This document shows, in pieces, positions 1-64,000 of a stretch of 64,000 nucleotides of DNA (its first letter is position 1; every line of letters starts with the position of its first letter). The DNA lies in assembly GCA_965222605.1 (NCBI GenBank), contig OZ244960.1, positions 4,512,001 through 4,576,000 on the forward strand, read 5' to 3'. Position numbers and translations under genes: made by a program. Under the pieces are notes generated by a model, which did no database searches, was not told the DNA's origin, and saw nothing but the letters and a program-made list of their open reading frames with translations. This DNA comes from Candidatus Latescibacterota bacterium (GTDB taxonomy: Bacteria > Latescibacterota > UBA2968).

Positions 1-175
1 GATGCACTTCTGATTGCAACATATTGAGATGTTCTTTTAGTTCGATATTTTCGCCGTTGAGATGTTCAACTTCTGTCGCCAGCATGTCGAGAAATGCCTG
101 CACCTCCTCTTGATCATAACCGCGAAAAGACTTTTTAAAAATCTGCTTGCGAATATCCAGCGGTGTGATGTTCAC
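1..175 (-). CDS. divIVA: DivIVA domain protein (5' part; runs off window start)
   Basis: Manual translation from GTG at 175: (M)NITPLDIRKQIFKKSFRGYDQEEVQAFLD..., the typical DivIVA N-terminus (TPLDI...F.K.FRGYD..EV..FL). GGAGG-like RBS; downstream of yggT. Confidence 0.9.
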   Translation of the reverse strand, partial: MNITPLDIRKQIFKKSFRGYDQEEVQAFLDMLATEVEHLNGENIELKEHLNMLQSEVH

Positions 176-198
176 AATTTCCCTCCCCCAAGGGCTAT

Positions 199-786
199 TT
201 ATAACTCAAATACACTTTGAATGGCACTCTGAACAATTTGCAGAAGCAAAATTAACAAAATAGGTGACAAATCGAACATGCCCAGTGGAGGAACGATTCG
301 CCGAAAAGGCCCCATAATAGGCTCAGTCAAGCTGTAAAGCGTCCACATAAATCTGCCTCCGCGCACAAAGGGCAACCAGGAAAATACGATACGCGCGATA
401 ATTAAAACCAGCAAGATCGCAACGGCCCCATAGAGCAGCCATCCGATGATATGCAGGATTTCGCCAGAAGAAATTCCGTGCAACAATCCAATGAGTGAAT
501 ACAGCACATCGTTGGTTAACCATTTTAAAAAAAATGCCCCGATCAATGTCGCAATCACCAGGATCAACGGTGCCGCGGCGGCATTTCCGGGCATGTGTTG
601 GGCAATGGGCCACACGAGCGGATCAGTTACGCGCCGAACATAATATGCAGACCAGCCAGAAGAATTTATACGCAATAAAACAGCGCGCAACAACAGCAAC
701 GCCACCATGCCGATTACCAATGCAACAAGCACCCAGTCAATGGCTTGTTGGATTAAAATAATCGTCTGAGCAACCACATCAACCAT
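199..786 (-). CDS. yggT: YggT family membrane protein (two YGGT repeats)
   Basis: Motif LYSLTEPIMGPFRRIVPPLGMFDLSP plus an earlier degenerate repeat VRRVTDPLVWP; lies between yggS and divIVA. Confidence 0.88.
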   Translation of the reverse strand: MVDVVAQTIILIQQAIDWVLVALVIGMVALLLLRAVLLRINSSGWSAYYVRRVTDPLVWPIAQHMPGNAAAAPLILVIATLIGAFFLKWLTNDVLYSLIGLLHGISSGEILHIIGWLLYGAVAILLVLIIARIVFSWLPFVRGGRFMWTLYSLTEPIMGPFRRIVPPLGMFDLSPILLILLLQIVQSAIQSVFEL

Positions 787-789
787 AGT

Positions 790-1473
790 CTATACCGCCC
801 GCTGGCCAAAAATCGCCGTGCCCACGCGAACCATTGTCGCGCCTTCTTCAATCGCTACTTCAAAGTCGTTGGTCATCCCCATAGACAGGGCAGACACCTG
901 AGGCTTATGAATTGCGATGCGGTCCCTGATTTGTCGCAACAGGACAAAATTTGGCCGCGCTGTTTCGGGGTCTGGTGCAAATGCGCCAATCGTCATCAGC
1001 CCTACCACCGAAATACCCGCTAAGTCATCAACCTGTCCGACGAAGTCTATTGCCGCGTTGGGCGATAGACCAAACTTCGATGTTTCGCCCGATGTATTCA
1101 CCTGTACCAATACATGAACTGGGGTATTTCTGCGCATGGCCCACCGGCTGATCTCTTTCGCCAGACGCAATGTGTCAACCGAATGAATCAGGTCGAATAA
1201 AGGCAATGCAATTTTGACTTTGTTGCGCTGTAAGTGCCCAACCAAATGCCAGGATACCGCGTCCGTTACTTCTGCGACCTTGTGCTGGGCCTCTTGCACG
1301 CGACTTTCACCTAAAATCCGTGTCCCCGCATCTACGACCTGTTGCACGATATCGGCAGGCCAGGTCTTTGTTACAACTATCAATTTAATCGCATCTGCAG
1401 ACCGCCCGGACCGATGGGCAGCCCTGGCAATGCGGTCTTGAACGCGTTTTAAGTTCTCAGCAATTGCCGACAT
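790..1473 (-). CDS. yggS: YggS family pyridoxal phosphate homeostasis protein
   Basis: Motifs VVTK, GESRVQE, WHLVGHLQRNKVK, LSMGMTNDFEVAIEEGATMVRVGTAIFG. Start taken at ATG 1473. Confidence 0.95.
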   Translation of the reverse strand: MSAIAENLKRVQDRIARAAHRSGRSADAIKLIVVTKTWPADIVQQVVDAGTRILGESRVQEAQHKVAEVTDAVSWHLVGHLQRNKVKIALPLFDLIHSVDTLRLAKEISRWAMRRNTPVHVLVQVNTSGETSKFGLSPNAAIDFVGQVDDLAGISVVGLMTIGAFAPDPETARPNFVLLRQIRDRIAIHKPQVSALSMGMTNDFEVAIEEGATMVRVGTAIFGQRAV

Positions 1474-1681
1474 AGGTTTCGATCTCAAAATTAAAATATA
1501 GATTTCATAATGTAGGTAAAAACCAGTGTAATGGCAACAAAAACGGCTTGGAATACTGAGGCGAATCGCGTGAGATTTTTAGCTTTGTAGGCTAAAAAAA
1601 CGTTGACTCCACACGGGAGATATATGTATTGTACAGGTGCTCTCATATCACGTCTTATCTTTTTAATCCGGAGCTATTCTT

Positions 1682-3604
1682 ATGCCGCGAAATGGTTATG
1701 GACACATGGTGCTGGATGACTATGTCGCGCGCGTGCGGGCTGTAAATGCCGACCGCGCAAAACGCCTATCGTCCATCCGCACAAAAAAAGAAGCTTTCGC
1801 ATACCAGGATACGGTGCGCGAGGCGATTGACAAAGCCTATCGCCCATGGCCGCGCAAAACACCTCTTTGTGCGCGCGTCGTGGGTACAATTGAACGCCAT
1901 CATTACCGCATTGAAAAAATTCTTTTTGAGAGCCGCCCGGGTTGTTTGGTCACCGCCCATCTCTATGTGCCCGACAAACTCGATGGGCCGGCACCCGGTA
2001 TTATTGGCTCCTGTGGTCATGCTGCCGAAGGCAAAAATGCACCGCTTTATCAGGCATTTTGTCAGCGTTTGGCGCGCAACGGCTTTGTCGTTTTGATCTA
2101 TGATCCCTTCAATCAGGGCGAGCGCGATCAATATTATGCCCTGCACAGCCGTGAAAGTGTGCGGTCATCAACACATGCCCACAATATGATGGGCAAACAA
2201 CTCGAACTCGTAGGCGAATGGTTTGGCGCGTGGCGTGCATGGGATGGCATCCGTGCACTCGACTATCTGCTCACTCGTCCCGAAGTCGATCCCGCGCACA
2301 TCGGGCTTACGGGCAACTCGGGCGGCGGCACTGTGACCAGTTGGATATGGCCAGTAGAAGAGCGTTTTACTATGGCTGCCCCCAGTTGTTTTGTCACCAC
2401 TTTTGCCGCCAATCTCGAAAATGAACTGCCCGCCGATTCGGAACAATATCCGCCGGGTGTGATTGGCGCGGGCCTGGATATGGCCGATTTTTTTATTGCT
2501 CGAGCACCTGCCCCTATTATTTTGCTCGGGCAAACCTATTGCTTTTTTGACCGACGCGGTCTCAAACAAGCCTATTCTGAAGTCCGTCGTTTCTACGATA
2601 TCATTGGCGCGCCAGCCAATGCGACTGATATTTTTATTGGGTCAGAAGGCCACGGCTTTTTCCGAGATAACCAGGAAGCTATGGTGCGATTTTTTGCAAC
2701 GCATGCCGGCATTCAGCAGGTTGCCCGTTTGGAAGAGACCGAAGACCTGGGCGATGTCTTAAATGCCACTCCAAAAGGTGAGGTTGTGCCCGAAGGTGCT
2801 ACTCCTATTTACGATCTCATTGCCCAAAAAGCAGATGTTCTTGCATCAAAACGCAAAAAGTTGAGCAAAGACGAACTCATCCGTTGCGTGCAAGGCGTGC
2901 TCAACTTGTCTGTCAACCGCGACCTGCCCCACCACCGCTGGTTGCGCAGCACGACCGAAGACGGCGTTCGCCTGGCGCGGTATGCAATTGAAACGGAGGG
3001 CAATATTCGCGCTATTATGCGGAAACGCCTGTCCAATCCGTCTTATGCGCATACGCTCGATGTCGAGCGCGAAGTCCACCTTTATTTGCCACATGTTTCT
3101 GCCGAAGTGGATCTGATCGAAGATCCTTTTGCGAAAAAACTCAAAGAACAGCATCCGATCTATGCACTCGATGTGCGCGGCCTGGGAGAATCGCTTGCCG
3201 ATGATGAACGCGAATTTTTTCATCCTTATGGCAATGACTATATGTGCAATGGTTATGGTCTGATGCTCGGTCAAAGTTTTCTCGGACGGCGGGTACAAGA
3301 TGTGTTATCCACACTCGATCTGCTGGCTTATGAAGGCGCGGAAAAAATCCATCTTTACGGTCGTGGGCAGGGTGCGATTCACGCGCTATTTGCCGGATTT
3401 CTCCATTCTGCAGTGACGACTATAACTCTGAAAAATTATCCGCTGTCCTATCACGCCTGGACACAAACGCCCCTGATCTGTTGGCCTGCAGCCAGTATCC
3501 CTCGGGGCGTTCTCACATCATTTGATCTGCCCGATTTGGTGGATGCCCTGGGCAAAAAACTCGAGCTTATACAGCCCTGGGGAGGCGATATGGGAGAAGG
3601 GTGA
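1682..3604 (+). CDS. Two-domain alpha/beta hydrolase (acetyl xylan esterase-like)
   Basis: 640 aa. IEKILFESRPG, CGH, nucleophile elbow GNSGGG, WDGIRALDYL, later HGF. Second domain has a degenerate elbow GRGQG. Confidence 0.75.
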   Translation: MPRNGYGHMVLDDYVARVRAVNADRAKRLSSIRTKKEAFAYQDTVREAIDKAYRPWPRKTPLCARVVGTIERHHYRIEKILFESRPGCLVTAHLYVPDKLDGPAPGIIGSCGHAAEGKNAPLYQAFCQRLARNGFVVLIYDPFNQGERDQYYALHSRESVRSSTHAHNMMGKQLELVGEWFGAWRAWDGIRALDYLLTRPEVDPAHIGLTGNSGGGTVTSWIWPVEERFTMAAPSCFVTTFAANLENELPADSEQYPPGVIGAGLDMADFFIARAPAPIILLGQTYCFFDRRGLKQAYSEVRRFYDIIGAPANATDIFIGSEGHGFFRDNQEAMVRFFATHAGIQQVARLEETEDLGDVLNATPKGEVVPEGATPIYDLIAQKADVLASKRKKLSKDELIRCVQGVLNLSVNRDLPHHRWLRSTTEDGVRLARYAIETEGNIRAIMRKRLSNPSYAHTLDVEREVHLYLPHVSAEVDLIEDPFAKKLKEQHPIYALDVRGLGESLADDEREFFHPYGNDYMCNGYGLMLGQSFLGRRVQDVLSTLDLLAYEGAEKIHLYGRGQGAIHALFAGFLHSAVTTITLKNYPLSYHAWTQTPLICWPAASIPRGVLTSFDLPDLVDALGKKLELIQPWGGDMGEG

Positions 3605-3621
3605 AGTGAGAGGGCTGGGGT

Positions 3622-4374
3622 TTATCCTTCCAGTTGTTCGCGCAAATGGGTTTCCATTGCTACAAATTGGGGGTCGGCGCGCAAGGTGTTTTCTCGAGGA
3701 TGGGGAAAATTGACTCTCAGGTCTTCCGTAATTCTGCCGGGTCTGGCAGACATCACCACAACGCGGTCGGAGAGGAGCAATGCCTCAGAAATGCTGTGGG
3801 TAATAAATAAGACAGCAGCACCGGTCGCCTGCCAGATTCGCAGCAGTTCAATTTGCATCTTTTCCCGCGTCATTTCATCCAATGCCCCAAAAGGCTCGTC
3901 CATAAGCAAAACGGATGGTCGGAAGGTCAAGACTCTGGCTATGGCGACTCGCGATTGCATGCCACCGGATAGTTCGCGTGGATACGCATGCTCAAATCCA
4001 GCCAATCCGACAATGTCGATCATCTCAGAGACGCGGCTTAAAATTTCTGCGTCTCCAAAGACCTCTGCGGGTAGGCGTACATTTTCTTCTACCGTGCGCC
4101 AGTCGAGAAGCGAGGGATGTTGAAATACAAAGCCCACCAACCGTTCGCGTCGCGCGGCTTCGGGTATTTTCCCCAGTACGCGAACCGTGCCTTTCGTCGG
4201 TGTTTCCAGATCGCCGACAATCCGCATTAAGCTCGTTTTGCCACATCCCGAGGGACCGATCATACTGACAAATTCGCCCTGCGCTATCTGTAGCGAAATT
4301 TGTGCGAGTGCCTCTACGCGATTGCTGTCGGTTACGAAAACCTTGTGAATATCTCGCAGTTCAATGGCTAACAT
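3622..4374 (-). CDS. ABC transporter ATP-binding protein (NitT/TauT/SsuB type)
   Basis: Walker A GPSGCGKT, signature LSGGMQ, Walker B LLMDEPFGALD, ITH switch. Confidence 0.92.
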   Translation of the reverse strand: MLAIELRDIHKVFVTDSNRVEALAQISLQIAQGEFVSMIGPSGCGKTSLMRIVGDLETPTKGTVRVLGKIPEAARRERLVGFVFQHPSLLDWRTVEENVRLPAEVFGDAEILSRVSEMIDIVGLAGFEHAYPRELSGGMQSRVAIARVLTFRPSVLLMDEPFGALDEMTREKMQIELLRIWQATGAAVLFITHSISEALLLSDRVVVMSARPGRITEDLRVNFPHPRENTLRADPQFVAMETHLREQLEG

Positions 4375-4400
4375 TGGAACTCACTTTTCGCGTCTCATTT

Positions 4401-5882
4401 TCAATGCTTGATCAAGTGCTTTTCCAGGGTTTTGACCGCGGTTCTCAGCGTTTTAATGCGTGCATATAGCTTGCAGTTGGACTCTACAACGGTCCATGGC
4501 GCGCAATCTGTATTCGTGCGATACAACATCTCATCCACTGCGTCGCGATACTGATTCCATTTCTCTCGATTGCGCCAATCCTCATCTGTAATTTTCCACT
4601 GTTTGAACGGTACTTTTTCGCGGTCTTGAAAACGCTTCAATTGTTCGTCTTTGTCAATATCGATCCAGAATTTGAATAATAAGGTGCCGTAATTTGCCAT
4701 CTGTTCTTCCATTTCGTTGATTTCGCGGTACGCGCGTTGCCATTCCTGTTTTGTCGCAAATCCCTCTACGCGCTCGACCAGAACGCGCCCGTACCACGAC
4801 CGATCAAAGATGGCAAAATGGCCGGCTTTGGGCATTTTGATCCAAAACCGCCACAAATAGTGATGTGCCAATTCAATATCATTTGGCGCGGCGATGGGGA
4901 TCACTTCGTATCCCCTCGGGTCCATACGGCGCACCAGGCGTTTGATATTGCCGCCCTTTCCCGCAGCGTCCCAGCCTTCGTACACAATGACCACCGACTG
5001 TCTTCGCAAATACACTTCGTGTTCGAGTTCCCATATCTTTTTTTGATAAATGCGGCGCAGACGATCGTATTCTTTGCGCGTGAGTTCTTTGGATAAATCA
5101 GAAGTTTCGAGCATAGAATGCGGGATTGGGGGTAGGGAAACCGCGTTGGTCCGCGTCTTTTTGTTCAGAGATGCCAGTTTTTTTTCCAGGACTTCTATTA
5201 CTTTTTCAAATACTGAAACTGTTGCAAAACGCCAATTTCGAGCAGACACAATATACCAGGGGGCATATTCATTGTCCGTACGTGCGATCATTTCTTCGAT
5301 GACTTCCCCATACGATTCGTATTGCTTATTCTTTTTCCAATCGTAATCTGTCACGCGCCAGGCAGTCAGGGGATTTTTTTCGAGTTGCTTAAAACGCTTT
5401 TTTTGTTCTTGGCGCGAAATGTGCAGGAAAAACTTGACGATTACATGGCCGTCATCTACGAGTTGTCGCTCGAAACTATTCACTTCTTGATATGCCTTGT
5501 CAGCCGGTAGTTTGCCCATCATCGGATCCAATTTCTCCACAATGAACCGACTGTACCAACTTCGCCCGTAAATCGCAATGCGCCCGCGTTCGGGTATTTT
5601 GGTCCAGAACCGCCACATAAATGGTCGGTAAGTCTCTTCTTCATTGGAAACCTGCGTCGAATATACTTTGACGCCGCGGGGATCGAGTACTTGCAATAAT
5701 TCGTTGATCAGCCGCCCTTTGCCAGAAGCGCCCCAGCCTTCAAATACGATCGTGATGGGCACTTTGTTTTCCAGAGCTTGTCGCTCGAGTTGGCCCATTT
5801 TTATTTCCAATTTTTCCATCCGGGCGTTGTATTCAGATTTTTTTATTATTTGTTTTAGATCGATAGCATCCAGCATTTCCAT
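4401..5882 (-). CDS. pap: Polyphosphate:AMP phosphotransferase (PPK2 class II, double domain)
   Basis: Two PPK2 domains: FEGWGASGKG and YEGWDAAGKGG, DPRG twice, FDRSWYGRVLVERVEG. Confidence 0.92.
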   Translation of the reverse strand: MEMLDAIDLKQIIKKSEYNARMEKLEIKMGQLERQALENKVPITIVFEGWGASGKGRLINELLQVLDPRGVKVYSTQVSNEEETYRPFMWRFWTKIPERGRIAIYGRSWYSRFIVEKLDPMMGKLPADKAYQEVNSFERQLVDDGHVIVKFFLHISRQEQKKRFKQLEKNPLTAWRVTDYDWKKNKQYESYGEVIEEMIARTDNEYAPWYIVSARNWRFATVSVFEKVIEVLEKKLASLNKKTRTNAVSLPPIPHSMLETSDLSKELTRKEYDRLRRIYQKKIWELEHEVYLRRQSVVIVYEGWDAAGKGGNIKRLVRRMDPRGYEVIPIAAPNDIELAHHYLWRFWIKMPKAGHFAIFDRSWYGRVLVERVEGFATKQEWQRAYREINEMEEQMANYGTLLFKFWIDIDKDEQLKRFQDREKVPFKQWKITDEDWRNREKWNQYRDAVDEMLYRTNTDCAPWTVVESNCKLYARIKTLRTAVKTLEKHLIKH

Positions 5883-5885
5883 ATT

Positions 5886-7010
5886 TTACTCCTCTACCCA
5901 CGAACGCGAGTCGGGCACGTCTAACCACGCTTCGTCTTGTACAATTGATTGCTGACTGATTAATCCCGGCAAGGTCATGTCCATGGCTTCATGAATGCCA
6001 ATCGGACAGGCGATTTCGCCGTTAATGCTTTGAATAAAATCTAGGACCTCGAAAAAGTCGCCCCCGCCGTGCCCGGCTTTTAATGCCGTTTCAGAGGGAT
6101 TGCGCCACATGTCGGGCAAATAATCTTCTTCCAGATCTGTCAAATCCATCCATTCATTTTTTTCGTCGCAGATATCTGCAAGCCATACGCGATTGACACC
6201 ACCGCGCGAGCGCGCCGATTCATAGCATCCTTTTGTCCCTTGCAGTTGAAAATTGCCGGTTGCATGGGGGCGTTCCGATAGCATATCTACCCGGATTTTT
6301 ACCAGTCCGCCACGCGCCATCTGGCACAACATGACGCACGAATCCTGATTTTCATACTGATCTCCCCGCGGGTCTGTGTAATGGTGTCCGCTGCCCGCAC
6401 AACACACCCGCACCACGCGATCGCCTGGCATCCATTGCAAAAGAGGTCCCAGGCTGTGCGTGCAATAGGTTATACCATCAATACCCGTTTGCCACTTGCG
6501 CCGCCAGGTTGTGATTTCATTCAGGGCTTTCAATTCGTGCAAATACTCTCCTTCACCGTAATATACATCGCCGAACAAACCCCGCCGCACGAGTTCTTTC
6601 ACCAGTACGTTGGGGCGGGTATAGGTGTAATTTTCAGCCATCATATAGATTGCTTTTGACGAAGTAGCGGCATGTACCAGGCCGCGGCATTCCGCTACGG
6701 AGACCCCGGCTGTGACTTCGCTCAAGACGTGGATATTGCGATGCAGTGCCTCAATTGCTTGCGGAGCGTGAAAATGCATGGGCGTGCCGATGACGACCGC
6801 ATCGAGTTCAGAACGCGACAGCATGGTTTCGTAGTCCGCGTATTTTTCAGACGCTCCCAGTCGTTCAGCAGCCGCGTCGAGTTCCTCTTCGCGCACATCG
6901 CATACCGCGTGAATGCGAGCCGTTTTCTGCGCTTCAAAAGCCACCCGAAAACTGCCCCCACGCCCAGCAGCGCCCACAATGCCCACGTTTAATTTTTCAG
7001 CAATGCCCAT
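5886..7010 (-). CDS. Gfo/Idh/MocA family oxidoreductase
   Basis: N-terminal Rossmann VGIVGAAGRG, DAVVIGTPMHFH, VLSEV, AGHGGGDF. Confidence 0.88.
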   Translation of the reverse strand: MGIAEKLNVGIVGAAGRGGSFRVAFEAQKTARIHAVCDVREEELDAAAERLGASEKYADYETMLSRSELDAVVIGTPMHFHAPQAIEALHRNIHVLSEVTAGVSVAECRGLVHAATSSKAIYMMAENYTYTRPNVLVKELVRRGLFGDVYYGEGEYLHELKALNEITTWRRKWQTGIDGITYCTHSLGPLLQWMPGDRVVRVCCAGSGHHYTDPRGDQYENQDSCVMLCQMARGGLVKIRVDMLSERPHATGNFQLQGTKGCYESARSRGGVNRVWLADICDEKNEWMDLTDLEEDYLPDMWRNPSETALKAGHGGGDFFEVLDFIQSINGEIACPIGIHEAMDMTLPGLISQQSIVQDEAWLDVPDSRSWVEE

Positions 7011-7031
7011 TAAATATCTCCGGAAAATTGG

Positions 7032-8720
7032 CTAATCGCTTCCGCCAAGACTCGACAGACGCATATCTTCTACCAGCATTTGCACGTTGGTTCTGCCTTG
7101 CCATGTATTGGCCTGTAGTGCAAAGGCGAGATCGACGCGATCGCCCACTGACAATTCGTAAACTCGTTCGCCCTGGCGAAACCAGATTGCATCGCACAGA
7201 TCAGCACCTGTATCCACGCTGAGTTTCAAATGCGCTCCGCGGCCTATGGCGCGCGCATCTGCAATTCGGCAATTGCGGGCTATAAAACGCGGCGATTCGT
7301 TCTTCGAACCAAAAGGTGCCAATTTGTCCAGGGTGTCAACGGTCGCGAGCGAAATATCGGATGGCTTGAGTGCGACATCGACTTCTAATTGTGGCGTTAG
7401 TGCTTCCTCTGATAACCGCGCTTGAGCATCTGCGATCAATCGCGCTTGAAATTCGGGATAATTTTCAGCGGGGACTGAAAATCCGGCGGCATCGGCGTGT
7501 CCACCAAATTCGGTGAGCAAATCTGAGGCGCGGAAAATCGCCTCGACGATATTGTATCCCCCTGCTGTGCGCGCAGAACCCGTATAGATGCCATTTTTTC
7601 GAAAATTAGTACACACCAGTGCGGGGCGCGAAAATTTTTCTACCAATCGCCCGGCGATTAATCCAACCACACCCAGATGCCAGTTTTCGCCGTGCACGAC
7701 CAAAATGCGATGTTGATCCAACCCGCCATTTTCTACCATGCGTTCTGCTTCGGCTATACCGTCGTTTTGTAGAGCCTGCCTTTCGCCATTCAGGCTGTTT
7801 AATTCTTCAGCGAGTTTTGCAGCTTGCGCGCGATTTTGACAGCGCAACAAATTGAGTGCCAGGTCAGCCGACGATAGGCGCCCGGCGCTGTTGATGCGCG
7901 GTCCCAGGAAGAATCCAATAGAGATCGTGTCGATGGTGCGGTTGCCTGTGCCAGCGACGGCTTTGAGTGCCTGCAAGCCCGGCCGCTCGGTGGTATCGAG
8001 TACCTGCATTCCCTTCCGCGTAAGCAGGCGATTTTCTTCTATCATGGGGGCCATATCTGCTACAGTGCCCAGAGCTACCAGATCCAAAAGTGAGTTCAAG
8101 TACCGACGGCGTTCCGATGCGGACATGAACTCCGCTGCCAGAGCCTGCACCACCTTAAATGCCACCCCTACGGCAGCCAGTCCCTTGAAGGGATATTCGC
8201 AGTCTGCGCGATTGGGATTCACCAGTGCCAGAGCGTTTGGCAATTTGTCCTGTGGAAGGTGATGGTCAATTACTACGACATCTACACCGGCGGCATTGGC
8301 AGCCTCAATAGCCTCAAAAGACGAAATGCCATTGTCGGCAGTTACTATCAGTTGTGCTCCCTTTTTGAGTGCTCGCGCCACACTTGGCGGCTTCATGCCA
8401 TACCCATCGCGGAACCGGTCAGGCAATAAAAATGAGGCATCGGCCCCAACTTCATCGAAAAAATCCAGCAATACAGCCGTGCTCGTGACGCCATCCACAT
8501 CGTAATCGCCAAAAACCACAATGCGCTCTCCATTGCGAATGGCTTCCGAAATGCATTCAACAATGCGGTGCATGTCCTTCATCAAATAGGGATCATTCAA
8601 AAAACTGGGAGAATCGGACAAATCCTCTATATTCAATGAACGGTTTGCGAGAATGACATCGGCAATAGAATGATAATCGCCCTTATGGCGTATGTTCCAT
8701 ATCGGGTATTTGGGCTCCAT
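7032..8720 (-). CDS. recJ: Single-stranded-DNA-specific exonuclease RecJ
   Basis: GDYDVDGVTS, ADNGI, DHH, LVALGTVAD, GPRINSAGRL, GGHADAAG, LAPFG. Confidence 0.96.
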   Translation of the reverse strand: MEPKYPIWNIRHKGDYHSIADVILANRSLNIEDLSDSPSFLNDPYLMKDMHRIVECISEAIRNGERIVVFGDYDVDGVTSTAVLLDFFDEVGADASFLLPDRFRDGYGMKPPSVARALKKGAQLIVTADNGISSFEAIEAANAAGVDVVVIDHHLPQDKLPNALALVNPNRADCEYPFKGLAAVGVAFKVVQALAAEFMSASERRRYLNSLLDLVALGTVADMAPMIEENRLLTRKGMQVLDTTERPGLQALKAVAGTGNRTIDTISIGFFLGPRINSAGRLSSADLALNLLRCQNRAQAAKLAEELNSLNGERQALQNDGIAEAERMVENGGLDQHRILVVHGENWHLGVVGLIAGRLVEKFSRPALVCTNFRKNGIYTGSARTAGGYNIVEAIFRASDLLTEFGGHADAAGFSVPAENYPEFQARLIADAQARLSEEALTPQLEVDVALKPSDISLATVDTLDKLAPFGSKNESPRFIARNCRIADARAIGRGAHLKLSVDTGADLCDAIWFRQGERVYELSVGDRVDLAFALQANTWQGRTNVQMLVEDMRLSSLGGSD

Positions 8721-8766
8721 AAAATCTCCAGAGTGGTTGGTCAGAGTGAATATATGCGATCTGTGC

Positions 8767-8781
8767 TTGACTTGAAGTCAA
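8767..8781. promoter_or_regulatory. Perfect 7-1-7 palindrome TTGACTT-G-AAGTCAA; candidate operator overlapping -35-like TTGACT
   Basis: Seen directly in the divergent intergenic region between recJ and the chaperone-pspA operon. Confidence 0.4.
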
Positions 8782-8916
8782 TTTGAACGTTAATTTTTTG
8801 AAACTAATATTTCACTTGGGAATCTCATAGGCTGGATGGTGGACTGATGAACTGGCCTGAGAGGTGGCCAGTTGCACACCGGTCCGCTGACCGCTAACTG
8901 CTTTCAGGAGTTTAAA

Positions 8917-9312
8917 ATGTCAGAATATTTCAATACAGTCAAATCTTATCTTCAAGACCTCAATCTCGCGGTTGACGAGGAAGATACCGCTGAAGAACTC
9001 GTTGTGGTGAGTAACGAAGATCGCGGTATCAATCACCTCATTGTCGATTGTGAAGATCCCATCCTCATTATTGAGCAGGCCATTCTGCCCATTCCCAACG
9101 TTCCTGGCGACCTGTACAAAAGGTTGCTCGAAATGAATCGCACACTCGTTCACGGGGCGTTTGCCCTCGATGAGGAAACCGGCACGATTCTTTTCCGCGA
9201 TACCCTGCGCCTCGATACCCTGGATCGATCGGAGCTTGAAGGCTCTATCACGGCGCTCGAACTCGCATTAGCCGAAAATGCCTCAGAATTACTCGAATAT
9301 AGCCATCAGTAG
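8917..9312 (+). CDS. CesT/Tir-chaperone-like (YbjN-type) protein
   Basis: ATG 8917 after AGGAG RBS. 131 aa, acidic, LLEMNRTLVHGAFALDE...FRDTL...LD..EL; directly upstream of pspA. Confidence 0.75.
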   Translation: MSEYFNTVKSYLQDLNLAVDEEDTAEELVVVSNEDRGINHLIVDCEDPILIIEQAILPIPNVPGDLYKRLLEMNRTLVHGAFALDEETGTILFRDTLRLDTLDRSELEGSITALELALAENASELLEYSHQ

Positions 9313-9360
9313 TCAGTATTACTACGTTGACCGCTGACCATTTCTTAAAAGGAGTATCTT

Positions 9361-10065
9361 ATGAGCATCTTTCAACGCCTCTTTAATGTGGGCAAGTCCG
9401 AAGTCAATGCGGCCATTGACAAATTTGAAGACCCAATAAAAATGACCGAACAGGGTATTCGCGATCTAAAACAAGACCTCAATGGGGCGATGACCAGCCT
9501 GGCAGAGGTCAAGGGGCAGGCCATTCGATTGCGAAAGCAGGCTGAAGACAACAAAAAGGCATCTGCAGATTGGGAGAGAAAGGCCATGATTTTGATCCAA
9601 AAGGCCCAAAGCGGCGATCTGGATGCTGAGGAAGCCGATCGGTTGGCAACGGAAGCTCTCAGCCGCAAATCAGAAGCCGACAGCCGCATCTCTCAGTTTG
9701 AACAGGATGCTGAGATGCAGGAAAATATGGCCAATAACCTTCAAAGTCAGGTGGAGAAACTCAAATCTACCATTGCAACACACGAAAATGAACTCATTTC
9801 ACTGCGTGCGCGTGCAAAAACAGCCTCTGCGACCAAAAAGATCAACAAGCAGCTCGCCAAAGTCGATTCGTCTGGTACGATCGCCATGCTCGAGCGCATG
9901 AAAGAACGGGTTGAAGAAGACGAATCGCTCTCGCAGGCTTATGGTGAAATGGCCAATGAATCCAAGAGCGTTGATGAGGAAATTGACGCGGCACTGAGTA
10001 CTTCATCGAGTGGCACAGATCAACGCCTTGCTGAACTCAAAGCAAAGATGGGGATGAATTCGTAA
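9361..10065 (+). CDS. pspA: PspA/IM30 family protein (bacterial ESCRT-III-like)
   Basis: MSIFQRLFNVGKSEVNAAIDKFEDPIKMTEQGIRDLK amphipathic start, long coiled coil, C-terminal LAELKAKMG. AAGGAG RBS. Confidence 0.92.
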   Translation: MSIFQRLFNVGKSEVNAAIDKFEDPIKMTEQGIRDLKQDLNGAMTSLAEVKGQAIRLRKQAEDNKKASADWERKAMILIQKAQSGDLDAEEADRLATEALSRKSEADSRISQFEQDAEMQENMANNLQSQVEKLKSTIATHENELISLRARAKTASATKKINKQLAKVDSSGTIAMLERMKERVEEDESLSQAYGEMANESKSVDEEIDAALSTSSSGTDQRLAELKAKMGMNS

Positions 10066-10078
10066 GTCGTGGATTGGC

Positions 10079-10127
10079 TCTGGGTGTGCCTGGGAATGAG
10101 AGACTCGCGCACCCGGATGAGTTTTTT
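10079..10127 (+). terminator. Hairpin plus T-run after pspA (possible partial terminator)
   Basis: TCTGGGTGTGC pairs with GCGCACCCGGA (with G:U), followed by TGAGTTTTTT. Loop is long (17 nt). Confidence 0.35.
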
Positions 10128-10152
10128 ACTCGCTGCGTTGCAGGGAGAGAAA

Positions 10153-10692
10153 ATGAATTGGAATCTTTTTAAAAAAAAGAAAGAAGAACCCGAAGCTCTC
10201 GATCCCCTTAGTATTACGCTGTCCGATCTCAAACTGGGTTATGTTCTCGACTACGATCTCAAAACATGGCAGGTCACGGCGCAGCATTATTACGATTACG
10301 AAGGGGATCGCGTGGATGAATGGGAACTTACCTGCGGCGATGACCTGGCATATCTCGAGCGGGCAGAAGACGATAATATCGCCTGGGCATTGACGCGCAA
10401 AATTCCCCTTTCCGATATTGAGAGCAATATCCGCGCGCATATGAGCAACTACGATGATCCCCCAGATGAAGTCACTTGCAATGGTATTATTTACTACGGG
10501 GAATCATCAGCCGTTGGATCTTATTACAAAGATGGCGAGGGAGAGGGGCAGGAGTTTATCATCTGGAATTATCTCGACGAGTCGGCAAAGCACACTTTGT
10601 CTCTCGAGCAATGGGAAGAAAATGCTTATGATGCCGCAGTGGGTGAGGTCGTCGAAGAATATCAATTTAGCAATATCCTGCCAGTCGCGTAA
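10153..10692 (+). CDS. DUF4178 domain protein
   Basis: ATG 10153 after GGGAGAG. LKLGYVLDYDLKTWQV, EWEL, LSLEQW, G..VEEYQFSNILP; acidic beta-rich; follows pspA. Confidence 0.75.
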   Translation: MNWNLFKKKKEEPEALDPLSITLSDLKLGYVLDYDLKTWQVTAQHYYDYEGDRVDEWELTCGDDLAYLERAEDDNIAWALTRKIPLSDIESNIRAHMSNYDDPPDEVTCNGIIYYGESSAVGSYYKDGEGEGQEFIIWNYLDESAKHTLSLEQWEENAYDAAVGEVVEEYQFSNILPVA

Positions 10693-10697
10693 TATCT

Positions 10698-12233
10698 CTA
10701 TTCAACTCCCCATTCTGATTTTCTATAGTATTGATCTACTGTCGGTTCCATTTCTGTGCTGACATCAATTGCGTGTTTTTCGTCAAACATGCCCTTCCAG
10801 AAGTGCAACATTCCCCGCATCGCTTCCGCATTCAAAAATTGTGTTTCAATATTCGCAAAGGTGAGTTGCCGCATTCGGCGACCCAGATCCTCTTTGCGCA
10901 TTCCCTGTGTTTTCATCCCCAGTACCCATCCCCAATCGCCCATCGTTGGTATATAGGTGTGATAGGGTATTGTCGAAAAGCCGGCGTCTTCCATCGTGCG
11001 CTCAATGCACAGAAAAGCAAGACGCGCGTTAAGAGGACTCGATGCCTGGGTTACCAGCACGCCATCGGGTGTTAGGTGACGCGCACACAAGCGATAAAAT
11101 TCCCGTGAATACAATCTGGCGAGGTCTGGCCCTTTGGGGTCGGGCAGGTCGATGATGATGATATTGAATAACGCATCTGAATGCGCCAAAAACGCGCCGG
11201 CATCGCCGATTACTACATTTACACGCGGGTCGTCCAGTGCCCGCGCGTTCGCTTCTACAAAAATTGGATATGTGCGCGCCAGGTCGATTATCGCTTTATC
11301 TAAATCTACCAGCGTAATCGCTTTCACATCTGCGTATTTCACGACTTCGCGCACAGCCAGTCCATCCCCTCCGCCTAAGATGAGCACGTTGTTCCGCGAT
11401 CCAGATAGTTGCAGGGCCGGATGCACCAGCGATTCGTGATAGCGTTCTTCGTCATAGGTGCTGAATTGTACGTTGCCATTTAAGTGCAGCCAGTGGTGGC
11501 CTTTCCATTCTGTTATGACAATGCGTTGATAAGCGGTCTGTTCCTGATAGACTACGCGGTCGCGATACCGACTTTGCTCGCCCCATATCACAATGGGACG
11601 GATATAAATTCCCAGTACCAGAAGGCCTGCGCCCATAATCCAAAATGCCGCCAACAATCGAATGGGCCGCGCCAATAAGTGTCGATATTGCCACAGTAAT
11701 ACCGATGCCACGACAAAGTTAATCGCGGCCAACGCCAGCGGTGTGTAGGTCAGGCCCAATTCTGGCAATAAAAAAAAGGCGAACAATAGTCCGCCGATCA
11801 ATGCGCCAAAATAGTCTTTTTCCATTACTGAGGCGATATTGGTACGCAGATCCTGGTACGCTTCGTTCATGCGAGCGACCAGCGGAATTTCCATGCCGAT
11901 TAGCACGCCGATTGCAAAAGCATACACATAGATGAAAATACCTGCCGACAGCACGAGTGTCGATCCAAAATACGCCGCAACCGCACAGGTGGCACACAGA
12001 GCCGAGAGATAAAATTCGATTGCGATAAAGCGATCCAGCAACCGGTCTGTCAATAAGCGGCTCCATCGACTGCCCAGGCCCATGGCAAATAACATCAGCG
12101 ACATGAGCATTGCCCACTGCAATGTCGTATTGCCCAATAGATAGCTCGCCAGCGTTGATAGCGTAAATTCCGCTACAATGCCCGAACACCCCGTGGCGAA
12201 TATACAGGCTTTTAAGAGATAACTTTGACGCAT
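10698..12233 (-). CDS. speE: Polyamine aminopropyltransferase (spermidine synthase) with N-terminal membrane domain
   Basis: About 7 N-terminal TM segments, QFSTYDEERYHESLVHP, LILGGGDGLA, VDLD, IDLPDP. Confidence 0.9.
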   Translation of the reverse strand: MRQSYLLKACIFATGCSGIVAEFTLSTLASYLLGNTTLQWAMLMSLMLFAMGLGSRWSRLLTDRLLDRFIAIEFYLSALCATCAVAAYFGSTLVLSAGIFIYVYAFAIGVLIGMEIPLVARMNEAYQDLRTNIASVMEKDYFGALIGGLLFAFFLLPELGLTYTPLALAAINFVVASVLLWQYRHLLARPIRLLAAFWIMGAGLLVLGIYIRPIVIWGEQSRYRDRVVYQEQTAYQRIVITEWKGHHWLHLNGNVQFSTYDEERYHESLVHPALQLSGSRNNVLILGGGDGLAVREVVKYADVKAITLVDLDKAIIDLARTYPIFVEANARALDDPRVNVVIGDAGAFLAHSDALFNIIIIDLPDPKGPDLARLYSREFYRLCARHLTPDGVLVTQASSPLNARLAFLCIERTMEDAGFSTIPYHTYIPTMGDWGWVLGMKTQGMRKEDLGRRMRQLTFANIETQFLNAEAMRGMLHFWKGMFDEKHAIDVSTEMEPTVDQYYRKSEWGVE

Positions 12234-12240
12234 ATTAAAA

Positions 12241-12280
12241 TAATAAAAATAACTCGGCGGGTGGAATACCCACCGAGTTA
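12241..12280 (-). terminator. Intrinsic terminator between DUF350 gene and speE
   Basis: Minus strand: TAACTCGGTGGGT-ATTCC-ACCCGCCGAGTTA followed by TTTTTATTATTTT. Confidence 0.65.
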
Positions 12281-12310
12281 AAGAGATTTAATCAGGGAAT
12301 TTTACAGTTT

Positions 12311-13156
12311 TCACAAACTCCACACAATCAGGAACGACGCGCCGATATAAGACGTGGCCTCAATGAAGCCCGCGGCCAAATTGGGGTGTTCTTGATTGGC
12401 GATTTCATCGGTGAGTTTTTGTCCGGGCAAGAGGATCACATCGGAGATGAACCGGGCGATGGGTAGCAGTATTAATCCCGCGATTACTTCGATTGCAAAA
12501 TCCTGTAGATTTACGGTCCATGAAATAAAATCACCCGCCGATGCGTGAAATACAATGACGCCAATGCCGACCAATGCGCCAGCAAAAGCGACGCCAGCGG
12601 CGACATTGTCTTTTTCAATTTCGTCGTGAATGCTATACGGGGTAATCCATTCGTACACCAGCCCGGCCAGTATCAGGGCTATTTGACCCGATGCCCAGAA
12701 AATCACTGTTGTCACAATCCCGCCAATTTCACCCGATACCGCACCAAAGATCACCAATCCCGTTGCAATATACGACGCAGCGACCACAACACCCGTGCCC
12801 ACGTTCTGATCGTCAATCAATTCATCCCGAACTTTGAATCCATGTAAGATCACCCAGTCATTGACCAGACGGGACAAATTCAGCAAGACAATCGCCAGCA
12901 GTCCGTATATGCCAATGTCGATCAAATCGTTTTCCAATCCCTGAGATGGTCCCGATAAGGTGCCACCAATGGCCATTATCAATCCAAAATAATATCCCGC
13001 CATGGCCACACCCAGTGCAGCGTTGTCTTTTTCGACCAGTTCATCCCGCACGCTGTAACTCCGTGTCGTCAAATCCTTGATCAATTTGCCGAGCCAGAAT
13101 AATATAAACGCACTAATGAGATAAATACCCGTTGCGATCAAATCCTGTAAAATCAT
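12311..13156 (-). CDS. DUF350 membrane protein (tandem domains)
   Basis: Start ATG 13156 (GGAGG RBS, ATGA overlap with upstream gene). Repeated ELVEKDNAALG / ELIDDQNVGTG / EIEKDNVAAG / EIANQEHPNLAAG between TM helices. The longer 404-aa ORF start overlaps the upstream gene and is unlikely. Confidence 0.85.
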   Translation of the reverse strand: MILQDLIATGIYLISAFILFWLGKLIKDLTTRSYSVRDELVEKDNAALGVAMAGYYFGLIMAIGGTLSGPSQGLENDLIDIGIYGLLAIVLLNLSRLVNDWVILHGFKVRDELIDDQNVGTGVVVAASYIATGLVIFGAVSGEIGGIVTTVIFWASGQIALILAGLVYEWITPYSIHDEIEKDNVAAGVAFAGALVGIGVIVFHASAGDFISWTVNLQDFAIEVIAGLILLPIARFISDVILLPGQKLTDEIANQEHPNLAAGFIEATSYIGASFLIVWSL

Positions 13157-13884
13157 TTTCCAAACCCTCCAAAACTGCGGCTGCCAAATCCAGATCGGCT
13201 GCGACTCGTTGAACGCGAACTGCCAAATCCGCTGCGACTCTGGCTCGTGCGACTTTGCACTTTTTGTGTGAACGATTGTCTCTTTTGGGCTATGGTTGCC
13301 TTGCGTCGCTGGAATGTCGTTGGTTTTTGTTTTTGCGTGACAGACCCCTGCGTGCCATATTCCCGATTGCGCCCATAATACGGGCGTCGATCCTGGCGAT
13401 AAGACCGATAATCGTCGTAATCGTAGCGACTCATGCCGAATCCGCCGCCCCAACCGAGCAAACTTCGCATCATCGCGTATTGGCCGTAAAACTCCCAGAA
13501 CGACGTGCCCCCGCGATTCGTCCATTGTCCGTATTGTGGATTGCCCACATAGTGGTATCCGGGCGGGTGTGGCGTATTGTTTACGCCATCTTGCTCAGAT
13601 TTGGCAACCAGCGCCATTCCCAAAAATGGTTCGTATTTTCGATAGATGGCCTCCGATACTTCTATCCAGTCCGATTGTACCTTTTTTTCGCCCTGTGTAA
13701 TTAAATACCGATGATAATACGCGGTAAAAACAGTGCCTTCTTCACGTATATCATCCAACACAATCATATACGCCGGTGCCGAGGCCAGCGATTTTTGCAT
13801 TTCAACTACGGGATCGCGTTCGCCGCCGCACCCGCACAACAACAGAAGGCCGATCAGAAAGACCGGCAATCGTTCTCGTGTCAT
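13153..13884 (-). CDS. Hypothetical lipoprotein with Arg/Ser/Gly-rich tail (Psp/DUF350 cassette partner)
   Basis: Lipobox LLLCGC, PPGYHYVGNPQYGQW...SFWEFYGQYAMM, C-terminal SRSGFGSSRSTSRSRSGFGSRSFGGFGK. GGAGGAG RBS. Confidence 0.8.
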   Translation of the reverse strand: MTRERLPVFLIGLLLLCGCGGERDPVVEMQKSLASAPAYMIVLDDIREEGTVFTAYYHRYLITQGEKKVQSDWIEVSEAIYRKYEPFLGMALVAKSEQDGVNNTPHPPGYHYVGNPQYGQWTNRGGTSFWEFYGQYAMMRSLLGWGGGFGMSRYDYDDYRSYRQDRRPYYGRNREYGTQGSVTQKQKPTTFQRRKATIAQKRQSFTQKVQSRTSQSRSGFGSSRSTSRSRSGFGSRSFGGFGK

Positions 13885-13955
13885 AATCTCCTCCAGATAT
13901 GGGTGGTTGCAACCATAGTCTTCTTAAGATACGTCAATATCGGTTTTGTGCAATA

Positions 13956-15419
13956 CTATCTTGGGTCTTCGGGCAATTGTGAGAAGTCAAACTCGTTTAC
14001 AGTATTGATGTCTGGCGCGAATGGAGGGATAGCGTGGGGGATATGGCTGTGCCCACAGCGTGCTATGAGCGCTCGGGCGCGCGCTTGCCGTTCGGCTTGT
14101 TTCAAAATATCATCGGCAGACCAGCGTGCAAAATTTTTTTCGAGGCCCGATTGGATCACGTCTTGATATCGGGGGTTATCGCTCAGGTCACGGCGTTCTT
14201 CGGGGTCTTCTTCGATGTTGAACAATTGGCAGGAGTCATGTTCAGAATAATAGTTCAATTTCCACGGACCCGTGCGGATCATGCACGCGGGTTGGTCGCC
14301 GAGCAAGCCGATGTATTCTGCAAAGACTTCATTGGGCCAGTCCGGTGGCGGGGAACCTGTGAGGAATGGGGCGAAGCTTTTGCCCGAGACATCGGGCATG
14401 GGGTCTGAACCCGCAATATCCAGAGCCGTGGGGCCGACGTCGATGAGGCTGACGATGGCATCTTCTGTGCGGTTTTCGTGAAGATGGCCCGGCCATGAGC
14501 AGATTAAGGGAATGCCGACAGAGCCTTCGTAAAAACTGCTTTTCCACCACATGCCGTGTTCATGGGCCATATCGCCGTGGTCTGAGGTGTAGATGATGAC
14601 GGTATTATCCGCATCGGAAGTAGATTGTACGGTGTCACTGATCTGACCGATGTACCGGTCGAGTTCGGTGGTCAAGCCGTAATAAGCGGCTAATCCGCGG
14701 CGGTTCTGTTCCGGGGTGATGTCGTCAACGCCGCGTCGCTCGCGCCATTTTTTCATGGCTGGATGCAGGGCGTTTAGGTATTCGGGAGATTCGGGTTCGA
14801 GGGGTGGTATCTGCGCCATGTAATACTCGAAGTCTTCTCTGTCGCAGATCAGGGGATTGTGCGGGTTCATGTAACCGACGACGAGGGCATAAGGTCTGTC
14901 GTTGTTTTGCCGATCGGCGATGAATTTGCAGGCTGTTTCGGTGACGGATTTGTCAAAGTGGCGATAGCCGGTTTCGCCATGACCAGATACTTGAACGCCG
15001 TATTTGGTTTGTCCTGTTGTGCGATTGTATCCCGCGCCGAGAATTTCTGCGGATAGCCCACCGCAGTCGGCGTGGATGCGTTTTTCAAAGCCGTGGAATT
15101 GGTCGGGGTTTCTAAAGTGCATGCGACCACATAGCACGGCTTCGTATCCCGCCGCGCCAAATGCATGGGCAAATGTGGGGGTGTCAAAAGACAGGCTGCC
15201 ACTGTTGTCATAAACACCCACGTCGCTGGGGTACTGTGCAGACATAAAGCCCGAGCGCGAAGGCGCGCAGAGGGGATAGGGGCAATACGCATTGCGAAAC
15301 CGGGTTCCGCGACGCGCAAGCGTATCTAAATTTGGCGTTTGCACAATGGGATTTTCCGCACATCCCATTACATGGGGGTTGTGCTGATCGGAGATGATGA
15401 TGATAATGTTAGGAGTCAT
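13956..15419 (-). CDS. Sulfatase (choline-sulfatase-like, Cys-type)
   Basis: MTPNIIIIISDQH, CAPSR (CxPxR), GRMHF, SDHGDM, WWKSSFYEGS. Start at ATG 15419. Confidence 0.92.
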   Translation of the reverse strand: MTPNIIIIISDQHNPHVMGCAENPIVQTPNLDTLARRGTRFRNAYCPYPLCAPSRSGFMSAQYPSDVGVYDNSGSLSFDTPTFAHAFGAAGYEAVLCGRMHFRNPDQFHGFEKRIHADCGGLSAEILGAGYNRTTGQTKYGVQVSGHGETGYRHFDKSVTETACKFIADRQNNDRPYALVVGYMNPHNPLICDREDFEYYMAQIPPLEPESPEYLNALHPAMKKWRERRGVDDITPEQNRRGLAAYYGLTTELDRYIGQISDTVQSTSDADNTVIIYTSDHGDMAHEHGMWWKSSFYEGSVGIPLICSWPGHLHENRTEDAIVSLIDVGPTALDIAGSDPMPDVSGKSFAPFLTGSPPPDWPNEVFAEYIGLLGDQPACMIRTGPWKLNYYSEHDSCQLFNIEEDPEERRDLSDNPRYQDVIQSGLEKNFARWSADDILKQAERQARARALIARCGHSHIPHAIPPFAPDINTVNEFDFSQLPEDPR

Positions 15420-15450
15420 AGGTAGAAGTGAGAAGTCTGAAACAACTGGA

Positions 15451-16158
15451 TTATTTTCCGTCATTTCCGTTATACAGTCCCTCTCCGCGTACGAGAAGGC
15501 GTTTGGGGTTGGGGATGTCCATGAGTTCGTCAACGCTGTGATAGCCAACTGTCATGCTCATGCGCGTGTCTTCTGTGTGGTTTTCGCCTGCGCCGTGGAC
15601 GACCATGCTGTCGATTGCGAGCATTCCGCCTGCGGGCATGGGTACGGGGAGTGCCTGGCCCAGAATATCGCTTGCCCAGTCTGCATCGTGAATAGATGTG
15701 GAGACGCCGGGGAAGTGATGCGACCCGGGTACAATGCGGGTACATCCATTTTCAAGGGTGGTTTCTTCGAGGTAAAAGATGATGGTGTAGATGTTGCGCG
15801 TCCACTGCCTGACATCGCGGTGGAGATACGCGCCTTTGTTGTCATTCGCCGTGCGTAAGGTGGCGTGGTTGTGGCGGTTGGTGAGGATTTCGATATTGGG
15901 TCCCAAGAGCGATTCGAGCGGGTCGAGTGTGAATGGATGTGTGACTGCTTCTCGGAAGATCGGCGCGCGATCCATGAGGGCAGAGATACGCACGGCGCGG
16001 CCATCTTTATTGCGTACGATGGGTTCGATTTTGTGGTCAATATCGTCCATGATCGCCGCTTTCAGATTTTCAACCATTTCTTCTGGCAGGGGGTCTGGAA
16101 GGCAGAGAAAACCGTTGTTTCGAAAGAGCTGGATTTGTCGCAAGGTGAGTGAGGGCAT
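15451..16158 (-). CDS. Phytanoyl-CoA dioxygenase (PhyH) family Fe(II)/2OG oxygenase, canonical HxD
   Basis: FRNNGF, H113-R-D115, ENGCTRIVPGSH, distal VHGAGEN...TRMS. Confidence 0.88.
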   Translation of the reverse strand: MPSLTLRQIQLFRNNGFLCLPDPLPEEMVENLKAAIMDDIDHKIEPIVRNKDGRAVRISALMDRAPIFREAVTHPFTLDPLESLLGPNIEILTNRHNHATLRTANDNKGAYLHRDVRQWTRNIYTIIFYLEETTLENGCTRIVPGSHHFPGVSTSIHDADWASDILGQALPVPMPAGGMLAIDSMVVHGAGENHTEDTRMSMTVGYHSVDELMDIPNPKRLLVRGEGLYNGNDGK

Positions 16159-16161
16159 GTC

Positions 16162-16911
16162 CTACTCCTGAATGGGAAGCGCATAGGGATGTGGGTGTCC
16201 TGTATAGACTTTTTCGCCGCGCACGAGAATTTTTTCCGGGTCGTCTTTGATCACATCGTGGGCGTCGTGGGCGCGATAGGCAACCGTCATGCTGCGGCGG
16301 GAATGATCAGAACCATTTGTGTCCGACCCGTGATAACAGCAATCGTTAAAGAGCAGTACCCCGCCGCGCGGCATGGGGATGGGCACTGCGCGGTAATAGT
16401 TGTCGCTGTTGTAAAAATTGTCTCTTTGTTTCTGTGGTCGGCGCGGGTTGAGGAACGGACGGTTGTGGCTGCCGGGCACAATGCGTATACAGCCATTTTC
16501 AATGGTTGATTCTTCGAGGTATATCAAGCCGGTGATCAGCGTGTGGTCATAGGGTTCTTCACCGGCGTGCCAGGGCACGGGATAAGACCCGGATGGGCGC
16601 ACCATGACGTGGTTGTGTTTGTTGGTGAGTACTTCGACGTTTGGACCGATGATGCCTTCGAGGGCATCGAGGATGATGGGGTGAGACACAGCTTCGAAAT
16701 AGACGGAGTCTCTTAAGAAAATTTTTGAAAGGCGGCGAACATTTTCTGGCTTTCGCGCCCCTTTTTCTTCCCAAACAATGGGTTCGCGCATGCCTGAAAT
16801 CTGCCGGGAGGTGACTTCATTTAATTGATCGACCAGGTCGCCAGGCAGGGTCTCGCGGACTTTGTAGAATCCGGTGGTTTTGAAATACCAGAGGTCTTCT
16901 TCTGTGATCAT
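16162..16911 (-). CDS. PhyH family Fe(II)/2OG enzyme with HxG motif (putative halogenase)
   Basis: FKTTGF, W-H115-A-G117-E, ENGCIRIVPGSH, distal H194 and R205. Family is secure; halogenase activity is inferred. Confidence 0.85.
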   Translation of the reverse strand: MITEEDLWYFKTTGFYKVRETLPGDLVDQLNEVTSRQISGMREPIVWEEKGARKPENVRRLSKIFLRDSVYFEAVSHPIILDALEGIIGPNVEVLTNKHNHVMVRPSGSYPVPWHAGEEPYDHTLITGLIYLEESTIENGCIRIVPGSHNRPFLNPRRPQKQRDNFYNSDNYYRAVPIPMPRGGVLLFNDCCYHGSDTNGSDHSRRSMTVAYRAHDAHDVIKDDPEKILVRGEKVYTGHPHPYALPIQE

Positions 16912-16944
16912 GTTTGAGTTATCCTTTTGAGTGAGATTCTCCTA

Positions 16945-18303
16945 TTATCTCGGGTCCATTACCCGCCCGACAAATAGGGTGGTGTTGGTCGCTATGTCTC
17001 GAATGAGGAAGATAAATGGCCGATCGATCGCGACCACAATCGGCGGTGGGGGAACGGATTTTACGCCTACGACCACGGCGGTGGCTGCTGCGGCTTCTGT
17101 ACCTTTCTCATTTACGAGGACGAATGCCTTGTGAAAGGCATCCGAAATGGAGAGGTCTTTTCTTCCATCCATGCCCGAGAAGTCCGCTAATTGCTGATTG
17201 AAGGCATCTGATATTCCCATCTTTTTGAGGGTTGCGCCCAGCTTGAATTGCGCTTCAAACTCGAATGAAGGCATGGTGAGTTCTACTTGCTCGCGATTCA
17301 GGTCTTCCGAAATTTGACTGACGAGTTCGGCGTTTAGCGAATTTTCGAACGGATTAAAATTACCCTTGTCGGGAAGCAGGATGAGCATGGATATTTCACT
17401 GCCGTCGTAGAGCAACTCAACGGCCTGATATCCCGTGCCACTCGCATAGCCAAATAATTCGGTCTGTCGCATCATCGGTACTTTTACGCTGTTGCCGTTT
17501 AGCAAGTGGAAGTCGCCTTCAGCAGTGGCTTTTTCGTCGAAAGTGTAGAGCCACGCCGCGTTGAAGTAGATGGCATTGGTGAGGACTAATCGGGTCAAGT
17601 TGTCGATGGCACCGGAAGGAATCAGGTCTTTGATCTTGTCTTCCGTCTGATGGGCGACCCAGTCATTGATCGCGACTCGCGAGTCTTCTGGCGCCTCCGT
17701 GAAATTTGCTATTTTCATTCCAGCGCCGTAATTCTCAGCCAGTTTGTCCAGGAAGTCCTGCAGGAAGTCAAAGCCCTGCTGCCCCCAGATCGCATTGGCG
17801 ATGTTCAATCGAAACCCCTTACCCTCTGTGCCGCTACTCCCTTCGCCGCGAGAGGCGAGTTGGAGATCGAGGGCGTTGAACGCGGGATGCAACTTGTCCT
17901 GGGACAGGGTGAAGTGTAGTGTGTTCGATATCTGGCGTTCGGTTTCGCCTCTGGCACCGGCATGTGTCATGGCAAGTGCCAGCGAGATGCTGTAGGGCGA
18001 ATAGAAGAGGTTCCCACTTTCTTCCTCGCGCAGTTTCTGATACAGGTCGAAGGCGAAGGCGTTGTTTCCACGGACCAGGTCTGTTAGTTCTGAATCTGTC
18101 GCCAGAGGTACGGTCACCCGCGTCTTTTCTGAGCGCACTTCTTCTGTCTCAGACGGTGTCTCGGTTGGCGGTGATGCCGTGGGCGAGGAGGTCTCCGGTA
18201 ATTTACCGCATCCGAGTAGTGCTGCTGATAGTATTACAGCGGGTAGCAAACGGTTGGCGAAGATGGGAACTACCATTTTATATGGCTTTTGTGTCGTGTC
18301 CAT
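16945..18303 (-). CDS. Serpin family protease inhibitor (lipoprotein)
   Basis: NLFYSPYSIS, LVLTNAIYFNAAW, hinge EKGTEAAAATA, DRPFIFLIRD..T..LFVGRV..P; lipobox ALLGC. Confidence 0.95.
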   Translation of the reverse strand: MDTTQKPYKMVVPIFANRLLPAVILSAALLGCGKLPETSSPTASPPTETPSETEEVRSEKTRVTVPLATDSELTDLVRGNNAFAFDLYQKLREEESGNLFYSPYSISLALAMTHAGARGETERQISNTLHFTLSQDKLHPAFNALDLQLASRGEGSSGTEGKGFRLNIANAIWGQQGFDFLQDFLDKLAENYGAGMKIANFTEAPEDSRVAINDWVAHQTEDKIKDLIPSGAIDNLTRLVLTNAIYFNAAWLYTFDEKATAEGDFHLLNGNSVKVPMMRQTELFGYASGTGYQAVELLYDGSEISMLILLPDKGNFNPFENSLNAELVSQISEDLNREQVELTMPSFEFEAQFKLGATLKKMGISDAFNQQLADFSGMDGRKDLSISDAFHKAFVLVNEKGTEAAAATAVVVGVKSVPPPPIVVAIDRPFIFLIRDIATNTTLFVGRVMDPR

Positions 18304-18575
18304 CCCAACCTCCTTGGCTACTGTTTTGATGTAGATGTATAGGTACAGAAAAATTATCCTAAATTATAGTGTAAATCAAGGTTTATTGTTCGCGGTGGGG
18401 TTGCACGCACAGGATGTTCCCCGACAGCCGCACTTCAAGCGCGATGATTCGAGGTGTCACATTTTTTCCAATCTGGATGCTCTCGTTTTTTCTATGAGTA
18501 AGGAAAAAAATGTAGTATATTGAAGTTAGTTGGAGTTCTTTGTTTTTTGCTTGCTTTTTGTGAAAGGATGTCTGT

Positions 18576-20411
18576 ATGCCCAATGCGCTCCTGGTATATC
18601 CAAAAAATCCAGTGACGTTCTGGAGTTTTGATGAAGCTTTAAAGTTGGTCGGAAAGAAATCGGCTTTTCCGCCTTTGGGGTTGTTGACAATCGCCGGTAT
18701 GATGCCCGATAACTACAGTTTGCGCGTGGTGGATGTAAATGTACATCCATTGACAGATGAAGATCTGGGTTGGGCAGATATTGTGATTACATCGTCGATG
18801 ATTATTCACTGGCATTCTCTCGAAGAGATTATTGCTCAGTGCAATGTCGCAGGTGTGCCCGTGCTCAATGGCGGCCCGCTGCCCACGCAGTATTGCGAAG
18901 ATATTGAGGGAGATGCGATCTTTTATTTGGGCGAGGCCGAAAATGGCTTTATGGATGTGGTCGAGCGATTGGTATCCGAGCCTTACCGTGGGGGGCGAGA
19001 GTATATTGATCGACGAGGTGATTTTCAAAGCCTCACAACAACACCGCTTCCTCGATGGGATCTGGTCAGTTTTGACGATTATACCGTGATGGTGATTCAG
19101 ATTACGCGAGGTTGTCCAGAAAGTTGTACATTTTGCAATATCCCCGCGCTTTACGGCAAGATAACGCGTTTAAAAAATAGCAGCCTCGTGATTCAGGAAT
19201 TGGACGCGCTTTACGATAGAGGCTGGCGCGGTTCGGTTATGGCAGTTGATGATAATATTGTTGGCAACCGCGACGAGATTCGACAAATACTGGAAGAAGA
19301 GGTGGTGCCCTGGCAAAGAGAGCGCGGGTATCCTTTCCAATTATTTACGCAGGCCAGTATTCGCGTAAGTGATGATCTCGCGTTGTTAGAGGCGATGTAC
19401 CTCGCTGGATTTGATAAGATTTTTGCGGGGATTGAATCGCCAGTGGAAGAAAGCCTGAAGTTTATGGGCGCGCAAAAGAATTTGCAGGGCGATACGCCTT
19501 TGCTGGACAAAGTGAAGATTCTGCAAGAATATGGCATGGAAGTTCAGGCCGGTTTTATTATGGGCCTGGATACAGATCCAGATGATATTGCCGATCGCAT
19601 GATTGCGTTTATCAGAGAAGCGGGTATTCCGGTGGCTATGGTGGGGATTTTGGGCGTGCTGCGCGACACGCCCGACTTCAAGCGCTACAAGCGGTTGGGT
19701 CGCCTGCGTGAAGACGTAAAATATACGGGTGATTCGGGTATTTTCAGCCGGGAGTTGAGTTATGTGCCTATCATTGATCCCGACGAACTGCTGGCGCGCC
19801 ATCGCAAGGTTCTCGAAACGCTGAACAGTCCAGAGATTTTCTTTGAACGCTGCCGCACGCATTATGCACATCGCACGCGCAGACCGCTTCCATCAATGCC
19901 AATTGGTTGGACAGAACTCAGGGCGGGATTACGCTCTTTTTGGCATCAAGGTGTGGTCGGGACTTATCGGTGGACGTTCTGGAAATTTATGGCCCATATG
20001 CTCGTTCACCATCCCCGCGAGTTTGGCGATAGCATACGCATGTCCATTCATGGCCGTCACTTGATTCTCACCACGCGCGACGCCCTGCAGGTCGATGAGG
20101 TGAAAACCTTTTTCGATGAAGCGCTGGATCATCTGAAGCGATTTAGCGAGGGATATAAAGAAGTGAGTGTCAGTGATTACGCGAGCAAGTTGATGCACGC
20201 CTTGCACGGGCGGGTTGATCATTTTCAGGACGATTATCGCACTTTGCAACACAATGCCGAGGTGATGTTGAAGGCGGCTCAGGAATACTGCGGATTGATC
20301 CGCGAAGAATTTCGCCACCAGGTTGCAGAACCTCTTGAGCGTTTTCAACAAGAGATCGAAGCAATCCTCGATTCATATCCCACCCAAAGCGATTTGCAAC
20401 CTGTGCGGTGA
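18576..20411 (+). CDS. B12-binding radical SAM protein with DUF4070-like C-terminus
   Basis: LVYP...TFWS...PPLGLLT B12-binding start, RGCPESCTFC (CxxxCxxC), VDDN, GIES, GFIMGLDTD. Confidence 0.9.
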   Translation: MPNALLVYPKNPVTFWSFDEALKLVGKKSAFPPLGLLTIAGMMPDNYSLRVVDVNVHPLTDEDLGWADIVITSSMIIHWHSLEEIIAQCNVAGVPVLNGGPLPTQYCEDIEGDAIFYLGEAENGFMDVVERLVSEPYRGGREYIDRRGDFQSLTTTPLPRWDLVSFDDYTVMVIQITRGCPESCTFCNIPALYGKITRLKNSSLVIQELDALYDRGWRGSVMAVDDNIVGNRDEIRQILEEEVVPWQRERGYPFQLFTQASIRVSDDLALLEAMYLAGFDKIFAGIESPVEESLKFMGAQKNLQGDTPLLDKVKILQEYGMEVQAGFIMGLDTDPDDIADRMIAFIREAGIPVAMVGILGVLRDTPDFKRYKRLGRLREDVKYTGDSGIFSRELSYVPIIDPDELLARHRKVLETLNSPEIFFERCRTHYAHRTRRPLPSMPIGWTELRAGLRSFWHQGVVGTYRWTFWKFMAHMLVHHPREFGDSIRMSIHGRHLILTTRDALQVDEVKTFFDEALDHLKRFSEGYKEVSVSDYASKLMHALHGRVDHFQDDYRTLQHNAEVMLKAAQEYCGLIREEFRHQVAEPLERFQQEIEAILDSYPTQSDLQPVR

Positions 20412-20431
20412 GACGCACTGCGATAGAAAAC

Positions 20432-20468
20432 AAAAAGCCCGATATCATCAAAGATACCGGGCTTTTTT
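20432..20468. terminator. Bidirectional intrinsic terminator
   Basis: AAAAAGCCCGATATC-ATCAAA-GATACCGGGCTTTTTT between convergent radical SAM gene and trxA. A second hairpin lies at 20490-20510. Confidence 0.7.
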
Positions 20469-20518
20469 CATGAGGTCATAGACCGCGAAGCCGGGGACAC
20501 TGTCCTCGGCCTTTTATT

Positions 20519-20845
20519 TTATGCGAGTACGGCTTTAAGCTTGTCTTCTATCGCGCTTTTGGGGACAGCACCGATAAGCTGATCTGCCTGTTTGCCGTCC
20601 TTAAAGATGAGCAATGTGGGGATGCTGCGAATGCCAAATCCCTGTGCTGTCTGCTGTGCGTGATCCACATCGACTTTGCAGATTTTAACACGACCGTCGT
20701 ATTCACGAGCGAGTTCTTCAATGCTGGGGGCAATCATGCGACATGGACCGCACCATGTTGCCCAGAAATCCACAAGTACCGGAAGATCGGAATCCACAAC
20801 TTCCGTTTGGAAATTTTCATCTGTAATATTCAATGGGCTTCCCAC
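20519..20845 (-). CDS. trxA: Thioredoxin
   Basis: VDFWATWCGPC, GIRSIPT; 108 aa; AGGAG RBS with GTG start. Confidence 0.96.
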   Translation of the reverse strand: MGSPLNITDENFQTEVVDSDLPVLVDFWATWCGPCRMIAPSIEELAREYDGRVKICKVDVDHAQQTAQGFGIRSIPTLLIFKDGKQADQLIGAVPKSAIEDKLKAVLA

Positions 20846-20915
20846 TTTGAGACTCCTTTTAGATTGGGTTTGTTCTGATGAGAATGTGCTAAACTACCAG
20901 ATTTTTATGGGGTTG

Positions 20916-21941
20916 TCAAGGGGATGCGCGGCAAATTCGGTATGCCAGGTGAGCGAGAATTTCGAGCGGTGTCCCGCCGCTGGACTTGAGGCGGTTGTCT
21001 GCATCGAGAAGGGCATCATGGGCATTCCAGAGTGCTCGTTCGTCAAATAAACGGGCTTGATCGAGGTAGTTATTTACAAAAAAAGCGGGCACTTTGAGAC
21101 GCGAAGCCAGTGCATTTCTGGACAGGCGCTGGCCCGATATCCATCGCGCGCGCTGCAGAATCCCAAAGTGACGGATGAGTAGTGCGATCGTGCCGGCAGG
21201 GTGTTCTCCCTGTTCGCGGAGCCGTCCAATGAGGATTTGCGCCTTGTCCAACTGGCGGTGTCCGAGTGCGTCGGCGAGTTCAAAAACCGTGACTCCCCGT
21301 GTGTTGTCGATTACCTGAGCGACTTCCTCGCGCGAGATTGGATTGGATTGGGTAGCGATAAAGAGTTTTTCGATTTCGCCGTTCAATTCGCGCAGATTTG
21401 CTCCAATGCTCATGTGAAGCAGGTGAGCCGCATCGGGCGCGATTTGTCTGCCCAGAGTTTTGACACGTGTCTGGATCCAGGCCGGGATTTCGTTGTCGTA
21501 GGGCGGGCGAAATTCGATTGCAATCGCGCGTTTTCGAAGTTCGGCAAATAGTTTTTTGCGACCATCTGGTTTGGTGGCTGTGATGATCAAGGTCGTTGTT
21601 TCGGGTGGGGATTCAATGAGGGGCAGGAGTTCGGGGGCGGCTGCATCGGGTAAGCGGTCGGCGTTTTTGAGGACAATCAGGCGGCGTTGCGTCATCATTG
21701 GAAAGGTGAGTGCTTGTAAAATGACCTGCGAAATATCGATGTCTTCGGCGCGATAGATGTCGAGGTTGAAGGCGCGCGCTGTGGGTTCAATGAGGGTTTC
21801 AACGAGGGCGTTTAAAAGCTGATCGCGTTGGAAGTCTTCCTCCCCGTGGAAGTAGTAGAGGGATGAGATTTCGCCTTTTTTGACGGCATCGAGAACCTGA
21901 GTTGGCGATGGGCCAGTTTTGCGAGGGCGTCGGGTAGCCAT
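20916..21941 (-). CDS. holA: DNA polymerase III subunit delta
   Basis: YYFHGEEDF, FNLDIY, TFPMM..RRLIVLK, EIEKL, VFELADA, DNRLKSS. Confidence 0.9.
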   Translation of the reverse strand: MATRRPRKTGPSPTQVLDAVKKGEISSLYYFHGEEDFQRDQLLNALVETLIEPTARAFNLDIYRAEDIDISQVILQALTFPMMTQRRLIVLKNADRLPDAAAPELLPLIESPPETTTLIITATKPDGRKKLFAELRKRAIAIEFRPPYDNEIPAWIQTRVKTLGRQIAPDAAHLLHMSIGANLRELNGEIEKLFIATQSNPISREEVAQVIDNTRGVTVFELADALGHRQLDKAQILIGRLREQGEHPAGTIALLIRHFGILQRARWISGQRLSRNALASRLKVPAFFVNNYLDQARLFDERALWNAHDALLDADNRLKSSGGTPLEILAHLAYRICRASP

Positions 21942-21965
21942 CTGTGTTATCCGAGGAGTCTGAGT

Positions 21966-22139
21966 CTAAAGGTCTTTGAAGTCCGCGTCTTGAATTTGTG
22001 AATCGTCAATGTCGCGCAGAGGTTTTTTCTTTGATGATGTACGCGTGGTTGGGCGCATTAGTATGGCGCGAAACAGACGACCGACAAAGCGAAAAAATAG
22101 GACCAGGATAAGGGCAATGAGAAATAGACGAAGCAACAT
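21966..22139 (-). CDS. Small membrane protein, 57 aa (not in ORF track)
   Basis: MLLRLFLIALILVLFFRFVGRLF...DIDDSQIQDADFKDL; AAGGA RBS; fills the gap between the RND gene and holA. Confidence 0.7.
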   Translation of the reverse strand: MLLRLFLIALILVLFFRFVGRLFRAILMRPTTRTSSKKKPLRDIDDSQIQDADFKDL

Positions 22140-22163
22140 GGATTTTTCCTTAGCCTTAATGGC

Positions 22164-25100
22164 TCAATCTGCGGCGGTGTGGCGATATGGGGATGTGGAT
22201 TCAATTTTTGGCGCGCCAAACCATCGCCAGATCAGGCTGATCAGGACAGGTACAATGACCAGCGTGAGGGCAGTAGCAAATGCGAGACCAAAGATCACAG
22301 CCACGCCCATTGGCCCCCACCACTGACTGCTGCGCCCCCCAATTTCCCATGAAAAAGAAAAAAAGTCAAAACTTATACCCGTGGCAAGGGGCAACAGGCC
22401 CAGAATGGTGGTTATGGCTGTGAGAATGACAGGGCGAAATCTTACGACGCCTGCGCGTATGATCGCTTCGCGCGCTGAAAGGCCGCGCTGGCGCAATTGC
22501 AGGGTATAGCCGATTAGAACAATGGCGTTGTTGACAACCACGCCTGCAAGGCTGATCACGCCGATACCCGTCATGAGAATGCCAAAAGGGGTTCCGGTGA
22601 CTATCAGGCCGATCAATACGCCAATCATAGACAAAATGACGGATGTGAGAATGGTAAAGGGCAGGGCCAGAGAATTGAATTGCGTAATCAGAATGAGCGC
22701 GATGCCCGCCAATGCTATGAGCAGGGCTTTGGAAAGAAAGGCAGTGGCTTTTTGCTGTTCTTCATTTTCTCCGGAATAGGCGATCTGATAGCCCGGTGGC
22801 AGGGAAAAATTGGATAGGGCTGCTTGCACATCGCGCATGGCTGCATCAGATGTGCGGTCTTGCACTTTGCCTTCAATGGAGATAACGCGCTTGAGATCCT
22901 TGCGCCGAATGCTGCCAAATCCCCCGCCCGTTTCTATACGTGCAACCGCGCTTATGGGCGTGATCTTGCCATCTTTTTCAATGGTAATACGTTTGAGGTC
23001 GGCAAGCGTATTGCGCTTGTCGGACTTGAATCTCACGCGGATATCGTATTCGTCTTCGCCCAGCCGATATTCGGATGCTTCTGAGCCGTAAACGGCTGAG
23101 CGCACCGTAGCGGCAATCAGGCGTGTATTGAGGCCCGCTATTGCAGCGGCTTCTCGATCTACAACGATGCGGACTTCGGGACGCCCGCGGTCGTAGTTAT
23201 CTTTGAGATCTACAACGCCGGGCACATCGGCCACGACGCGTTTGATGCGTGCGGATAGTTGACCTAAGATCTCGAAGTTTTCGCCGGATACCTCAACGCT
23301 GATGGGCGGGCCTACGGGGGGTCCGCCGCGTTCTTGGGACAATTCGATTTCGGCGCCGGTCAGGTTTTTGAGTTTGCTGCGAATTTCCTCAATGGTCTCA
23401 AAAGAGGATTGCTGCCGAAGATTCTCATCGACAAAGTCTATGGAGATGCGACTGGCATTTGAAACGCCTTCGCCACCTGCAAATACATCGCCGCCAGAGA
23501 CACCCACGTTGGCAACATAGGTTTCAATATCGGGAATACCGGCGAGAATAGATTCGATCTGGCGCGCCAGTTGATCCGATGTTTCGAGGTTTGTGCCAGA
23601 TGGAGCGCGCACATCGATATAGGCTGTGTTGGGTTCAATTTCGGGAAAAAATTCGATGCCTCGACCCCCAAAATAGTACGCTACAACGACGAGAAGGAGT
23701 GTGCTCGCTGCAAGAGAGAGGGTTATTCCCGGGTAATTGAGTGCCATTTCGAGGCGACGCTGATAGGCGTTGAGGCTGCGCTGGAGGCGGGGAGATGTCT
23801 CTTTGACCGTTCCTCGCACCGTCATGAAAGATGCACAAAATGTGGGATTGAGGACGAGGCCCACAAAGAGGGATGAAGACAGGGTTATGATCAGGGTTAT
23901 GGGCAAATATTTCATAAATTCGCCCATAATGCCGGGCCAGACAATCATGGGTGCAAAAGCACATAATGTCGTCAGTGTTGAGGTTATCACAGGCCATGCA
24001 ACTTCTCCCGTGCCTTCCAACGCCCCCTGGATGGGAGATTGGCCTTCTTGCCGGTGGCGATAGATATTTTCGACAATGACGATGGCATTATCGACGAGCA
24101 TGCCGAGCGCGAGGATCAGACTAAACAAAACGATCATATTGAGCGTGATGCCCATAATGGATATGATGATAAAGGAAATGAGCATAGAGAGGGGAATGGC
24201 GATACCGACAAAAAAGGCATTGCGGAGGCCCAGGAAAAAGAGGAGCACCAGAATGACGAGGATAAGGCCGGATACGATATTGTTTTCGAGGTCTTTGACC
24301 ATCATGCGAATGTCTTCGGACTGGTCGCCCAAAATGGTGATTTGCGTGCCTGCAGGAAGGGTGGGTTTCAAATCGTCGAGCGCGATTTTAATCTGATCGG
24401 CTATGGCAATCAGATTTTCACCGCTGCGCTTGACAATTTCGAGACTTACACTGGGTTTGTGGTTGAGACGGGCGTAATTTGCGCGGTCCTTAAACCCATA
24501 TACAACATCGGCAACATCGCGAATATAGACCGGGCGGCCTTGCGACGCTTTGATGAGGAGGTCGCCAATTTGGGGAACGGTTTCAAGCTCACCGGGCACG
24601 CGCACGGCGTACTTGTACGCGCCTATATCCACGCTGCCACCAGGAAGGGTCAAATTTTCGCGTTGAATGGCCTCAATCACGTCCTGGATGGCGAGTTTGT
24701 AGGCGATGAGACGGTCGGGATCGACATCGACTTTGACTTCGTGTTCGAGACCGCCCACCACGCGTACTTCGAGGATGCCGGGGATGGTTTCGATATGATC
24801 GGCGAAGTCTTCGGCAATTTCTTTCAGCCGAATCAGCCCATAGTCTCCCGACAATGCGACGAGCATCATGGGGATATTGGAAAAGTTGACTTCGAGAACC
24901 GCGGGGTCTTCAGCATCATCGGGTAATTCTGATTTGGCGAGATCGACCTTGTCTTTGACGCGCTGGAGAGCATTGTCAATGTCGGCATTGGGATTAAATT
25001 CGACTGTAATTGACGAAGCACCTTCGACCGAACTCGATCGGATCACTTTGACATTTTCAATGGATTGAAGTTCTTTTTCCAAAGGTCGGGTGATGAGGTT

Positions 25101-25280
25101 TTCAACATCCTGAGGCGAGGTGCCGATATACGGCGTGCTGACGATGATGAGGGGGATAGTAATATCTGGCGCGGCTTCGCGGGGAAGTGACTGATAGGCC
25201 GAGATGCCCGAGATGATCAGGATACCGACAAAGACGTAAACGGTAATGCGATGTTTGAGTGCGTACGCGGTGATGGTCAT
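22164..25280 (-). CDS. RND efflux permease (AcrB/AcrD/AcrF family)
   Basis: 1038 aa; LGMLVDNAIVIVENIYRH, GVVVNNAIVL, RFRPVILTAITTILGLLPL. Confidence 0.95.
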   Translation of the reverse strand: MTITAYALKHRITVYVFVGILIISGISAYQSLPREAAPDITIPLIIVSTPYIGTSPQDVENLITRPLEKELQSIENVKVIRSSSVEGASSITVEFNPNADIDNALQRVKDKVDLAKSELPDDAEDPAVLEVNFSNIPMMLVALSGDYGLIRLKEIAEDFADHIETIPGILEVRVVGGLEHEVKVDVDPDRLIAYKLAIQDVIEAIQRENLTLPGGSVDIGAYKYAVRVPGELETVPQIGDLLIKASQGRPVYIRDVADVVYGFKDRANYARLNHKPSVSLEIVKRSGENLIAIADQIKIALDDLKPTLPAGTQITILGDQSEDIRMMVKDLENNIVSGLILVILVLLFFLGLRNAFFVGIAIPLSMLISFIIISIMGITLNMIVLFSLILALGMLVDNAIVIVENIYRHRQEGQSPIQGALEGTGEVAWPVITSTLTTLCAFAPMIVWPGIMGEFMKYLPITLIITLSSSLFVGLVLNPTFCASFMTVRGTVKETSPRLQRSLNAYQRRLEMALNYPGITLSLAASTLLLVVVAYYFGGRGIEFFPEIEPNTAYIDVRAPSGTNLETSDQLARQIESILAGIPDIETYVANVGVSGGDVFAGGEGVSNASRISIDFVDENLRQQSSFETIEEIRSKLKNLTGAEIELSQERGGPPVGPPISVEVSGENFEILGQLSARIKRVVADVPGVVDLKDNYDRGRPEVRIVVDREAAAIAGLNTRLIAATVRSAVYGSEASEYRLGEDEYDIRVRFKSDKRNTLADLKRITIEKDGKITPISAVARIETGGGFGSIRRKDLKRVISIEGKVQDRTSDAAMRDVQAALSNFSLPPGYQIAYSGENEEQQKATAFLSKALLIALAGIALILITQFNSLALPFTILTSVILSMIGVLIGLIVTGTPFGILMTGIGVISLAGVVVNNAIVLIGYTLQLRQRGLSAREAIIRAGVVRFRPVILTAITTILGLLPLATGISFDFFSFSWEIGGRSSQWWGPMGVAVIFGLAFATALTLVIVPVLISLIWRWFGAPKIESTSPYRHTAAD

Positions 25281-26326
25281 GGGACGGGTTCCGCATATTT
25301 TATTGCCACGCGGTCGCCATCAATGAGATCGCGCCCGCCTTTGACGATAATTTGATCGCCAGAGGAAAGCCCCTTCTGGACGACGACGCGCTCGGCTTCT
25401 GATGGCCCCAGGCGGAGCGGGCGCATAAGGGCCATGTCGCCTTTTACGACAAAGGCCACAGGCCCGGTTTCGCGTTCGATAATGGCTTCGCGGGGAATGA
25501 CGATGACATGCCGGTGAATGCGGCGCACGGCTTTCAGCGTGCCGATCATGCCGGGGCGGATATGCCCTGTTGGGTTGGGCAGATGGACTTCAATGGGAAA
25601 AACCCTCTGGTCTGTATCTGCTGCCGGGCCAACATGGGCGATTGTGCCCTCATAAGTTTGGTGCGGCAGAGCATCGAGGACGAGGGTGACGAGACTGCCT
25701 TCGACAAAGTCGATGATTTCGCTCTCCGCTACCCAGGCCGCAACGCGCAGGCTGTCGGTTTGAACGAGGCGAAATGTTGCGCCATCTCGCGCGATATGTT
25801 GCCCCTGTGAGAGGTGCCGCTTTGCAATATAGCCTGAAAAAGGCGCTTGTATCCGCCCATAAGAGAGCCGATGCTTTAAGGTCTGCGCTGTTGATTTGGC
25901 CCGATGGAAGTCGTATTCCGTGGCAAAATACGCCTGTTCGGAAATCGATCCTTCCGAGAAAAGTTGTTTGCTGCGCTCGTAATTGTAGGTTTGAAACTTC
26001 AGGTTGGCCTCGGCTTCGATTAATGCGGCTTGCAGAAGCTCCATGTTGAGTTGCGCGAGATTCTCTCCGCGTTTGACGTAATCACCCACATCTTTGTACG
26101 TGCTGATGACCTCACCAGATTCGAGCGCACTGATGGTCACATCGCGCCAGGCTTTTACCGTGGCAGATAGCCTGCTGTATTGGATGAGCGAATCGGGTTT
26201 GAGTGCAAATGTAGATACATTGGTGGTGCGCTCTAAGGGAATTTCTTTTTGCGCCGAAGATTCGTCGCCACAGCCCAGATTGATCAAGATCAAAAGACCG
26301 GGTATCAAAAGCCTGTACAAACTCAT
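25277..26326 (-). CDS. RND efflux periplasmic adaptor (MFP) lipoprotein
   Basis: Lipobox NLGC; IQAPFSG, IRPGM, GLSSGDQIIVKG; overlaps the RND gene. Confidence 0.92.
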   Translation of the reverse strand: MSLYRLLIPGLLILINLGCGDESSAQKEIPLERTTNVSTFALKPDSLIQYSRLSATVKAWRDVTISALESGEVISTYKDVGDYVKRGENLAQLNMELLQAALIEAEANLKFQTYNYERSKQLFSEGSISEQAYFATEYDFHRAKSTAQTLKHRLSYGRIQAPFSGYIAKRHLSQGQHIARDGATFRLVQTDSLRVAAWVAESEIIDFVEGSLVTLVLDALPHQTYEGTIAHVGPAADTDQRVFPIEVHLPNPTGHIRPGMIGTLKAVRRIHRHVIVIPREAIIERETGPVAFVVKGDMALMRPLRLGPSEAERVVVQKGLSSGDQIIVKGGRDLIDGDRVAIKYAEPVP

Positions 26327-27678
26327 GGTTTATCCTCCTCACCCAAAATGCCCGCACTGAGTTCTAATTGCACGAGGGTGACCGCGAGATCTCGCTTTGC
26401 GCGCGCGAGTTCGGCTTCGGCGCGTTGTAAGGTGAGTTGCCCATCGATGACTTCGATCTGGGTGCCAACGCCATTCTCATAACGCGATTCCGCGATTTGC
26501 AGGCCCCGACGGGCGAGACCAACGGCCTGTATCTGCGCGCTTTTTCTGGCGCGAACTTCGGAAAAAGAGCGACACGCTTGCAGGATGTTGAAACGCACGC
26601 CGCGCTCGGTTTGTTTTTGCACCAGTTCGGCTTGCCGCGTGTCTGAGCGGGCCTGCGCAACCTGTGCGTTTGTGCGAAAGCCATCAAAAATGGGAATGTT
26701 GATGGCGATGCCCGAAAACCAGCTCTGACGAAAATCGTCTTTTACAAAATCAAATTCGTTTTTTTGAGCCTGCCACTGTCCATTGACAATTAAATCTATG
26801 GTCGGGCGGGATTCTGATCGGGCAATGGTCTCTGCATGCTGGAGCATTTCGATCTCGAGGGAGTACTGACGTACAATGGGATGCATTTGCATTGAGAGGT
26901 CAATTAGTTCTGTCTCGGTGATAGTCGATAAAAGGTAGATTTCTTCGCGGAAAGTCCCTTGAGGTGTAATGGATTCATTGGGGTCAATGCCGATCTGGTT
27001 TTTGAACGCGAGATCTGCCAATATATGCACATTCTCCGTGCGTATGGAGTCTGTCAGCAATTCGGCGACCTGAACCTGTGCGCGCAGCAAATCGTAGTCC
27101 GATACGCGCCCTGCCTCGCGCAGTTTTTCGACGCGCTTGAAATTTGCACGCGCGCGCGCTACAGAAGATTTGCTGACGTGCGTGAGTTCTCCAGCCAATA
27201 GCAGGTCGTAAAAAGCCGTTTCGACCTGTGTGTGTACTTGTTGCTTTGCAGCGCGTACCTTTTCCATCGAAAATTGTCTGAGCAGACGCGCAACGCGCAG
27301 GGCTGAAAAAGATTTGCCTCCACCCCAAATGGCTTGTCGAATGCCAACCGTGCCGATGAGGTTGTTGTGCGCGCCGACGGTAAATTGTTGTTGGCCTGCT
27401 GGCGTATCGAAAAAAAAGGTAGGCAGCAACCAGTTGCGCGTGTACTGCAAGGTAATGTCAAACTGGGGGAGAACATCGGCCACTGCATGGCGAATCCGTT
27501 GGTGTGATTTGTCCAGATCTTCGCGCACAATTTGCAGGGCTTCGTTGTGCGATAGCGCGTGCTGTAAACTCTCTTCGAGTGTAATAGACCGGGAATAGGC
27601 TTTGGAGATCGCAAAAAAAAGGAACAGAAGGACGATGGTACACAGCCATCGGCAAAGAGATATATAGTCCATCGGCAT
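26323..27678 (-). CDS. TolC family outer membrane efflux protein
   Basis: ITLEESLQHALSHN, IPIFDGF, RYENGVGTQIEVIDGQ; upstream of MFP/RND. Start uncertain (27678 or 27672). Confidence 0.88.
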   Translation of the reverse strand: MPMDYISLCRWLCTIVLLFLFFAISKAYSRSITLEESLQHALSHNEALQIVREDLDKSHQRIRHAVADVLPQFDITLQYTRNWLLPTFFFDTPAGQQQFTVGAHNNLIGTVGIRQAIWGGGKSFSALRVARLLRQFSMEKVRAAKQQVHTQVETAFYDLLLAGELTHVSKSSVARARANFKRVEKLREAGRVSDYDLLRAQVQVAELLTDSIRTENVHILADLAFKNQIGIDPNESITPQGTFREEIYLLSTITETELIDLSMQMHPIVRQYSLEIEMLQHAETIARSESRPTIDLIVNGQWQAQKNEFDFVKDDFRQSWFSGIAINIPIFDGFRTNAQVAQARSDTRQAELVQKQTERGVRFNILQACRSFSEVRARKSAQIQAVGLARRGLQIAESRYENGVGTQIEVIDGQLTLQRAEAELARAKRDLAVTLVQLELSAGILGEEDKP

Positions 27679-27755
27679 TTGGGGGGATCGAGATTTGGTG
27701 GGGATACTGTTTACCTGAAAATCTACGGGGTTTTGCCGTACATTGTCAAGGTGTT

Positions 27756-28628
27756 TCACAAATTGATACGGCAGACGCTGTCAGATAAGGTCAATGCCTG
27801 GACAGTCTCTGCGACATCGTGAACCCTTACAATGTGTACTCCTGCGGTTATACCCAATGTGATTGCAGCAATGCTACCTGGTAGTCGCTCGTGAGATTGG
27901 CATTTGGGAGCGGTAAACTGCTTGCGCGATGCACCCATGAGAAGAGGATATTCCAGCGTGTGAAATTCGGACAGTCGCGCGAGTGTCTCGATATTGTGCG
28001 CGTATTTTTTTCCAAACCCCAGCCCCGGATCAATCGCAATCTGAGAGCGGGAAATGCCCATTGCTCTTGCGCGGTCAATTTGTGCGCTTAAAAAATTGAG
28101 AATATCGGACACAACATCGTTGTACATGGGGTTCTGCTGCATGGTTGAGGGCGTTCCCTGCATGTGCATGAGGATAATAGCAGCTCCCGTTTCCGCGATC
28201 AGATGCATCATGCTGGCATCAAAACGCAGGGCACTGATGTCATTGACAATGGTTGCGCCGTTGTCAATGGCCTGTCGGGCGACTTCGGCTTTGGTTGTGT
28301 CTATGGAGATGGGTACGTCGAGTTGTGGAGCAATGGCCTCAATAATGGGAATGGTGCGATCCAGTTCTTCTTTTAGAGAGACGACTGTTGCCCCTTTTCC
28401 ATAAGGCCCGGCTGGACGGGTTGATTCACCCCCAATATCGATCATGTCAGCACCTGCCTCAACCAGTGCCAGTGCCCGCTCAATCGCTTTGCGCGGTTCA
28501 AAATAAAGGCCGCCGTCTGAGAACGAGTCTGGCGTGACATTGAGAACGCCCATCACGAGTGTTCGATGACCCAATTGGAGGGGTGTGCCACAGCATGAAA
28601 GCTGGTAAATAGGGCGTATGTGTTTCAT
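27756..28628 (-). CDS. folP: Dihydropteroate synthase
   Basis: MGVLNVTPDSFSDGG, IDIGGESTRP, DPGLGFGK, GASRK, VRVHDV. Confidence 0.96.
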   Translation of the reverse strand: MKHIRPIYQLSCCGTPLQLGHRTLVMGVLNVTPDSFSDGGLYFEPRKAIERALALVEAGADMIDIGGESTRPAGPYGKGATVVSLKEELDRTIPIIEAIAPQLDVPISIDTTKAEVARQAIDNGATIVNDISALRFDASMMHLIAETGAAIILMHMQGTPSTMQQNPMYNDVVSDILNFLSAQIDRARAMGISRSQIAIDPGLGFGKKYAHNIETLARLSEFHTLEYPLLMGASRKQFTAPKCQSHERLPGSIAAITLGITAGVHIVRVHDVAETVQALTLSDSVCRINL

Positions 28629-28635
28629 GGGAGCT

Positions 28636-28669
28636 AAAAAAAGAGATGGCAACCGCCATCTCTTTTTTT
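28636..28669. terminator. Intrinsic terminator between ftsH and folP
   Basis: AAAAAAAGAGATGGC-AACC-GCCATCTCTTTTTTT, a perfect inverted repeat. Confidence 0.8.
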
Positions 28670-28676
28670 CTGTGGA

Positions 28677-30827
28677 TTAGTCACCTGATGGCTGTTTTTC
28701 CTGTTCAGAGGTGTGTTCCTCCGAGGTTTGGTCTGTTGCTTCCTGTTCTTCTGTGACCTGATCTTTCGATTCTTCTGGATGTTTGGCACGCCCGTTTGGC
28801 ACTGATTTTTCGAGTGTTTTGCCTTCTAATAACTGGTCGAGCTGTACATTGTTGAGGGTTTCAAATTCGAGTAATGCTTTGGCAAGGATGTGAACGTTGT
28901 CGATGTTATCACTGAGCAATTGTTCTGCGCGGGACTCGGCTTTGAGCACGAAGTTTCTAATTTCCTCGTCGATCATTTCGGCTACTCTGTCGCTGTGGTC
29001 TCGACGTTGTGCCATTTCGAGCCCGAGGAATATTTCGTCGTTTTGCTGCCCATAAGCAATGGGACCGAGTTTTTGACTCATGCCCCAATCGCAAACCATT
29101 TGCCGGGCGAGATTGGTGGCCATGCGGTAGTCTTGCTGCCCGCCTGTTGTGATTTCGCCAAAAACGAGCTTTTCGGCAATTCTACCACCCAGGGCGTAAG
29201 CGAGGACAGCTTCACAATAACTTTGAGGATAGGTGTGGCGCTCGTCGATGGGCAGGGTGTGTGTGACGCCGAGGGCACGCCCGCGAGGAATGATGGTCAC
29301 TTTGTGCAGGGGATCGCTTTCTGGTATGAGTTTGGCTACCAGCGCATGACCAATTTCGTGATAGGACGTGAGGCGTTTTTCCTTGTCGGAAATGACCAGG
29401 CTGCGTCGCTCTGCGCCCATCATGACTTTGTCTTTGGCGTCTTCAAAGTCGTTCATGGTTACGCTGTCTCGGTTGTATCTCGATGCCAGCAGCGCGGCTT
29501 CGTTGACCAGGTTGGCGAGGTCTGCGCCTGCCAGTCCAGGGGTTCCGCGCGCCAGCACCTGTAAGTTGACGTCCTCGGAGAGAGGTGTGTTGCGGGTGTG
29601 AACTTTTAGAATGCCTTCCCGCCCTCTGACATCGGGACGATCTACCACGACCTGGCGGTCGAAGCGTCCGGGTCGCAACAGCGCGGGGTCGAGCACATCG
29701 GGACGGTTGGTGGCTGCGATGAGGATGAGGCCCTCTTTGGATTCAAAACCATCCATTTCAACCAGGAGTTGATTGAGGGTTTGTTCGCGCTCGTCGTGAC
29801 CTCCTCCAATACCTGCGCCGCGGTGCCGCCCCACAGCATCTATTTCGTCGATAAAGATGATACACGGGGCATGATTTTTCCCCTGTTCAAAGAGGTCGCG
29901 CACGCGCGATGCGCCCACGCCGACAAACATTTCGACAAAGTCCGAGCCGCTCATTAAAAAGAATGGAACAGCCGCTTCGCCTGCGACAGCGCGTGCCATG
30001 TACGTTTTGCCCGTGCCGGGGGGGCCAACCAGGAGTACGCCTTTTGGAATGCGCCCGCCCAGGCGTTGAAATTTGCGCGGATCTTTCAGAAATTCGATGA
30101 TTTCCTGTAGTTCTTGCTTGGCTTCTTCGACACCTGCAACGTCTTTGAATGTGATTGTGGTTTTATCTTCAGAGATGAGCTTTGCCTTGCTTTTGCCAAA
30201 GCTGAACGCGCCTTTGGGGCCTCCTTGCATTTGACGCAAAATGAAGAGCCAAAGCCCTATGAACAGTAGCCATGGCAAAAAATTAAAAAATATGTTGAGC
30301 CAGTTAGAGGGTTTTTGAAAGCGAAAGTCAACGCCGTATTTGAGCCATTCTTCGCGGGTCTGGGCATCTACGACGCCCAGGTCAACGACAAAATCGCGAA
30401 AGGTGTGCTGTTGTCTTCGCCCTGGTGGGGTAAGCTCTTCTGCGACGAGGTGGCCGCGAAATTCGTTTTCAATAATAACCGCGCTCTGGATTTTTCCCTC
30501 TTCGAGAAGCATTTTGTACTCTTTGTAGCTGAGCACGACATCGCTGGAGGGGTCGCTACCAAAAAATTTGGAAGCAAAAATGGCAACCAGTACAAAAAAT
30601 ATCCAGAAAGCCAGTGGTTTTGAGATGCGCCGCCAGGGCCGCTTGCCATTCTCCGAAGCCCCATTGCGATCAGCATTATCCCGATTGAGCACTGACAAGT
30701 TTGGGCGCCGCTCTTTTTTCGTTTCAGGCGCGTCATCTTCAGGCTGTGTGGGAGCGCGATCAGGCGTCTCGTCGGATGAATGTGTTTCTTCATCCGGTTT
30801 CGAGTCCCTGTCCTTGGGGTCGGTCAT
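28677..30827 (-). CDS. ftsH: ATP-dependent zinc metalloprotease FtsH
   Basis: Two TMs, [43 protein letters not shown] zinc motif. Confidence 0.97.
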
Positions 30828-32269
30828 AAATGCCTCTTTTCGCATTGTGTGATCATGCTACTATAGGTTGCTTTGAGCACGCGCCGAGTAGTTGGTGTGA
30901 TGGGTGCAATTTGTGAACGCCGAAGGCCAACGACCCACAAAATGGTCGCACCACTTACCAGCAGTGGTATTTCGCCGCGCAGTGGGCGGGGTATTTTGCT
31001 GTCGCCGAGCAGTCTGCTGACTTTTTTCCCCCCCTGCATGCCAAAAGGGTGAAACCAGTCGCCCGGCCGGGGTGAGCGGAGATACAACGCCCGGTTGGGA
31101 AGTTGATCCAGATCAAAAAAAACGGTATGATTCGCTGTTTTTGAACTGCTGAAGCAGTTGTACACCGCTTGCAGGTGCTCATGGTTGACTCGATTTAATA
31201 TGGTTATTGAGAATTTGCCGTTGATATCGAGCGTCTCATCGGGTTCAACCAAAAAGCAGTAAGCTCGGGCGGGTTGAGCGATAATAAGTGTGTCATGCGT
31301 GCGATAAGCTGAGATTCCTGGCGTTATTTGAACGCTGTTTCCAGGGGTGGAAGAAATTTCGAGAATTCGTTCAATAACCTGGAAACGCGCGGCTTCGGCA
31401 TTGGCCTGGAGGGCAAAGAGCACCTTCCGAATCAGACGACGCCGAAGTGATATATGATAACTGAAAAATCGCCTAACATCAAGGATAAATTTTCGAGTGT
31501 CGCGGTACAGGAGGGTTTCCGAAAGTGCCTGTTCCGCAATGTTTTCGAGGTGTGCATCGTCATTTTGTAGCAGGGTTGCCGAACGTGAAAGGAGGTCTTC
31601 GATTTGGGGATTGTATGTCTTTTGCAAGTGGGGTATCAGATCTGTGCGAATGCGATTGCGCAGAAATTTTGGATCGCTATTTGTTTCATCGCGCAGCACT
31701 CGCAATTTGCGAGTGCGTACATAAAGTTCGATTTCCGACCTGGAAAATGAGAGCAGGGGACGAATCCAGCACGCTTCTGAAATTGGACGCATACCCCCCA
31801 ATCCGGTGAGTCCTGAACCTCGGACAAGGCGCAACAGGACGGTTTCTGCCTGATCGCTTTTTGTATGGCCAAGCGCGATCCGGTTTGCGCCGGTTTTTTG
31901 TTGTATTTTTTTTAAAAATGCCCGTCGTGCATCGCGCGCTGCTTCTTCGATTGATTGCTTTTTATCTTGTGCTCGCTGCGCAACATCTTCCTTTCCGATA
32001 TAGACGGGATAGTTTTGGGCGATTTTTTTCACAAATGCGGCATCGCTTTCGGCATTGGGACGCAGTTGATGATTGAGATGCGCGATATAAAGTGTGAGGT
32101 GCCATTTTGATCTGAGGCGGTGGAGCAGATCGAATAAGGTGACGGAGTCGGGACCGCCAGACAGGGCTACGACCACGCCATCACCCGATGTGAGGAGGCG
32201 TTCTCGTTGGATATAGGCTTCAACGCGATGTAGAAGATCCATTTCTTGAACGGACATGCCGAGTTCCAT
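30824..32269 (-). CDS. tilS: tRNA(Ile)-lysidine synthetase
   Basis: [10 protein letters not shown]-loop, [36 protein letters not shown]-terminal GDWFHPFGM. Exact start uncertain. Confidence 0.95.
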
Positions 32270-32334
32270 ATTGCAAGTGTTTGGACGCCTGAATCGCGTC
32301 TGAAGTTTCTCGTATCACCTATGGGAAATAAAAT

Positions 32335-32363
32335 AAACGGCTGTGGATTTACAGCCGTTTTAT
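32335..32363. terminator. Probable intrinsic terminator after outer-membrane protein gene
   Basis: AAACGGCTGT-GGATTT-ACAGCCGTTT with A/T-rich flanks. Confidence 0.6.
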
Positions 32364-32373
32364 ATGCTTGTGA

Positions 32374-33909
32374 CTAAAAGTAGGTATTGAGGCGCATTTC
32401 CACACCTTTGAAGGGGAGTACTAGATAGCAAGTCCCCGATGTACAGGCGGTGCCTCCGCGCCGCTCACCCACAAAGAGGACGGCGTCGTAATGCGTGCCA
32501 AACCGCGCATTGAGGTTGAGAGATACGAAGGTGCGACTGCCGGTTTCGATGTCGAAAGTTTCTGGACGGTCAACTTCAAAAGGGTCGGTTGTGTGATCAA
32601 AGACAAGGGCTGCGCCAAAACCGCGCGCGTGTTGTGCAGAGAGCGCGCCATAAGTATTGGAGAAATGCGGTTCATCTTCAAAATGGACAGCGCGTTGATA
32701 TTGAAGATCGAGGCCGAGGGTATGACCTCGGTCGGTTGTGGTTTCAAAAATCGCGCCACCTGTGCGGTGGCTGTCGATGCTTTCGAGGTCGTCTTTGCCC
32801 CAGTTAAAAAAGAAGGTGGCGGTCAGATTGTCAAATTTGTACAGATCAAAAGAGAAATGTCTTTCTTTGAAAAAGGTCTGTATAGTCTCGGACAAATCAT
32901 TGCGTGCGTGACTGATATTGACCGTGAAATTGCCCAGGTCCAGTTGCGTATAAGTGCCTTCGATCTGATAGCCTATTTCGCTGGTGAGCAGGAGTACATG
33001 TGTGGTCCGGTTGAGCAAAGAGGCCGTGTGTTCGCGGACGAGCGATGGGGGGTCATTAAAGTGGAGGTGCATGTTGTCGTAATTTTTATATTCAACACTC
33101 AATCCCAGATGGTTTCCGCCCACATTGCCCGATAAGTAGAGGGCAGTTCCTTTTTCGTCGTCTTCGCGCCGTGCATATTCGCCTTCGCGCTGTGCGTATT
33201 CGCCGTAGAAGCTTCCGTATAGGCCGGCCTTTTGCAGAATGTTAGAAAGGTCGAGGTCGGCAAAACCAGACCAGGCCCAATTTTTGTCGATGAGGGAATC
33301 TCTGGGGGTGATGTAAACGCTCGTGCTGCCAATTTTGAGGTTGGAATTGAGTCTGATGGCGAGTTCGCCGCCCGTGACCCAATCTCCGCGACGGGAAATG
33401 CTCCGAGGCGGGATGCCTGTTTTGGCACCTGGGGGAATATCGCTGAGTGCTGATTGACCGATGAGGGCTTTGGCCTCTACGCGATTGCCAGTCCATGAGG
33501 CTGTCGCGCCTTCGAGGTCCTGAGCCGGGGCATAGCGCAGGCGATAAATGGGGCTTTCGAGCACGACGCCGGGCAGTTCAAATGCGCGAAGTGTGAGGCC
33601 CCGTCCGAGAATTGCGTAGTAATTGCCGATTTCCACATTTGCAGCACCATAGTTCCACCGCGCGTATTTTTGCGTGATTTGATACGTTTTGCGATCTGCG
33701 CCCCAGGTGTTGTAAATTTCTGCTCTTAAACCGGCCTGCAAGCCCTTTTGCGTAAAGTCGAGATTCACTTGATTGTAGGCTGTGGAGATGGCTGTGGAGT
33801 CAGATCCCGGCACTTCGCCGCGCTGCATTTCCGTCAATCCCGTGATGGTGATTTGTGCAGAAATAGGGGCTGTGAAGAGCAGGATAAGGAGCAGGCTACT
33901 TGCTTTCAT
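32374..33909 (-). CDS. Outer-membrane beta-barrel protein, DUF6029-like, with C-terminal CxxGxC
   Basis: Signal peptide, GNYYAILGRGLTLR, EYKNY, NDPPSL, GERRGGTACTSGTC...PFKG, terminal aromatic residues (YF). Confidence 0.65.
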   Translation of the reverse strand: MKASSLLLILLFTAPISAQITITGLTEMQRGEVPGSDSTAISTAYNQVNLDFTQKGLQAGLRAEIYNTWGADRKTYQITQKYARWNYGAANVEIGNYYAILGRGLTLRAFELPGVVLESPIYRLRYAPAQDLEGATASWTGNRVEAKALIGQSALSDIPPGAKTGIPPRSISRRGDWVTGGELAIRLNSNLKIGSTSVYITPRDSLIDKNWAWSGFADLDLSNILQKAGLYGSFYGEYAQREGEYARREDDEKGTALYLSGNVGGNHLGLSVEYKNYDNMHLHFNDPPSLVREHTASLLNRTTHVLLLTSEIGYQIEGTYTQLDLGNFTVNISHARNDLSETIQTFFKERHFSFDLYKFDNLTATFFFNWGKDDLESIDSHRTGGAIFETTTDRGHTLGLDLQYQRAVHFEDEPHFSNTYGALSAQHARGFGAALVFDHTTDPFEVDRPETFDIETGSRTFVSLNLNARFGTHYDAVLFVGERRGGTACTSGTCYLVLPFKGVEMRLNTYF

Positions 33910-34450
33910 CTGGGGTTTCCTTTTTTTCTGGGTTTTTCTTTTCCTCTGATGCTTCCATTTCCTCTGATGCTTCTTTTTCGGGCAATAGGACCTCTAAAGC
34001 GTCGATGATGGCCTTTCCATCGGATAAACCGGCCTCCCGCAATACAATTTCGCGGTCTGGAGCAATGAGAATTGTGGTGGGCAGGGCGCGAACTAGCATG
34101 CGTTTCATAACCGATCCATCGGCGTCAAGGGCGATTGGGAATGTGATGTTGCGGCCTCGCAAAAATGGGCGAATGCGATTTTGACCACGGGGTCCATCTT
34201 CGTTCACGCCGAGAACGGTGAGTCCTCTGTCGGCGTATTTGGCGTGGATTTCTTCGAGCTTGGGCATTGCTTTGATGCAGGGTTTGCACCATGTGGCCCA
34301 GAAGTCGAGTAAAACAGGGCCTTTTTCGAGGAGCGCAGTTAGTTGTATTCGCTCGCCACTGAGGGCTGGCAGGTTGAATTCAGGTGCTTCGGTTGCGCGG
34401 GCAGATGATGCGATTAGAAGGCAGAGCCATAGTGCGAGAAATTTTTTCAT
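33896..34450 (-). CDS. TlpA family thiol-disulfide reductase (exported)
   Basis: Signal peptide, VLLDFWATWCKPC, LPTTILI. Confidence 0.9.
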   Translation of the reverse strand: MKKFLALWLCLLIASSARATEAPEFNLPALSGERIQLTALLEKGPVLLDFWATWCKPCIKAMPKLEEIHAKYADRGLTVLGVNEDGPRGQNRIRPFLRGRNITFPIALDADGSVMKRMLVRALPTTILIAPDREIVLREAGLSDGKAIIDALEVLLPEKEASEEMEASEEKKNPEKKETPDESK

Positions 34451-34484
34451 GAGATACCTCTTGGGGATTAAAATTTAAGAATTA

Positions 34485-34512
34485 GTAGGGGCGGTGCCCT
34501 GTGCCCGCCCGT
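34485..34512 (+). repeat. GTAG-type REP element, copy 1
   Basis: GTAGGGGCGGTGCCCTGTGCCCGCCCGT; near-identical to 53420-53448. Confidence 0.75.
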
Positions 34513-34775
34513 TATTATAGGGATGGGATCGTCTGTCCCTTTAGAAATATGCCGAATTTTGCGTTTGAAGTGAAGAATTATTTTGAGATGTTGGTACAAA
34601 CAGACAGCACCTATCCTTCTGAACCCATTATAGGCGTGCAAAATGAGAGATTTTCAAGAAACAAATCTGTGTGCGAAAATAGAGACGGTAAAAAAACAAT
34701 GGTGTAAAGGCTGACAGTAGAGTTATTTTATTTTGCACATCAGATCAGAGAATACCGCAAAATCTTGGGGGAAAA

Positions 34776-36014
34776 ATGAATATTCGCTCACTCCATGTAC
34801 AAATCCTCATTGCGTTGCTCCTCGGCGCAATGAGTGGCATGCTGTTAGGGGAATCCGTTCTCCACTTCGCCTTTTTGGGAACCCTTTTTCTCAAGGGCCT
34901 TAAAATGATCATCGTCCCTTTGGTCGTCACCTCTATTGTTTCCGGGGTGGTCGGCATAGGCCAGGTCGGTCATTTTGGACGCCTGAGTGCTCAGACCTTT
35001 ACCTACTACCTGAGCACCAGCCTGTTGTCTATTGTCACCGGCCTGGTGTTGGTCAATGCCATAAGTCCAGGCAAGGGGGCACAGTTGCGTCTGCAAGCTC
35101 CTCCTGAACAACTGGTCGATTCCATAGCTCAATTCGGCGACGGTCCCAAAGCCGCCCTTGAGCGGCTGCTGTTGGATCTGGTGCCGGATAATGTATTCAA
35201 GGCTATGGCTGAAGGACAGATCTTGCCCGTGATCGTTTTTTGCTTTTTCCTCGGATTTGCCATCATCCGCTTGCCCGATCCGCACCAGAAGCGCCTGCGT
35301 AGTTTTTTTCAATCGGCCTTCGAAGCCATGATGCAAATAACCCATTTTATTATTCGTCTGGCACCCATCGGCATTTTTGCCCTGGTCGCCAAAGTCGTTG
35401 GCACCACCGGCCTGTCGATTTTCGTCGATTTGGGTCTGTACGCCCTCACTGTCTTAGCAGGTTTGATTGTTCACGCGGCGATTACCCTGCCGCTGGTGCT
35501 CTATTTTTTGGGTGGCATATCGCCCCTGGCTCTCTTTCGTGCCCTGACGCCGGCTCTCCTCACCGCTTTTTCTACCAGTTCCTCTTCGGCGACCTTGCCC
35601 ATTACCATTGAATCGCTGGAACAACGCGCTGGCGTTTCCAACCGCACCACCAGTTTTGTCGCGCCGCTGGGTGCTACCATCAATATGGACGGTACAGCCC
35701 TGTTCGAATGTGTCGCCGCCTTATTTATTGCGCAAGCCTATGGGGTTGATCTGGGCTTTACCCAGCAATTCCTGGTCGTTCTTACCGCTTTGTTGGCCTC
35801 TATTGGTGCGGCTGGCATTCCTATGACGGGCCTGGTGATGCTTTCTATTGTCCTATCCTCTGTGGGTCTGCCTCTGGAGGGGATCGGCCTGATCCTGGCT
35901 GTAGATCGCATTTTGGACATGTTTCGCACCACCGTCAATGTCTGGAGCGATTCGTGTGGCACTGCTCTGATAGCCCGCTACCAGGGCGAAAAATTAGACA
36001 TCACTGAACGCTGA
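34776..36014 (+). CDS. Dicarboxylate/amino acid:cation symporter (DAACS)
   Basis: LKMIIVPLV, AFSTSSSSATLP, PLGATINMDGTALFE, SIGAAGIP, VDRILDMFRTTVNVWSD. Confidence 0.95.
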   Translation: MNIRSLHVQILIALLLGAMSGMLLGESVLHFAFLGTLFLKGLKMIIVPLVVTSIVSGVVGIGQVGHFGRLSAQTFTYYLSTSLLSIVTGLVLVNAISPGKGAQLRLQAPPEQLVDSIAQFGDGPKAALERLLLDLVPDNVFKAMAEGQILPVIVFCFFLGFAIIRLPDPHQKRLRSFFQSAFEAMMQITHFIIRLAPIGIFALVAKVVGTTGLSIFVDLGLYALTVLAGLIVHAAITLPLVLYFLGGISPLALFRALTPALLTAFSTSSSSATLPITIESLEQRAGVSNRTTSFVAPLGATINMDGTALFECVAALFIAQAYGVDLGFTQQFLVVLTALLASIGAAGIPMTGLVMLSIVLSSVGLPLEGIGLILAVDRILDMFRTTVNVWSDSCGTALIARYQGEKLDITER

Positions 36015-36037
36015 CATTTACTTATTGGAGGTTAGTT

Positions 36038-37087
36038 ATGGTTTCGATAGGTATTATTGGATTGGGATTTATGGGTATGACGCATTACCGGGGGATTCAA
36101 AGGGTGCGCGGGGGTAAGGTGGCTGCGATATGCACGCGCAGTCCCAAAAAGCGGGCGGGAGATTGGCGGGGGTTGGGCGGCAATTTTGGAGAGCCGGGAG
36201 GGGTGGAAGACCTGTCGGGTATTCGCACGTATGAGAAGATTGATGAGTTGCTATCAGATGTTTCAATTGATCTGGTCGATATCTGTTTGCCGACGTCGCA
36301 ACACTGTGATGTTGCAATCGCTGCGATGCGCGCGGGCAAGCATGTGCTGGTCGAAAAGCCCATTGCGCTGAGTCTCGAGGACGCCGACCGCATGGTGCGG
36401 GTTTCCGAACAGACGGGAAGGTTGATGATGGTGGCACAGGTTTTGCCCTTTTTTCCCGAGTTTGCCTATCTCAAGCAGGTGGTCGATGGCGGGGAATATG
36501 GCAATGTGCTCGGCGCGCATTTTAAGCGCGTTATTTCGCAGCCGAATTGGACATCGGCTTTTGCCAATATGGAAAAGAGTGGAGGACCGGGCGTCGATTT
36601 GCATATTCACGATACGCACTATATCCTGGTGGTGTTCGGTCGGCCAGATCGGGTGGTGTCTTCGGGCAGGCTGGTGCAAGATCGGTATGTGGAGTATATT
36701 TCGACGAGTTATCAATATGACAGCCAGCCGGATTTGTGCGTGACGTGTGCTTCGGGTGCTATTTCTCAGCAGGGTAGGGCGTTTACGCATGGGTTTGAGG
36801 TCTATTTGGAGCGCGCTACGGTGCTTTACGAATTTTCGACTCTGGGCGGCAAGCCGGTCGTGACGATGCCCGTGACCTTGCTGACGGATGACGGTGAGGT
36901 GCGAGAACCGAGTCTGGGCGATGCCGATCCCGTTGTGGCATTTGCCAACGAGATTCAAGTCGCAGTAGATGCTGTGGAAAGCGGCGAGGTCGCCAGAGAA
37001 ATTTCTGGTGAGAGTGCTGCTGACGCGCTGCGTCTGTGTTTTAAGGAGGTCGAGTCGGTAAAACGCAGGCAGGCGGTGGCGGTGTGA
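36038..37087 (+). CDS. Gfo/Idh/MocA family oxidoreductase
   Basis: IGIIGLGFMG, HVLVEKP, DLHIHD. Confidence 0.92.
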   Translation: MVSIGIIGLGFMGMTHYRGIQRVRGGKVAAICTRSPKKRAGDWRGLGGNFGEPGGVEDLSGIRTYEKIDELLSDVSIDLVDICLPTSQHCDVAIAAMRAGKHVLVEKPIALSLEDADRMVRVSEQTGRLMMVAQVLPFFPEFAYLKQVVDGGEYGNVLGAHFKRVISQPNWTSAFANMEKSGGPGVDLHIHDTHYILVVFGRPDRVVSSGRLVQDRYVEYISTSYQYDSQPDLCVTCASGAISQQGRAFTHGFEVYLERATVLYEFSTLGGKPVVTMPVTLLTDDGEVREPSLGDADPVVAFANEIQVAVDAVESGEVAREISGESAADALRLCFKEVESVKRRQAVAV

Positions 37088-37123
37088 AGAGAGGCGCGCG
37101 CAACATGGGCTACGCAAAAAAAT

Positions 37124-37150
37124 AGGGCGAACACACAGGTCCGCCCTTAC
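37124..37150 (-). repeat. GTAG-type REP-like palindrome (divergent copy)
   Basis: Reverse strand reads GTAAGGGCGGACCTGTGTGTTCGCCCT; lies between convergent genes. Confidence 0.6.
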
Positions 37151-37172
37151 GACTGAATACGGATTTTTGCTT

Positions 37173-38618
37173 TCAACGCATTCTCACTTCTGCAACAGGT
37201 GTTCCCGCTGCCCCATCGAGCATGAGACTGCTCGCTCTGGCCAGGGTGGCGGATATGTTTTCGAGGCTTTGTCCGTCGAAGGATTGACCGCCAATAATTT
37301 TGGGACTGACAATGAGTGCCTGGCTGGCAGGTTGATCGAATAGCGCGAATGTCACGCTGCTGCCATAGCGCGCCATAGTGCTCATTGTGTCGTGAAATTG
37401 GGAGATGGTCTGGGTAGAGACATCACTGGCTTTCATTTCGATGAAGATAATATCGGGAAGTGCGGCATCCATGGCTTTTTGTGCGACCTGGGTGATGAAT
37501 GCGGTGCCGAGTTTGCGGCTGTCTTCGCTGTCCATCAGTACGCCGGATACCAGCCGACCAAATGCCTCATCTTTGATGATTTTTTTGAGTCTGAGTGCTT
37601 CCGGGGTCAGCTTGGGTTTGACCATGCGGTCTATGTATCGCTGCGATTTGCCCTGTTTTATGGCTGTGCCGAGTTGTTCTTCTATGGTGCCTGCGATTTT
37701 TTCGAGGCTGGGTGCGTTGACGGCATAAGGGCTGTATCTGGCACCATAGCCCTTGGTTTTGCTAACTATGGGGGGGGTTTCTTTTTCCCCAGACTGATAG
37801 AAAGCGAGTGTGCGCGTATGGGTTTTGTCCTCGGTGGCTTTGTTGTGGTGTTCAAATAGGGAAGGGACTTTGAGATTTTTGCCTTTGATTGCATTGGGTG
37901 AAGCCGTTTGAACCGTGGTCATCCATTCGCGCGAATTTTTGCCGTAGTCAATATTGTTAAATAATGCCCCTCTGTACGTCAGGTAGGCGGGGATATTCGA
38001 TCCCGATTCCGATCCGGTGATCGCAACGATGACCACGCCTTTGGGCAAGCCCTGGTCTGATAGGACAAAAGATTGGAAGGCGCGCTCGATCATGGCGTAT
38101 TGAGCAGGTGTAAAATCGGTGATATTCAGACTGGGACCTCCGCGTCCACGTCCGCGTCCACCTCTGCTACCGCGTGCCCCTTGCCCTCGCCGGCCCCCCT
38201 GTCTGCCGCCCTGAAGTGCCTGAAATTCGCGCAAGATATTGCCGAATACTGTGTTAAATTCCTGACGATCGGTGTTGAGGATTTTGCGAAAAAAGAGTTC
38301 GAGTTGTTGATGGCGAACGGGAAACAGATCGTCCCATTTTTTTGCCTGATCGAGTATGTACATCTGTATGGGTGCTGGCATCTGGCTGAGAATTTGCGCA
38401 TTGGCTTCGAGGAGCTTTTGGGCACCCCAGGGGAAATCGTTGAATTGTCCGCGTTGCTGGGGACGCAAATCTCCGCGTCCACCGCCTCCGCGTCCACCGC
38501 CTCCGCGTCCACCACCACCGCGACCACCGCCACCGCGCTGTGCGTAAATATCTGACAGGTCTAAGGCACATAATGCCGTGCCCACAAGTAAGATCGATAG
38601 CCATCTTGAAAATCGCAT
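37173..38618 (-). CDS. Exported hypothetical protein with RGG repeats and degenerate alkaline-phosphatase-like C-terminal domain
   Basis: ATG 38618 after GGAGG; signal peptide ending IYA; (RGGGG)x4; second RG-rich tract; PSLFE, PDIIFI, ENISATLA...GTPV. The AlkP-like call is tentative. Confidence 0.7.
   Translation of the reverse strand: MRFSRWLSILLVGTALCALDLSDIYAQRGGGGRGGGGRGGGGRGGGGRGDLRPQQRGQFNDFPWGAQKLLEANAQILSQMPAPIQMYILDQAKKWDDLFPVRHQQLELFFRKILNTDRQEFNTVFGNILREFQALQGGRQGGRRGQGARGSRGGRGRGRGGPSLNITDFTPAQYAMIERAFQSFVLSDQGLPKGVVIVAITGSESGSNIPAYLTYRGALFNNIDYGKNSREWMTTVQTASPNAIKGKNLKVPSLFEHHNKATEDKTHTRTLAFYQSGEKETPPIVSKTKGYGARYSPYAVNAPSLEKIAGTIEEQLGTAIKQGKSQRYIDRMVKPKLTPEALRLKKIIKDEAFGRLVSGVLMDSEDSRKLGTAFITQVAQKAMDAALPDIIFIEMKASDVSTQTISQFHDTMSTMARYGSSVTFALFDQPASQALIVSPKIIGGQSFDGQSLENISATLARASSLMLDGAAGTPVAEVRMR
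38470..38537 (-). repeat. 15-bp coding tandem repeat (RGGGG units)
   Basis: CCGCGTCCACCGCCT-type units repeated about 4 times. Confidence 0.85.
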
Positions 38619-38662
38619 GTTTGCCTCCCGGGTGAAGAGATGACGCGCTTTCATACATCGTT

Positions 38663-39436
38663 TCAAAGATTTTTGTCGAGCCAGTCCAGGACGGTTGTCC
38701 ACGCGTTGCCCTGGGCGAGCAAATCGAGTCCACGTCCAGTCCCCTGGTAGCCGATTACGGCAGTAACCCCCCGGGTCAATTCAGACATGGTTCGGGATGA
38801 GGTGTAGGCATATCCATCGCCGAAAGCAGCGAGAAAGAGAATGTTGCGCGGTGCAAAACCGGGGATATTGGTGCCAATGAGAATTTCCTGAGCCTGGTTT
38901 TCGCGAAAGTTGGGTGAAATAGATACGGTTGCTTTGATGTCGGGGAATAGCCCCGCGCTCACAAAGGCGATGTTGGCGCCGATGTCTGTACCGATGACAC
39001 CGATGCGGTTGGGGTCGGCTTCTGCACGGGTTTTGAGAAATGCAATTGCAGCGACGACATCGAGAGGCATCTGGTTGAAGTCGTCAAAGGAGAAGTCCTG
39101 GAGTGTGAACGGTTGCCCATTGCGAAAAATACTGTTACCATGTCCGCGCAAGTCAAAGGCGAGTGCTACATAGCCCCGCTCGGCAACGAGTTCGGGTACA
39201 AAACCCGCCCATTGAACGTGGTTTTCGTTAAACGGGTGGAGCAGGATGACTGCAGGGCGAGGTGTGGGGTGGTTGGGAGAAGAAAAGAGCGTGCCAAATA
39301 ACAGAAATCCGTCTGGCGTTTGAAATTGCACGGGTTCCAGACGCGCGTGTTGGGCGGTGAGTTCGGGTTCGGTAGGCGTCGGCGCAGTGGTGTCGCATCC
39401 GATTAAAAATAGCGCGATCCATAAGTATTGGCGCAT
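38663..39436 (-). CDS. Alpha/beta hydrolase-fold lipoprotein (catalytic residues apparently substituted)
   Basis: Lipobox LIGC, VILLH, FDLRGHGNS, elbow GTDIG, C-terminal YQGTGRGLDLL. Confidence 0.85.
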   Translation of the reverse strand: MRQYLWIALFLIGCDTTAPTPTEPELTAQHARLEPVQFQTPDGFLLFGTLFSSPNHPTPRPAVILLHPFNENHVQWAGFVPELVAERGYVALAFDLRGHGNSIFRNGQPFTLQDFSFDDFNQMPLDVVAAIAFLKTRAEADPNRIGVIGTDIGANIAFVSAGLFPDIKATVSISPNFRENQAQEILIGTNIPGFAPRNILFLAAFGDGYAYTSSRTMSELTRGVTAVIGYQGTGRGLDLLAQGNAWTTVLDWLDKNL

Positions 39437-39566
39437 GATGTTATCCTTTGATTAGTTTTGTTTTTGACTATTGCAGATAAATGTTTGTTCCTCAGAATAG
39501 TGGGAACATAAGGCAATTAAACTATAATAGCAAGCGGGCAAGCACACCCTATTTTAAGGAGGAGAG

Positions 39567-39737
39567 ATGCCAGAACTCACGCGCTATGATTTGATTTTGA
39601 TGGCGATTACCGGCGGGCTTTTTGTGGTGGGATTGTGGTGTACGATTTTTGCCTTTCTCTATGGATTTTTGAAGCGGTTAGATCAGATTATTTTGCTGTT
39701 GCAGCAGGCAAATCGAGATGCCGATGCGGATTCTTAA
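39567..39737 (+). CDS. Small single-TM protein, 56 aa (not in ORF track)
   Basis: Strong RBS AAGGAGGAG; MPELTRYDLILMAITGGLFVVGLWCTIFAFLYGFLKRLDQIILLLQQANRDADADS. Confidence 0.7.
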   Translation: MPELTRYDLILMAITGGLFVVGLWCTIFAFLYGFLKRLDQIILLLQQANRDADADS

Positions 39738-39826
39738 GAGCGGTTGCTAATTTTACCGTGGGCATTTATATTGGGCAAAATGGTTTCTGTAACTTTCTAA
39801 AAAAATAAATTAGGAAAGGACACTGA

Positions 39827-41224
39827 ATGAGTAAACCGAATATTTTGATGATTATGACCGATCAGCAGCGGTGGGATGCCCTGAGTTGTGTGAGTGATTG
39901 GCTGGAGACACCCAATATGGATCGCATTGCGGCAGAGGGCGTGCAGTTTTCAAATTGCGTGAGCAATTCGCCGGTGTGTATCCCAACGCGGTTAAGTCTG
40001 GCAACCGGGCATTATCCGCACAATACGGGGGTGTGGGACAATCAAGGCCATACGTTATCGCCAGATTGCCCAACGTGGATGAAGGCGGTGCGCGATGCGG
40101 GGTATCGCACGAGCCTGTTTGGCAAGACGCATTTACACCCGCACGGGGGCGATTTGAGGGATCGCGAACATCTGATGCACGGTTATGGGCTTGATGATGT
40201 GGATGAAATCGGTGGACCGAGGGCGAGCGCGCGATGTTTGTCATATATGACGGCGATGTGGGAAGAGAAGGGTTTGTGGGATGCGTATCGGGCAGATTTC
40301 GAGGAGCGTTTTAGCAATAAGCCCTGGGTAACGCGGCCATCGACATTGCCTTTTGAAGAATATGCGGATGTGTATGTGGGGCAGCAAGCGAAGAAGTATC
40401 TGGCGGGATATGATCGCGATCAGCCCTGGTTCTGTTGGGTGAGTTTTGGCGGGCCGCACGAACCGTGGGATACGCCAGAACCCCATTACAGCCGGTATAA
40501 CCCGGAAGATATGCCCGATCCGGTTGCTCCAATAGACGATGATCGCGAGCGTCCACGGGGTTTGTTAGACGCCAAGCAAAAGATACCGTTTGAACCTGGG
40601 GAAGAGAAATTGTTGCGCGCAAATTACGCGGGCAATGTCACGTTGATTGACGATCAGATTGGCGAAATTTTCGATGTGATTGAAAAACGCGGCGAGATGG
40701 ATAATACGGTCGTGGTGCTGATGTCGGATCACGGAGAGATGAATGGCGATTACGGTTTTATTTATAAGAGCAATCTCTTGAATGGCGCGGTGCGGGTTCC
40801 CCTGCTGATTCGCACGCCCGAGACGGCGAGTAGTGATGTTGCCGGTTCTGTGTGCGACAGTCCGATTGAGTGGTTTGATGTGGGACCGACGCTGGTCGAG
40901 CTTGCAGGCGGGGAACTCGACTTCAGGCAGTTTGCCAAATCGGCCTGTCCCGTTCTGGAAGATCCGACGCGAGAACATCGCACAGAAGCGATATCGGAAT
41001 ACGGCGGAGAAATTATGTTGTTGAATCGCGAATGGAAAATCGTGTTGAATCGCGAAGGGCAGCCCTATTTGCTTTTCAATGTGCAAGAAGATCCCGATGA
41101 GGTGAATAATCTCGCGGGTTTGTCCGAGATGGCCGAGGTTGAGAATCAACTGCGCCTGCGGATTCTCGATCGCGTGGCTTCGTCACAGGTTTTGTCGGGG
41201 GCGCATTTTGCGTTGGGGACATGA
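39827..41224 (+). CDS. Sulfatase (Cys-type)
   Basis: KPNILMIMTDQQR, CIPTR, GKTH, GPHEPW, SDHGEM. Confidence 0.93.
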   Translation: MSKPNILMIMTDQQRWDALSCVSDWLETPNMDRIAAEGVQFSNCVSNSPVCIPTRLSLATGHYPHNTGVWDNQGHTLSPDCPTWMKAVRDAGYRTSLFGKTHLHPHGGDLRDREHLMHGYGLDDVDEIGGPRASARCLSYMTAMWEEKGLWDAYRADFEERFSNKPWVTRPSTLPFEEYADVYVGQQAKKYLAGYDRDQPWFCWVSFGGPHEPWDTPEPHYSRYNPEDMPDPVAPIDDDRERPRGLLDAKQKIPFEPGEEKLLRANYAGNVTLIDDQIGEIFDVIEKRGEMDNTVVVLMSDHGEMNGDYGFIYKSNLLNGAVRVPLLIRTPETASSDVAGSVCDSPIEWFDVGPTLVELAGGELDFRQFAKSACPVLEDPTREHRTEAISEYGGEIMLLNREWKIVLNREGQPYLLFNVQEDPDEVNNLAGLSEMAEVENQLRLRILDRVASSQVLSGAHFALGT

Positions 41225-41275
41225 GATGGGCATGGTGTTTGAGGGCAAGTATTACGATGGTCAAGTGAGGGTTCT

Positions 41276-41518
41276 ATGCTAACTACATATATCCAATCCG
41301 CTATGAAACACGCGAAATACGAGATTCTCGATGATCAAACATTCTATGGAGAAATTGCAGGCTTTCAAGGTGTGTATGCCAATGCGGATACTTTAGAAAT
41401 GTGTCGCGAGGAATTGCAATCCGTGCTCGAAGGTTGGATCATTCTCGGCTTGAGGATGGGACATCCGCTTCCGGAGGTGGATGGGGTGCGTTTGGATGCT
41501 GTATTGGAGTCCGTGTGA
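41276..41518 (+). CDS. hicB: HicB family antitoxin (short form)
   Basis: MLTTYIQSAMKHAKYEILDD..FYGEI..FQGVYANADTLE.CREEL.SVLEGWI.L.L..GHPLP. Confidence 0.88.
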   Translation: MLTTYIQSAMKHAKYEILDDQTFYGEIAGFQGVYANADTLEMCREELQSVLEGWIILGLRMGHPLPEVDGVRLDAVLESV

Positions 41519-41736
41519 TGCCCAAATTTGGACCAATTAGTCGCCGCAATCTAATTCGCTATTTGAGGCAATTGGGATTTGAAGGTCCGTATCCTGGAGG
41601 CAAGCATCATTATATGATTCGAGAAACAACACGTCTTGCCATTCCCAATCCGCATCAAGGTGATATTGGGCGTGAGCTTTTGCACAGGATTTTACAGCAA
41701 GGGAATGTCAGCCGGGAAATTTGGGAGGATTTGTAG
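41518..41736 (+). CDS. hicA: HicA family mRNA interferase toxin
   Basis: TGATG overlap with hicB; MPKFGPISRRNLIRYLRQLGFEGPYPGGKHHYM...IPNPHQGDIG..LL.RIL.Q. Confidence 0.88.
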   Translation: MPKFGPISRRNLIRYLRQLGFEGPYPGGKHHYMIRETTRLAIPNPHQGDIGRELLHRILQQGNVSREIWEDL

Positions 41737-41769
41737 CATATCAGTCAAATTCTCGCTTGAGGAGAGATT

Positions 41770-43263
41770 ATGGTTAATGGCAGGCCGCATATCATTTTTA
41801 TCATCACCGATCAGCAGCGCTTTGATACCATCCGCGCATGGGGATATGATTACATGATGACGCCTACGCTGGATCGGCTTGCGCGTGAGAGCGTGTCGTT
41901 TCGGCAGGCGTATTGTCCCGGTGCGACCTGTGTGGCGTCAAGGGCGGCGATTTTTACGGGTATGTACCCGCATACGACGGGTGTTTATAGTTTTGATCAC
42001 TGGGCAAATCACCGCAATTGGGTGCAGGATTTATCGGATGCGGGCTATTATTGCGTGAATATTGGCAAAATGCACTTGACGCCGCGCGATATCCCCGGTG
42101 GATTTCACGAGCGCGTTATTGTGGAAAATCCCACGAATAAGGCGCTGGACAGTGGCGGAGCCGATGACGATTGGGGTAAGTACATGACGTTTCACGGTGT
42201 GAAGCGGCCCAATGATCGCAATAAGTCAGATCCCGAATGGCTCAATAAATGTCAGGGGGTTGTGTGGCACGAAGAGGAGCGGTTTCACAGCGATGTGTTT
42301 ATCGGAAATTCCGCGTTGAACTGGATTCACAATCACCGGGGCGATAAACCGCTGTTTCTTCAGATCGGATTTACGGGACCTCATGAACCCTGGGATCCCT
42401 TGCCGAGGCATCTGAATTTGTATCGCGATCGAGAGATGCCGCCGTGTGTAAAGCGCGATGGGGAGTTGGAGGAGAAGCCACCGCAACATGCGACGCATCT
42501 GGAGATGCACGCGACGACGGATCACGAATCGCAAATCGATTTGCGCGGGCGCACAGATGATGAACTCGCCGAGATGAAGCGGCATTATTACGGGAATATT
42601 TCGACGGTTGATGAAAAGCTCGGCGAAATTCTGGATGCCCTGCAAGAACGGGAGTGGTTGGAGAATAGTTTGTTGATTTTTTGTTCCGATCACGGCGAGA
42701 TGCTGGGCGATCACGGGTTGGCTTATAAGTGGTTGATGTACGATCCGATTGTGCATATTCCGCTGATGATTCGCACGCCGCAATCTGTTGATCGGCCAGG
42801 CGAAACGCGCGATCTGGTATCGCTTATGGATTTGGGTCCGACAATTTTAGACGCTGCGGGGGTAGCTGTTCCGAGTTATTTGGAGGGCCGCTCTTTGATG
42901 CCGTATTTGAACGGGGAGACGCCCGTGCCGCGAAAATACGTTTTTTGCGAGGATAACTATCAGATTATGATGCGGTCACAGACCCATAAGATGGTGTATT
43001 ATATCGGGCAAGCAGAAGGCGAGTTGTACGATTTAGACCGCGATCCCGGAGAGTTGTGGAATATTTGGGATAAGTCTGAATACGCCGATGTGAAAGGCGA
43101 GATGTTCACAGATTTGCTCAGTTGGATGGCGACGAGCAATTATTATAATGCCGGATACAAACGCCAGCGCAGCAAACAATATCGCATGCGATGGCCCGGG
43201 GAAAACGACGCGTATTTGCACGGTCGCAAAGGACAGCCAAAACCCCGGATTGTCGATTTGTAG
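41770..43263 (+). CDS. Sulfatase (CxAxR variant)
   Basis: RPHIIFIITDQQR, CVASR, GKMH, GPHEPWDP, SDHGEM. Confidence 0.92.
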   Translation: MVNGRPHIIFIITDQQRFDTIRAWGYDYMMTPTLDRLARESVSFRQAYCPGATCVASRAAIFTGMYPHTTGVYSFDHWANHRNWVQDLSDAGYYCVNIGKMHLTPRDIPGGFHERVIVENPTNKALDSGGADDDWGKYMTFHGVKRPNDRNKSDPEWLNKCQGVVWHEEERFHSDVFIGNSALNWIHNHRGDKPLFLQIGFTGPHEPWDPLPRHLNLYRDREMPPCVKRDGELEEKPPQHATHLEMHATTDHESQIDLRGRTDDELAEMKRHYYGNISTVDEKLGEILDALQEREWLENSLLIFCSDHGEMLGDHGLAYKWLMYDPIVHIPLMIRTPQSVDRPGETRDLVSLMDLGPTILDAAGVAVPSYLEGRSLMPYLNGETPVPRKYVFCEDNYQIMMRSQTHKMVYYIGQAEGELYDLDRDPGELWNIWDKSEYADVKGEMFTDLLSWMATSNYYNAGYKRQRSKQYRMRWPGENDAYLHGRKGQPKPRIVDL

Positions 43264-43292
43264 AGGAAATGGTCGAAGTATTCGTCAGGTGT

Positions 43293-43330
43293 AATACAAA
43301 AGCCCTCTTTAGCAGGAGGGCTTTTGTATT
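43293..43330. terminator. Bidirectional intrinsic terminator
   Basis: AATACAAAAGCCCTCTT-TAGC-AGGAGGGCTTTTGTATT between convergent genes. Confidence 0.8.
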
Positions 43331-43354
43331 TGATATTTTCGCGTGGGCTTTTGT

Positions 43355-44538
43355 TTAGACGGGAACGACTTGGCGCGTGTCTTCGATTTCGGCGTCGAGA
43401 TTGCCCGACAGGTCGTTGTTGTTGAGGTGAATGCGATCGGCTTTTTCGCCGATGTGGACACCTATGCGTTGAGTTGCTGTTTTATTATTGCCAATGCGAT
43501 TATTTGTGAAGGTGAGGTCGTGGGTTTCGCCCAGGATGCGCACGCCATATCCTTTATTTTTGTCGCCATTGTCGAGAATCTGATTGTTCTCAAAGGTGTT
43601 GCGATGTCCGCCCATGGGTTCGGATTCGTTGCGGAAGAGTATGCCTTCACAGCCGTTGCGCAATGAACGGGATTGTCGGTGTCTTTGTGACCTATGGAGA
43701 TGCCGGTGTCGCCATTGCCGATGAGGTCGTTGTTTTCAAAGATGCCGTGTTTGACGCGCCAGCAGAGGAAGAGACCAATGCGGCCGTTGTTTTCCGAGCG
43801 GCAGTTGCGAATGGTGGGGTGCTGGCTGCCACTGCCCGGGTGCAGGCCCAGGTGGGTATTGCCCGTGCAGGTGCAGTTTTCGACCGCGACGTGCTGGCTC
43901 TGCTGGAAGCTTATGCCATCGCCGTGATAATTTTTGATCGCGCAGTTTTGTATCGCTGTATGGTGCCCGCGGTAGAGGAATATGCCGGCGCCGCGGCAAC
44001 CGTTGAGGTGCGGATTGTTTTTGCGGTTGCCATCTACAGTTAGATTTTCGACCTGGGCATTTTCGATGTGGTAGCCGCTGATGACCGGAAAGGTAGTTGC
44101 AGCGCGCGCATTGCGGGAGATGAGATAATCGCCCCCCATGGGCACATTGACACCGAAGGTTTTGTTCTTTTGCCAGAGAATGGTGCCGACAGCGGTGTGA
44201 AATCCACCGCCGTGATCATCCGTGATGCTGACGCCATAGCCCCCTTTGAATCCATCGGGATTTTTGAGGGTGATCTGTTCTTCGCCAAAATCCCCGTCGA
44301 GAAGAAGTGGGGTCTCAACGCCATCTGCCTTCCACAATGTGGTATTTTCACCCTGTCCTCTGACTGTGATATTGCTGCGAAGATGCAGTGCGTCGCGCAT
44401 GATGTACGTGCCGGATAGGATTTCGACCGTGCCTCCGCCGAGTGTAGCGATGTAATCGACCGCTGCTTGCAACGCGCGGTTGTCATTGCCGATGATGTCG
44501 GCGTTTTTTTGTCCGACGGTGATTTGTAAGCCAGTCAT
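43355..44538 (-). pseudogene. Right-handed parallel beta-helix protein, frameshifted near 43670
   Basis: One frame gives ...GISIGHKDTDN and then loses repeat character. Beta-helix repeats resume in another frame (LRNGCEGILFRNES...ENNQILDNG...) to the stop at 43355. Confidence 0.8.
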
Positions 44539-44553
44539 GGGAGCCTCCGTGGG

Positions 44554-45597
44554 TTATGCGATGCGAATTTCCCGCCCGGTTTCGCCACTTTCGAGCACGG
44601 CTTCCATCATTTGCTGTACTTGATATCCGTGGCGCAGGGGTGCTTCGCAGGTTTTGCCGTCGAGAATGCAGTCGATAAAGTGGCCCGCAATGCGGTCCCA
44701 GGCCTGGGTTGGGAGCGGAATATCGACGGCGATGTCGTGCGGGACGCCGTCCTGTGTTTTGAAGATTTTGAGCGGGCGGAATTGCGCGCCGGCTTCATCG
44801 CCAAAGAGTTCGATCTGGAGTTCGTTGGGTTGATGAGACGCCCAGAAACTTTCGACCTGGAGACCCGCGCCGTTTTCAAAGCGGATGAATCCGCCGGCAT
44901 AGTCGTCAGCGGCGTATTGTTCGTAGGTGCTGCGAGGGACTTGTCTAAAGCCCCAGTAGCCGCGTCCGCGCGGTCCAAATTTCGCGCCGCACACACCTGT
45001 GACGGTGGCGGGTTTGGGCATGCCGAGCAAGTACCACACGGCGTCGAGTACGTGGACGCCCATATCGCGGAAGGCGCCCCCGCCTTTTTGAATGAATCCG
45101 AGGTTCCACGCGGGGATGCCGCTTCGGCGCACGCTGCGGGCGCGGGCGTAGTAGAGGTCGCCAAAATAGCCTTCGCGTGCGAGGTTGCCGAGGTATTGGC
45201 ATTGGTCGGAAAATCGGGTGGAGAGCGACATCATGTTGACGACGCCAGATGCTTCGGCGGCTTCGACGAGTTTTTGCGCTGCCTGCTCAGAGTCCGAGAG
45301 CGGTTTGGTGACCATGACGTGTTTGTCGTTTTTGACGGCTTCGAGTGCGACGGGCACATGCCACTGGTTTGGGGTGCCTACAAATACCGCGTCGATGTCG
45401 GGGGCTTTGCACATTTCTTTGTAATCGGTGTAGAATTTTTGTTCGCCGGGCAATTCGCGGGCAAATTCTTCCATTCTTTCGGGTATCAAGTCGCATAGTG
45501 CGACGACTTCGCCGCGATCATTTTTCGCAAGGGCGCGGCCATTGGGTTTTCCAATGCCCATACCGACGACACATACGCGGACTTTTTTTTCTGGCAT
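44554..45597 (-). CDS. Gfo/Idh/MocA family oxidoreductase
   Basis: VCVVGMGIG, DAVFVGTPN..H, HVMVTKP, GGGAFRDMGVH. Confidence 0.92.
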   Translation of the reverse strand: MPEKKVRVCVVGMGIGKPNGRALAKNDRGEVVALCDLIPERMEEFARELPGEQKFYTDYKEMCKAPDIDAVFVGTPNQWHVPVALEAVKNDKHVMVTKPLSDSEQAAQKLVEAAEASGVVNMMSLSTRFSDQCQYLGNLAREGYFGDLYYARARSVRRSGIPAWNLGFIQKGGGAFRDMGVHVLDAVWYLLGMPKPATVTGVCGAKFGPRGRGYWGFRQVPRSTYEQYAADDYAGGFIRFENGAGLQVESFWASHQPNELQIELFGDEAGAQFRPLKIFKTQDGVPHDIAVDIPLPTQAWDRIAGHFIDCILDGKTCEAPLRHGYQVQQMMEAVLESGETGREIRIA

Positions 45598-45702
45598 GAT
45601 GCACTCCTGTTGTTAAATTGGGTCAATTGTAAAAATGCGCCCTTTATTATGCAAAAAAAAGAGGGATTTACCAACAGAATTTCACGGAAAGGATATAATG
45701 TT

Positions 45703-46827
45703 ATGCTTACTATAGAAGGCTGTCGCAATCGGCAGCAGCGATTTCGAACGCGTCTCTCTGAGGAGGGGATTGACGCGGTTATTATTACAGACCCTCGGGA
45801 TATTTACTATTTGACCGGAGCGCTCTTATCGGCATATCCATCATTTTCTTTTCCCGCGCTTCTGTATTTGGAGATCGATGGGGGGGCGTGGCTGGCATCA
45901 ACGACCGATGAAGGGGATGTGGCTGTGGATGAGCGCGTGGTGTACGACTCGCATGTGCTCTATACGATGAATCCCGATCCGATGCGCTTGCTGAATGCGG
46001 CTGTGGCGCAAAAGCTCCGCGATTATCGGGGTATTTCTCGTTTGGGCTGGCAGCAGGAAGCTACGCCCAAGTTGCTCGCCGATACGGTGGCAGATGCTTT
46101 GGGCAGCACAGGGGTAGGTATAGACGATTTGCTGATTGCACAGCAGATGAAGAAGGATGCCGATGAAGTTGCGATGTTGCAAAAGGCGATTGATATTAAT
46201 CTGCGGGCTTATGATCGCGTGCAAGAAGTGATTGCGCCGGGTGTGAATGAGTTGGATGTGCTCGCGGCTGGGCAGCAGGTGGCACTGCATGCGGCAGGTG
46301 AGGTGCTTCACCACGGGGGCGATTACCAGTGCGGGCAATTGGGCGGGCCTGCCAGAGACAGGATTATTGAAGATGGGGAGTTGTATGTTATCGACGCGCA
46401 AACAGAATATCACGGGTACTGGTCCGATCTGTGCCGCACTTTTGCGGTGGGCGATCCCACAGATTTGCAGGCGTCTGTGTACGATCATTTGAAAGCTATT
46501 TTAGAGGATGTTCCCAATCTGGTAAGACCCGGTGGAAGGGGAACCGCACTGTGGCACGCGATTGATGAGAGAATCCGCGAGCATCCCCATTTGTCCGATA
46601 TTGGGCTGATTCATCACGCGGGGCACGGCGTGGGGATTCGCGCACACGAACCGCCCGATCTGAATCGAGATCGAGAGGGTATTTTTGAGGTGGGGACGGT
46701 TTTTTCCTGTGAGCCGGGTGCGTATAGCGAAGCATTGAACGGGGGTATCCGGTTGGAGAATACGTTTTTGGTGACCGAAGATGGCGTGCAAAATCTGACG
46801 GATTATCCGCTGGTGTTAAAGCGGTGA
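45703..46827 (+). CDS. Xaa-Pro peptidase (M24) family protein
   Basis: Creatinase-like N-domain; ID...GYWSDLCRT, HHAGHGVG..AHEPP, SCEPG.Y, GIRLEN. Start at ATG 45703. Confidence 0.9.
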   Translation: MLTIEGCRNRQQRFRTRLSEEGIDAVIITDPRDIYYLTGALLSAYPSFSFPALLYLEIDGGAWLASTTDEGDVAVDERVVYDSHVLYTMNPDPMRLLNAAVAQKLRDYRGISRLGWQQEATPKLLADTVADALGSTGVGIDDLLIAQQMKKDADEVAMLQKAIDINLRAYDRVQEVIAPGVNELDVLAAGQQVALHAAGEVLHHGGDYQCGQLGGPARDRIIEDGELYVIDAQTEYHGYWSDLCRTFAVGDPTDLQASVYDHLKAILEDVPNLVRPGGRGTALWHAIDERIREHPHLSDIGLIHHAGHGVGIRAHEPPDLNRDREGIFEVGTVFSCEPGAYSEALNGGIRLENTFLVTEDGVQNLTDYPLVLKR

Positions 46828-46843
46828 TGCATGAGTCATCTAC

Positions 46844-47833
46844 TTAGAGCGGGATTACGTTGCCCGTGTCCGCGGCTTCGCGTGCACGCAGGCATAGGCG
46901 CGTGACTTTTATGGCTTCGTCGGGGCCGATGATGTGGGGTGCTTTGCCCGTGCGTTCTCCGTGGAGGTTGACGAGGAAATTTTCTTCGGGGGGCAGGGGC
47001 AGGTCGCGGGGGGCTTCGCCCGAGGGAATCAGATGTGTGCGGTCGTCGATGACTTCGATGACGCCTTCTGATCCGGCGATTCGGAGGCGGTCGTCGCCGT
47101 GGGTGGGTGCTGTTGAGGGGCGCAAATAATCGAGGTTGATCATTGCCGTGCCGCCATTGCTCAGGCGGAAGAGCATGCCGCCGTGGTCTTCGCAGCCGGG
47201 ATAGTCGGGATGGGCGAGGTTGCCGTGAAGCGCGGCGACTTGTGTATATTCTTGTCCGGTTGCCCAGCGCGTGTAATCGACGGCGTGGATTGCGACCCAG
47301 GGAATTGTGCCGCCATAGGTTTCTCGTTGTTTGAAAAAGTCTGGGCGGGTGCCAAAGCGATAGGATTTTTGCGCGGTTGCCAGAATGGGTTCGCCGATGA
47401 GGCCATCTTGCACAGCCTGGTGCGCTGCGCGGAATGCGGGCGATAGTCGCAGGCCAAACATGGCGGTGAGGCGAACACCGCTGTTTTTGACCGCTGCTTC
47501 AAGGGCGTCGAGATCTTCTAAGGTGGTTGCGACGGGTTTTTCGCTGACAATGTCAATTCCGCGTTTTGCAGCGGCTATTGAGGCTTCGGCATTGAGGGAA
47601 TACGGACGACAAATGCTGACGAGATCGATTTCTTCGGTGTCGAGCATGTGGCGATAGTCGTCATACAGGCGGGTGTGCGCGGTGAATGCCGCGTGTACTT
47701 TGATTTTGGCGAGGGTGTCGCCGGGGTGGCCTTTGGCGCAGGCGATGAGTTGTGCATCGGGGATGTGCGCGATGCCGTCGAGAACCATGTTCTGATGCCC
47801 GTCGCTGCCGATTTGTGCGATTTTTAGTGGCAT
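46844..47833 (-). CDS. Gfo/Idh/MocA family oxidoreductase
   Basis: IVSEKP, QKSYRFG.RP, YGGTIPWVAIHAVD, THGDDRLRIAG. Confidence 0.88.
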   Translation of the reverse strand: MPLKIAQIGSDGHQNMVLDGIAHIPDAQLIACAKGHPGDTLAKIKVHAAFTAHTRLYDDYRHMLDTEEIDLVSICRPYSLNAEASIAAAKRGIDIVSEKPVATTLEDLDALEAAVKNSGVRLTAMFGLRLSPAFRAAHQAVQDGLIGEPILATAQKSYRFGTRPDFFKQRETYGGTIPWVAIHAVDYTRWATGQEYTQVAALHGNLAHPDYPGCEDHGGMLFRLSNGGTAMINLDYLRPSTAPTHGDDRLRIAGSEGVIEVIDDRTHLIPSGEAPRDLPLPPEENFLVNLHGERTGKAPHIIGPDEAIKVTRLCLRAREAADTGNVIPL

Positions 47834-47941
47834 TTTGTCCCTTTCTGTCGGATATTTAAGTGACCCAAGGAAAATAAATCATGAACAGGGAAAATGAACA
47901 GGGAAAAATGGATAGGGTCTATCCACTAAACGGAGGAATAA

Positions 47942-49861
47942 ATGCTTTCGCAAAAGTATTCGGAAGACGTGTTAAAAGATATTTTGATTCCGCGGGATGA
48001 CTGGCGGCCTTTTCCCACGGCGTTGACGCGCTATGCGTGGGATGCGTTGCCAGACGCGGTTCGGCAGGCGCAAATTGCACGGGGAGAGGAACGTCTGAAT
48101 TTTGAATGGCCAGGCGTGCCTGCAGTGCGGTTTTTGGATTATGCGCGCAATGGCAATCGCTCGCGGTACGAGAGCCTGAGTTTTGCGCGGCGCACGGTGC
48201 TGTCCGACCTGGTTCTGGCAGAATGCGTGGAGGGAAAAGGCCGATTTTTGGATGATATTACCAATGGTATCTGGTGTATTTGCGAGGAATCTTTTTGGGG
48301 CGTGCCCGCGCATATTGGCGTGCAAAAGGCGGGTAGTGGTTTGCCGGATACGGCTGAGCCGATTGTCGATCTGTTTGCCGCGGAGACGTCGGAATTGTTG
48401 GCGTGGACGGTTTATTTGCTCGGCGCGCAACTCGACGCGGTTTCGCCTTTGATTGTGCCGCGCATTGCGCGTGAGATGCAATATCGCATTTTGACGCCTT
48501 TATTGGAGCGCGAAGATTTTGGCTGGATGGGGTATTCGGGTGCGCGCGTGAACAATTGGAATCCGTGGATTGTGTCGAATTGGTTGACTTCCACGTTGTT
48601 GATGGAAACCGATGACGCACGGCGGGTTGCTTCGGTGTTTAAGGCGATGCAGACGGTGGATCATTTTATCGATCCGTATCCGAAGGACGGGGGTTGTGAC
48701 GAGGGACCGGGCTATTGGGGACGTGCGGGGGCATCGCTTTACGATTGTTTGGAGTGGCTTTATAGCGCAACGGGTGGCGCGATTGATGTGTACGATGAAT
48801 CACTCGTTCAGAATATTGGCAAATTTATCTATCGGGTGCAAATTGCGGATCGATATTTTATCAATTTTGCCGATGCGTCGCCTGTGGTGATGCCGGCTTT
48901 TGCGGTTGTCTATGGCTATGGCAAGCGCATTGGGGATGACGCAATGATGGCTCTCGGCGCGTGGTCTGCAAAACAACAGGGTGCAGCCGAGAAGGGTATT
49001 TCGGAGTCTTTTGGGAGCATGGGGCGGGCGTTGCCCGCGCTGTTTTCGCTGAATGAAATTCTCGATGCAGAAGTTGTGCAGCCGTTGCCGCGCGATGTGT
49101 TTTTGGATGAGATTGAGGTGTTTGTCGCACGCGATCAAGGCGGATCGGCAGATGGATTTTTTGTGGGGGCAAAGGGCGGGCACAATGCCGAGAGTCACAA
49201 TCACAATGACATCGGGCATGTGGTGGTTTATTTAGATGGCAAGCCCGTGCTTGTGGATGCGGGGGTCGAGACTTATACGGCGAAGACGTTTAGCAGTACG
49301 CGATATGATATTTGGACGATGCAATCGCAATATCACACGTTGCCGACGGTGAATGGACAGATGCAGATTCCCGGGCGGGTTTATTCCGAGGGGGGGATTG
49401 ATTATCACTACGAGATTGCGGCTCGGGATGTGTCGTATGCGGCGAGCGAGGCGGATGCGACGTTTACACTGGATCTGGCACAAGCCTATCCGCCAGAGGC
49501 TCAGATTGATTCGTGGATGAGGACGGTTGTTTTGCGTCGCGGCGAGGGTGTGACGATTGCAGATCGATATGCGTTGAAAGCTGTGACGGGCGATGTTGTG
49601 ATGAATGTGTTGACGGCGTGTGGTGCTGAAGATCGCGGCGATGGCACAATCGCATTGAATGAGGTTGAATTGACGGATGGACGCATGTCGGGTGCGGCGC
49701 GTTTGCACTACGATGCGGATGCGTTCGATGTGGCGATTGAGGATATCGCGATTGAAGATGCGCAGTTGAAGACGGTTTGGGGCGGTCTGTTGAGGAGAAT
49801 TACGCTGACGGTTAAAAATCCCGAGCCGCAGGGCGGATGGACGATTCGGGTGACGCGGTGA
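47942..49861 (+). CDS. Heparinase II/III-like protein
   Basis: DLFAAET, NNWNPWI, DGGCDEGPGYW, NFADA, KGGHNAESHNHNDIG, WTMQSQYH; GGAGG RBS. Confidence 0.85.
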   Translation: MLSQKYSEDVLKDILIPRDDWRPFPTALTRYAWDALPDAVRQAQIARGEERLNFEWPGVPAVRFLDYARNGNRSRYESLSFARRTVLSDLVLAECVEGKGRFLDDITNGIWCICEESFWGVPAHIGVQKAGSGLPDTAEPIVDLFAAETSELLAWTVYLLGAQLDAVSPLIVPRIAREMQYRILTPLLEREDFGWMGYSGARVNNWNPWIVSNWLTSTLLMETDDARRVASVFKAMQTVDHFIDPYPKDGGCDEGPGYWGRAGASLYDCLEWLYSATGGAIDVYDESLVQNIGKFIYRVQIADRYFINFADASPVVMPAFAVVYGYGKRIGDDAMMALGAWSAKQQGAAEKGISESFGSMGRALPALFSLNEILDAEVVQPLPRDVFLDEIEVFVARDQGGSADGFFVGAKGGHNAESHNHNDIGHVVVYLDGKPVLVDAGVETYTAKTFSSTRYDIWTMQSQYHTLPTVNGQMQIPGRVYSEGGIDYHYEIAARDVSYAASEADATFTLDLAQAYPPEAQIDSWMRTVVLRRGEGVTIADRYALKAVTGDVVMNVLTACGAEDRGDGTIALNEVELTDGRMSGAARLHYDADAFDVAIEDIAIEDAQLKTVWGGLLRRITLTVKNPEPQGGWTIRVTR

Positions 49862-49873
49862 TGTTGAATTTTT

Positions 49874-51437
49874 GTAACTATTTAGGTTGTTGCGTTTAGG
49901 GTTATAAAAGTCTATCCTATGTCTGAGTGAGTGATTTATGTTTTGTTTAATGAAAGGATGTGGAATTGCGTCGTCCAGAAGATATTGTTGGCCTTCATCA
50001 CCTCATAGATGAGTTATTAAGTCGCATTGAGCACTTGGAAGCAGGGCATGAGTGCTTAAGTCTTGAGACTGAGCAATTACGCGAAGAGAACGTGCAATTA
50101 CGCGAAGAAAATGCCCGCCTCAAGCGGCAAGTAGGTCAAGATAGCCAGAATAGCCATCGTCCCCCATCCAGCGAGGGATATCGCAAAAAGCCAGCCTTTC
50201 CCAAGTCGAGTCAGAAGCGTCGGCGCGGTGGTCTGCGCGGTCATAAGGGTCAAACGTTGTCGCAGGTTGAGACGCCTGATGTGGTGGTTCCCCTGCGGGT
50301 TGAAAAGTGTTCTTGCGGTCAGGATTTGTCCACCGCTGCCCAAAGTCTGCTTGCGCGTCGCCAATGCTTTGATCTGCCAGAGCCTCGTATGGTGGTGACC
50401 GAATATCAGACCTTTGGGTGTTCTTGTTCGCGCTGTGGCGCCTATCACACTTCTCGCTTTCCACCTCCTATCTCTGCGCCGGTGCAATATGGGTCGCGTG
50501 TTCGTGCCTTATCCTGTCTGCTCAATGTGGACTATCGGCTTCCGTTCAAGAAAATCAAGCATCTGTTTGAAGACCTGTTTGGGCATGGCATCAATGAAAG
50601 CACGCAACAGGATGCCTTGGACTTGGCCTATCGGGGCTTAGAAAAGACCGAATCGGTGATTAAGAAACGGCTGATGGCAAGTCCGGTGGCGCATTTTGAT
50701 GAGACCGGACTGAGGGTAGCAGGCCGCCTGCACTGGCTGCATGTCTCAAGCACAGGACACGAGACACATTTGTTCGTGCATCAAAAACGGGGACGTGAGG
50801 CGTTGCAAGGAGCCGATTCGGTGCTTAACACCTTCCCCGGTTGGGCCGTCCACGATAGCTATGCGAGCTATTTCACCTCTTGGCCTTGTCGCCATAGTCT
50901 TTGCGGTGCACATCTCCTGCGCGAACTCACCGATGCCTATGAGAATGGGAGCCGATGGGCCAAGCACATGCACCGCTTCCTCTTAGCCCTTTATCGCATG
51001 AGTGTGCAAGGCACAACCAATCTGCCCGAAGCGAAGCAGCCCAAAGCCCGCCAAATCTATCAACGTCTGCTCCTTTATGCCCAAAAGAAGGAACCGCCAC
51101 CTGTCAAGAAGACTGGCAAGAAGGGACGGGCAAAAGGTAGTCGTGCCTATAACTTACTCCAACGGCTCATCACACATCAAGACGCGGTATTGGCCTTTGC
51201 CTTTCACCATGCTGTCCCGTTCACCAATAATCAAGCCGAACGAGACTTGCGCCCGGCAAAAGTCAAACAGAAAGTCGCCACATGCTTTCGCACCTTGGCA
51301 GGGGCCAAGAGATATGCACGCCTCCAAGCCTTCCTCTCAACCTTGAGAAAACAGCGCATCCCTGTCTTGAAAGAACTTGCACTGGTCTTGAAAGAACACA
51401 ACTATACCCTTGATTACTCACATACCTAAATAGTTAC
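49874..51437 (+). mobile_element. IS66-family insertion sequence, single-ORF (ISBst12-like), 1564 bp
   Basis: 14-bp perfect TIRs GTAACTATTTAGGT / ACCTAAATAGTTAC; 8-bp TSD GAATTTTT at 49866-49873 and 51438-51445. Confidence 0.95.
49960..51429 (+). CDS. tnpC: IS66 family transposase TnpC
   Basis: Leucine zipper, SQNSHRPPSS, zinc finger CSCG...CSRC, HFDETG, VHD.Y, LCGAHLLREL, FTNNQAERDLR; stop codon inside the right TIR. Confidence 0.95.
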   Translation: MELRRPEDIVGLHHLIDELLSRIEHLEAGHECLSLETEQLREENVQLREENARLKRQVGQDSQNSHRPPSSEGYRKKPAFPKSSQKRRRGGLRGHKGQTLSQVETPDVVVPLRVEKCSCGQDLSTAAQSLLARRQCFDLPEPRMVVTEYQTFGCSCSRCGAYHTSRFPPPISAPVQYGSRVRALSCLLNVDYRLPFKKIKHLFEDLFGHGINESTQQDALDLAYRGLEKTESVIKKRLMASPVAHFDETGLRVAGRLHWLHVSSTGHETHLFVHQKRGREALQGADSVLNTFPGWAVHDSYASYFTSWPCRHSLCGAHLLRELTDAYENGSRWAKHMHRFLLALYRMSVQGTTNLPEAKQPKARQIYQRLLLYAQKKEPPPVKKTGKKGRAKGSRAYNLLQRLITHQDAVLAFAFHHAVPFTNNQAERDLRPAKVKQKVATCFRTLAGAKRYARLQAFLSTLRKQRIPVLKELALVLKEHNYTLDYSHT

Positions 51438-51451
51438 GAATTTTTAAAAGT

Positions 51452-51490
51452 AAAAAAAGGAGCAAGGTTATACGGCCTTGCTCCTTTTTT
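51452..51490. terminator. Bidirectional intrinsic terminator
   Basis: AAAAAAAGGAGCAAGG-TTATACGG-CCTTGCTCCTTTTTT. Confidence 0.8.
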
Positions 51491-51511
51491 GTTATTGGAT
51501 GGGTTTTTGGA

Positions 51512-52606
51512 CTATTCGATTAAGGCTTCGGAGATTGCGTCGTGAAATTCGGGGCGAAGATGGGCAATTTGATTGTTCTCGCGGGTGGGGTGTACGCGAT
51601 TGGTGAGGAGAATGACGCCGAGGTCTCGTATGGGGTCTCCCCATACGGATGTGCCGGTAAAACCGAGGATGCCGAAGGATTGTTCGCTAAAGTGGCGGCC
51701 GCTCGAACTTTCGCCGGGTGAGACCGTGTCCCAGCCGAGTGCCCAGGTGCTGTTGGGCGCGAGGTTGGCGCGTGTGGTAAATTGTGGAATGCTCCGTTTG
51801 GGAAAGATGCCTGTGCCGAGCCATGCGAGCAGGCATTTCGCCAGATCATGCGCTGTGGAAAACAGACCGGCGTGGGAGGCGATACCACCCATTGCGGCGG
51901 CATTTTCATCGTGGACTTCACCGTGTACGAGGTGATCGCGCAAGTCGGAGCCGTTTTCAGTGGGGGCAATGCGGTGTTTGAGATGGGGTGGTGGACAGTA
52001 CCTGGTGTCGTTCATTTTGAGCGGTTCGAATATGTGCTGTTTGACGAGGTGATCCAGACGATGGCCGCCGATGGTTTCGAGGATTTTACCCAGGGTGAGA
52101 AAGCCCAGGTCGCTGTACACGGTGTCTGTGCCGGGTTCATAAATTAAGGGAAGTTGGTACGCTGCGTTGAGCATGGCATCGCGGATGTCAATATCGTGCG
52201 CTACGCGTTGGTCTTCGTACAGGTGAACATGTGCGGGCAGGCCACTGCAATGAGCGAGTAGATGACGAATTGTGACGCGGTTTTTGTTTTTCCCGGTGAA
52301 AGAGGGTACATAAAATTGCACGGGTGCGTCGAGGATGAGGTGACCTCCAGCGGCAAATAACATGCAGAGTGTTGTCGTGGCGATGACTTTGGTGACGGAA
52401 GCGAGGTCGTAGAGGGTATTGATTTGCACAGGTGTCGCGTTGGGCTGATATGTGTAGTGGCCCACAGCCCAGCAGGTGACTATGCCCGCGCGGCGCAGGA
52501 CAAGGCCGACGGCACCGGGTGCAGTGCGTGTATGCACATGGTGTTGTAAGACTTGCCTGGCGCGGTCGAGTTTTTGCGAATTAAAACCGAGTTGTTCGGG
52601 TGTCAT
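51512..52606 (-). CDS. Serine hydrolase, beta-lactamase class C-like
   Basis: YDLASVTK (SxxK), LLAHCSGL, YSDLGF, GEVHDENA, GFTGT, LTNRVHP; AGGAG RBS before ATG 52606. Confidence 0.9.
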   Translation of the reverse strand: MTPEQLGFNSQKLDRARQVLQHHVHTRTAPGAVGLVLRRAGIVTCWAVGHYTYQPNATPVQINTLYDLASVTKVIATTTLCMLFAAGGHLILDAPVQFYVPSFTGKNKNRVTIRHLLAHCSGLPAHVHLYEDQRVAHDIDIRDAMLNAAYQLPLIYEPGTDTVYSDLGFLTLGKILETIGGHRLDHLVKQHIFEPLKMNDTRYCPPPHLKHRIAPTENGSDLRDHLVHGEVHDENAAAMGGIASHAGLFSTAHDLAKCLLAWLGTGIFPKRSIPQFTTRANLAPNSTWALGWDTVSPGESSSGRHFSEQSFGILGFTGTSVWGDPIRDLGVILLTNRVHPTRENNQIAHLRPEFHDAISEALIE

Positions 52607-52702
52607 TTGTGTCTCCTGACCTCTTGCACGTAGCATTTCTGTGTTCTATATTGCTAAAATAAGAGACAATAGCAAAGGAAATTTGACTGGGGAGATTGTT
52701 TT

Positions 52703-53350
52703 ATGAGATATCGACATATCTTTGGTGCAAGCGCATTTATCGCCCTGTTTTTTGCGGTGTGTATGCCCGCTGAGGGACAGGTGAATGTGGAACGGCTCGA
52801 GAGTATTGCGCGACATGTGGCGCGGGCGGTTTTAGCTGAGGGGGATTCTCTGACGGCAGAGCAGGTCGCATGGGTCGAGCGTATGACCGCGCAATTGGCA
52901 GAGGATGTGGTGTTTCTCGACGAGCAAAAACAGCGGTTGGAAGAGGTGCGCAGGGAAAGAGATGCGTCGATTCGGAATATCGCGAGCCAGGTTGCCAGGG
53001 GGATCGCTGTTCTGATTGCGCTGCTGGTTTTGTGGGCGATTTTCCGTGTGATTCGAAGGGGGGTGCGTGCCGAGTCGGGAGATGATCCTCTGGGGGTGTT
53101 GATTGCGATGCGCACAGAAGCGTGGGCGCAGAAACTCGGCAAGACGCTTGTTGAAGAAAATTTGGCGACGGGTGGAACTGTTGCACCGAGTATCCGTTCA
53201 ATCTATCGTAGGGAGGATGGGGTGCGAGAAGCTGCGGAGGCGATGGTTTTTTTGAAGACGACGCGGGCGCAACTCAGCCATTTGATTGGCCGCGCAGAGG
53301 AATTGGGCGAGGGCAAGACGCCAGAGCTCGTTGTGATATGTGAGGTGTGA
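52703..53350 (+). CDS. Single-pass membrane protein with C-terminal CutA-like domain (A)
   Basis: Signal peptide (AEG), helical ectodomain, TM followed by RVIRR, then AQKLGKTLVEENLA...SIRSIYR.E.GV.E..E.MVFLKTT...TPE. Confidence 0.75.
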   Translation: MRYRHIFGASAFIALFFAVCMPAEGQVNVERLESIARHVARAVLAEGDSLTAEQVAWVERMTAQLAEDVVFLDEQKQRLEEVRRERDASIRNIASQVARGIAVLIALLVLWAIFRVIRRGVRAESGDDPLGVLIAMRTEAWAQKLGKTLVEENLATGGTVAPSIRSIYRREDGVREAAEAMVFLKTTRAQLSHLIGRAEELGEGKTPELVVICEV

Positions 53351-53419
53351 AATGCAACCACAGATGAACACGGATGAAAGGTAAGATACAAGACGTTAAA
53401 AGGCGATGAGATGTTAAGA

Positions 53420-53448
53420 GTAGGGGCGGTGCCCCTGTGCCCGCCCGT
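53420..53448 (+). repeat. GTAG-type REP element, copy 2
   Basis: GTAGGGGCGGTGCCCCTGTGCCCGCCCGT. Confidence 0.75.
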
Positions 53449-53465
53449 GAAAGGATACCGATAGC

Positions 53466-54143
53466 ATGTTAAAAGTCTGGATCGTCATTCTGTTTGGATT
53501 TTGTTTTGTTGCGTCCGTAGAGGCTGTGGATGAGGATGCCTCGCGTATTGCGCGGGAGATGGTTCGCTCGCTGTACGGTTCCGAGCGCGTGAAGCCGTTG
53601 CCACCTGTGGCGAATGCACAGGTGCGCGTTATTGCGAGAAAGTTGGCTGCGGAGTCAGATGGCCGTTTTCAGCATGCGTTTTTTCAAGAGGAGGATCGGG
53701 AGCAAGGGGCGTTTTTCAGCGGACTGATGAAGCACGTTGTTATCGGGGTGATGATTTGTCTGGTGTTTTTTGTGGTGCATACGGTTGTGCGAAAAATTGA
53801 TGCGGCACGGCGTCTGGGGAAAACCGATCTCAATGTCGCGGTTCACGGTGGGTTGCGCGCCGCGCCTTATGTTCTGGCTCTTCCCATGCCATCTGAGGCG
53901 GAGGCAAGTCGCGTGGGGCACGCGCTTGTTGCCGAGCGGTTGGCTGCGCGTGTGGATGTTTTTTCGCAGTATTTTTTGTCGCCGAATCGGGATGGAGATA
54001 TCGTGCTATTTGTGATGACTGTAAAAGGGCGCTTGAGGTCACTGAAAAAACGGCTGGGGAATTTGTCTATTTCATTTCCCGTTTCGCATGGGCACAGGTC
54101 CTATTTGACGTGGATTGCCGATGCGGCTGATGGGAGAGGGTAG
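53466..54143 (+). CDS. Single-pass membrane protein with C-terminal CutA-like domain (B)
   Basis: Signal peptide (VEA), TM followed by RK..RR, then PSEAEASRVGHALVAERLAARV...FPVSHGHRSYLTWI. Confidence 0.7.
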   Translation: MLKVWIVILFGFCFVASVEAVDEDASRIAREMVRSLYGSERVKPLPPVANAQVRVIARKLAAESDGRFQHAFFQEEDREQGAFFSGLMKHVVIGVMICLVFFVVHTVVRKIDAARRLGKTDLNVAVHGGLRAAPYVLALPMPSEAEASRVGHALVAERLAARVDVFSQYFLSPNRDGDIVLFVMTVKGRLRSLKKRLGNLSISFPVSHGHRSYLTWIADAADGRG

Positions 54144-54242
54144 GATGTGCGCGAGACGTTCTGGTGGGCAGTTATTAGTCTGGGATATACAGGGTTTTTT
54201 GGCTGGGGATAGGAATGAAAGTCAAACGAAAGGAGAAAAACT

Positions 54243-54491
54243 ATGACGGTTCAAGAAATCACAGAAGTCATAAAAACGTTAAGCCCCAATGAGCTGAAGT
54301 ACTTACGGAATCTATTGGACGAGCACCTACCCATAGAAGGCGAAGTAGAAAAATGGGATGCTTTTCATCGATCCCTAATGGCGAAAGGTCTGGTTAAAGA
54401 ACTGAAGAAGCCGACAAAGACAACTGAACGCAGACTTATCAAGGCCAAGGGAAAGCCTGTATCACAAACAATTATTGAGGAGCGAAGATAG
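54243..54491 (+). CDS. Putative type II antitoxin
   Basis: 82 aa; AAGGAG RBS; C-terminal GKPVSQTIIEERR as seen in partners of PIN toxins; abuts a VapC remnant. Confidence 0.65.
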   Translation: MTVQEITEVIKTLSPNELKYLRNLLDEHLPIEGEVEKWDAFHRSLMAKGLVKELKKPTKTTERRLIKAKGKPVSQTIIEERR

Positions 54492-54578
54492 GTGGCGATT
54501 TATTATATGGATAGTAGTGGTATTGTTAAACGCTATGTCGATGAAATTGGTGTAGAAGATCCAAATGCACATTCTTAA
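54492..54578 (+). pseudogene. VapC/PIN toxin remnant with large in-frame internal deletion
   Basis: Translates (M)AIYYMDSSGIVKRYVDEIG-VEDPNAHS*: a PIN N-terminus fused to a PIN-like C-terminal tail. Confidence 0.75.
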
Positions 54579-54705
54579 AAATAAGCTTCAGATTTTAGCA
54601 TTTAGTCCTCGCCTTACTGTCCCAAATCAAATTGATCTCACGGCGGGCTGACTGCTGATAGTTAATACGTGTTACGATGGTTTTCCAGGGGGCTAGGAGG
54701 CTGCT

Positions 54706-57700
54706 ATGTCATACCGTATTTCTCTCTTCGTGTTGCTGACGCTGTTTGCGTGTAGCAAAAAGTCGCCCGAAGACGCACCGCTATCCTATCCTTTGGAGAC
54801 GGCGCGTATGGTGAGCCATGTGAGTGGGGGTGTGCTCGCATCGACCGATCCGATTCGCGTGCGTTTTGTATCGCCTGTTGTCGGCAAAAGTCAGGTTGGG
54901 CAGGTGTTGCGAACGCGCGTGTTTCGCTTTGTTCCATCTATTGACGGTTTGGCGACATGGGAAGATGTGCGTACGCTTGTTTTCAAGCCAAACGCACCGC
55001 TGGCGTTGCGTACAGTCTATAGCGGTGAACTTAGCATGGTCGATGTGTTTCCCCAGCACAAAGATCTGAAGCCGCTCATCATCCAGTTTGAGGTCGCGGG
55101 ACGAGAACTCGTCGCACTTGAGGCAGATTTTGAGTTGCCCGATGCGAATGATCCGCAGCGTCTCGTTTTTAGCGGTCAGATTAGCTTTAACGAACGCGCG
55201 GATTCTTCGGCTGTGAGCGATGCGGTGGCGTTGCGTCTGGGAGATCAGCGGCTTGCGCTCCATTGGCGCGTGTTATCAGATGGCAAGACGCACGATTTTA
55301 CAAGTGCCGAGATCACGCGCACAAGAGAGGCACAAGAACTCACCCTGCATATTGACCGAGCAGATTTGGAACTCTCGCAAGACTACGACAATACATGGTC
55401 TCTTCCCCCTTTATCGGTCCTTTCCGTTGTCAAGATTGAAAAACACACGGACCGGGACCGTCCGCGCGTAAGCATCATTTTTTCAGATGATCTCGATTTT
55501 GGTCAGGATATCGCGGGGTTGATCACAGTTGATCCACCGCAACAGCTTCAGCTCAACGCGCTTGGCAAAACAGTGGGTGTTGTAGGCAATTTTCAGCACG
55601 GACAGAGTTATGCGCTCACCGTACACCCCGGCATTCGCAGTCGCTGGGGCATTGCGCTGGCACAACCACATACAGAGACGGTGGTTTTTGACGATATAAA
55701 ACCTCGCATGCGTTTTGCGCGTGACGGTGTGTTTTTGCCCTCTTCTGGCAATCGAAAAATCCGGTTTCAGACGGTAAATGTGTCGCGCGTTCGTCTCAAG
55801 TTCGATAAAGTTTTTGAATCGAATCTGGGGCAGTTCTTGCAAGTTCAAGGGGTGGATGGATCGCGGGATCGCACGCGAGTATTTTCCTCTTATCAGATTC
55901 GGCGCGTGGGCGTGACAGTGGTGGATAAAAAACTGGATATTGGTAACGAAAAAAATGTGTGGTTGCAGCACGATCTCGATTTGGACGATCTGATTTCCAA
56001 AGATGAGAAGGGGCTTTATCTGATCGGTCTCACTTTTGGGGCAGAGGATATGCTTTACGGAGACCCGGTGGAAGCGGCAGAGGCGCGGCAACAACGCAGG
56101 CGGTACCGCGGGACTGATTATTATAACAATCCCTATTCGCGCGGTTATGTCTATCAGCATGGGCGCATCTATAAGCCGGTGGTGGTCAGCGATATCGGTC
56201 TTACGCATCAAAAGGCGCACGAGCGGCATCTCGTTTATGCCACCCATTTAGAAGATGCGCGTCCATTGTCCGGTGTCACCATAACCCTGCGCACATACCA
56301 GAATCAGATTGTGGAACAGAAAGTCACGGATCGGAATGGCCTGGCGGATTTTAGTCCTGTAAAATCAGATGTTTTTTTCATCGAAGCCGAGAAAGACGGG
56401 CAGCGCAGTTTTATCAAACCGGGGGATATGGCGTGGAATCTATCGACGTTTGATACGGGGGGACAAGACCCTGCACCCGATGGCATTCGGGCGTTTTTTT
56501 ACACGGAGCGCGGGGTTTATCGGCCCGGCGATGATATTCACTTGTCGACGATTGTGCGAAATCACAACCACACATTTCCAGATGGGCATCCGGTTTCGCT
56601 CGCGTTTTATAATCCATTGGGACAGCGCGTGCTCACGCAGACCAATCGCGAGGGGAAAGATGGGTTTTACACCTTTGATTTGTCGTCGTCGGCCGATGCA
56701 CCAACGGGCAACTGGCGCGCTGAAATTGATGTGGGTAGCCGCAAATTTAATCACACGGTCAAAATTGAAACCGTTGTGCCTTTTCGCCTCAAGGTCTTTC
56801 TCGATCCACAACTTGCAGATCGGGATCGGGTGTTGAAAGCAGATCTGAGGAGTACGTATTTATTTGGCAATCCAGCGGCGGGCTTAAAAGCCAGTGTCGA
56901 TGTTACGCTGCGCAGTTCTCCGCCTGTATTTCCCAAGTATGAGGGTTTTTCGTTTGTCAATCAGGCGGTGAAATTTAAGCCGATTACAACCAATATTTTT
57001 AAGGGCACTCTGGACAAGGAGGGCAAAGCCGCTGTGTCGTGGCAGCTTCCATCTTTGAGCGAAGCACCTTCGCGTCTGTCTGCGGTATTGCACGCTCGCG
57101 TGCTCGAAAAAGGGGGGCGACCCAATAGCACGGCGCGCACGGTACACATCGATCCATTTGGGGTTTATGTGGGGTTGCGAAAGCCAGATATGGATTACGG
57201 TTTTACGCGCATCAATGCCTCTCTTGAAGTGCCCGTTGTTGCGGTGACGCCCGATGGGGAGGTCGCGTCTGGACGCACGTTGATGTATCGCGTTTTTCAC
57301 AATGAGAATTACTGGTGGTGGGAATACGATTCGAGGGATCAGTTTCGCCTGCGTTTTAAGCGGGATTTCAGCACGAAGAAGATTTTCGAAACGTCGATTA
57401 TTTCTCAAGATCACCCGGTGCCGGTTGCGTTTACGCCCGAAAAAAAAGGAGAGTATTTGATTGAGGTGGCGGATGCAGATGGGCATAAGGCGTCACTTTT
57501 TATTCGCGCGTATCCCTGGGGCAGTTTGCCCGCAAGTGGGCGAGATGCTGGCGCATTGGTGCTCAAGACAGACCGAGAAAATTACGCGCCGGGTGAAATA
57601 GCTGTGGTGTCTTTTCCCGTGCCCGATACGTCGTCTGTGCTGGTGACTGTGTCTCGGGGTGGAAATGTGGTGCATTCGCGGTGGCACACGCCGAGCACGA

Positions 57701-60192
57701 GGAATACCGCGCAAATCGAGATTCCCATTACAGAAGGCATGGCGCCGAATGCGTATGTGACGGTATCCGTCATTCAGCCGCATAGACAGACGGCAAATGA
57801 TCGCCCGTTGCGGATGTATGGGATTGTGCCTTTGCGCGTAGTTGATCCAAATACGCGGCTCGATCTCACACTGACTGCGCCCGATGAACTCAAACCCGAC
57901 GATTCTTTTGAGGTTGTCGTGCAAACGGATGATGGAAAACCCGCGCAGTTGACGCTGTCTGTTGTGGATGAAGGTTTGCTGGATATCACGCAATTTTCAA
58001 CGCCCGATCCCTGGCGTGCGTTTTTCAGCAAGTTGCGTTTGGGGCTTCATATTTCCGATTTGTTTGGGCAGGTTATAGGTGTCAATATTGGCGATGTGTT
58101 TAAGACCTTTGCGATAGGCGGCGATGCCGCTCTGGCTGCTTATCGGCGCGATAGGCTCCATGATGATCAAAAACAGCGTTTTAAGTCTGTATCGCTTTTT
58201 GAAGGTCCGGTTGCAACCGACGATCAGGGGCGCGCTGTGGTTTCTTTTGTTATGCCCAATTACGTCGGTTCGGTGCGCATCATGGCTGTGGCTGCGCGGG
58301 GCAATGCTTATGGCAGTGAGGAAAAAACAGTACCGGTGAAAACGGATTTGATGGTTTTGCCCACTTTGCCGCGCGTGTTGCGCCCCGGTGATCGCATTGC
58401 CGTTCCAGCTACTGTATTTGCTATGAGAGATAGTTTGGGATCTGTTGATGTGGCGATTAGCACAGAGGGATTTCTCAATGTCGATGGACGGGTGCGGGAT
58501 ACCATTGCGTTTCAAAAAGCCGGTGAAAAAGATGTGCTATTTATGTGTACGGTGCCCAATGCAATTGGAGACGCGCGCGTTGCGATTACTGCGACTGCTG
58601 GCGATGTGATTGCTACGCATACAACGGATCTGACTATTTCACCGTCGTCGCCGCGCATCAGTGCCGATGATACGCGGGAGATACGGTCGGGACAGGCGGT
58701 TGTACTTCCCATTCCCGATCGGGGCATTCCCGGTTCCAATCGCGCACGTCTCACTCTGCACACGCGCCCGAATGTGAAGCTCGGCAACCGTCTGCTTTGG
58801 CTGGTGCGATATCCATACGGTTGTGTCGAGCAAGTGGTGTCGGCGGCATTTCCACAGCTTTATCTCAAAGATATCCTCCTGGTATCGGATAAATCGAATG
58901 AGATTGCGCGGGAGATTGATGATCATATAAATGCTGCGATTCGGCGGTTGCGCCGATTTCGGCTGTCGTCGGGTGCGCTCAGTTATTGGCCGGGGCGATC
59001 TGATCCCTCGATGTGGGGCACGCTATATGCCGGGCATTTTTTGATTGAGGCCGATGCTCTCGGTTATTATGTGCCAGACGACCTGTTTTATAGCTGGGTG
59101 CAATACCAGCAATCTCGCGCTTTGACCACGCGCGATGATCTCATGATCCGAACCTATCGGGTCTATTTGCTCGCACTGGCAAATCAGCCCGCTCTGGGGG
59201 CGATGAATTTACTAAAGGAAAGTAGTTTGCGGGATATGACGGATGTGGAGAAATGGCTGTTGGCATCGGCGTATCACCGCGCGGGTAGTTCTGCGATAGC
59301 CAATGAGATTCTCAGAAATGCGGGGACGCTCGCAAACAAGGGCAACAGGTGGGAAAATACCTTTGGGTCTGCGCTGAGAGACCGGGCAATGATTCTATCG
59401 GCGATGATTGATTTGCAACGTTGGGAAGAAGCCGATCCTCTGGCCGATGAAATCGCGCTGGCACTGGCATCGGACATGTGGTATTCGACACAGTCGAGCA
59501 GTTTCGCGCTGCTGGCACTGGGCAAGCATATCCGGGCGACCGAGGGGGATCAACCGCTGCGTTTGACGGGTTCGGTGACATTGCCCGGTGGGGAAGTCGT
59601 GCCGTTTGATTCGGGTTCGCGGTTTTACAATATCGATATCGAATCTGGATTTGGACAATCTATTCGCGTCCAACTCAGTCCCGAGAGCACGGTGACGCGG
59701 GCGTTTGCGACACTCGAATGGTCGGGCATTCCGCTCAGAGCTGACGCTGTAGCCGAATCTCGTAGTTTGCAACTCGACGTGCGCTGGCGCGATGACGATG
59801 GCTTTCCCGTGTATCCCGATACGCTCAAACAGGGGGCGACATTCTGGGGACATTTCAGCGTGAAAAATACATCTGTCGCACATATCCGCGAGATTGCATT
59901 GACTCAGTTGTTGCCTTCGGGTTGGGAAATCGAAAATACGCGCTTGTCGGGCGCGCCAATGCCGAGGTGGACTTCTAATTTGCGTTTGGGCCGCGAGGCA
60001 TATTTCGATATGCGCGACGATCGCGCGACATATTTTTTTGACATCGCACCTGCGAGCAACACTCAGAATTTTGTCGTGAAGCTCAATGCTGTTACGGTGG
60101 GTACATTTACCCTGCCACCCACACTTGTCGAGGCGATGTACAATAATAAAATCAAAGCGGTTGTGCCGGGTAGAACTGTGGTGGTGAGGTGA
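54706..60192 (+). CDS. Alpha-2-macroglobulin family lipoprotein
   Basis: 1828 aa; lipobox LFAC, YTERGVYRPGD, VDEGLL, thioester YPYGCVEQ, WYSTQ, LPSGWEIEN; upstream of pbpC. Confidence 0.95.
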   Translation: MSYRISLFVLLTLFACSKKSPEDAPLSYPLETARMVSHVSGGVLASTDPIRVRFVSPVVGKSQVGQVLRTRVFRFVPSIDGLATWEDVRTLVFKPNAPLALRTVYSGELSMVDVFPQHKDLKPLIIQFEVAGRELVALEADFELPDANDPQRLVFSGQISFNERADSSAVSDAVALRLGDQRLALHWRVLSDGKTHDFTSAEITRTREAQELTLHIDRADLELSQDYDNTWSLPPLSVLSVVKIEKHTDRDRPRVSIIFSDDLDFGQDIAGLITVDPPQQLQLNALGKTVGVVGNFQHGQSYALTVHPGIRSRWGIALAQPHTETVVFDDIKPRMRFARDGVFLPSSGNRKIRFQTVNVSRVRLKFDKVFESNLGQFLQVQGVDGSRDRTRVFSSYQIRRVGVTVVDKKLDIGNEKNVWLQHDLDLDDLISKDEKGLYLIGLTFGAEDMLYGDPVEAAEARQQRRRYRGTDYYNNPYSRGYVYQHGRIYKPVVVSDIGLTHQKAHERHLVYATHLEDARPLSGVTITLRTYQNQIVEQKVTDRNGLADFSPVKSDVFFIEAEKDGQRSFIKPGDMAWNLSTFDTGGQDPAPDGIRAFFYTERGVYRPGDDIHLSTIVRNHNHTFPDGHPVSLAFYNPLGQRVLTQTNREGKDGFYTFDLSSSADAPTGNWRAEIDVGSRKFNHTVKIETVVPFRLKVFLDPQLADRDRVLKADLRSTYLFGNPAAGLKASVDVTLRSSPPVFPKYEGFSFVNQAVKFKPITTNIFKGTLDKEGKAAVSWQLPSLSEAPSRLSAVLHARVLEKGGRPNSTARTVHIDPFGVYVGLRKPDMDYGFTRINASLEVPVVAVTPDGEVASGRTLMYRVFHNENYWWWEYDSRDQFRLRFKRDFSTKKIFETSIISQDHPVPVAFTPEKKGEYLIEVADADGHKASLFIRAYPWGSLPASGRDAGALVLKTDRENYAPGEIAVVSFPVPDTSSVLVTVSRGGNVVHSRWHTPSTRNTAQIEIPITEGMAPNAYVTVSVIQPHRQTANDRPLRMYGIVPLRVVDPNTRLDLTLTAPDELKPDDSFEVVVQTDDGKPAQLTLSVVDEGLLDITQFSTPDPWRAFFSKLRLGLHISDLFGQVIGVNIGDVFKTFAIGGDAALAAYRRDRLHDDQKQRFKSVSLFEGPVATDDQGRAVVSFVMPNYVGSVRIMAVAARGNAYGSEEKTVPVKTDLMVLPTLPRVLRPGDRIAVPATVFAMRDSLGSVDVAISTEGFLNVDGRVRDTIAFQKAGEKDVLFMCTVPNAIGDARVAITATAGDVIATHTTDLTISPSSPRISADDTREIRSGQAVVLPIPDRGIPGSNRARLTLHTRPNVKLGNRLLWLVRYPYGCVEQVVSAAFPQLYLKDILLVSDKSNEIAREIDDHINAAIRRLRRFRLSSGALSYWPGRSDPSMWGTLYAGHFLIEADALGYYVPDDLFYSWVQYQQSRALTTRDDLMIRTYRVYLLALANQPALGAMNLLKESSLRDMTDVEKWLLASAYHRAGSSAIANEILRNAGTLANKGNRWENTFGSALRDRAMILSAMIDLQRWEEADPLADEIALALASDMWYSTQSSSFALLALGKHIRATEGDQPLRLTGSVTLPGGEVVPFDSGSRFYNIDIESGFGQSIRVQLSPESTVTRAFATLEWSGIPLRADAVAESRSLQLDVRWRDDDGFPVYPDTLKQGATFWGHFSVKNTSVAHIREIALTQLLPSGWEIENTRLSGAPMPRWTSNLRLGREAYFDMRDDRATYFFDIAPASNTQNFVVKLNAVTVGTFTLPPTLVEAMYNNKIKAVVPGRTVVVR

Positions 60193-60304
60193 TCCGCAGA
60201 TGACGCAGAAAAAACGCGAGTAATTTGAGCGTTTTACGCAGATGAAAAGAGGGGCTGGAGGGCTGGGGTTATCCTGTTCATCCTTTTCTCCTGATATCCT
60301 GATC

Positions 60305-62590
60305 ATGAGACGCCGATACAAAATTTTAATCGGTATTTTTGCGGGAATAGTACTTCTGTACTTTGCTATTCCGGTGACGCATTTTTTAGAGGATTATAGC
60401 ACGGTTGTGCTGGATAAAGACGGGCGCGTTTTGCGCGCATTTCTCAATAACCGCCAGCAGTGGCATTTTCCGCCGCAGAAGAATGTGCGCGTTTCGCAGA
60501 AGCTCAAAACGAGTGTGCTCTATTTTGAAGATCGATATTTTGAGTACCACTTTGGCGTCAATCCCGTGTCTGTGGTGCGCGCGTTGTATCAAAATTTGAA
60601 ACAGGGCAAAACTGTGAGTGGTGCGAGTACGTTGACCATGCAAGTTGCGCGGCTGATGCACCCCAGGCCGCGCACATATCTCAACAAAACACTGGAGATG
60701 CTTCAGGTGCTGAAGATCGAGATGCGGTATTCAAAAGAAGAGATTTTGCAACTTTATCTCGATCACGCGCCTTATGGCGGGAATGTGGTGGGCTATCGGG
60801 CGGCGGCGTTGCGTTTTTTTCGGAAGGCACCGGACCAACTGACATGGGCAGAGGCGGCAGTGCTCGCGGTATTGCCCAATTCGCCGGGAAAAATTTCGCC
60901 TCAGACAAATCCCGGTACTTTAAAAAAGAAGCGCGATGCGTTGCTCAACGCACTGCACAGGGCGGGATATTTTGATGCGGAGACGCTGTATCTGGCGCGA
61001 AAAGAGTCTGTACCGCGCAAGTCGCATCCGTTTCCCATGCTGGCCCCTCATTTGGCGCGGTACATTAAAGATCGCCAGACGTCGTTTGTGCATCCAACGA
61101 CGATTGATCGGAATATTCAGATGCGGGCAGAAGAACTCGTTGCGCGTCATGTCAGCAGGTTGCGGCAGCGCGGGATTCACAATGGTTTTGCGCTGATTGC
61201 GGATACCAAAACGGGTGCTGTTCGCGCTTATATCGGGTCTGAAAATTTCACAGATAGTCACGTCGATGGGATTCGCGCGCCGCGGTCGTCGGGTTCGTTG
61301 CTCAAGCCGTTTCTCTACGCGCTCAGTATGGATGCGGGGTTGATTCTGCCGCAGAGCAAAATTCGGGATATTCCGACGTATTACGGTTCGTTTTCGCCAC
61401 ACAATGCCAGTCGCACGTTTCAGGGGCTTGTCTCGGCGCACGATGCTTTGATTTTGTCGGCGAATGTGCCTGCGGTGCGCCTGCTTTCTACGTATGGCGT
61501 GGTGGCGTTTTACGAACGGCTTCGCGCGGCTGGTTTGACGACGTTGTTCCGCACGCCGAATGATTACGGTTTGCCCCTTGTGCTCGGCGGTGCCGAGGTG
61601 ACGGGCTGGGATATGGCGGTGCTTTTTCGCGGCCTGGGCAATGGGGGCGTGTTTCAGCCCCTTCATATCAATCCGGCAGACCGTCCGCCTGAACCCCCGC
61701 GTTTGCTCAGTCGCGGCGCGTGTTATCTGGTGCTGAATACGTTGCGCGATCTCTCGCGGCCCGGAGTAGAATTTTACTGGCATCAGTTTCAAAACCAGTG
61801 GCCCATTGCCTGGAAAACGGGTACGAGTTATGGACACCGCGATGCGTGGGCCGTGGGGGTGTCGCCGCAGTGGACGATTGCTGTGTGGGTGGGAAATTTC
61901 GCGGGTGAAGGGGTGTCTGAACTCACGGGGGCGCGCTGTGCCGCGCCTTTGTTTTTCGATCTGTTTAACAGTTTGCCCCACGATCCCGATCAACGGTGGT
62001 TTGCGCCGCCTCAGGCCGATTTGACCCGGCGCGATATCTGTGCAGATACGGGGTATCGCGCCGCGCCGCATTGTCCAGAGCGGGTTTCTGTGGAAGCTCC
62101 CCGCGTACTTTTGAAAATTTGCCCGTATCATCGGGTTATAACTGTGAATGCCGATAGTACACAGCGGGTATGCTCTCTTTGTTGGCAGCCGGGTGAACAC
62201 CGTCGCGTTGTGCGTTTGGTGTATCCGCCAGATGTTGTTCACCACTTGCGACAACGGGGTCAAAGTACAGGGGATTTGCCACCGCATCGCGCGGACTGTG
62301 CAGCGCAAGCTGATCACGCGCCTGTACATATTGTGTATCCAACGCGGAATGCGCGTCTTTATTTGCCCCGAGATTTTGACGGTACCGTGCAGAATGTCGT
62401 GTTGCGGGTGACACATCGCGATAAAAACCGCACGTTATACTGGTATCTCAACCATCGCTATCTGGGAGAGACGAATACGCGGCATGTCAAATCTGTCGCC
62501 TTACCGACAGGCCAACACACGCTCGAAGTGATCGATGAGATCGGCCATCGCGATCAAACGCGTTTTTATGTCTCGTCGAGACAGGGGTGA
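60305..62590 (+). CDS. pbpC: Penicillin-binding protein 1C
   Basis: FEDRYF, SGASTLTMQVARL, GSLLKPF (SxxK), SANVPA, WKTGTSYG.RDAW, C-terminal PBP1C domain. Start at ATG 60305. Confidence 0.95.
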   Translation: MRRRYKILIGIFAGIVLLYFAIPVTHFLEDYSTVVLDKDGRVLRAFLNNRQQWHFPPQKNVRVSQKLKTSVLYFEDRYFEYHFGVNPVSVVRALYQNLKQGKTVSGASTLTMQVARLMHPRPRTYLNKTLEMLQVLKIEMRYSKEEILQLYLDHAPYGGNVVGYRAAALRFFRKAPDQLTWAEAAVLAVLPNSPGKISPQTNPGTLKKKRDALLNALHRAGYFDAETLYLARKESVPRKSHPFPMLAPHLARYIKDRQTSFVHPTTIDRNIQMRAEELVARHVSRLRQRGIHNGFALIADTKTGAVRAYIGSENFTDSHVDGIRAPRSSGSLLKPFLYALSMDAGLILPQSKIRDIPTYYGSFSPHNASRTFQGLVSAHDALILSANVPAVRLLSTYGVVAFYERLRAAGLTTLFRTPNDYGLPLVLGGAEVTGWDMAVLFRGLGNGGVFQPLHINPADRPPEPPRLLSRGACYLVLNTLRDLSRPGVEFYWHQFQNQWPIAWKTGTSYGHRDAWAVGVSPQWTIAVWVGNFAGEGVSELTGARCAAPLFFDLFNSLPHDPDQRWFAPPQADLTRRDICADTGYRAAPHCPERVSVEAPRVLLKICPYHRVITVNADSTQRVCSLCWQPGEHRRVVRLVYPPDVVHHLRQRGQSTGDLPPHRADCAAQADHAPVHIVYPTRNARLYLPRDFDGTVQNVVLRVTHRDKNRTLYWYLNHRYLGETNTRHVKSVALPTGQHTLEVIDEIGHRDQTRFYVSSRQG

Positions 62591-62663
62591 ACACTTGGCT
62601 GGCCGATTCGTACATATCCCTGTCTGTCCTAAAACTTATCAATATCCATAAAGTGGGAAATCT

Positions 62664-63575
62664 ATGTACATTCCAGAAACCCTATCGTCCAATCCAAAAT
62701 GGGCTGGATGGATCGAACGGCTACCAGATATTGTCGCTGCGTGTGCAAAGCGATGGGATCTTCGCATTGAAAATCCTATGACAGAAGATTACGCCGAAAT
62801 GTCCTATAGCTATATCGCACCGGCGAGGGATGCGAAGGGCACAGAGGTCATTTTAAAAATTGGCTCGCCTTCGCAACTGGCGGAAATCTGGCAACAAGAG
62901 TGCCACGCGCTGCAACTTTGCAATGGTGATGGCACGGTCAAGTTGCTCGATTTTGACGAGGCGTTGGGCGTGCTGATGCTCGAGCGCGTCTGTCCAGGTG
63001 TGCCTTTGGGTGTTTGTCCGGATGACGAGGAGAATACGCGCATTGCCGCTCGCCTGATGAAAAAGTTCTGGCAACCCGTTCCGAAAATTCACACTTTTCG
63101 ACCGACGGCTTACGAAATAGATGGCTTTGACAAATTGCGTAAAAAATTCAATGGCGGCACTGGGCCGTTGCCCGAGAAATGGGTTGTGCGCGCCGAAACA
63201 CTTTACGATGAGTTGATGAGTACCAGTACAGAAACGGTTGTTCTGCACGGGGATTTGCATCACTGGAATATCTTGAGTTCAGAGCGCGAACCGTATCTCG
63301 TCATTGATCCCAAAGGTTATTTTGGCGATCCGGGTTACGAGGTCGGTGCTTTTTTGGCGAATTATCCCGACGCATCCTGTGAAGGATATGACCGGGGTGA
63401 AATCGATGTTCGACGCGTGGAGATTATGGCCGAAGAATTGGATATCCCGCGCGAGCGAATTATCAAATGGGGTCTGGTTCTGGCTTTAATTTGGGCGAGG
63501 TGGAGTGCGGATACGCCCGAAGAATTTTGGCGTACAAGTATTAATCGCGCCCAGGCATTGGATCAGTTGCTTTAG
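62664..63575 (+). CDS. Aminoglycoside/hydroxyurea phosphotransferase family kinase (APH(6)-like)
   Basis: W.ERLP......KRW.L, ILKIG, LMLER, LHGDLHHWNIL, IDPKG..GDPGYE. Confidence 0.85.
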   Translation: MYIPETLSSNPKWAGWIERLPDIVAACAKRWDLRIENPMTEDYAEMSYSYIAPARDAKGTEVILKIGSPSQLAEIWQQECHALQLCNGDGTVKLLDFDEALGVLMLERVCPGVPLGVCPDDEENTRIAARLMKKFWQPVPKIHTFRPTAYEIDGFDKLRKKFNGGTGPLPEKWVVRAETLYDELMSTSTETVVLHGDLHHWNILSSEREPYLVIDPKGYFGDPGYEVGAFLANYPDASCEGYDRGEIDVRRVEIMAEELDIPRERIIKWGLVLALIWARWSADTPEEFWRTSINRAQALDQLL

Positions 63576-63612
63576 ATGATGTGTCATATCACACTAACCA
63601 CAAGGAGATTTT

Positions 63613-64000
63613 ATGTCTGACCGTCCAAATATTCTGGTGATTATGTCCGATGAGCACGACCCGGCAGTGATGGGGTGTTATGGCGATTCTATTGTGCAAA
63701 CGCCGCACATGGACCGGCTGGCCGAAGAGGGTATTGTGTTTGATGCGGCTTATACGAGTTCGCCGCTTTGCGCGCCTGCGCGTGCGAGTTTTACGGCGGC
63801 GCAATATGTGAGTCGCTGTGGTGTTTGGACCAATGATTGTCAGTTGCCCTCTGACGATTATCCTTCGCTGCCTCATGCGCTGAATGCGGTAGGCTATGAA
63901 TGCTGGTTGGGCGGTAAGATGCATTTTGCGGGTACGCATCGCTATGGTTTTCGCGATGTTTATCCCGGTGCGAATCAAGGGGACAGGAGTGGGAAGGGCG
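63613..64000 (+). CDS. Sulfatase (choline-sulfatase-like), runs off window end
   Basis: AAGGAG RBS; MSDRPNILVIMSDEH...SPLCAPAR...GKMHF. Confidence 0.9.
   Translation, partial: MSDRPNILVIMSDEHDPAVMGCYGDSIVQTPHMDRLAEEGIVFDAAYTSSPLCAPARASFTAAQYVSRCGVWTNDCQLPSDDYPSLPHALNAVGYECWLGGKMHFAGTHRYGFRDVYPGANQGDRSGKG

Follow-up and report, generated by a model that had tools for sequence, protein, structure and literature searches.

Two adjacent genes, A and B, lie in the 64,000-nt stretch of DNA analysed here (the window), and they very probably represent an old membrane-tethered CutA pair that replaced the soluble CutA at the cutA locus, carries an anchor partly derived from FliF and is kept by purifying selection. 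Beyond this, comparison of the sequences suggests that A and B may depend on each other and form one mixed, membrane-bound oligomer of the CutA type, probably a heterotrimer, a proposal that we consider evenly balanced. As a whole, the combination of a replacement pair with a FliF-part anchor and a mixed oligomer is the explanation that we favour on balance.

Both proteins share the same domain order, consisting of a signal-like N-terminus, a ~70-aa helical ectodomain, one transmembrane (TM) segment followed by basic residues, and a C-terminal CutA1-fold domain (Table 1). An earlier note on this DNA had read this arrangement from the sequence itself, and for the two open reading frames, which lie on the same strand, it is borne out by Pfam, hydropathy, AlphaFold2 (AF2) models and Foldseek. 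Having the signal-like N-terminus, the ectodomain, a FliF-like TM segment and the CutA domain in one frame, A and B qualify as members of a membrane-anchored CutA family as defined here, whose N-terminal module is also covered by ~26 of the best 150 of 10,560 matches among 1.84 billion representatives. A protein atlas yielded no usable match.

Table 1. Features of the A/B locus; positions refer to the window.
Feature	Position	Strand	Description or evidence
Divergent beta-lactamase-fold serine hydrolase gene, marker of the ancestral cutA locus	51512..52636	-	PF00144, 198.6 bits
Gene A	52703..53350	+	ORF of 215 aa; 'gene 1'-type CutA paralogue with membrane anchor, without CutA C-terminal element
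A residues 1-24, signal-peptide-like N-terminus or uncleaved first TM helix	52703..52774	+	Hydropathy, basic N-terminus, AEG before Q
A residues 25-96, helical ectodomain, predicted periplasmic	52775..52990	+	AF2, omega, homology to B ectodomain
A residues 67-126, homologous to FliF juxtamembrane helix, TM2 and basic stop-transfer stretch	52901..53080	+	hhalign, BLASTP
A residues ~98-118, TM helix	52994..53056	+	Hydropathy maximum 2.3 at 99-118, then RVIRRGVR
A residues 129-213, CutA1-fold domain, predicted cytoplasmic, ends after beta4	53087..53341	+	Pfam, AF2, Foldseek
REP-like 29-nt GC-rich element in the A-B spacer	53420..53448	.	At least 40 copies in own genome
Gene B	53466..54143	+	ORF of 225 aa; 'gene 2'-type CutA paralogue with membrane anchor, hairpin shortened, HSYDVPE deleted
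B residues 1-21, signal-peptide-like N-terminus	53466..53528	+	Hydropathy peak at residues 1-23, VEA before V
B residues 22-87, helical ectodomain	53529..53726	+	AF2 helices, omega 0.17
B residues ~89-109, TM helix	53730..53792	+	Hydropathy maximum 2.57 at 90-108, then RKIDAARRLGK
B residues 134-222, degenerate CutA1-fold domain with C-terminal P..G..YL.W helix and ADGRG tail	53865..54131	+	

The Pfam CutA1 profile (PF03091, gathering cut-off 22.4 bits) matches A with 49.6 bits, and as the match of residues 132-212 runs from profile position 3 and stops at position 83 of 99, the last ~16 profile positions are missing. The match of B (23.7 bits, residues 138-219 on profile 4-98) is marginally over the cut-off, and a precomputed PF03091 label is present in only part of the B orthologues. 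The cut-offs of the NCBIfam CutA equivalogs NF007930 / NF041095 are missed widely by both A (30.2 vs 145, 27.2 vs 120) and B (14 vs 120, 12.8 vs 145). In the AF2 models, the domain of A is built as beta-alpha-beta-beta-alpha-beta, and that of B adds a C-terminal helix (residues 211-222) to this core. The Foldseek search that had been proposed as a check of the CutA fold returned solved CutA1 structures as top matches for A (E 8e-9, target-normalised TM 0.76-0.79, rmsd 1.2-1.8 Å) as well as for B (E 1e-5, target-normalised TM 0.65-0.74, rmsd 3-5 Å). The C-terminal strand and helix (P..G..YL.W) that complete the CutA1 domain are absent from A and present in B.

Motifs were called in an alignment with the canonical CutAs of sister genera, in which 15 canonical sites were scored. 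The pattern of kept and lost motifs noticed before was recovered: A retains SIY, LKT and PE, has ATG in place of AAC and GEG in place of HSY, and ends before P..G..YL.W; B retains ERLAA(R) and PVSHGHRSYLTWI and has lost, by deletion, 6-8 residues of the hairpin and 7 residues at HSYDVPE. Six of the 15 sites are kept in A (Y168, E179, K185, T186, P207 and E208) and seven in B of the own genome, with 4-5 in three other genomes of the genus compared. Conservation across genera extends to E179, K185, T186 and E208 of A and to the C-terminal helix of B. The Cys, the His and Tyr of HSY and the hairpin Trp are lost from both proteins, and the doubly lost sites in the genus of the window (g1) amount to 4-7 of 15. 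Since several canonical sites are gone from both copies, no A/B interface would rebuild a fully canonical cleft.

A similar picture emerges for the ligand sites. PMC12685090 describes the acidic intersubunit pocket of E. coli CutA as E59, E61 and E90, and cites a Cu(II) site of the His2Cys type. When E. coli CutA residue n is mapped to A residue n+118, the pocket equivalents in A are A177, E179 and E208, with glutamates at two of the three positions (E61 and E90 equivalents); in B, E90 lies inside the deletion, and the pair of Asp residues that aligns with E59 and E61 in the own genome is not conserved among B orthologues. The position of E. coli C39 is occupied by G157 in A and by Arg in B, and the HSY His has been replaced by Gly in A and lost by deletion in B. 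This conserved Cys and the HSY His are presumably the actual Cu(II) ligands. As both are lost from both proteins and two of the three pocket glutamates are left, in A alone, the ancestral ligand chemistry of the CutA domains is probably altered or reduced.

With respect to topology, Kyte-Doolittle peaks lie at residues 5-24 and 92-121 of A and at 1-23 and 81-114 of B, with basic residues following the second hydrophobic segment in each protein (Table 1). Small residues at -3/-1 are compatible with a cleaved signal peptide in A and B, the alternative being an uncleaved first TM helix; the CutA domain is predicted to be cytoplasmic in either case. Residues 1-24 of A have low pLDDT, and the helices modelled in the N-terminal modules span residues 29-45 and 52-122 of A and 23-37, 47-63 and 66-122 of B. 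The similar starts of the two ectodomains, which had been pointed out before, reflect real homology: the whole N-terminal modules align profile-profile over 110 columns (hhalign 96.9%, E 1.6e-10), with plain BLASTP of A against B at E 0.09.

To place the pair within the order, 53 genomes were compared, of which 29 contain the membrane form only, 24 the canonical soluble CutA only, and none both. Membrane-form genomes, with matches through TM and CutA, belong to the genera g1 (21), g4 (1), g5 (1), g9 (3), g10 (1) and g11 (2), and genomes with only a ~105-aa canonical match to g2 (2), g3 (3), g6 (15), g7 (2) and g8 (2). In the 6.34-Mb own genome, PF03091 is found at the A and B loci only. Both genes are present in 21/21 genomes of the genus, the B-type gene occurs in all 29 membrane-form genomes and none of these has one gene alone; in 27 of the 28 genomes that allow adjacency to be judged, the two genes are neighbours on one strand. 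The synteny check that had been suggested thus speaks for a pair conserved together. In the exception, G010, A and B are both intact while lying 3.4 Mb apart, and co-transcription is therefore not essential; in G024, the two genes are found on two short contigs.

The divergent hydrolase gene next to A marks the locus. It adjoins A in 19/21 genomes of the genus, and also the pair in G023, G024, G041-G043 and G047-G049, the canonical cutA in 6/6 loci fetched and the single-gene form in L057. For example, SHMT, the beta-lactamase-fold gene, the CutA gene or genes and ROK are common to L028, a canonical locus, and L043, a pair locus, both from family f2. The membrane pair is an in-place replacement of the soluble CutA at the ancestral cutA locus. 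Beyond the beta-lactamase-fold gene, no conserved transporter or other partner gene was found among the 55 proteins compared from the flanks of 16 loci. These were selected out of 129 extracted ORFs, leaving aside CutA genes, beta-lactamase-fold genes and most short ORFs.

Phylogeny and profile comparison firmly point to an old and single duplication of the whole anchored gene as the origin of A and B: it appears old because the B-type genes of six genera (12 gene-2/B rows) form one clade (support 90/92), and to have covered the whole gene because the N-terminal modules are homologous. The stem branches of the derived A and B clades are long (0.65 and 0.94). Membrane-anchored CutAs encoded by a single gene (P0148, P0149 and P0153) have kept 13-14 of the 15 sites and end in a basic WW(K/R)(K/R) tail. 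P0149, with 14/15 sites, is not accompanied by a second copy in the 3.5 kb to its left or right; it is the one single-gene form whose genomic context was seen, and its genome may contain a partner elsewhere. At locus L057, a Mut7-C RNase gene precedes the single-gene CutA, and the order is beta-lactamase-fold gene, CutA, ROK.

Judged from the alignments, the losses are divided between the two copies from the earliest pairs on. In g10, 8 of the 15 canonical sites are present in both genes, 4 in gene 1 only, 3 in gene 2 only and 0 in neither, and among the pairs compared, the Cys is never present in gene 1, and the hairpin Tyr/Trp and the HSY Tyr are never present in gene 2. Complementarity beyond chance is not supported by the site counts: the own genome has 2 sites common to A and B vs ~2.8 expected under independent loss, and g10 has 0 doubly lost sites vs 0.8 expected. 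Moreover, the 15 sites group into some five structural elements, and the lineages do not count as independent. As these counts are about those of independent loss, complementarity is used here in a descriptive sense only.

The very probable course of events is that the 3' part of fliF was captured as part of the anchor, that the anchored cutA gene was then duplicated as a whole, and that both copies were retained by purifying selection in a genus without detected FliF. In the proposed A/B oligomer, the homologous ectodomain/TM helices and the CutA-like domains of both proteins would contribute. A would give the long beta2-beta3 hairpin, the core of the CutA trimer interface, and the remaining acidic pocket residues, and B would give the C-terminal helix with the interface Tyr and Trp. 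Such an assembly would more likely be a membrane-localised scaffold or regulator that took over the CutA role at the membrane; that a periplasmic signal is relayed through the continuous ectodomain-TM helix seems unlikely to us.

The foremost alternative is that A and B remain unmixed and form separate membrane-anchored homotrimers, or two stacked trimers, with diverged jobs, which we consider possible, if rather doubtful. The domain of A on its own is a complete fold in the AF2 model, G010 retains both genes unlinked, and judging by P0149, a membrane CutA may occur with no partner gene close by. In addition, the chains of P0143 and P0183 each contain two consecutive CutA domains, of which the first lacks the C-terminal element; this arrangement would fit two trimer layers (A3 plus B3). 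However, according to PMC3004244, the trimer interfaces of CutA are locked by five conserved aromatic residues, of which A has 1/5 (Y168) and B 2/5 (Y213 and W216), compared with 5/5 in the canonical CutAs of the order. Furthermore, beta2 builds the trimer interface by pairing with beta2 of both neighbouring subunits, as stated in PMC6823277, and the distal half of the beta2-beta3 hairpin is lost in B. With so few interface aromatics and half of the B hairpin lost, homotrimers would miss most of the known contacts. Against separate homotrimers also stands that one gene never occurs without the other (0/29 genomes), and that the A-B gap, ranging over 4-174 nt in 20 loci of the genus, is 4 nt in 5/20, which suggests coupled expression. 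A reading of P0143 and P0183 as Rosetta-stone fusions of A and B was discarded, as both of their domains fall outside the B clade, indicating an independent internal duplication.

With regard to the anchor, the comparisons firmly indicate that it was in part captured in A from the 3' part of fliF, comprising the juxtamembrane helix, TM2 and the basic stretch. These elements align with residues 67-126 of A (hhalign 99.2%, E 2e-19), and a sister-genus FliF used as query against the own genome matches solely this segment (E 7.1e-5). Within single genomes, A-type proteins and FliF share 58-61% identity (E 2e-13 and 7e-15), and gene-1 TM segments are 58-73% identical to FliF TM2; B resembles FliF weakly (37%, hhalign E 3.5e-4). 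A BLASTP alignment of FliF had spanned A residues 32-121. A FliF origin of the remaining ectodomain was rejected, since without the TM helix and 12 juxtamembrane residues hhalign gave P = 0.042 over 16 columns, with a reversed-sequence control at 0.34; the demonstrably FliF-derived part of A is limited to residues ~67-126. The ring-building domains of FliF (PF01514 and PF08345) have no match in A or B at E <= 1. FliF was found in 0/21 genomes of g1, and FlhA was not found in the own genome.

This origin of the anchor leads to a further reading, in which the working part is the ectodomain/TM module, docking to the MS ring or another membrane complex in flagellated relatives, and the CutA-like domains would be reduced to degenerate cytoplasmic appendages that have little ligand function of their own. 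The high identity to FliF TM2 and the many lost CutA sites would agree with it, as would FliF-type matches in 7/8 membrane-form genomes outside g1 and the existence of CutA-less proteins with the same module, namely G021 L032 and a 'mini-FliF' of G041 in which a signal peptide is joined to the C-terminal ~145 aa of FliF. The ectodomains are, moreover, as constrained as the CutA domains (omega 0.17). However, the CutA domains are constrained in g1 (omega 0.16 and 0.24), in which no FliF was found, the cross-genus conservation includes four residues of the CutA domain of A and the C-terminal helix of B, and the gene-1 TM segment, when compared with a view to co-evolution or gene conversion with FliF, matches the FliF of its own genome best only marginally (row maximum or tie in 4/7 rows, by 1-3 residues of 49). 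We therefore regard this docking role as improbable. Even less probable is a more elaborate version of the mixed oligomer, an obligate asymmetric heterotrimer acting as a membrane-spanning PII-like device with a usable cleft at the A-to-B interface only. Here, the FliF-derived segment would first have docked the device to the flagellar MS ring as a pterin, copper or redox sensor at the rotor, and the device would later have become a free-standing transmembrane signalling unit that replaced soluble CutA in a genus without detected FliF.

Both genes are under purifying selection. Omega (Nei-Gojobori) is 0.19 for whole A, 0.16 for its CutA domain and 0.17 for its ectodomain, and 0.24, 0.24 and 0.17, respectively, for B, as compared with 0.18 for the neighbouring hydrolase gene; no disrupted frame of A or B occurs among the 21 genomes of the genus, and the frames are open in five other genera. 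These values contradict relaxed selection on decaying duplicates, which had been named as an outcome that would count against a functional pair. That A and B are misannotated or functionless remnants of cutA is thus very improbable in spite of the many lost motifs, the marginal Pfam score of B and the long stem branches, as it also conflicts with the absence of any other CutA found in the genome, with conserved features particular to the lineage, for instance the ADGRG tail of B, and, weakly, with the presence of both genes in contigs of RNA libraries.

Among known systems, canonical CutA1 (E. coli, PDB 1NAQ; Thermus thermophilus, 1NZA) has the same fold as A and B and detectable sequence homology to them, and in sister genera it occupies the same chromosomal locus. 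However, it is a soluble protein of ~105 aa encoded by one gene, whereas A and B are two diverged, membrane-anchored paralogues of about twice this length (215 and 225 aa), A without the C-terminal strand and helix and B without half of the hairpin. The single-gene membrane CutAs (P0148, P0149, P0153; L057) share the signal, the ectodomain, the FliF-like TM anchor and the locus with A/B; in contrast to their nearly complete domain with its WW(K/R)(K/R) tail, A and B are duplicated degenerate derivatives without the tail. The pair is a variant architecture within the known CutA family. No description of the single-gene form was found in the literature searched, and the search likewise agreed with the earlier note in finding no described system of membrane-anchored CutA architecture. 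FliF (PF01514 + PF08345) has the topology of periplasmic segment, TM helix and cytoplasmic tail in common with A, but its ring-building domains and FliG-binding tail are absent from A and B.

The PII and PII-like regulators of membrane transporters (GlnK-AmtB, SbtB-SbtA) have the trimeric PII-like fold and intersubunit clefts of CutA and act at the membrane. They are soluble and recruited reversibly to the membrane, whereas the PII-like domain of A/B is covalently tethered and has no conserved transporter neighbour. CutA is conserved throughout all domains of life and has a debated function; its binding of pteridine and copper was reported only in 2025 (PMC12685090), and the same paper mentions a proposed modulation of membrane transporters by CutA. 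It further describes mammalian CUTA as being associated with membrane-bound acetylcholinesterase and entering the secretory pathway, with an N-terminal extension that likewise links CutA to membrane and secretion; yet its context is eukaryotic and luminal/extracellular, while A and B are bacterial single-pass proteins with a CutA domain predicted to be cytoplasmic, and the extensions are independent in origin.

The replacement of soluble CutA by tethered copies at the same locus argues that the CutA role is feasible at the inner face of the membrane. The lineage offers testable material in three states, namely anchored CutA from a single gene with its domain intact, pairs at an early stage, and late pairs that have degenerated, and this series shows stepwise how a homotrimeric PII-like protein may become two mutually dependent paralogues. 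It also includes an unusual domain capture, in which a fragment of FliF came to serve as membrane anchor and has been kept in a genus without detected FliF.

Concerning expression, promoter-like and terminator-like sites are in no excess over shuffles, and the fold of the A-B spacer is no better than that of shuffles (z = 0.23). Contigs with 85-95% similarity, from 4 RNA libraries (4 studies), cover both genes, and one contig of 870 nt extends from the 3' end of A through the whole of B; as RNA-library contigs may contain DNA, this is a weak hint of expression and of an A-B transcript. The A-B gap is 115 nt in the own genome and ~93 nt in G023 (estimated by hand). The putative REP-like element (Table 1) accounts for part of the 115 nt, relatives having gaps down to 4 nt, and the RNA-library contig of a relative skips positions 53352-53419, immediately upstream of this element.

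The two tandem frames in which the earlier note saw CutA-like C-terminal parts both score above the Pfam gathering threshold for CutA1 (PF03091, 22.4 bits): protein A reaches 49.6 bits (residues 132-212 on profile positions 3-83 of 99) and protein B 23.7 bits, barely over the cut-off (residues 138-219 on positions 4-98). Both proteins fall short of the NCBIfam CutA equivalog cut-offs (A 30.2 vs 145; B 14 vs 120), and database source labels describe A as a Gemmatimonadetes/Gemmatimonadota MAG CutA and B as hypothetical. AlphaFold2 models built from alignments of relatives (mean pLDDT 71.9 for A and 73.8 for B) show a short N-terminal helix in A followed by helices 29-45 and 52-122, the latter crossing the membrane segment without a break, and then a beta-alpha-beta-beta-alpha-beta domain (residues 129-213); B is modelled with a similar layout, a short second strand and an additional C-terminal helix (211-222). 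Foldseek searches against the PDB bear out the CutA fold proposed for both, with CutA1 structures as the best matches (A: E 8e-9, TM 0.76-0.79 normalised to target, rmsd 1.2-1.8 Å over ~87 residues; B: E 1e-5, TM 0.65-0.74, rmsd 3-5 Å). By hydropathy, each protein has two hydrophobic segments, the first closed by small residues at -3/-1, resembling a cleaved signal peptide, and the second directly followed by basic residues. This predicted topology places both CutA domains in the cytoplasm, with either a cleaved signal peptide or an uncleaved first segment.

Features of the window and of the compared loci (window coordinates unless a locus or contig is named)
Feature	Position	Strand	Details
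IS66-family transposase	49960-51429		PF03050; between heparinase-like and beta-lactamase-fold genes
Beta-lactamase-fold serine hydrolase	51512-52636	minus	PF00144
A	52703-53350	same as B	215 aa
REP-like element	53420-53448		29 nt, GC-rich, palindromic; in A-B spacer
B	53466-54143	same as A	225 aa
ORF downstream of B, with the short frame after it	54243-54578		82 aa
Bacterial alpha-2-macroglobulin, with PBP1C-type protein	54706-62590		alpha-2-macroglobulin: 1828 aa, lipoprotein-like start, nine A2M/MG Pfam domains
Aminoglycoside/hydroxyurea kinase family	62664-63575		PF04655, APH(6)-like
Mini-FliF (G041)	L048:1439-1972		177 aa; signal peptide + last ~145 residues of FliF
Seemingly split FliF (G021)	C1:4515217-4516407		345-aa frame with PF01514 part
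Mut7-C RNase (G036)	L033:3365-3844		PF01927; directly upstream of canonical cutA
Mut7-C RNase (G021)	L031:3163-3705		PF01927; directly upstream of canonical cutA
Mut7-C RNase (P0149 locus)	L057:2980-3504		PF01927; directly upstream of the P0149 gene; frames overlap 4 nt

The source genome (6.34 Mb, one contig) matches PF03091 at A and B only. We surveyed 53 genomes of the order (genera g1-g11, g1 being that of the source genome) using the complete membrane-anchored relative P0149 as query. TM region and CutA domain were matched in one frame in 29/53 genomes (g1 21, g4 1, g5 1, g9 3, g10 1, g11 2), and in 24/53 the match covered P0149 residues ~98-198 only, in a short frame corresponding to canonical soluble CutA (g2 2, g3 3, g6 15, g7 2, g8 2). 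None of the 53 genomes carried both forms in this search, and each state is found in both families of the order. The beta-lactamase-fold gene lies divergent beside A in 19/21 genomes of the genus, the exceptions being G012, where the contig is cut, and the rearranged G010; it also adjoins the pair in G023, G024, G041-G043 and G047-G049, as well as canonical cutA in 6/6 loci fetched. Within family f2, SHMT, the beta-lactamase-fold gene, CutA(s) and ROK recur at L028, a canonical locus, and at L043, a pair locus. Because canonical and pair loci share their flanking genes, the membrane-anchored CutAs replaced cutA in situ rather than being added.

Every one of the 29 membrane-form genomes has a B-type gene, in 27 of them directly beside the A-type gene and in the same orientation, so the pair is kept together. 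In G024 the two genes lie on two short contigs, and G010 is the sole genome in which they are separated, by 3.4 Mb (L017, L018). Since B of G010 retains its original downstream sulfatase neighbour, as in G016 and G018, the rearrangement breakpoint falls within the A-B spacer; A of G010 now adjoins a TIR-domain gene and a peroxiredoxin gene. In 20 genus loci, 4-174 nt separate the A stop from the B start (4 nt in 5/20), and the 115-nt gap of the source genome contains a REP-like element with at least 40 copies across that genome (40 of 95 candidates scored).

Homology between the N-terminal modules of A and B extends along their entire length (hhalign 96.9%, E 1.6e-10, 110 columns), which indicates that the anchored gene was duplicated as one unit. 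In a maximum-likelihood tree of the CutA domain (41 rows, 102 columns), a single branch (support 90/92; 90% of bootstrap trees) sets off all 12 B-type rows, which come from six genera, and the A-type rows do not separate from canonical CutA, the deep branching order being uncertain because the domain is short. Both genes are old, and both are under purifying selection: pairwise Nei-Gojobori omega among the 21 genus genomes is 0.19 for A and 0.24 for B (ectodomain 0.17 and 0.17; TM and basic stretch 0.21 and 0.33; CutA domain 0.16 and 0.24), the value for the hydrolase gene is 0.18 (19 of the 21 genomes), and no broken reading frame of A or B occurs in the genus genomes. None of the three outcomes that the earlier note named as speaking against its proposal of a transmembrane signalling heteromer (no CutA fold, a pair not conserved, relaxed selection) was thus encountered.

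The list of CutA motifs said to be kept or lost in each protein proved right at every residue when A and B were aligned with canonical CutAs of sister genera. Scoring covered 15 canonical sites: Cys of AAC; Tyr and Trp of the hairpin; the two acidic positions aligned with E. coli E59 and E61; LKT; His and Tyr of HSY; PE, with E90 in it; and P..G..Y..W. Of these, 14-15 are kept in canonical CutAs of the order and 13-14 in single-gene membrane forms, vs 11-12 (g10, g11, g5) and 5-6 (g9, g4, g1) in the A-type gene and 9-11 and 4-7, respectively, in the B-type gene. The A-type gene lacks the AAC Cys in every row and progressively loses the C-terminal element, Trp and HSY. Hairpin Tyr/Trp and HSY Tyr are absent from the B-type gene throughout, Cys and PE are lost later, P..G is always kept, and so is the C-terminal Trp except in three g1 rows. 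Judged from these residues, degeneration is both divided between the two copies and progressive, with 0 sites missing from both copies in g10 and 4-7 in g1. By simple counts, the split is no stronger than independent loss would give (~2.8 shared sites expected in the source genome, 2 observed), and these counts are limited by the clustering of sites in ~5 structural elements and the non-independence of lineages.

P0149 (14/15 sites) is the only single-gene membrane form seen in context (L057, 7.6 kb); its gene is flanked by genes for a Mut7-C RNase and a ROK protein, next to the beta-lactamase-fold gene, and the 3.5 kb to each side hold no further CutA-like frame. The best-fitting sequence of events would start from a soluble CutA that gained a membrane anchor with its domain still intact; the anchored gene would then have been duplicated whole, and losses divided between the copies. 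A basic-aromatic tail, WW(K/R)(K/R), closes most membrane CutAs that are early or single-gene (examined in P0146-P0150, P0153, the L021 and L022 ORFs and L042 gene 2); it is missing from A and B of g1, g4 and g9 and may interact with the membrane.

One study describes CutA as binding pteridines, with a conserved intersubunit cleft that includes E. coli E59, E61 and E90, and E. coli CutA as binding Cu(II) via a His2Cys site (PMC12685090). In an ungapped alignment to 1NAQ, E59, E61 and E90 correspond to A177, E179 and E208 of A, and C39 to G157; canonical metal and pocket chemistry would at best be partly retained, and in A only. Other studies have five conserved aromatic residues locking the subunit interfaces (PMC3004244) and the interface built on strand beta2, paired with beta2 of both neighbours (PMC6823277). 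By motif position, A keeps one interface aromatic (Y168) and B two (Y213, W216), and the beta2-beta3 hairpin is full in A and limited to its proximal part in B. With interface aromatics lost and the B hairpin shortened, neither protein alone resembles a stable canonical trimer subunit. About as likely as not, in our view, A and B are mutually dependent and together form a mixed CutA-like oligomer bound to the membrane, in which A would contribute the hairpin plus the acidic residues it still has and B the C-terminal helix, with their homologous ectodomain/TM helices adding to oligomerisation. The unlinked genes of G010, and the proteins P0143 and P0183 with two CutA domains in series on a single chain, would fit the main rival, two separate homo-oligomers of A and of B, which seems rather unlikely to us. 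P0143 and P0183 are membrane-anchored metagenome proteins in which the C-terminal element is missing from the first CutA domain; the tree makes their doubling an independent internal duplication. A role in transmembrane signalling is a speculative possibility, in view of the continuous ectodomain-to-CutA helix in the models.

Part of the A anchor originates from FliF. With A as query, ~510-aa proteins of sister genera were also matched at A residues 65-125, and these are FliF (PF01514 + PF08345). A-type proteins share 58-61% identity over 53-56 residues with FliF of the same genome (E 2e-13 and 7e-15) in a stretch comprising the juxtamembrane helix, TM2 and the basic stretch. Profile-profile comparison aligns A residues 67-126 with FliF (99.2%, E 2e-19) and B weakly in the same register (37%, E 3.5e-4); for A, the similarity is gone once the TM helix is removed (P = 0.042). 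FliF (PF01514) was found in 0/21 genus genomes and in 4/4 sampled genomes of the family's four other genera, and no FlhA was found in the source genome. As a search of the source genome with sister-genus FliF found gene A alone, the FliF fragment survives there only within the CutA anchor. Intermediates exist: a 193-aa protein of G021 has the same module without a CutA domain, and G041 encodes, apart from its full fliF gene, a mini-FliF with the end of the periplasmic region, TM2 and the C-terminal tail past TM2, which may be an intermediate in anchor capture or a rotor regulator. In G021, which encodes this CutA-less protein (L032), a separate 129-aa frame carries the TM2/C-terminal part of the seemingly split FliF; the split may reflect a frameshift or a pseudogene.

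When a profile built from 19 membrane forms was run against 1.84 billion representatives, 10,560 matches reached E <= 0.001, 23 of them E <= 1e-30. Among the best 150, ~26 also matched the N-terminal module and the remainder were ordinary ~110-aa CutAs, so the membrane-anchored architecture is rare. Further long fusions join CutA with NUDIX, Mut7-C/PIN and COX15, among others. PF01927 and PF03091 are fused in P0144 and P0145; together with the Mut7-C genes upstream of cutA, this points to a recurrent CutA-Mut7-C association, yet one missing from A/B loci. Searches of full-text literature, most subscription journals lying outside it, brought up no bacterial membrane-anchored CutA, CutA paralogue pair or FliF-derived anchor; the A/B pair is a new form within the known CutA family, not a separate kind of system. 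Contigs from four RNA libraries of four studies, 85-95% alike, cover parts of A and B, and one of 870 nt spans the A 3' end and all of B; as such contigs may contain DNA, they are no proof of a single A-B transcript. Short, high-depth pieces of these contigs accumulate on the REP-like element.

Among the loci compared, the IS66-family transposase occurs in the source genome only, and the alpha-2-macroglobulin/PBP1C stretch has no match in the other genus loci. The PBP1C-type protein follows the alpha-2-macroglobulin and carries transglycosylase, transpeptidase and BiPBP_C domains. The 82-aa ORF is kept in four genus loci, including the source genome, and is followed by a short frame starting MDSSGIVKRYVDEIG with a stop after ~23 codons, which we take to resemble the beginning of a PIN/VapC toxin; the two may be a toxin-antitoxin remnant.
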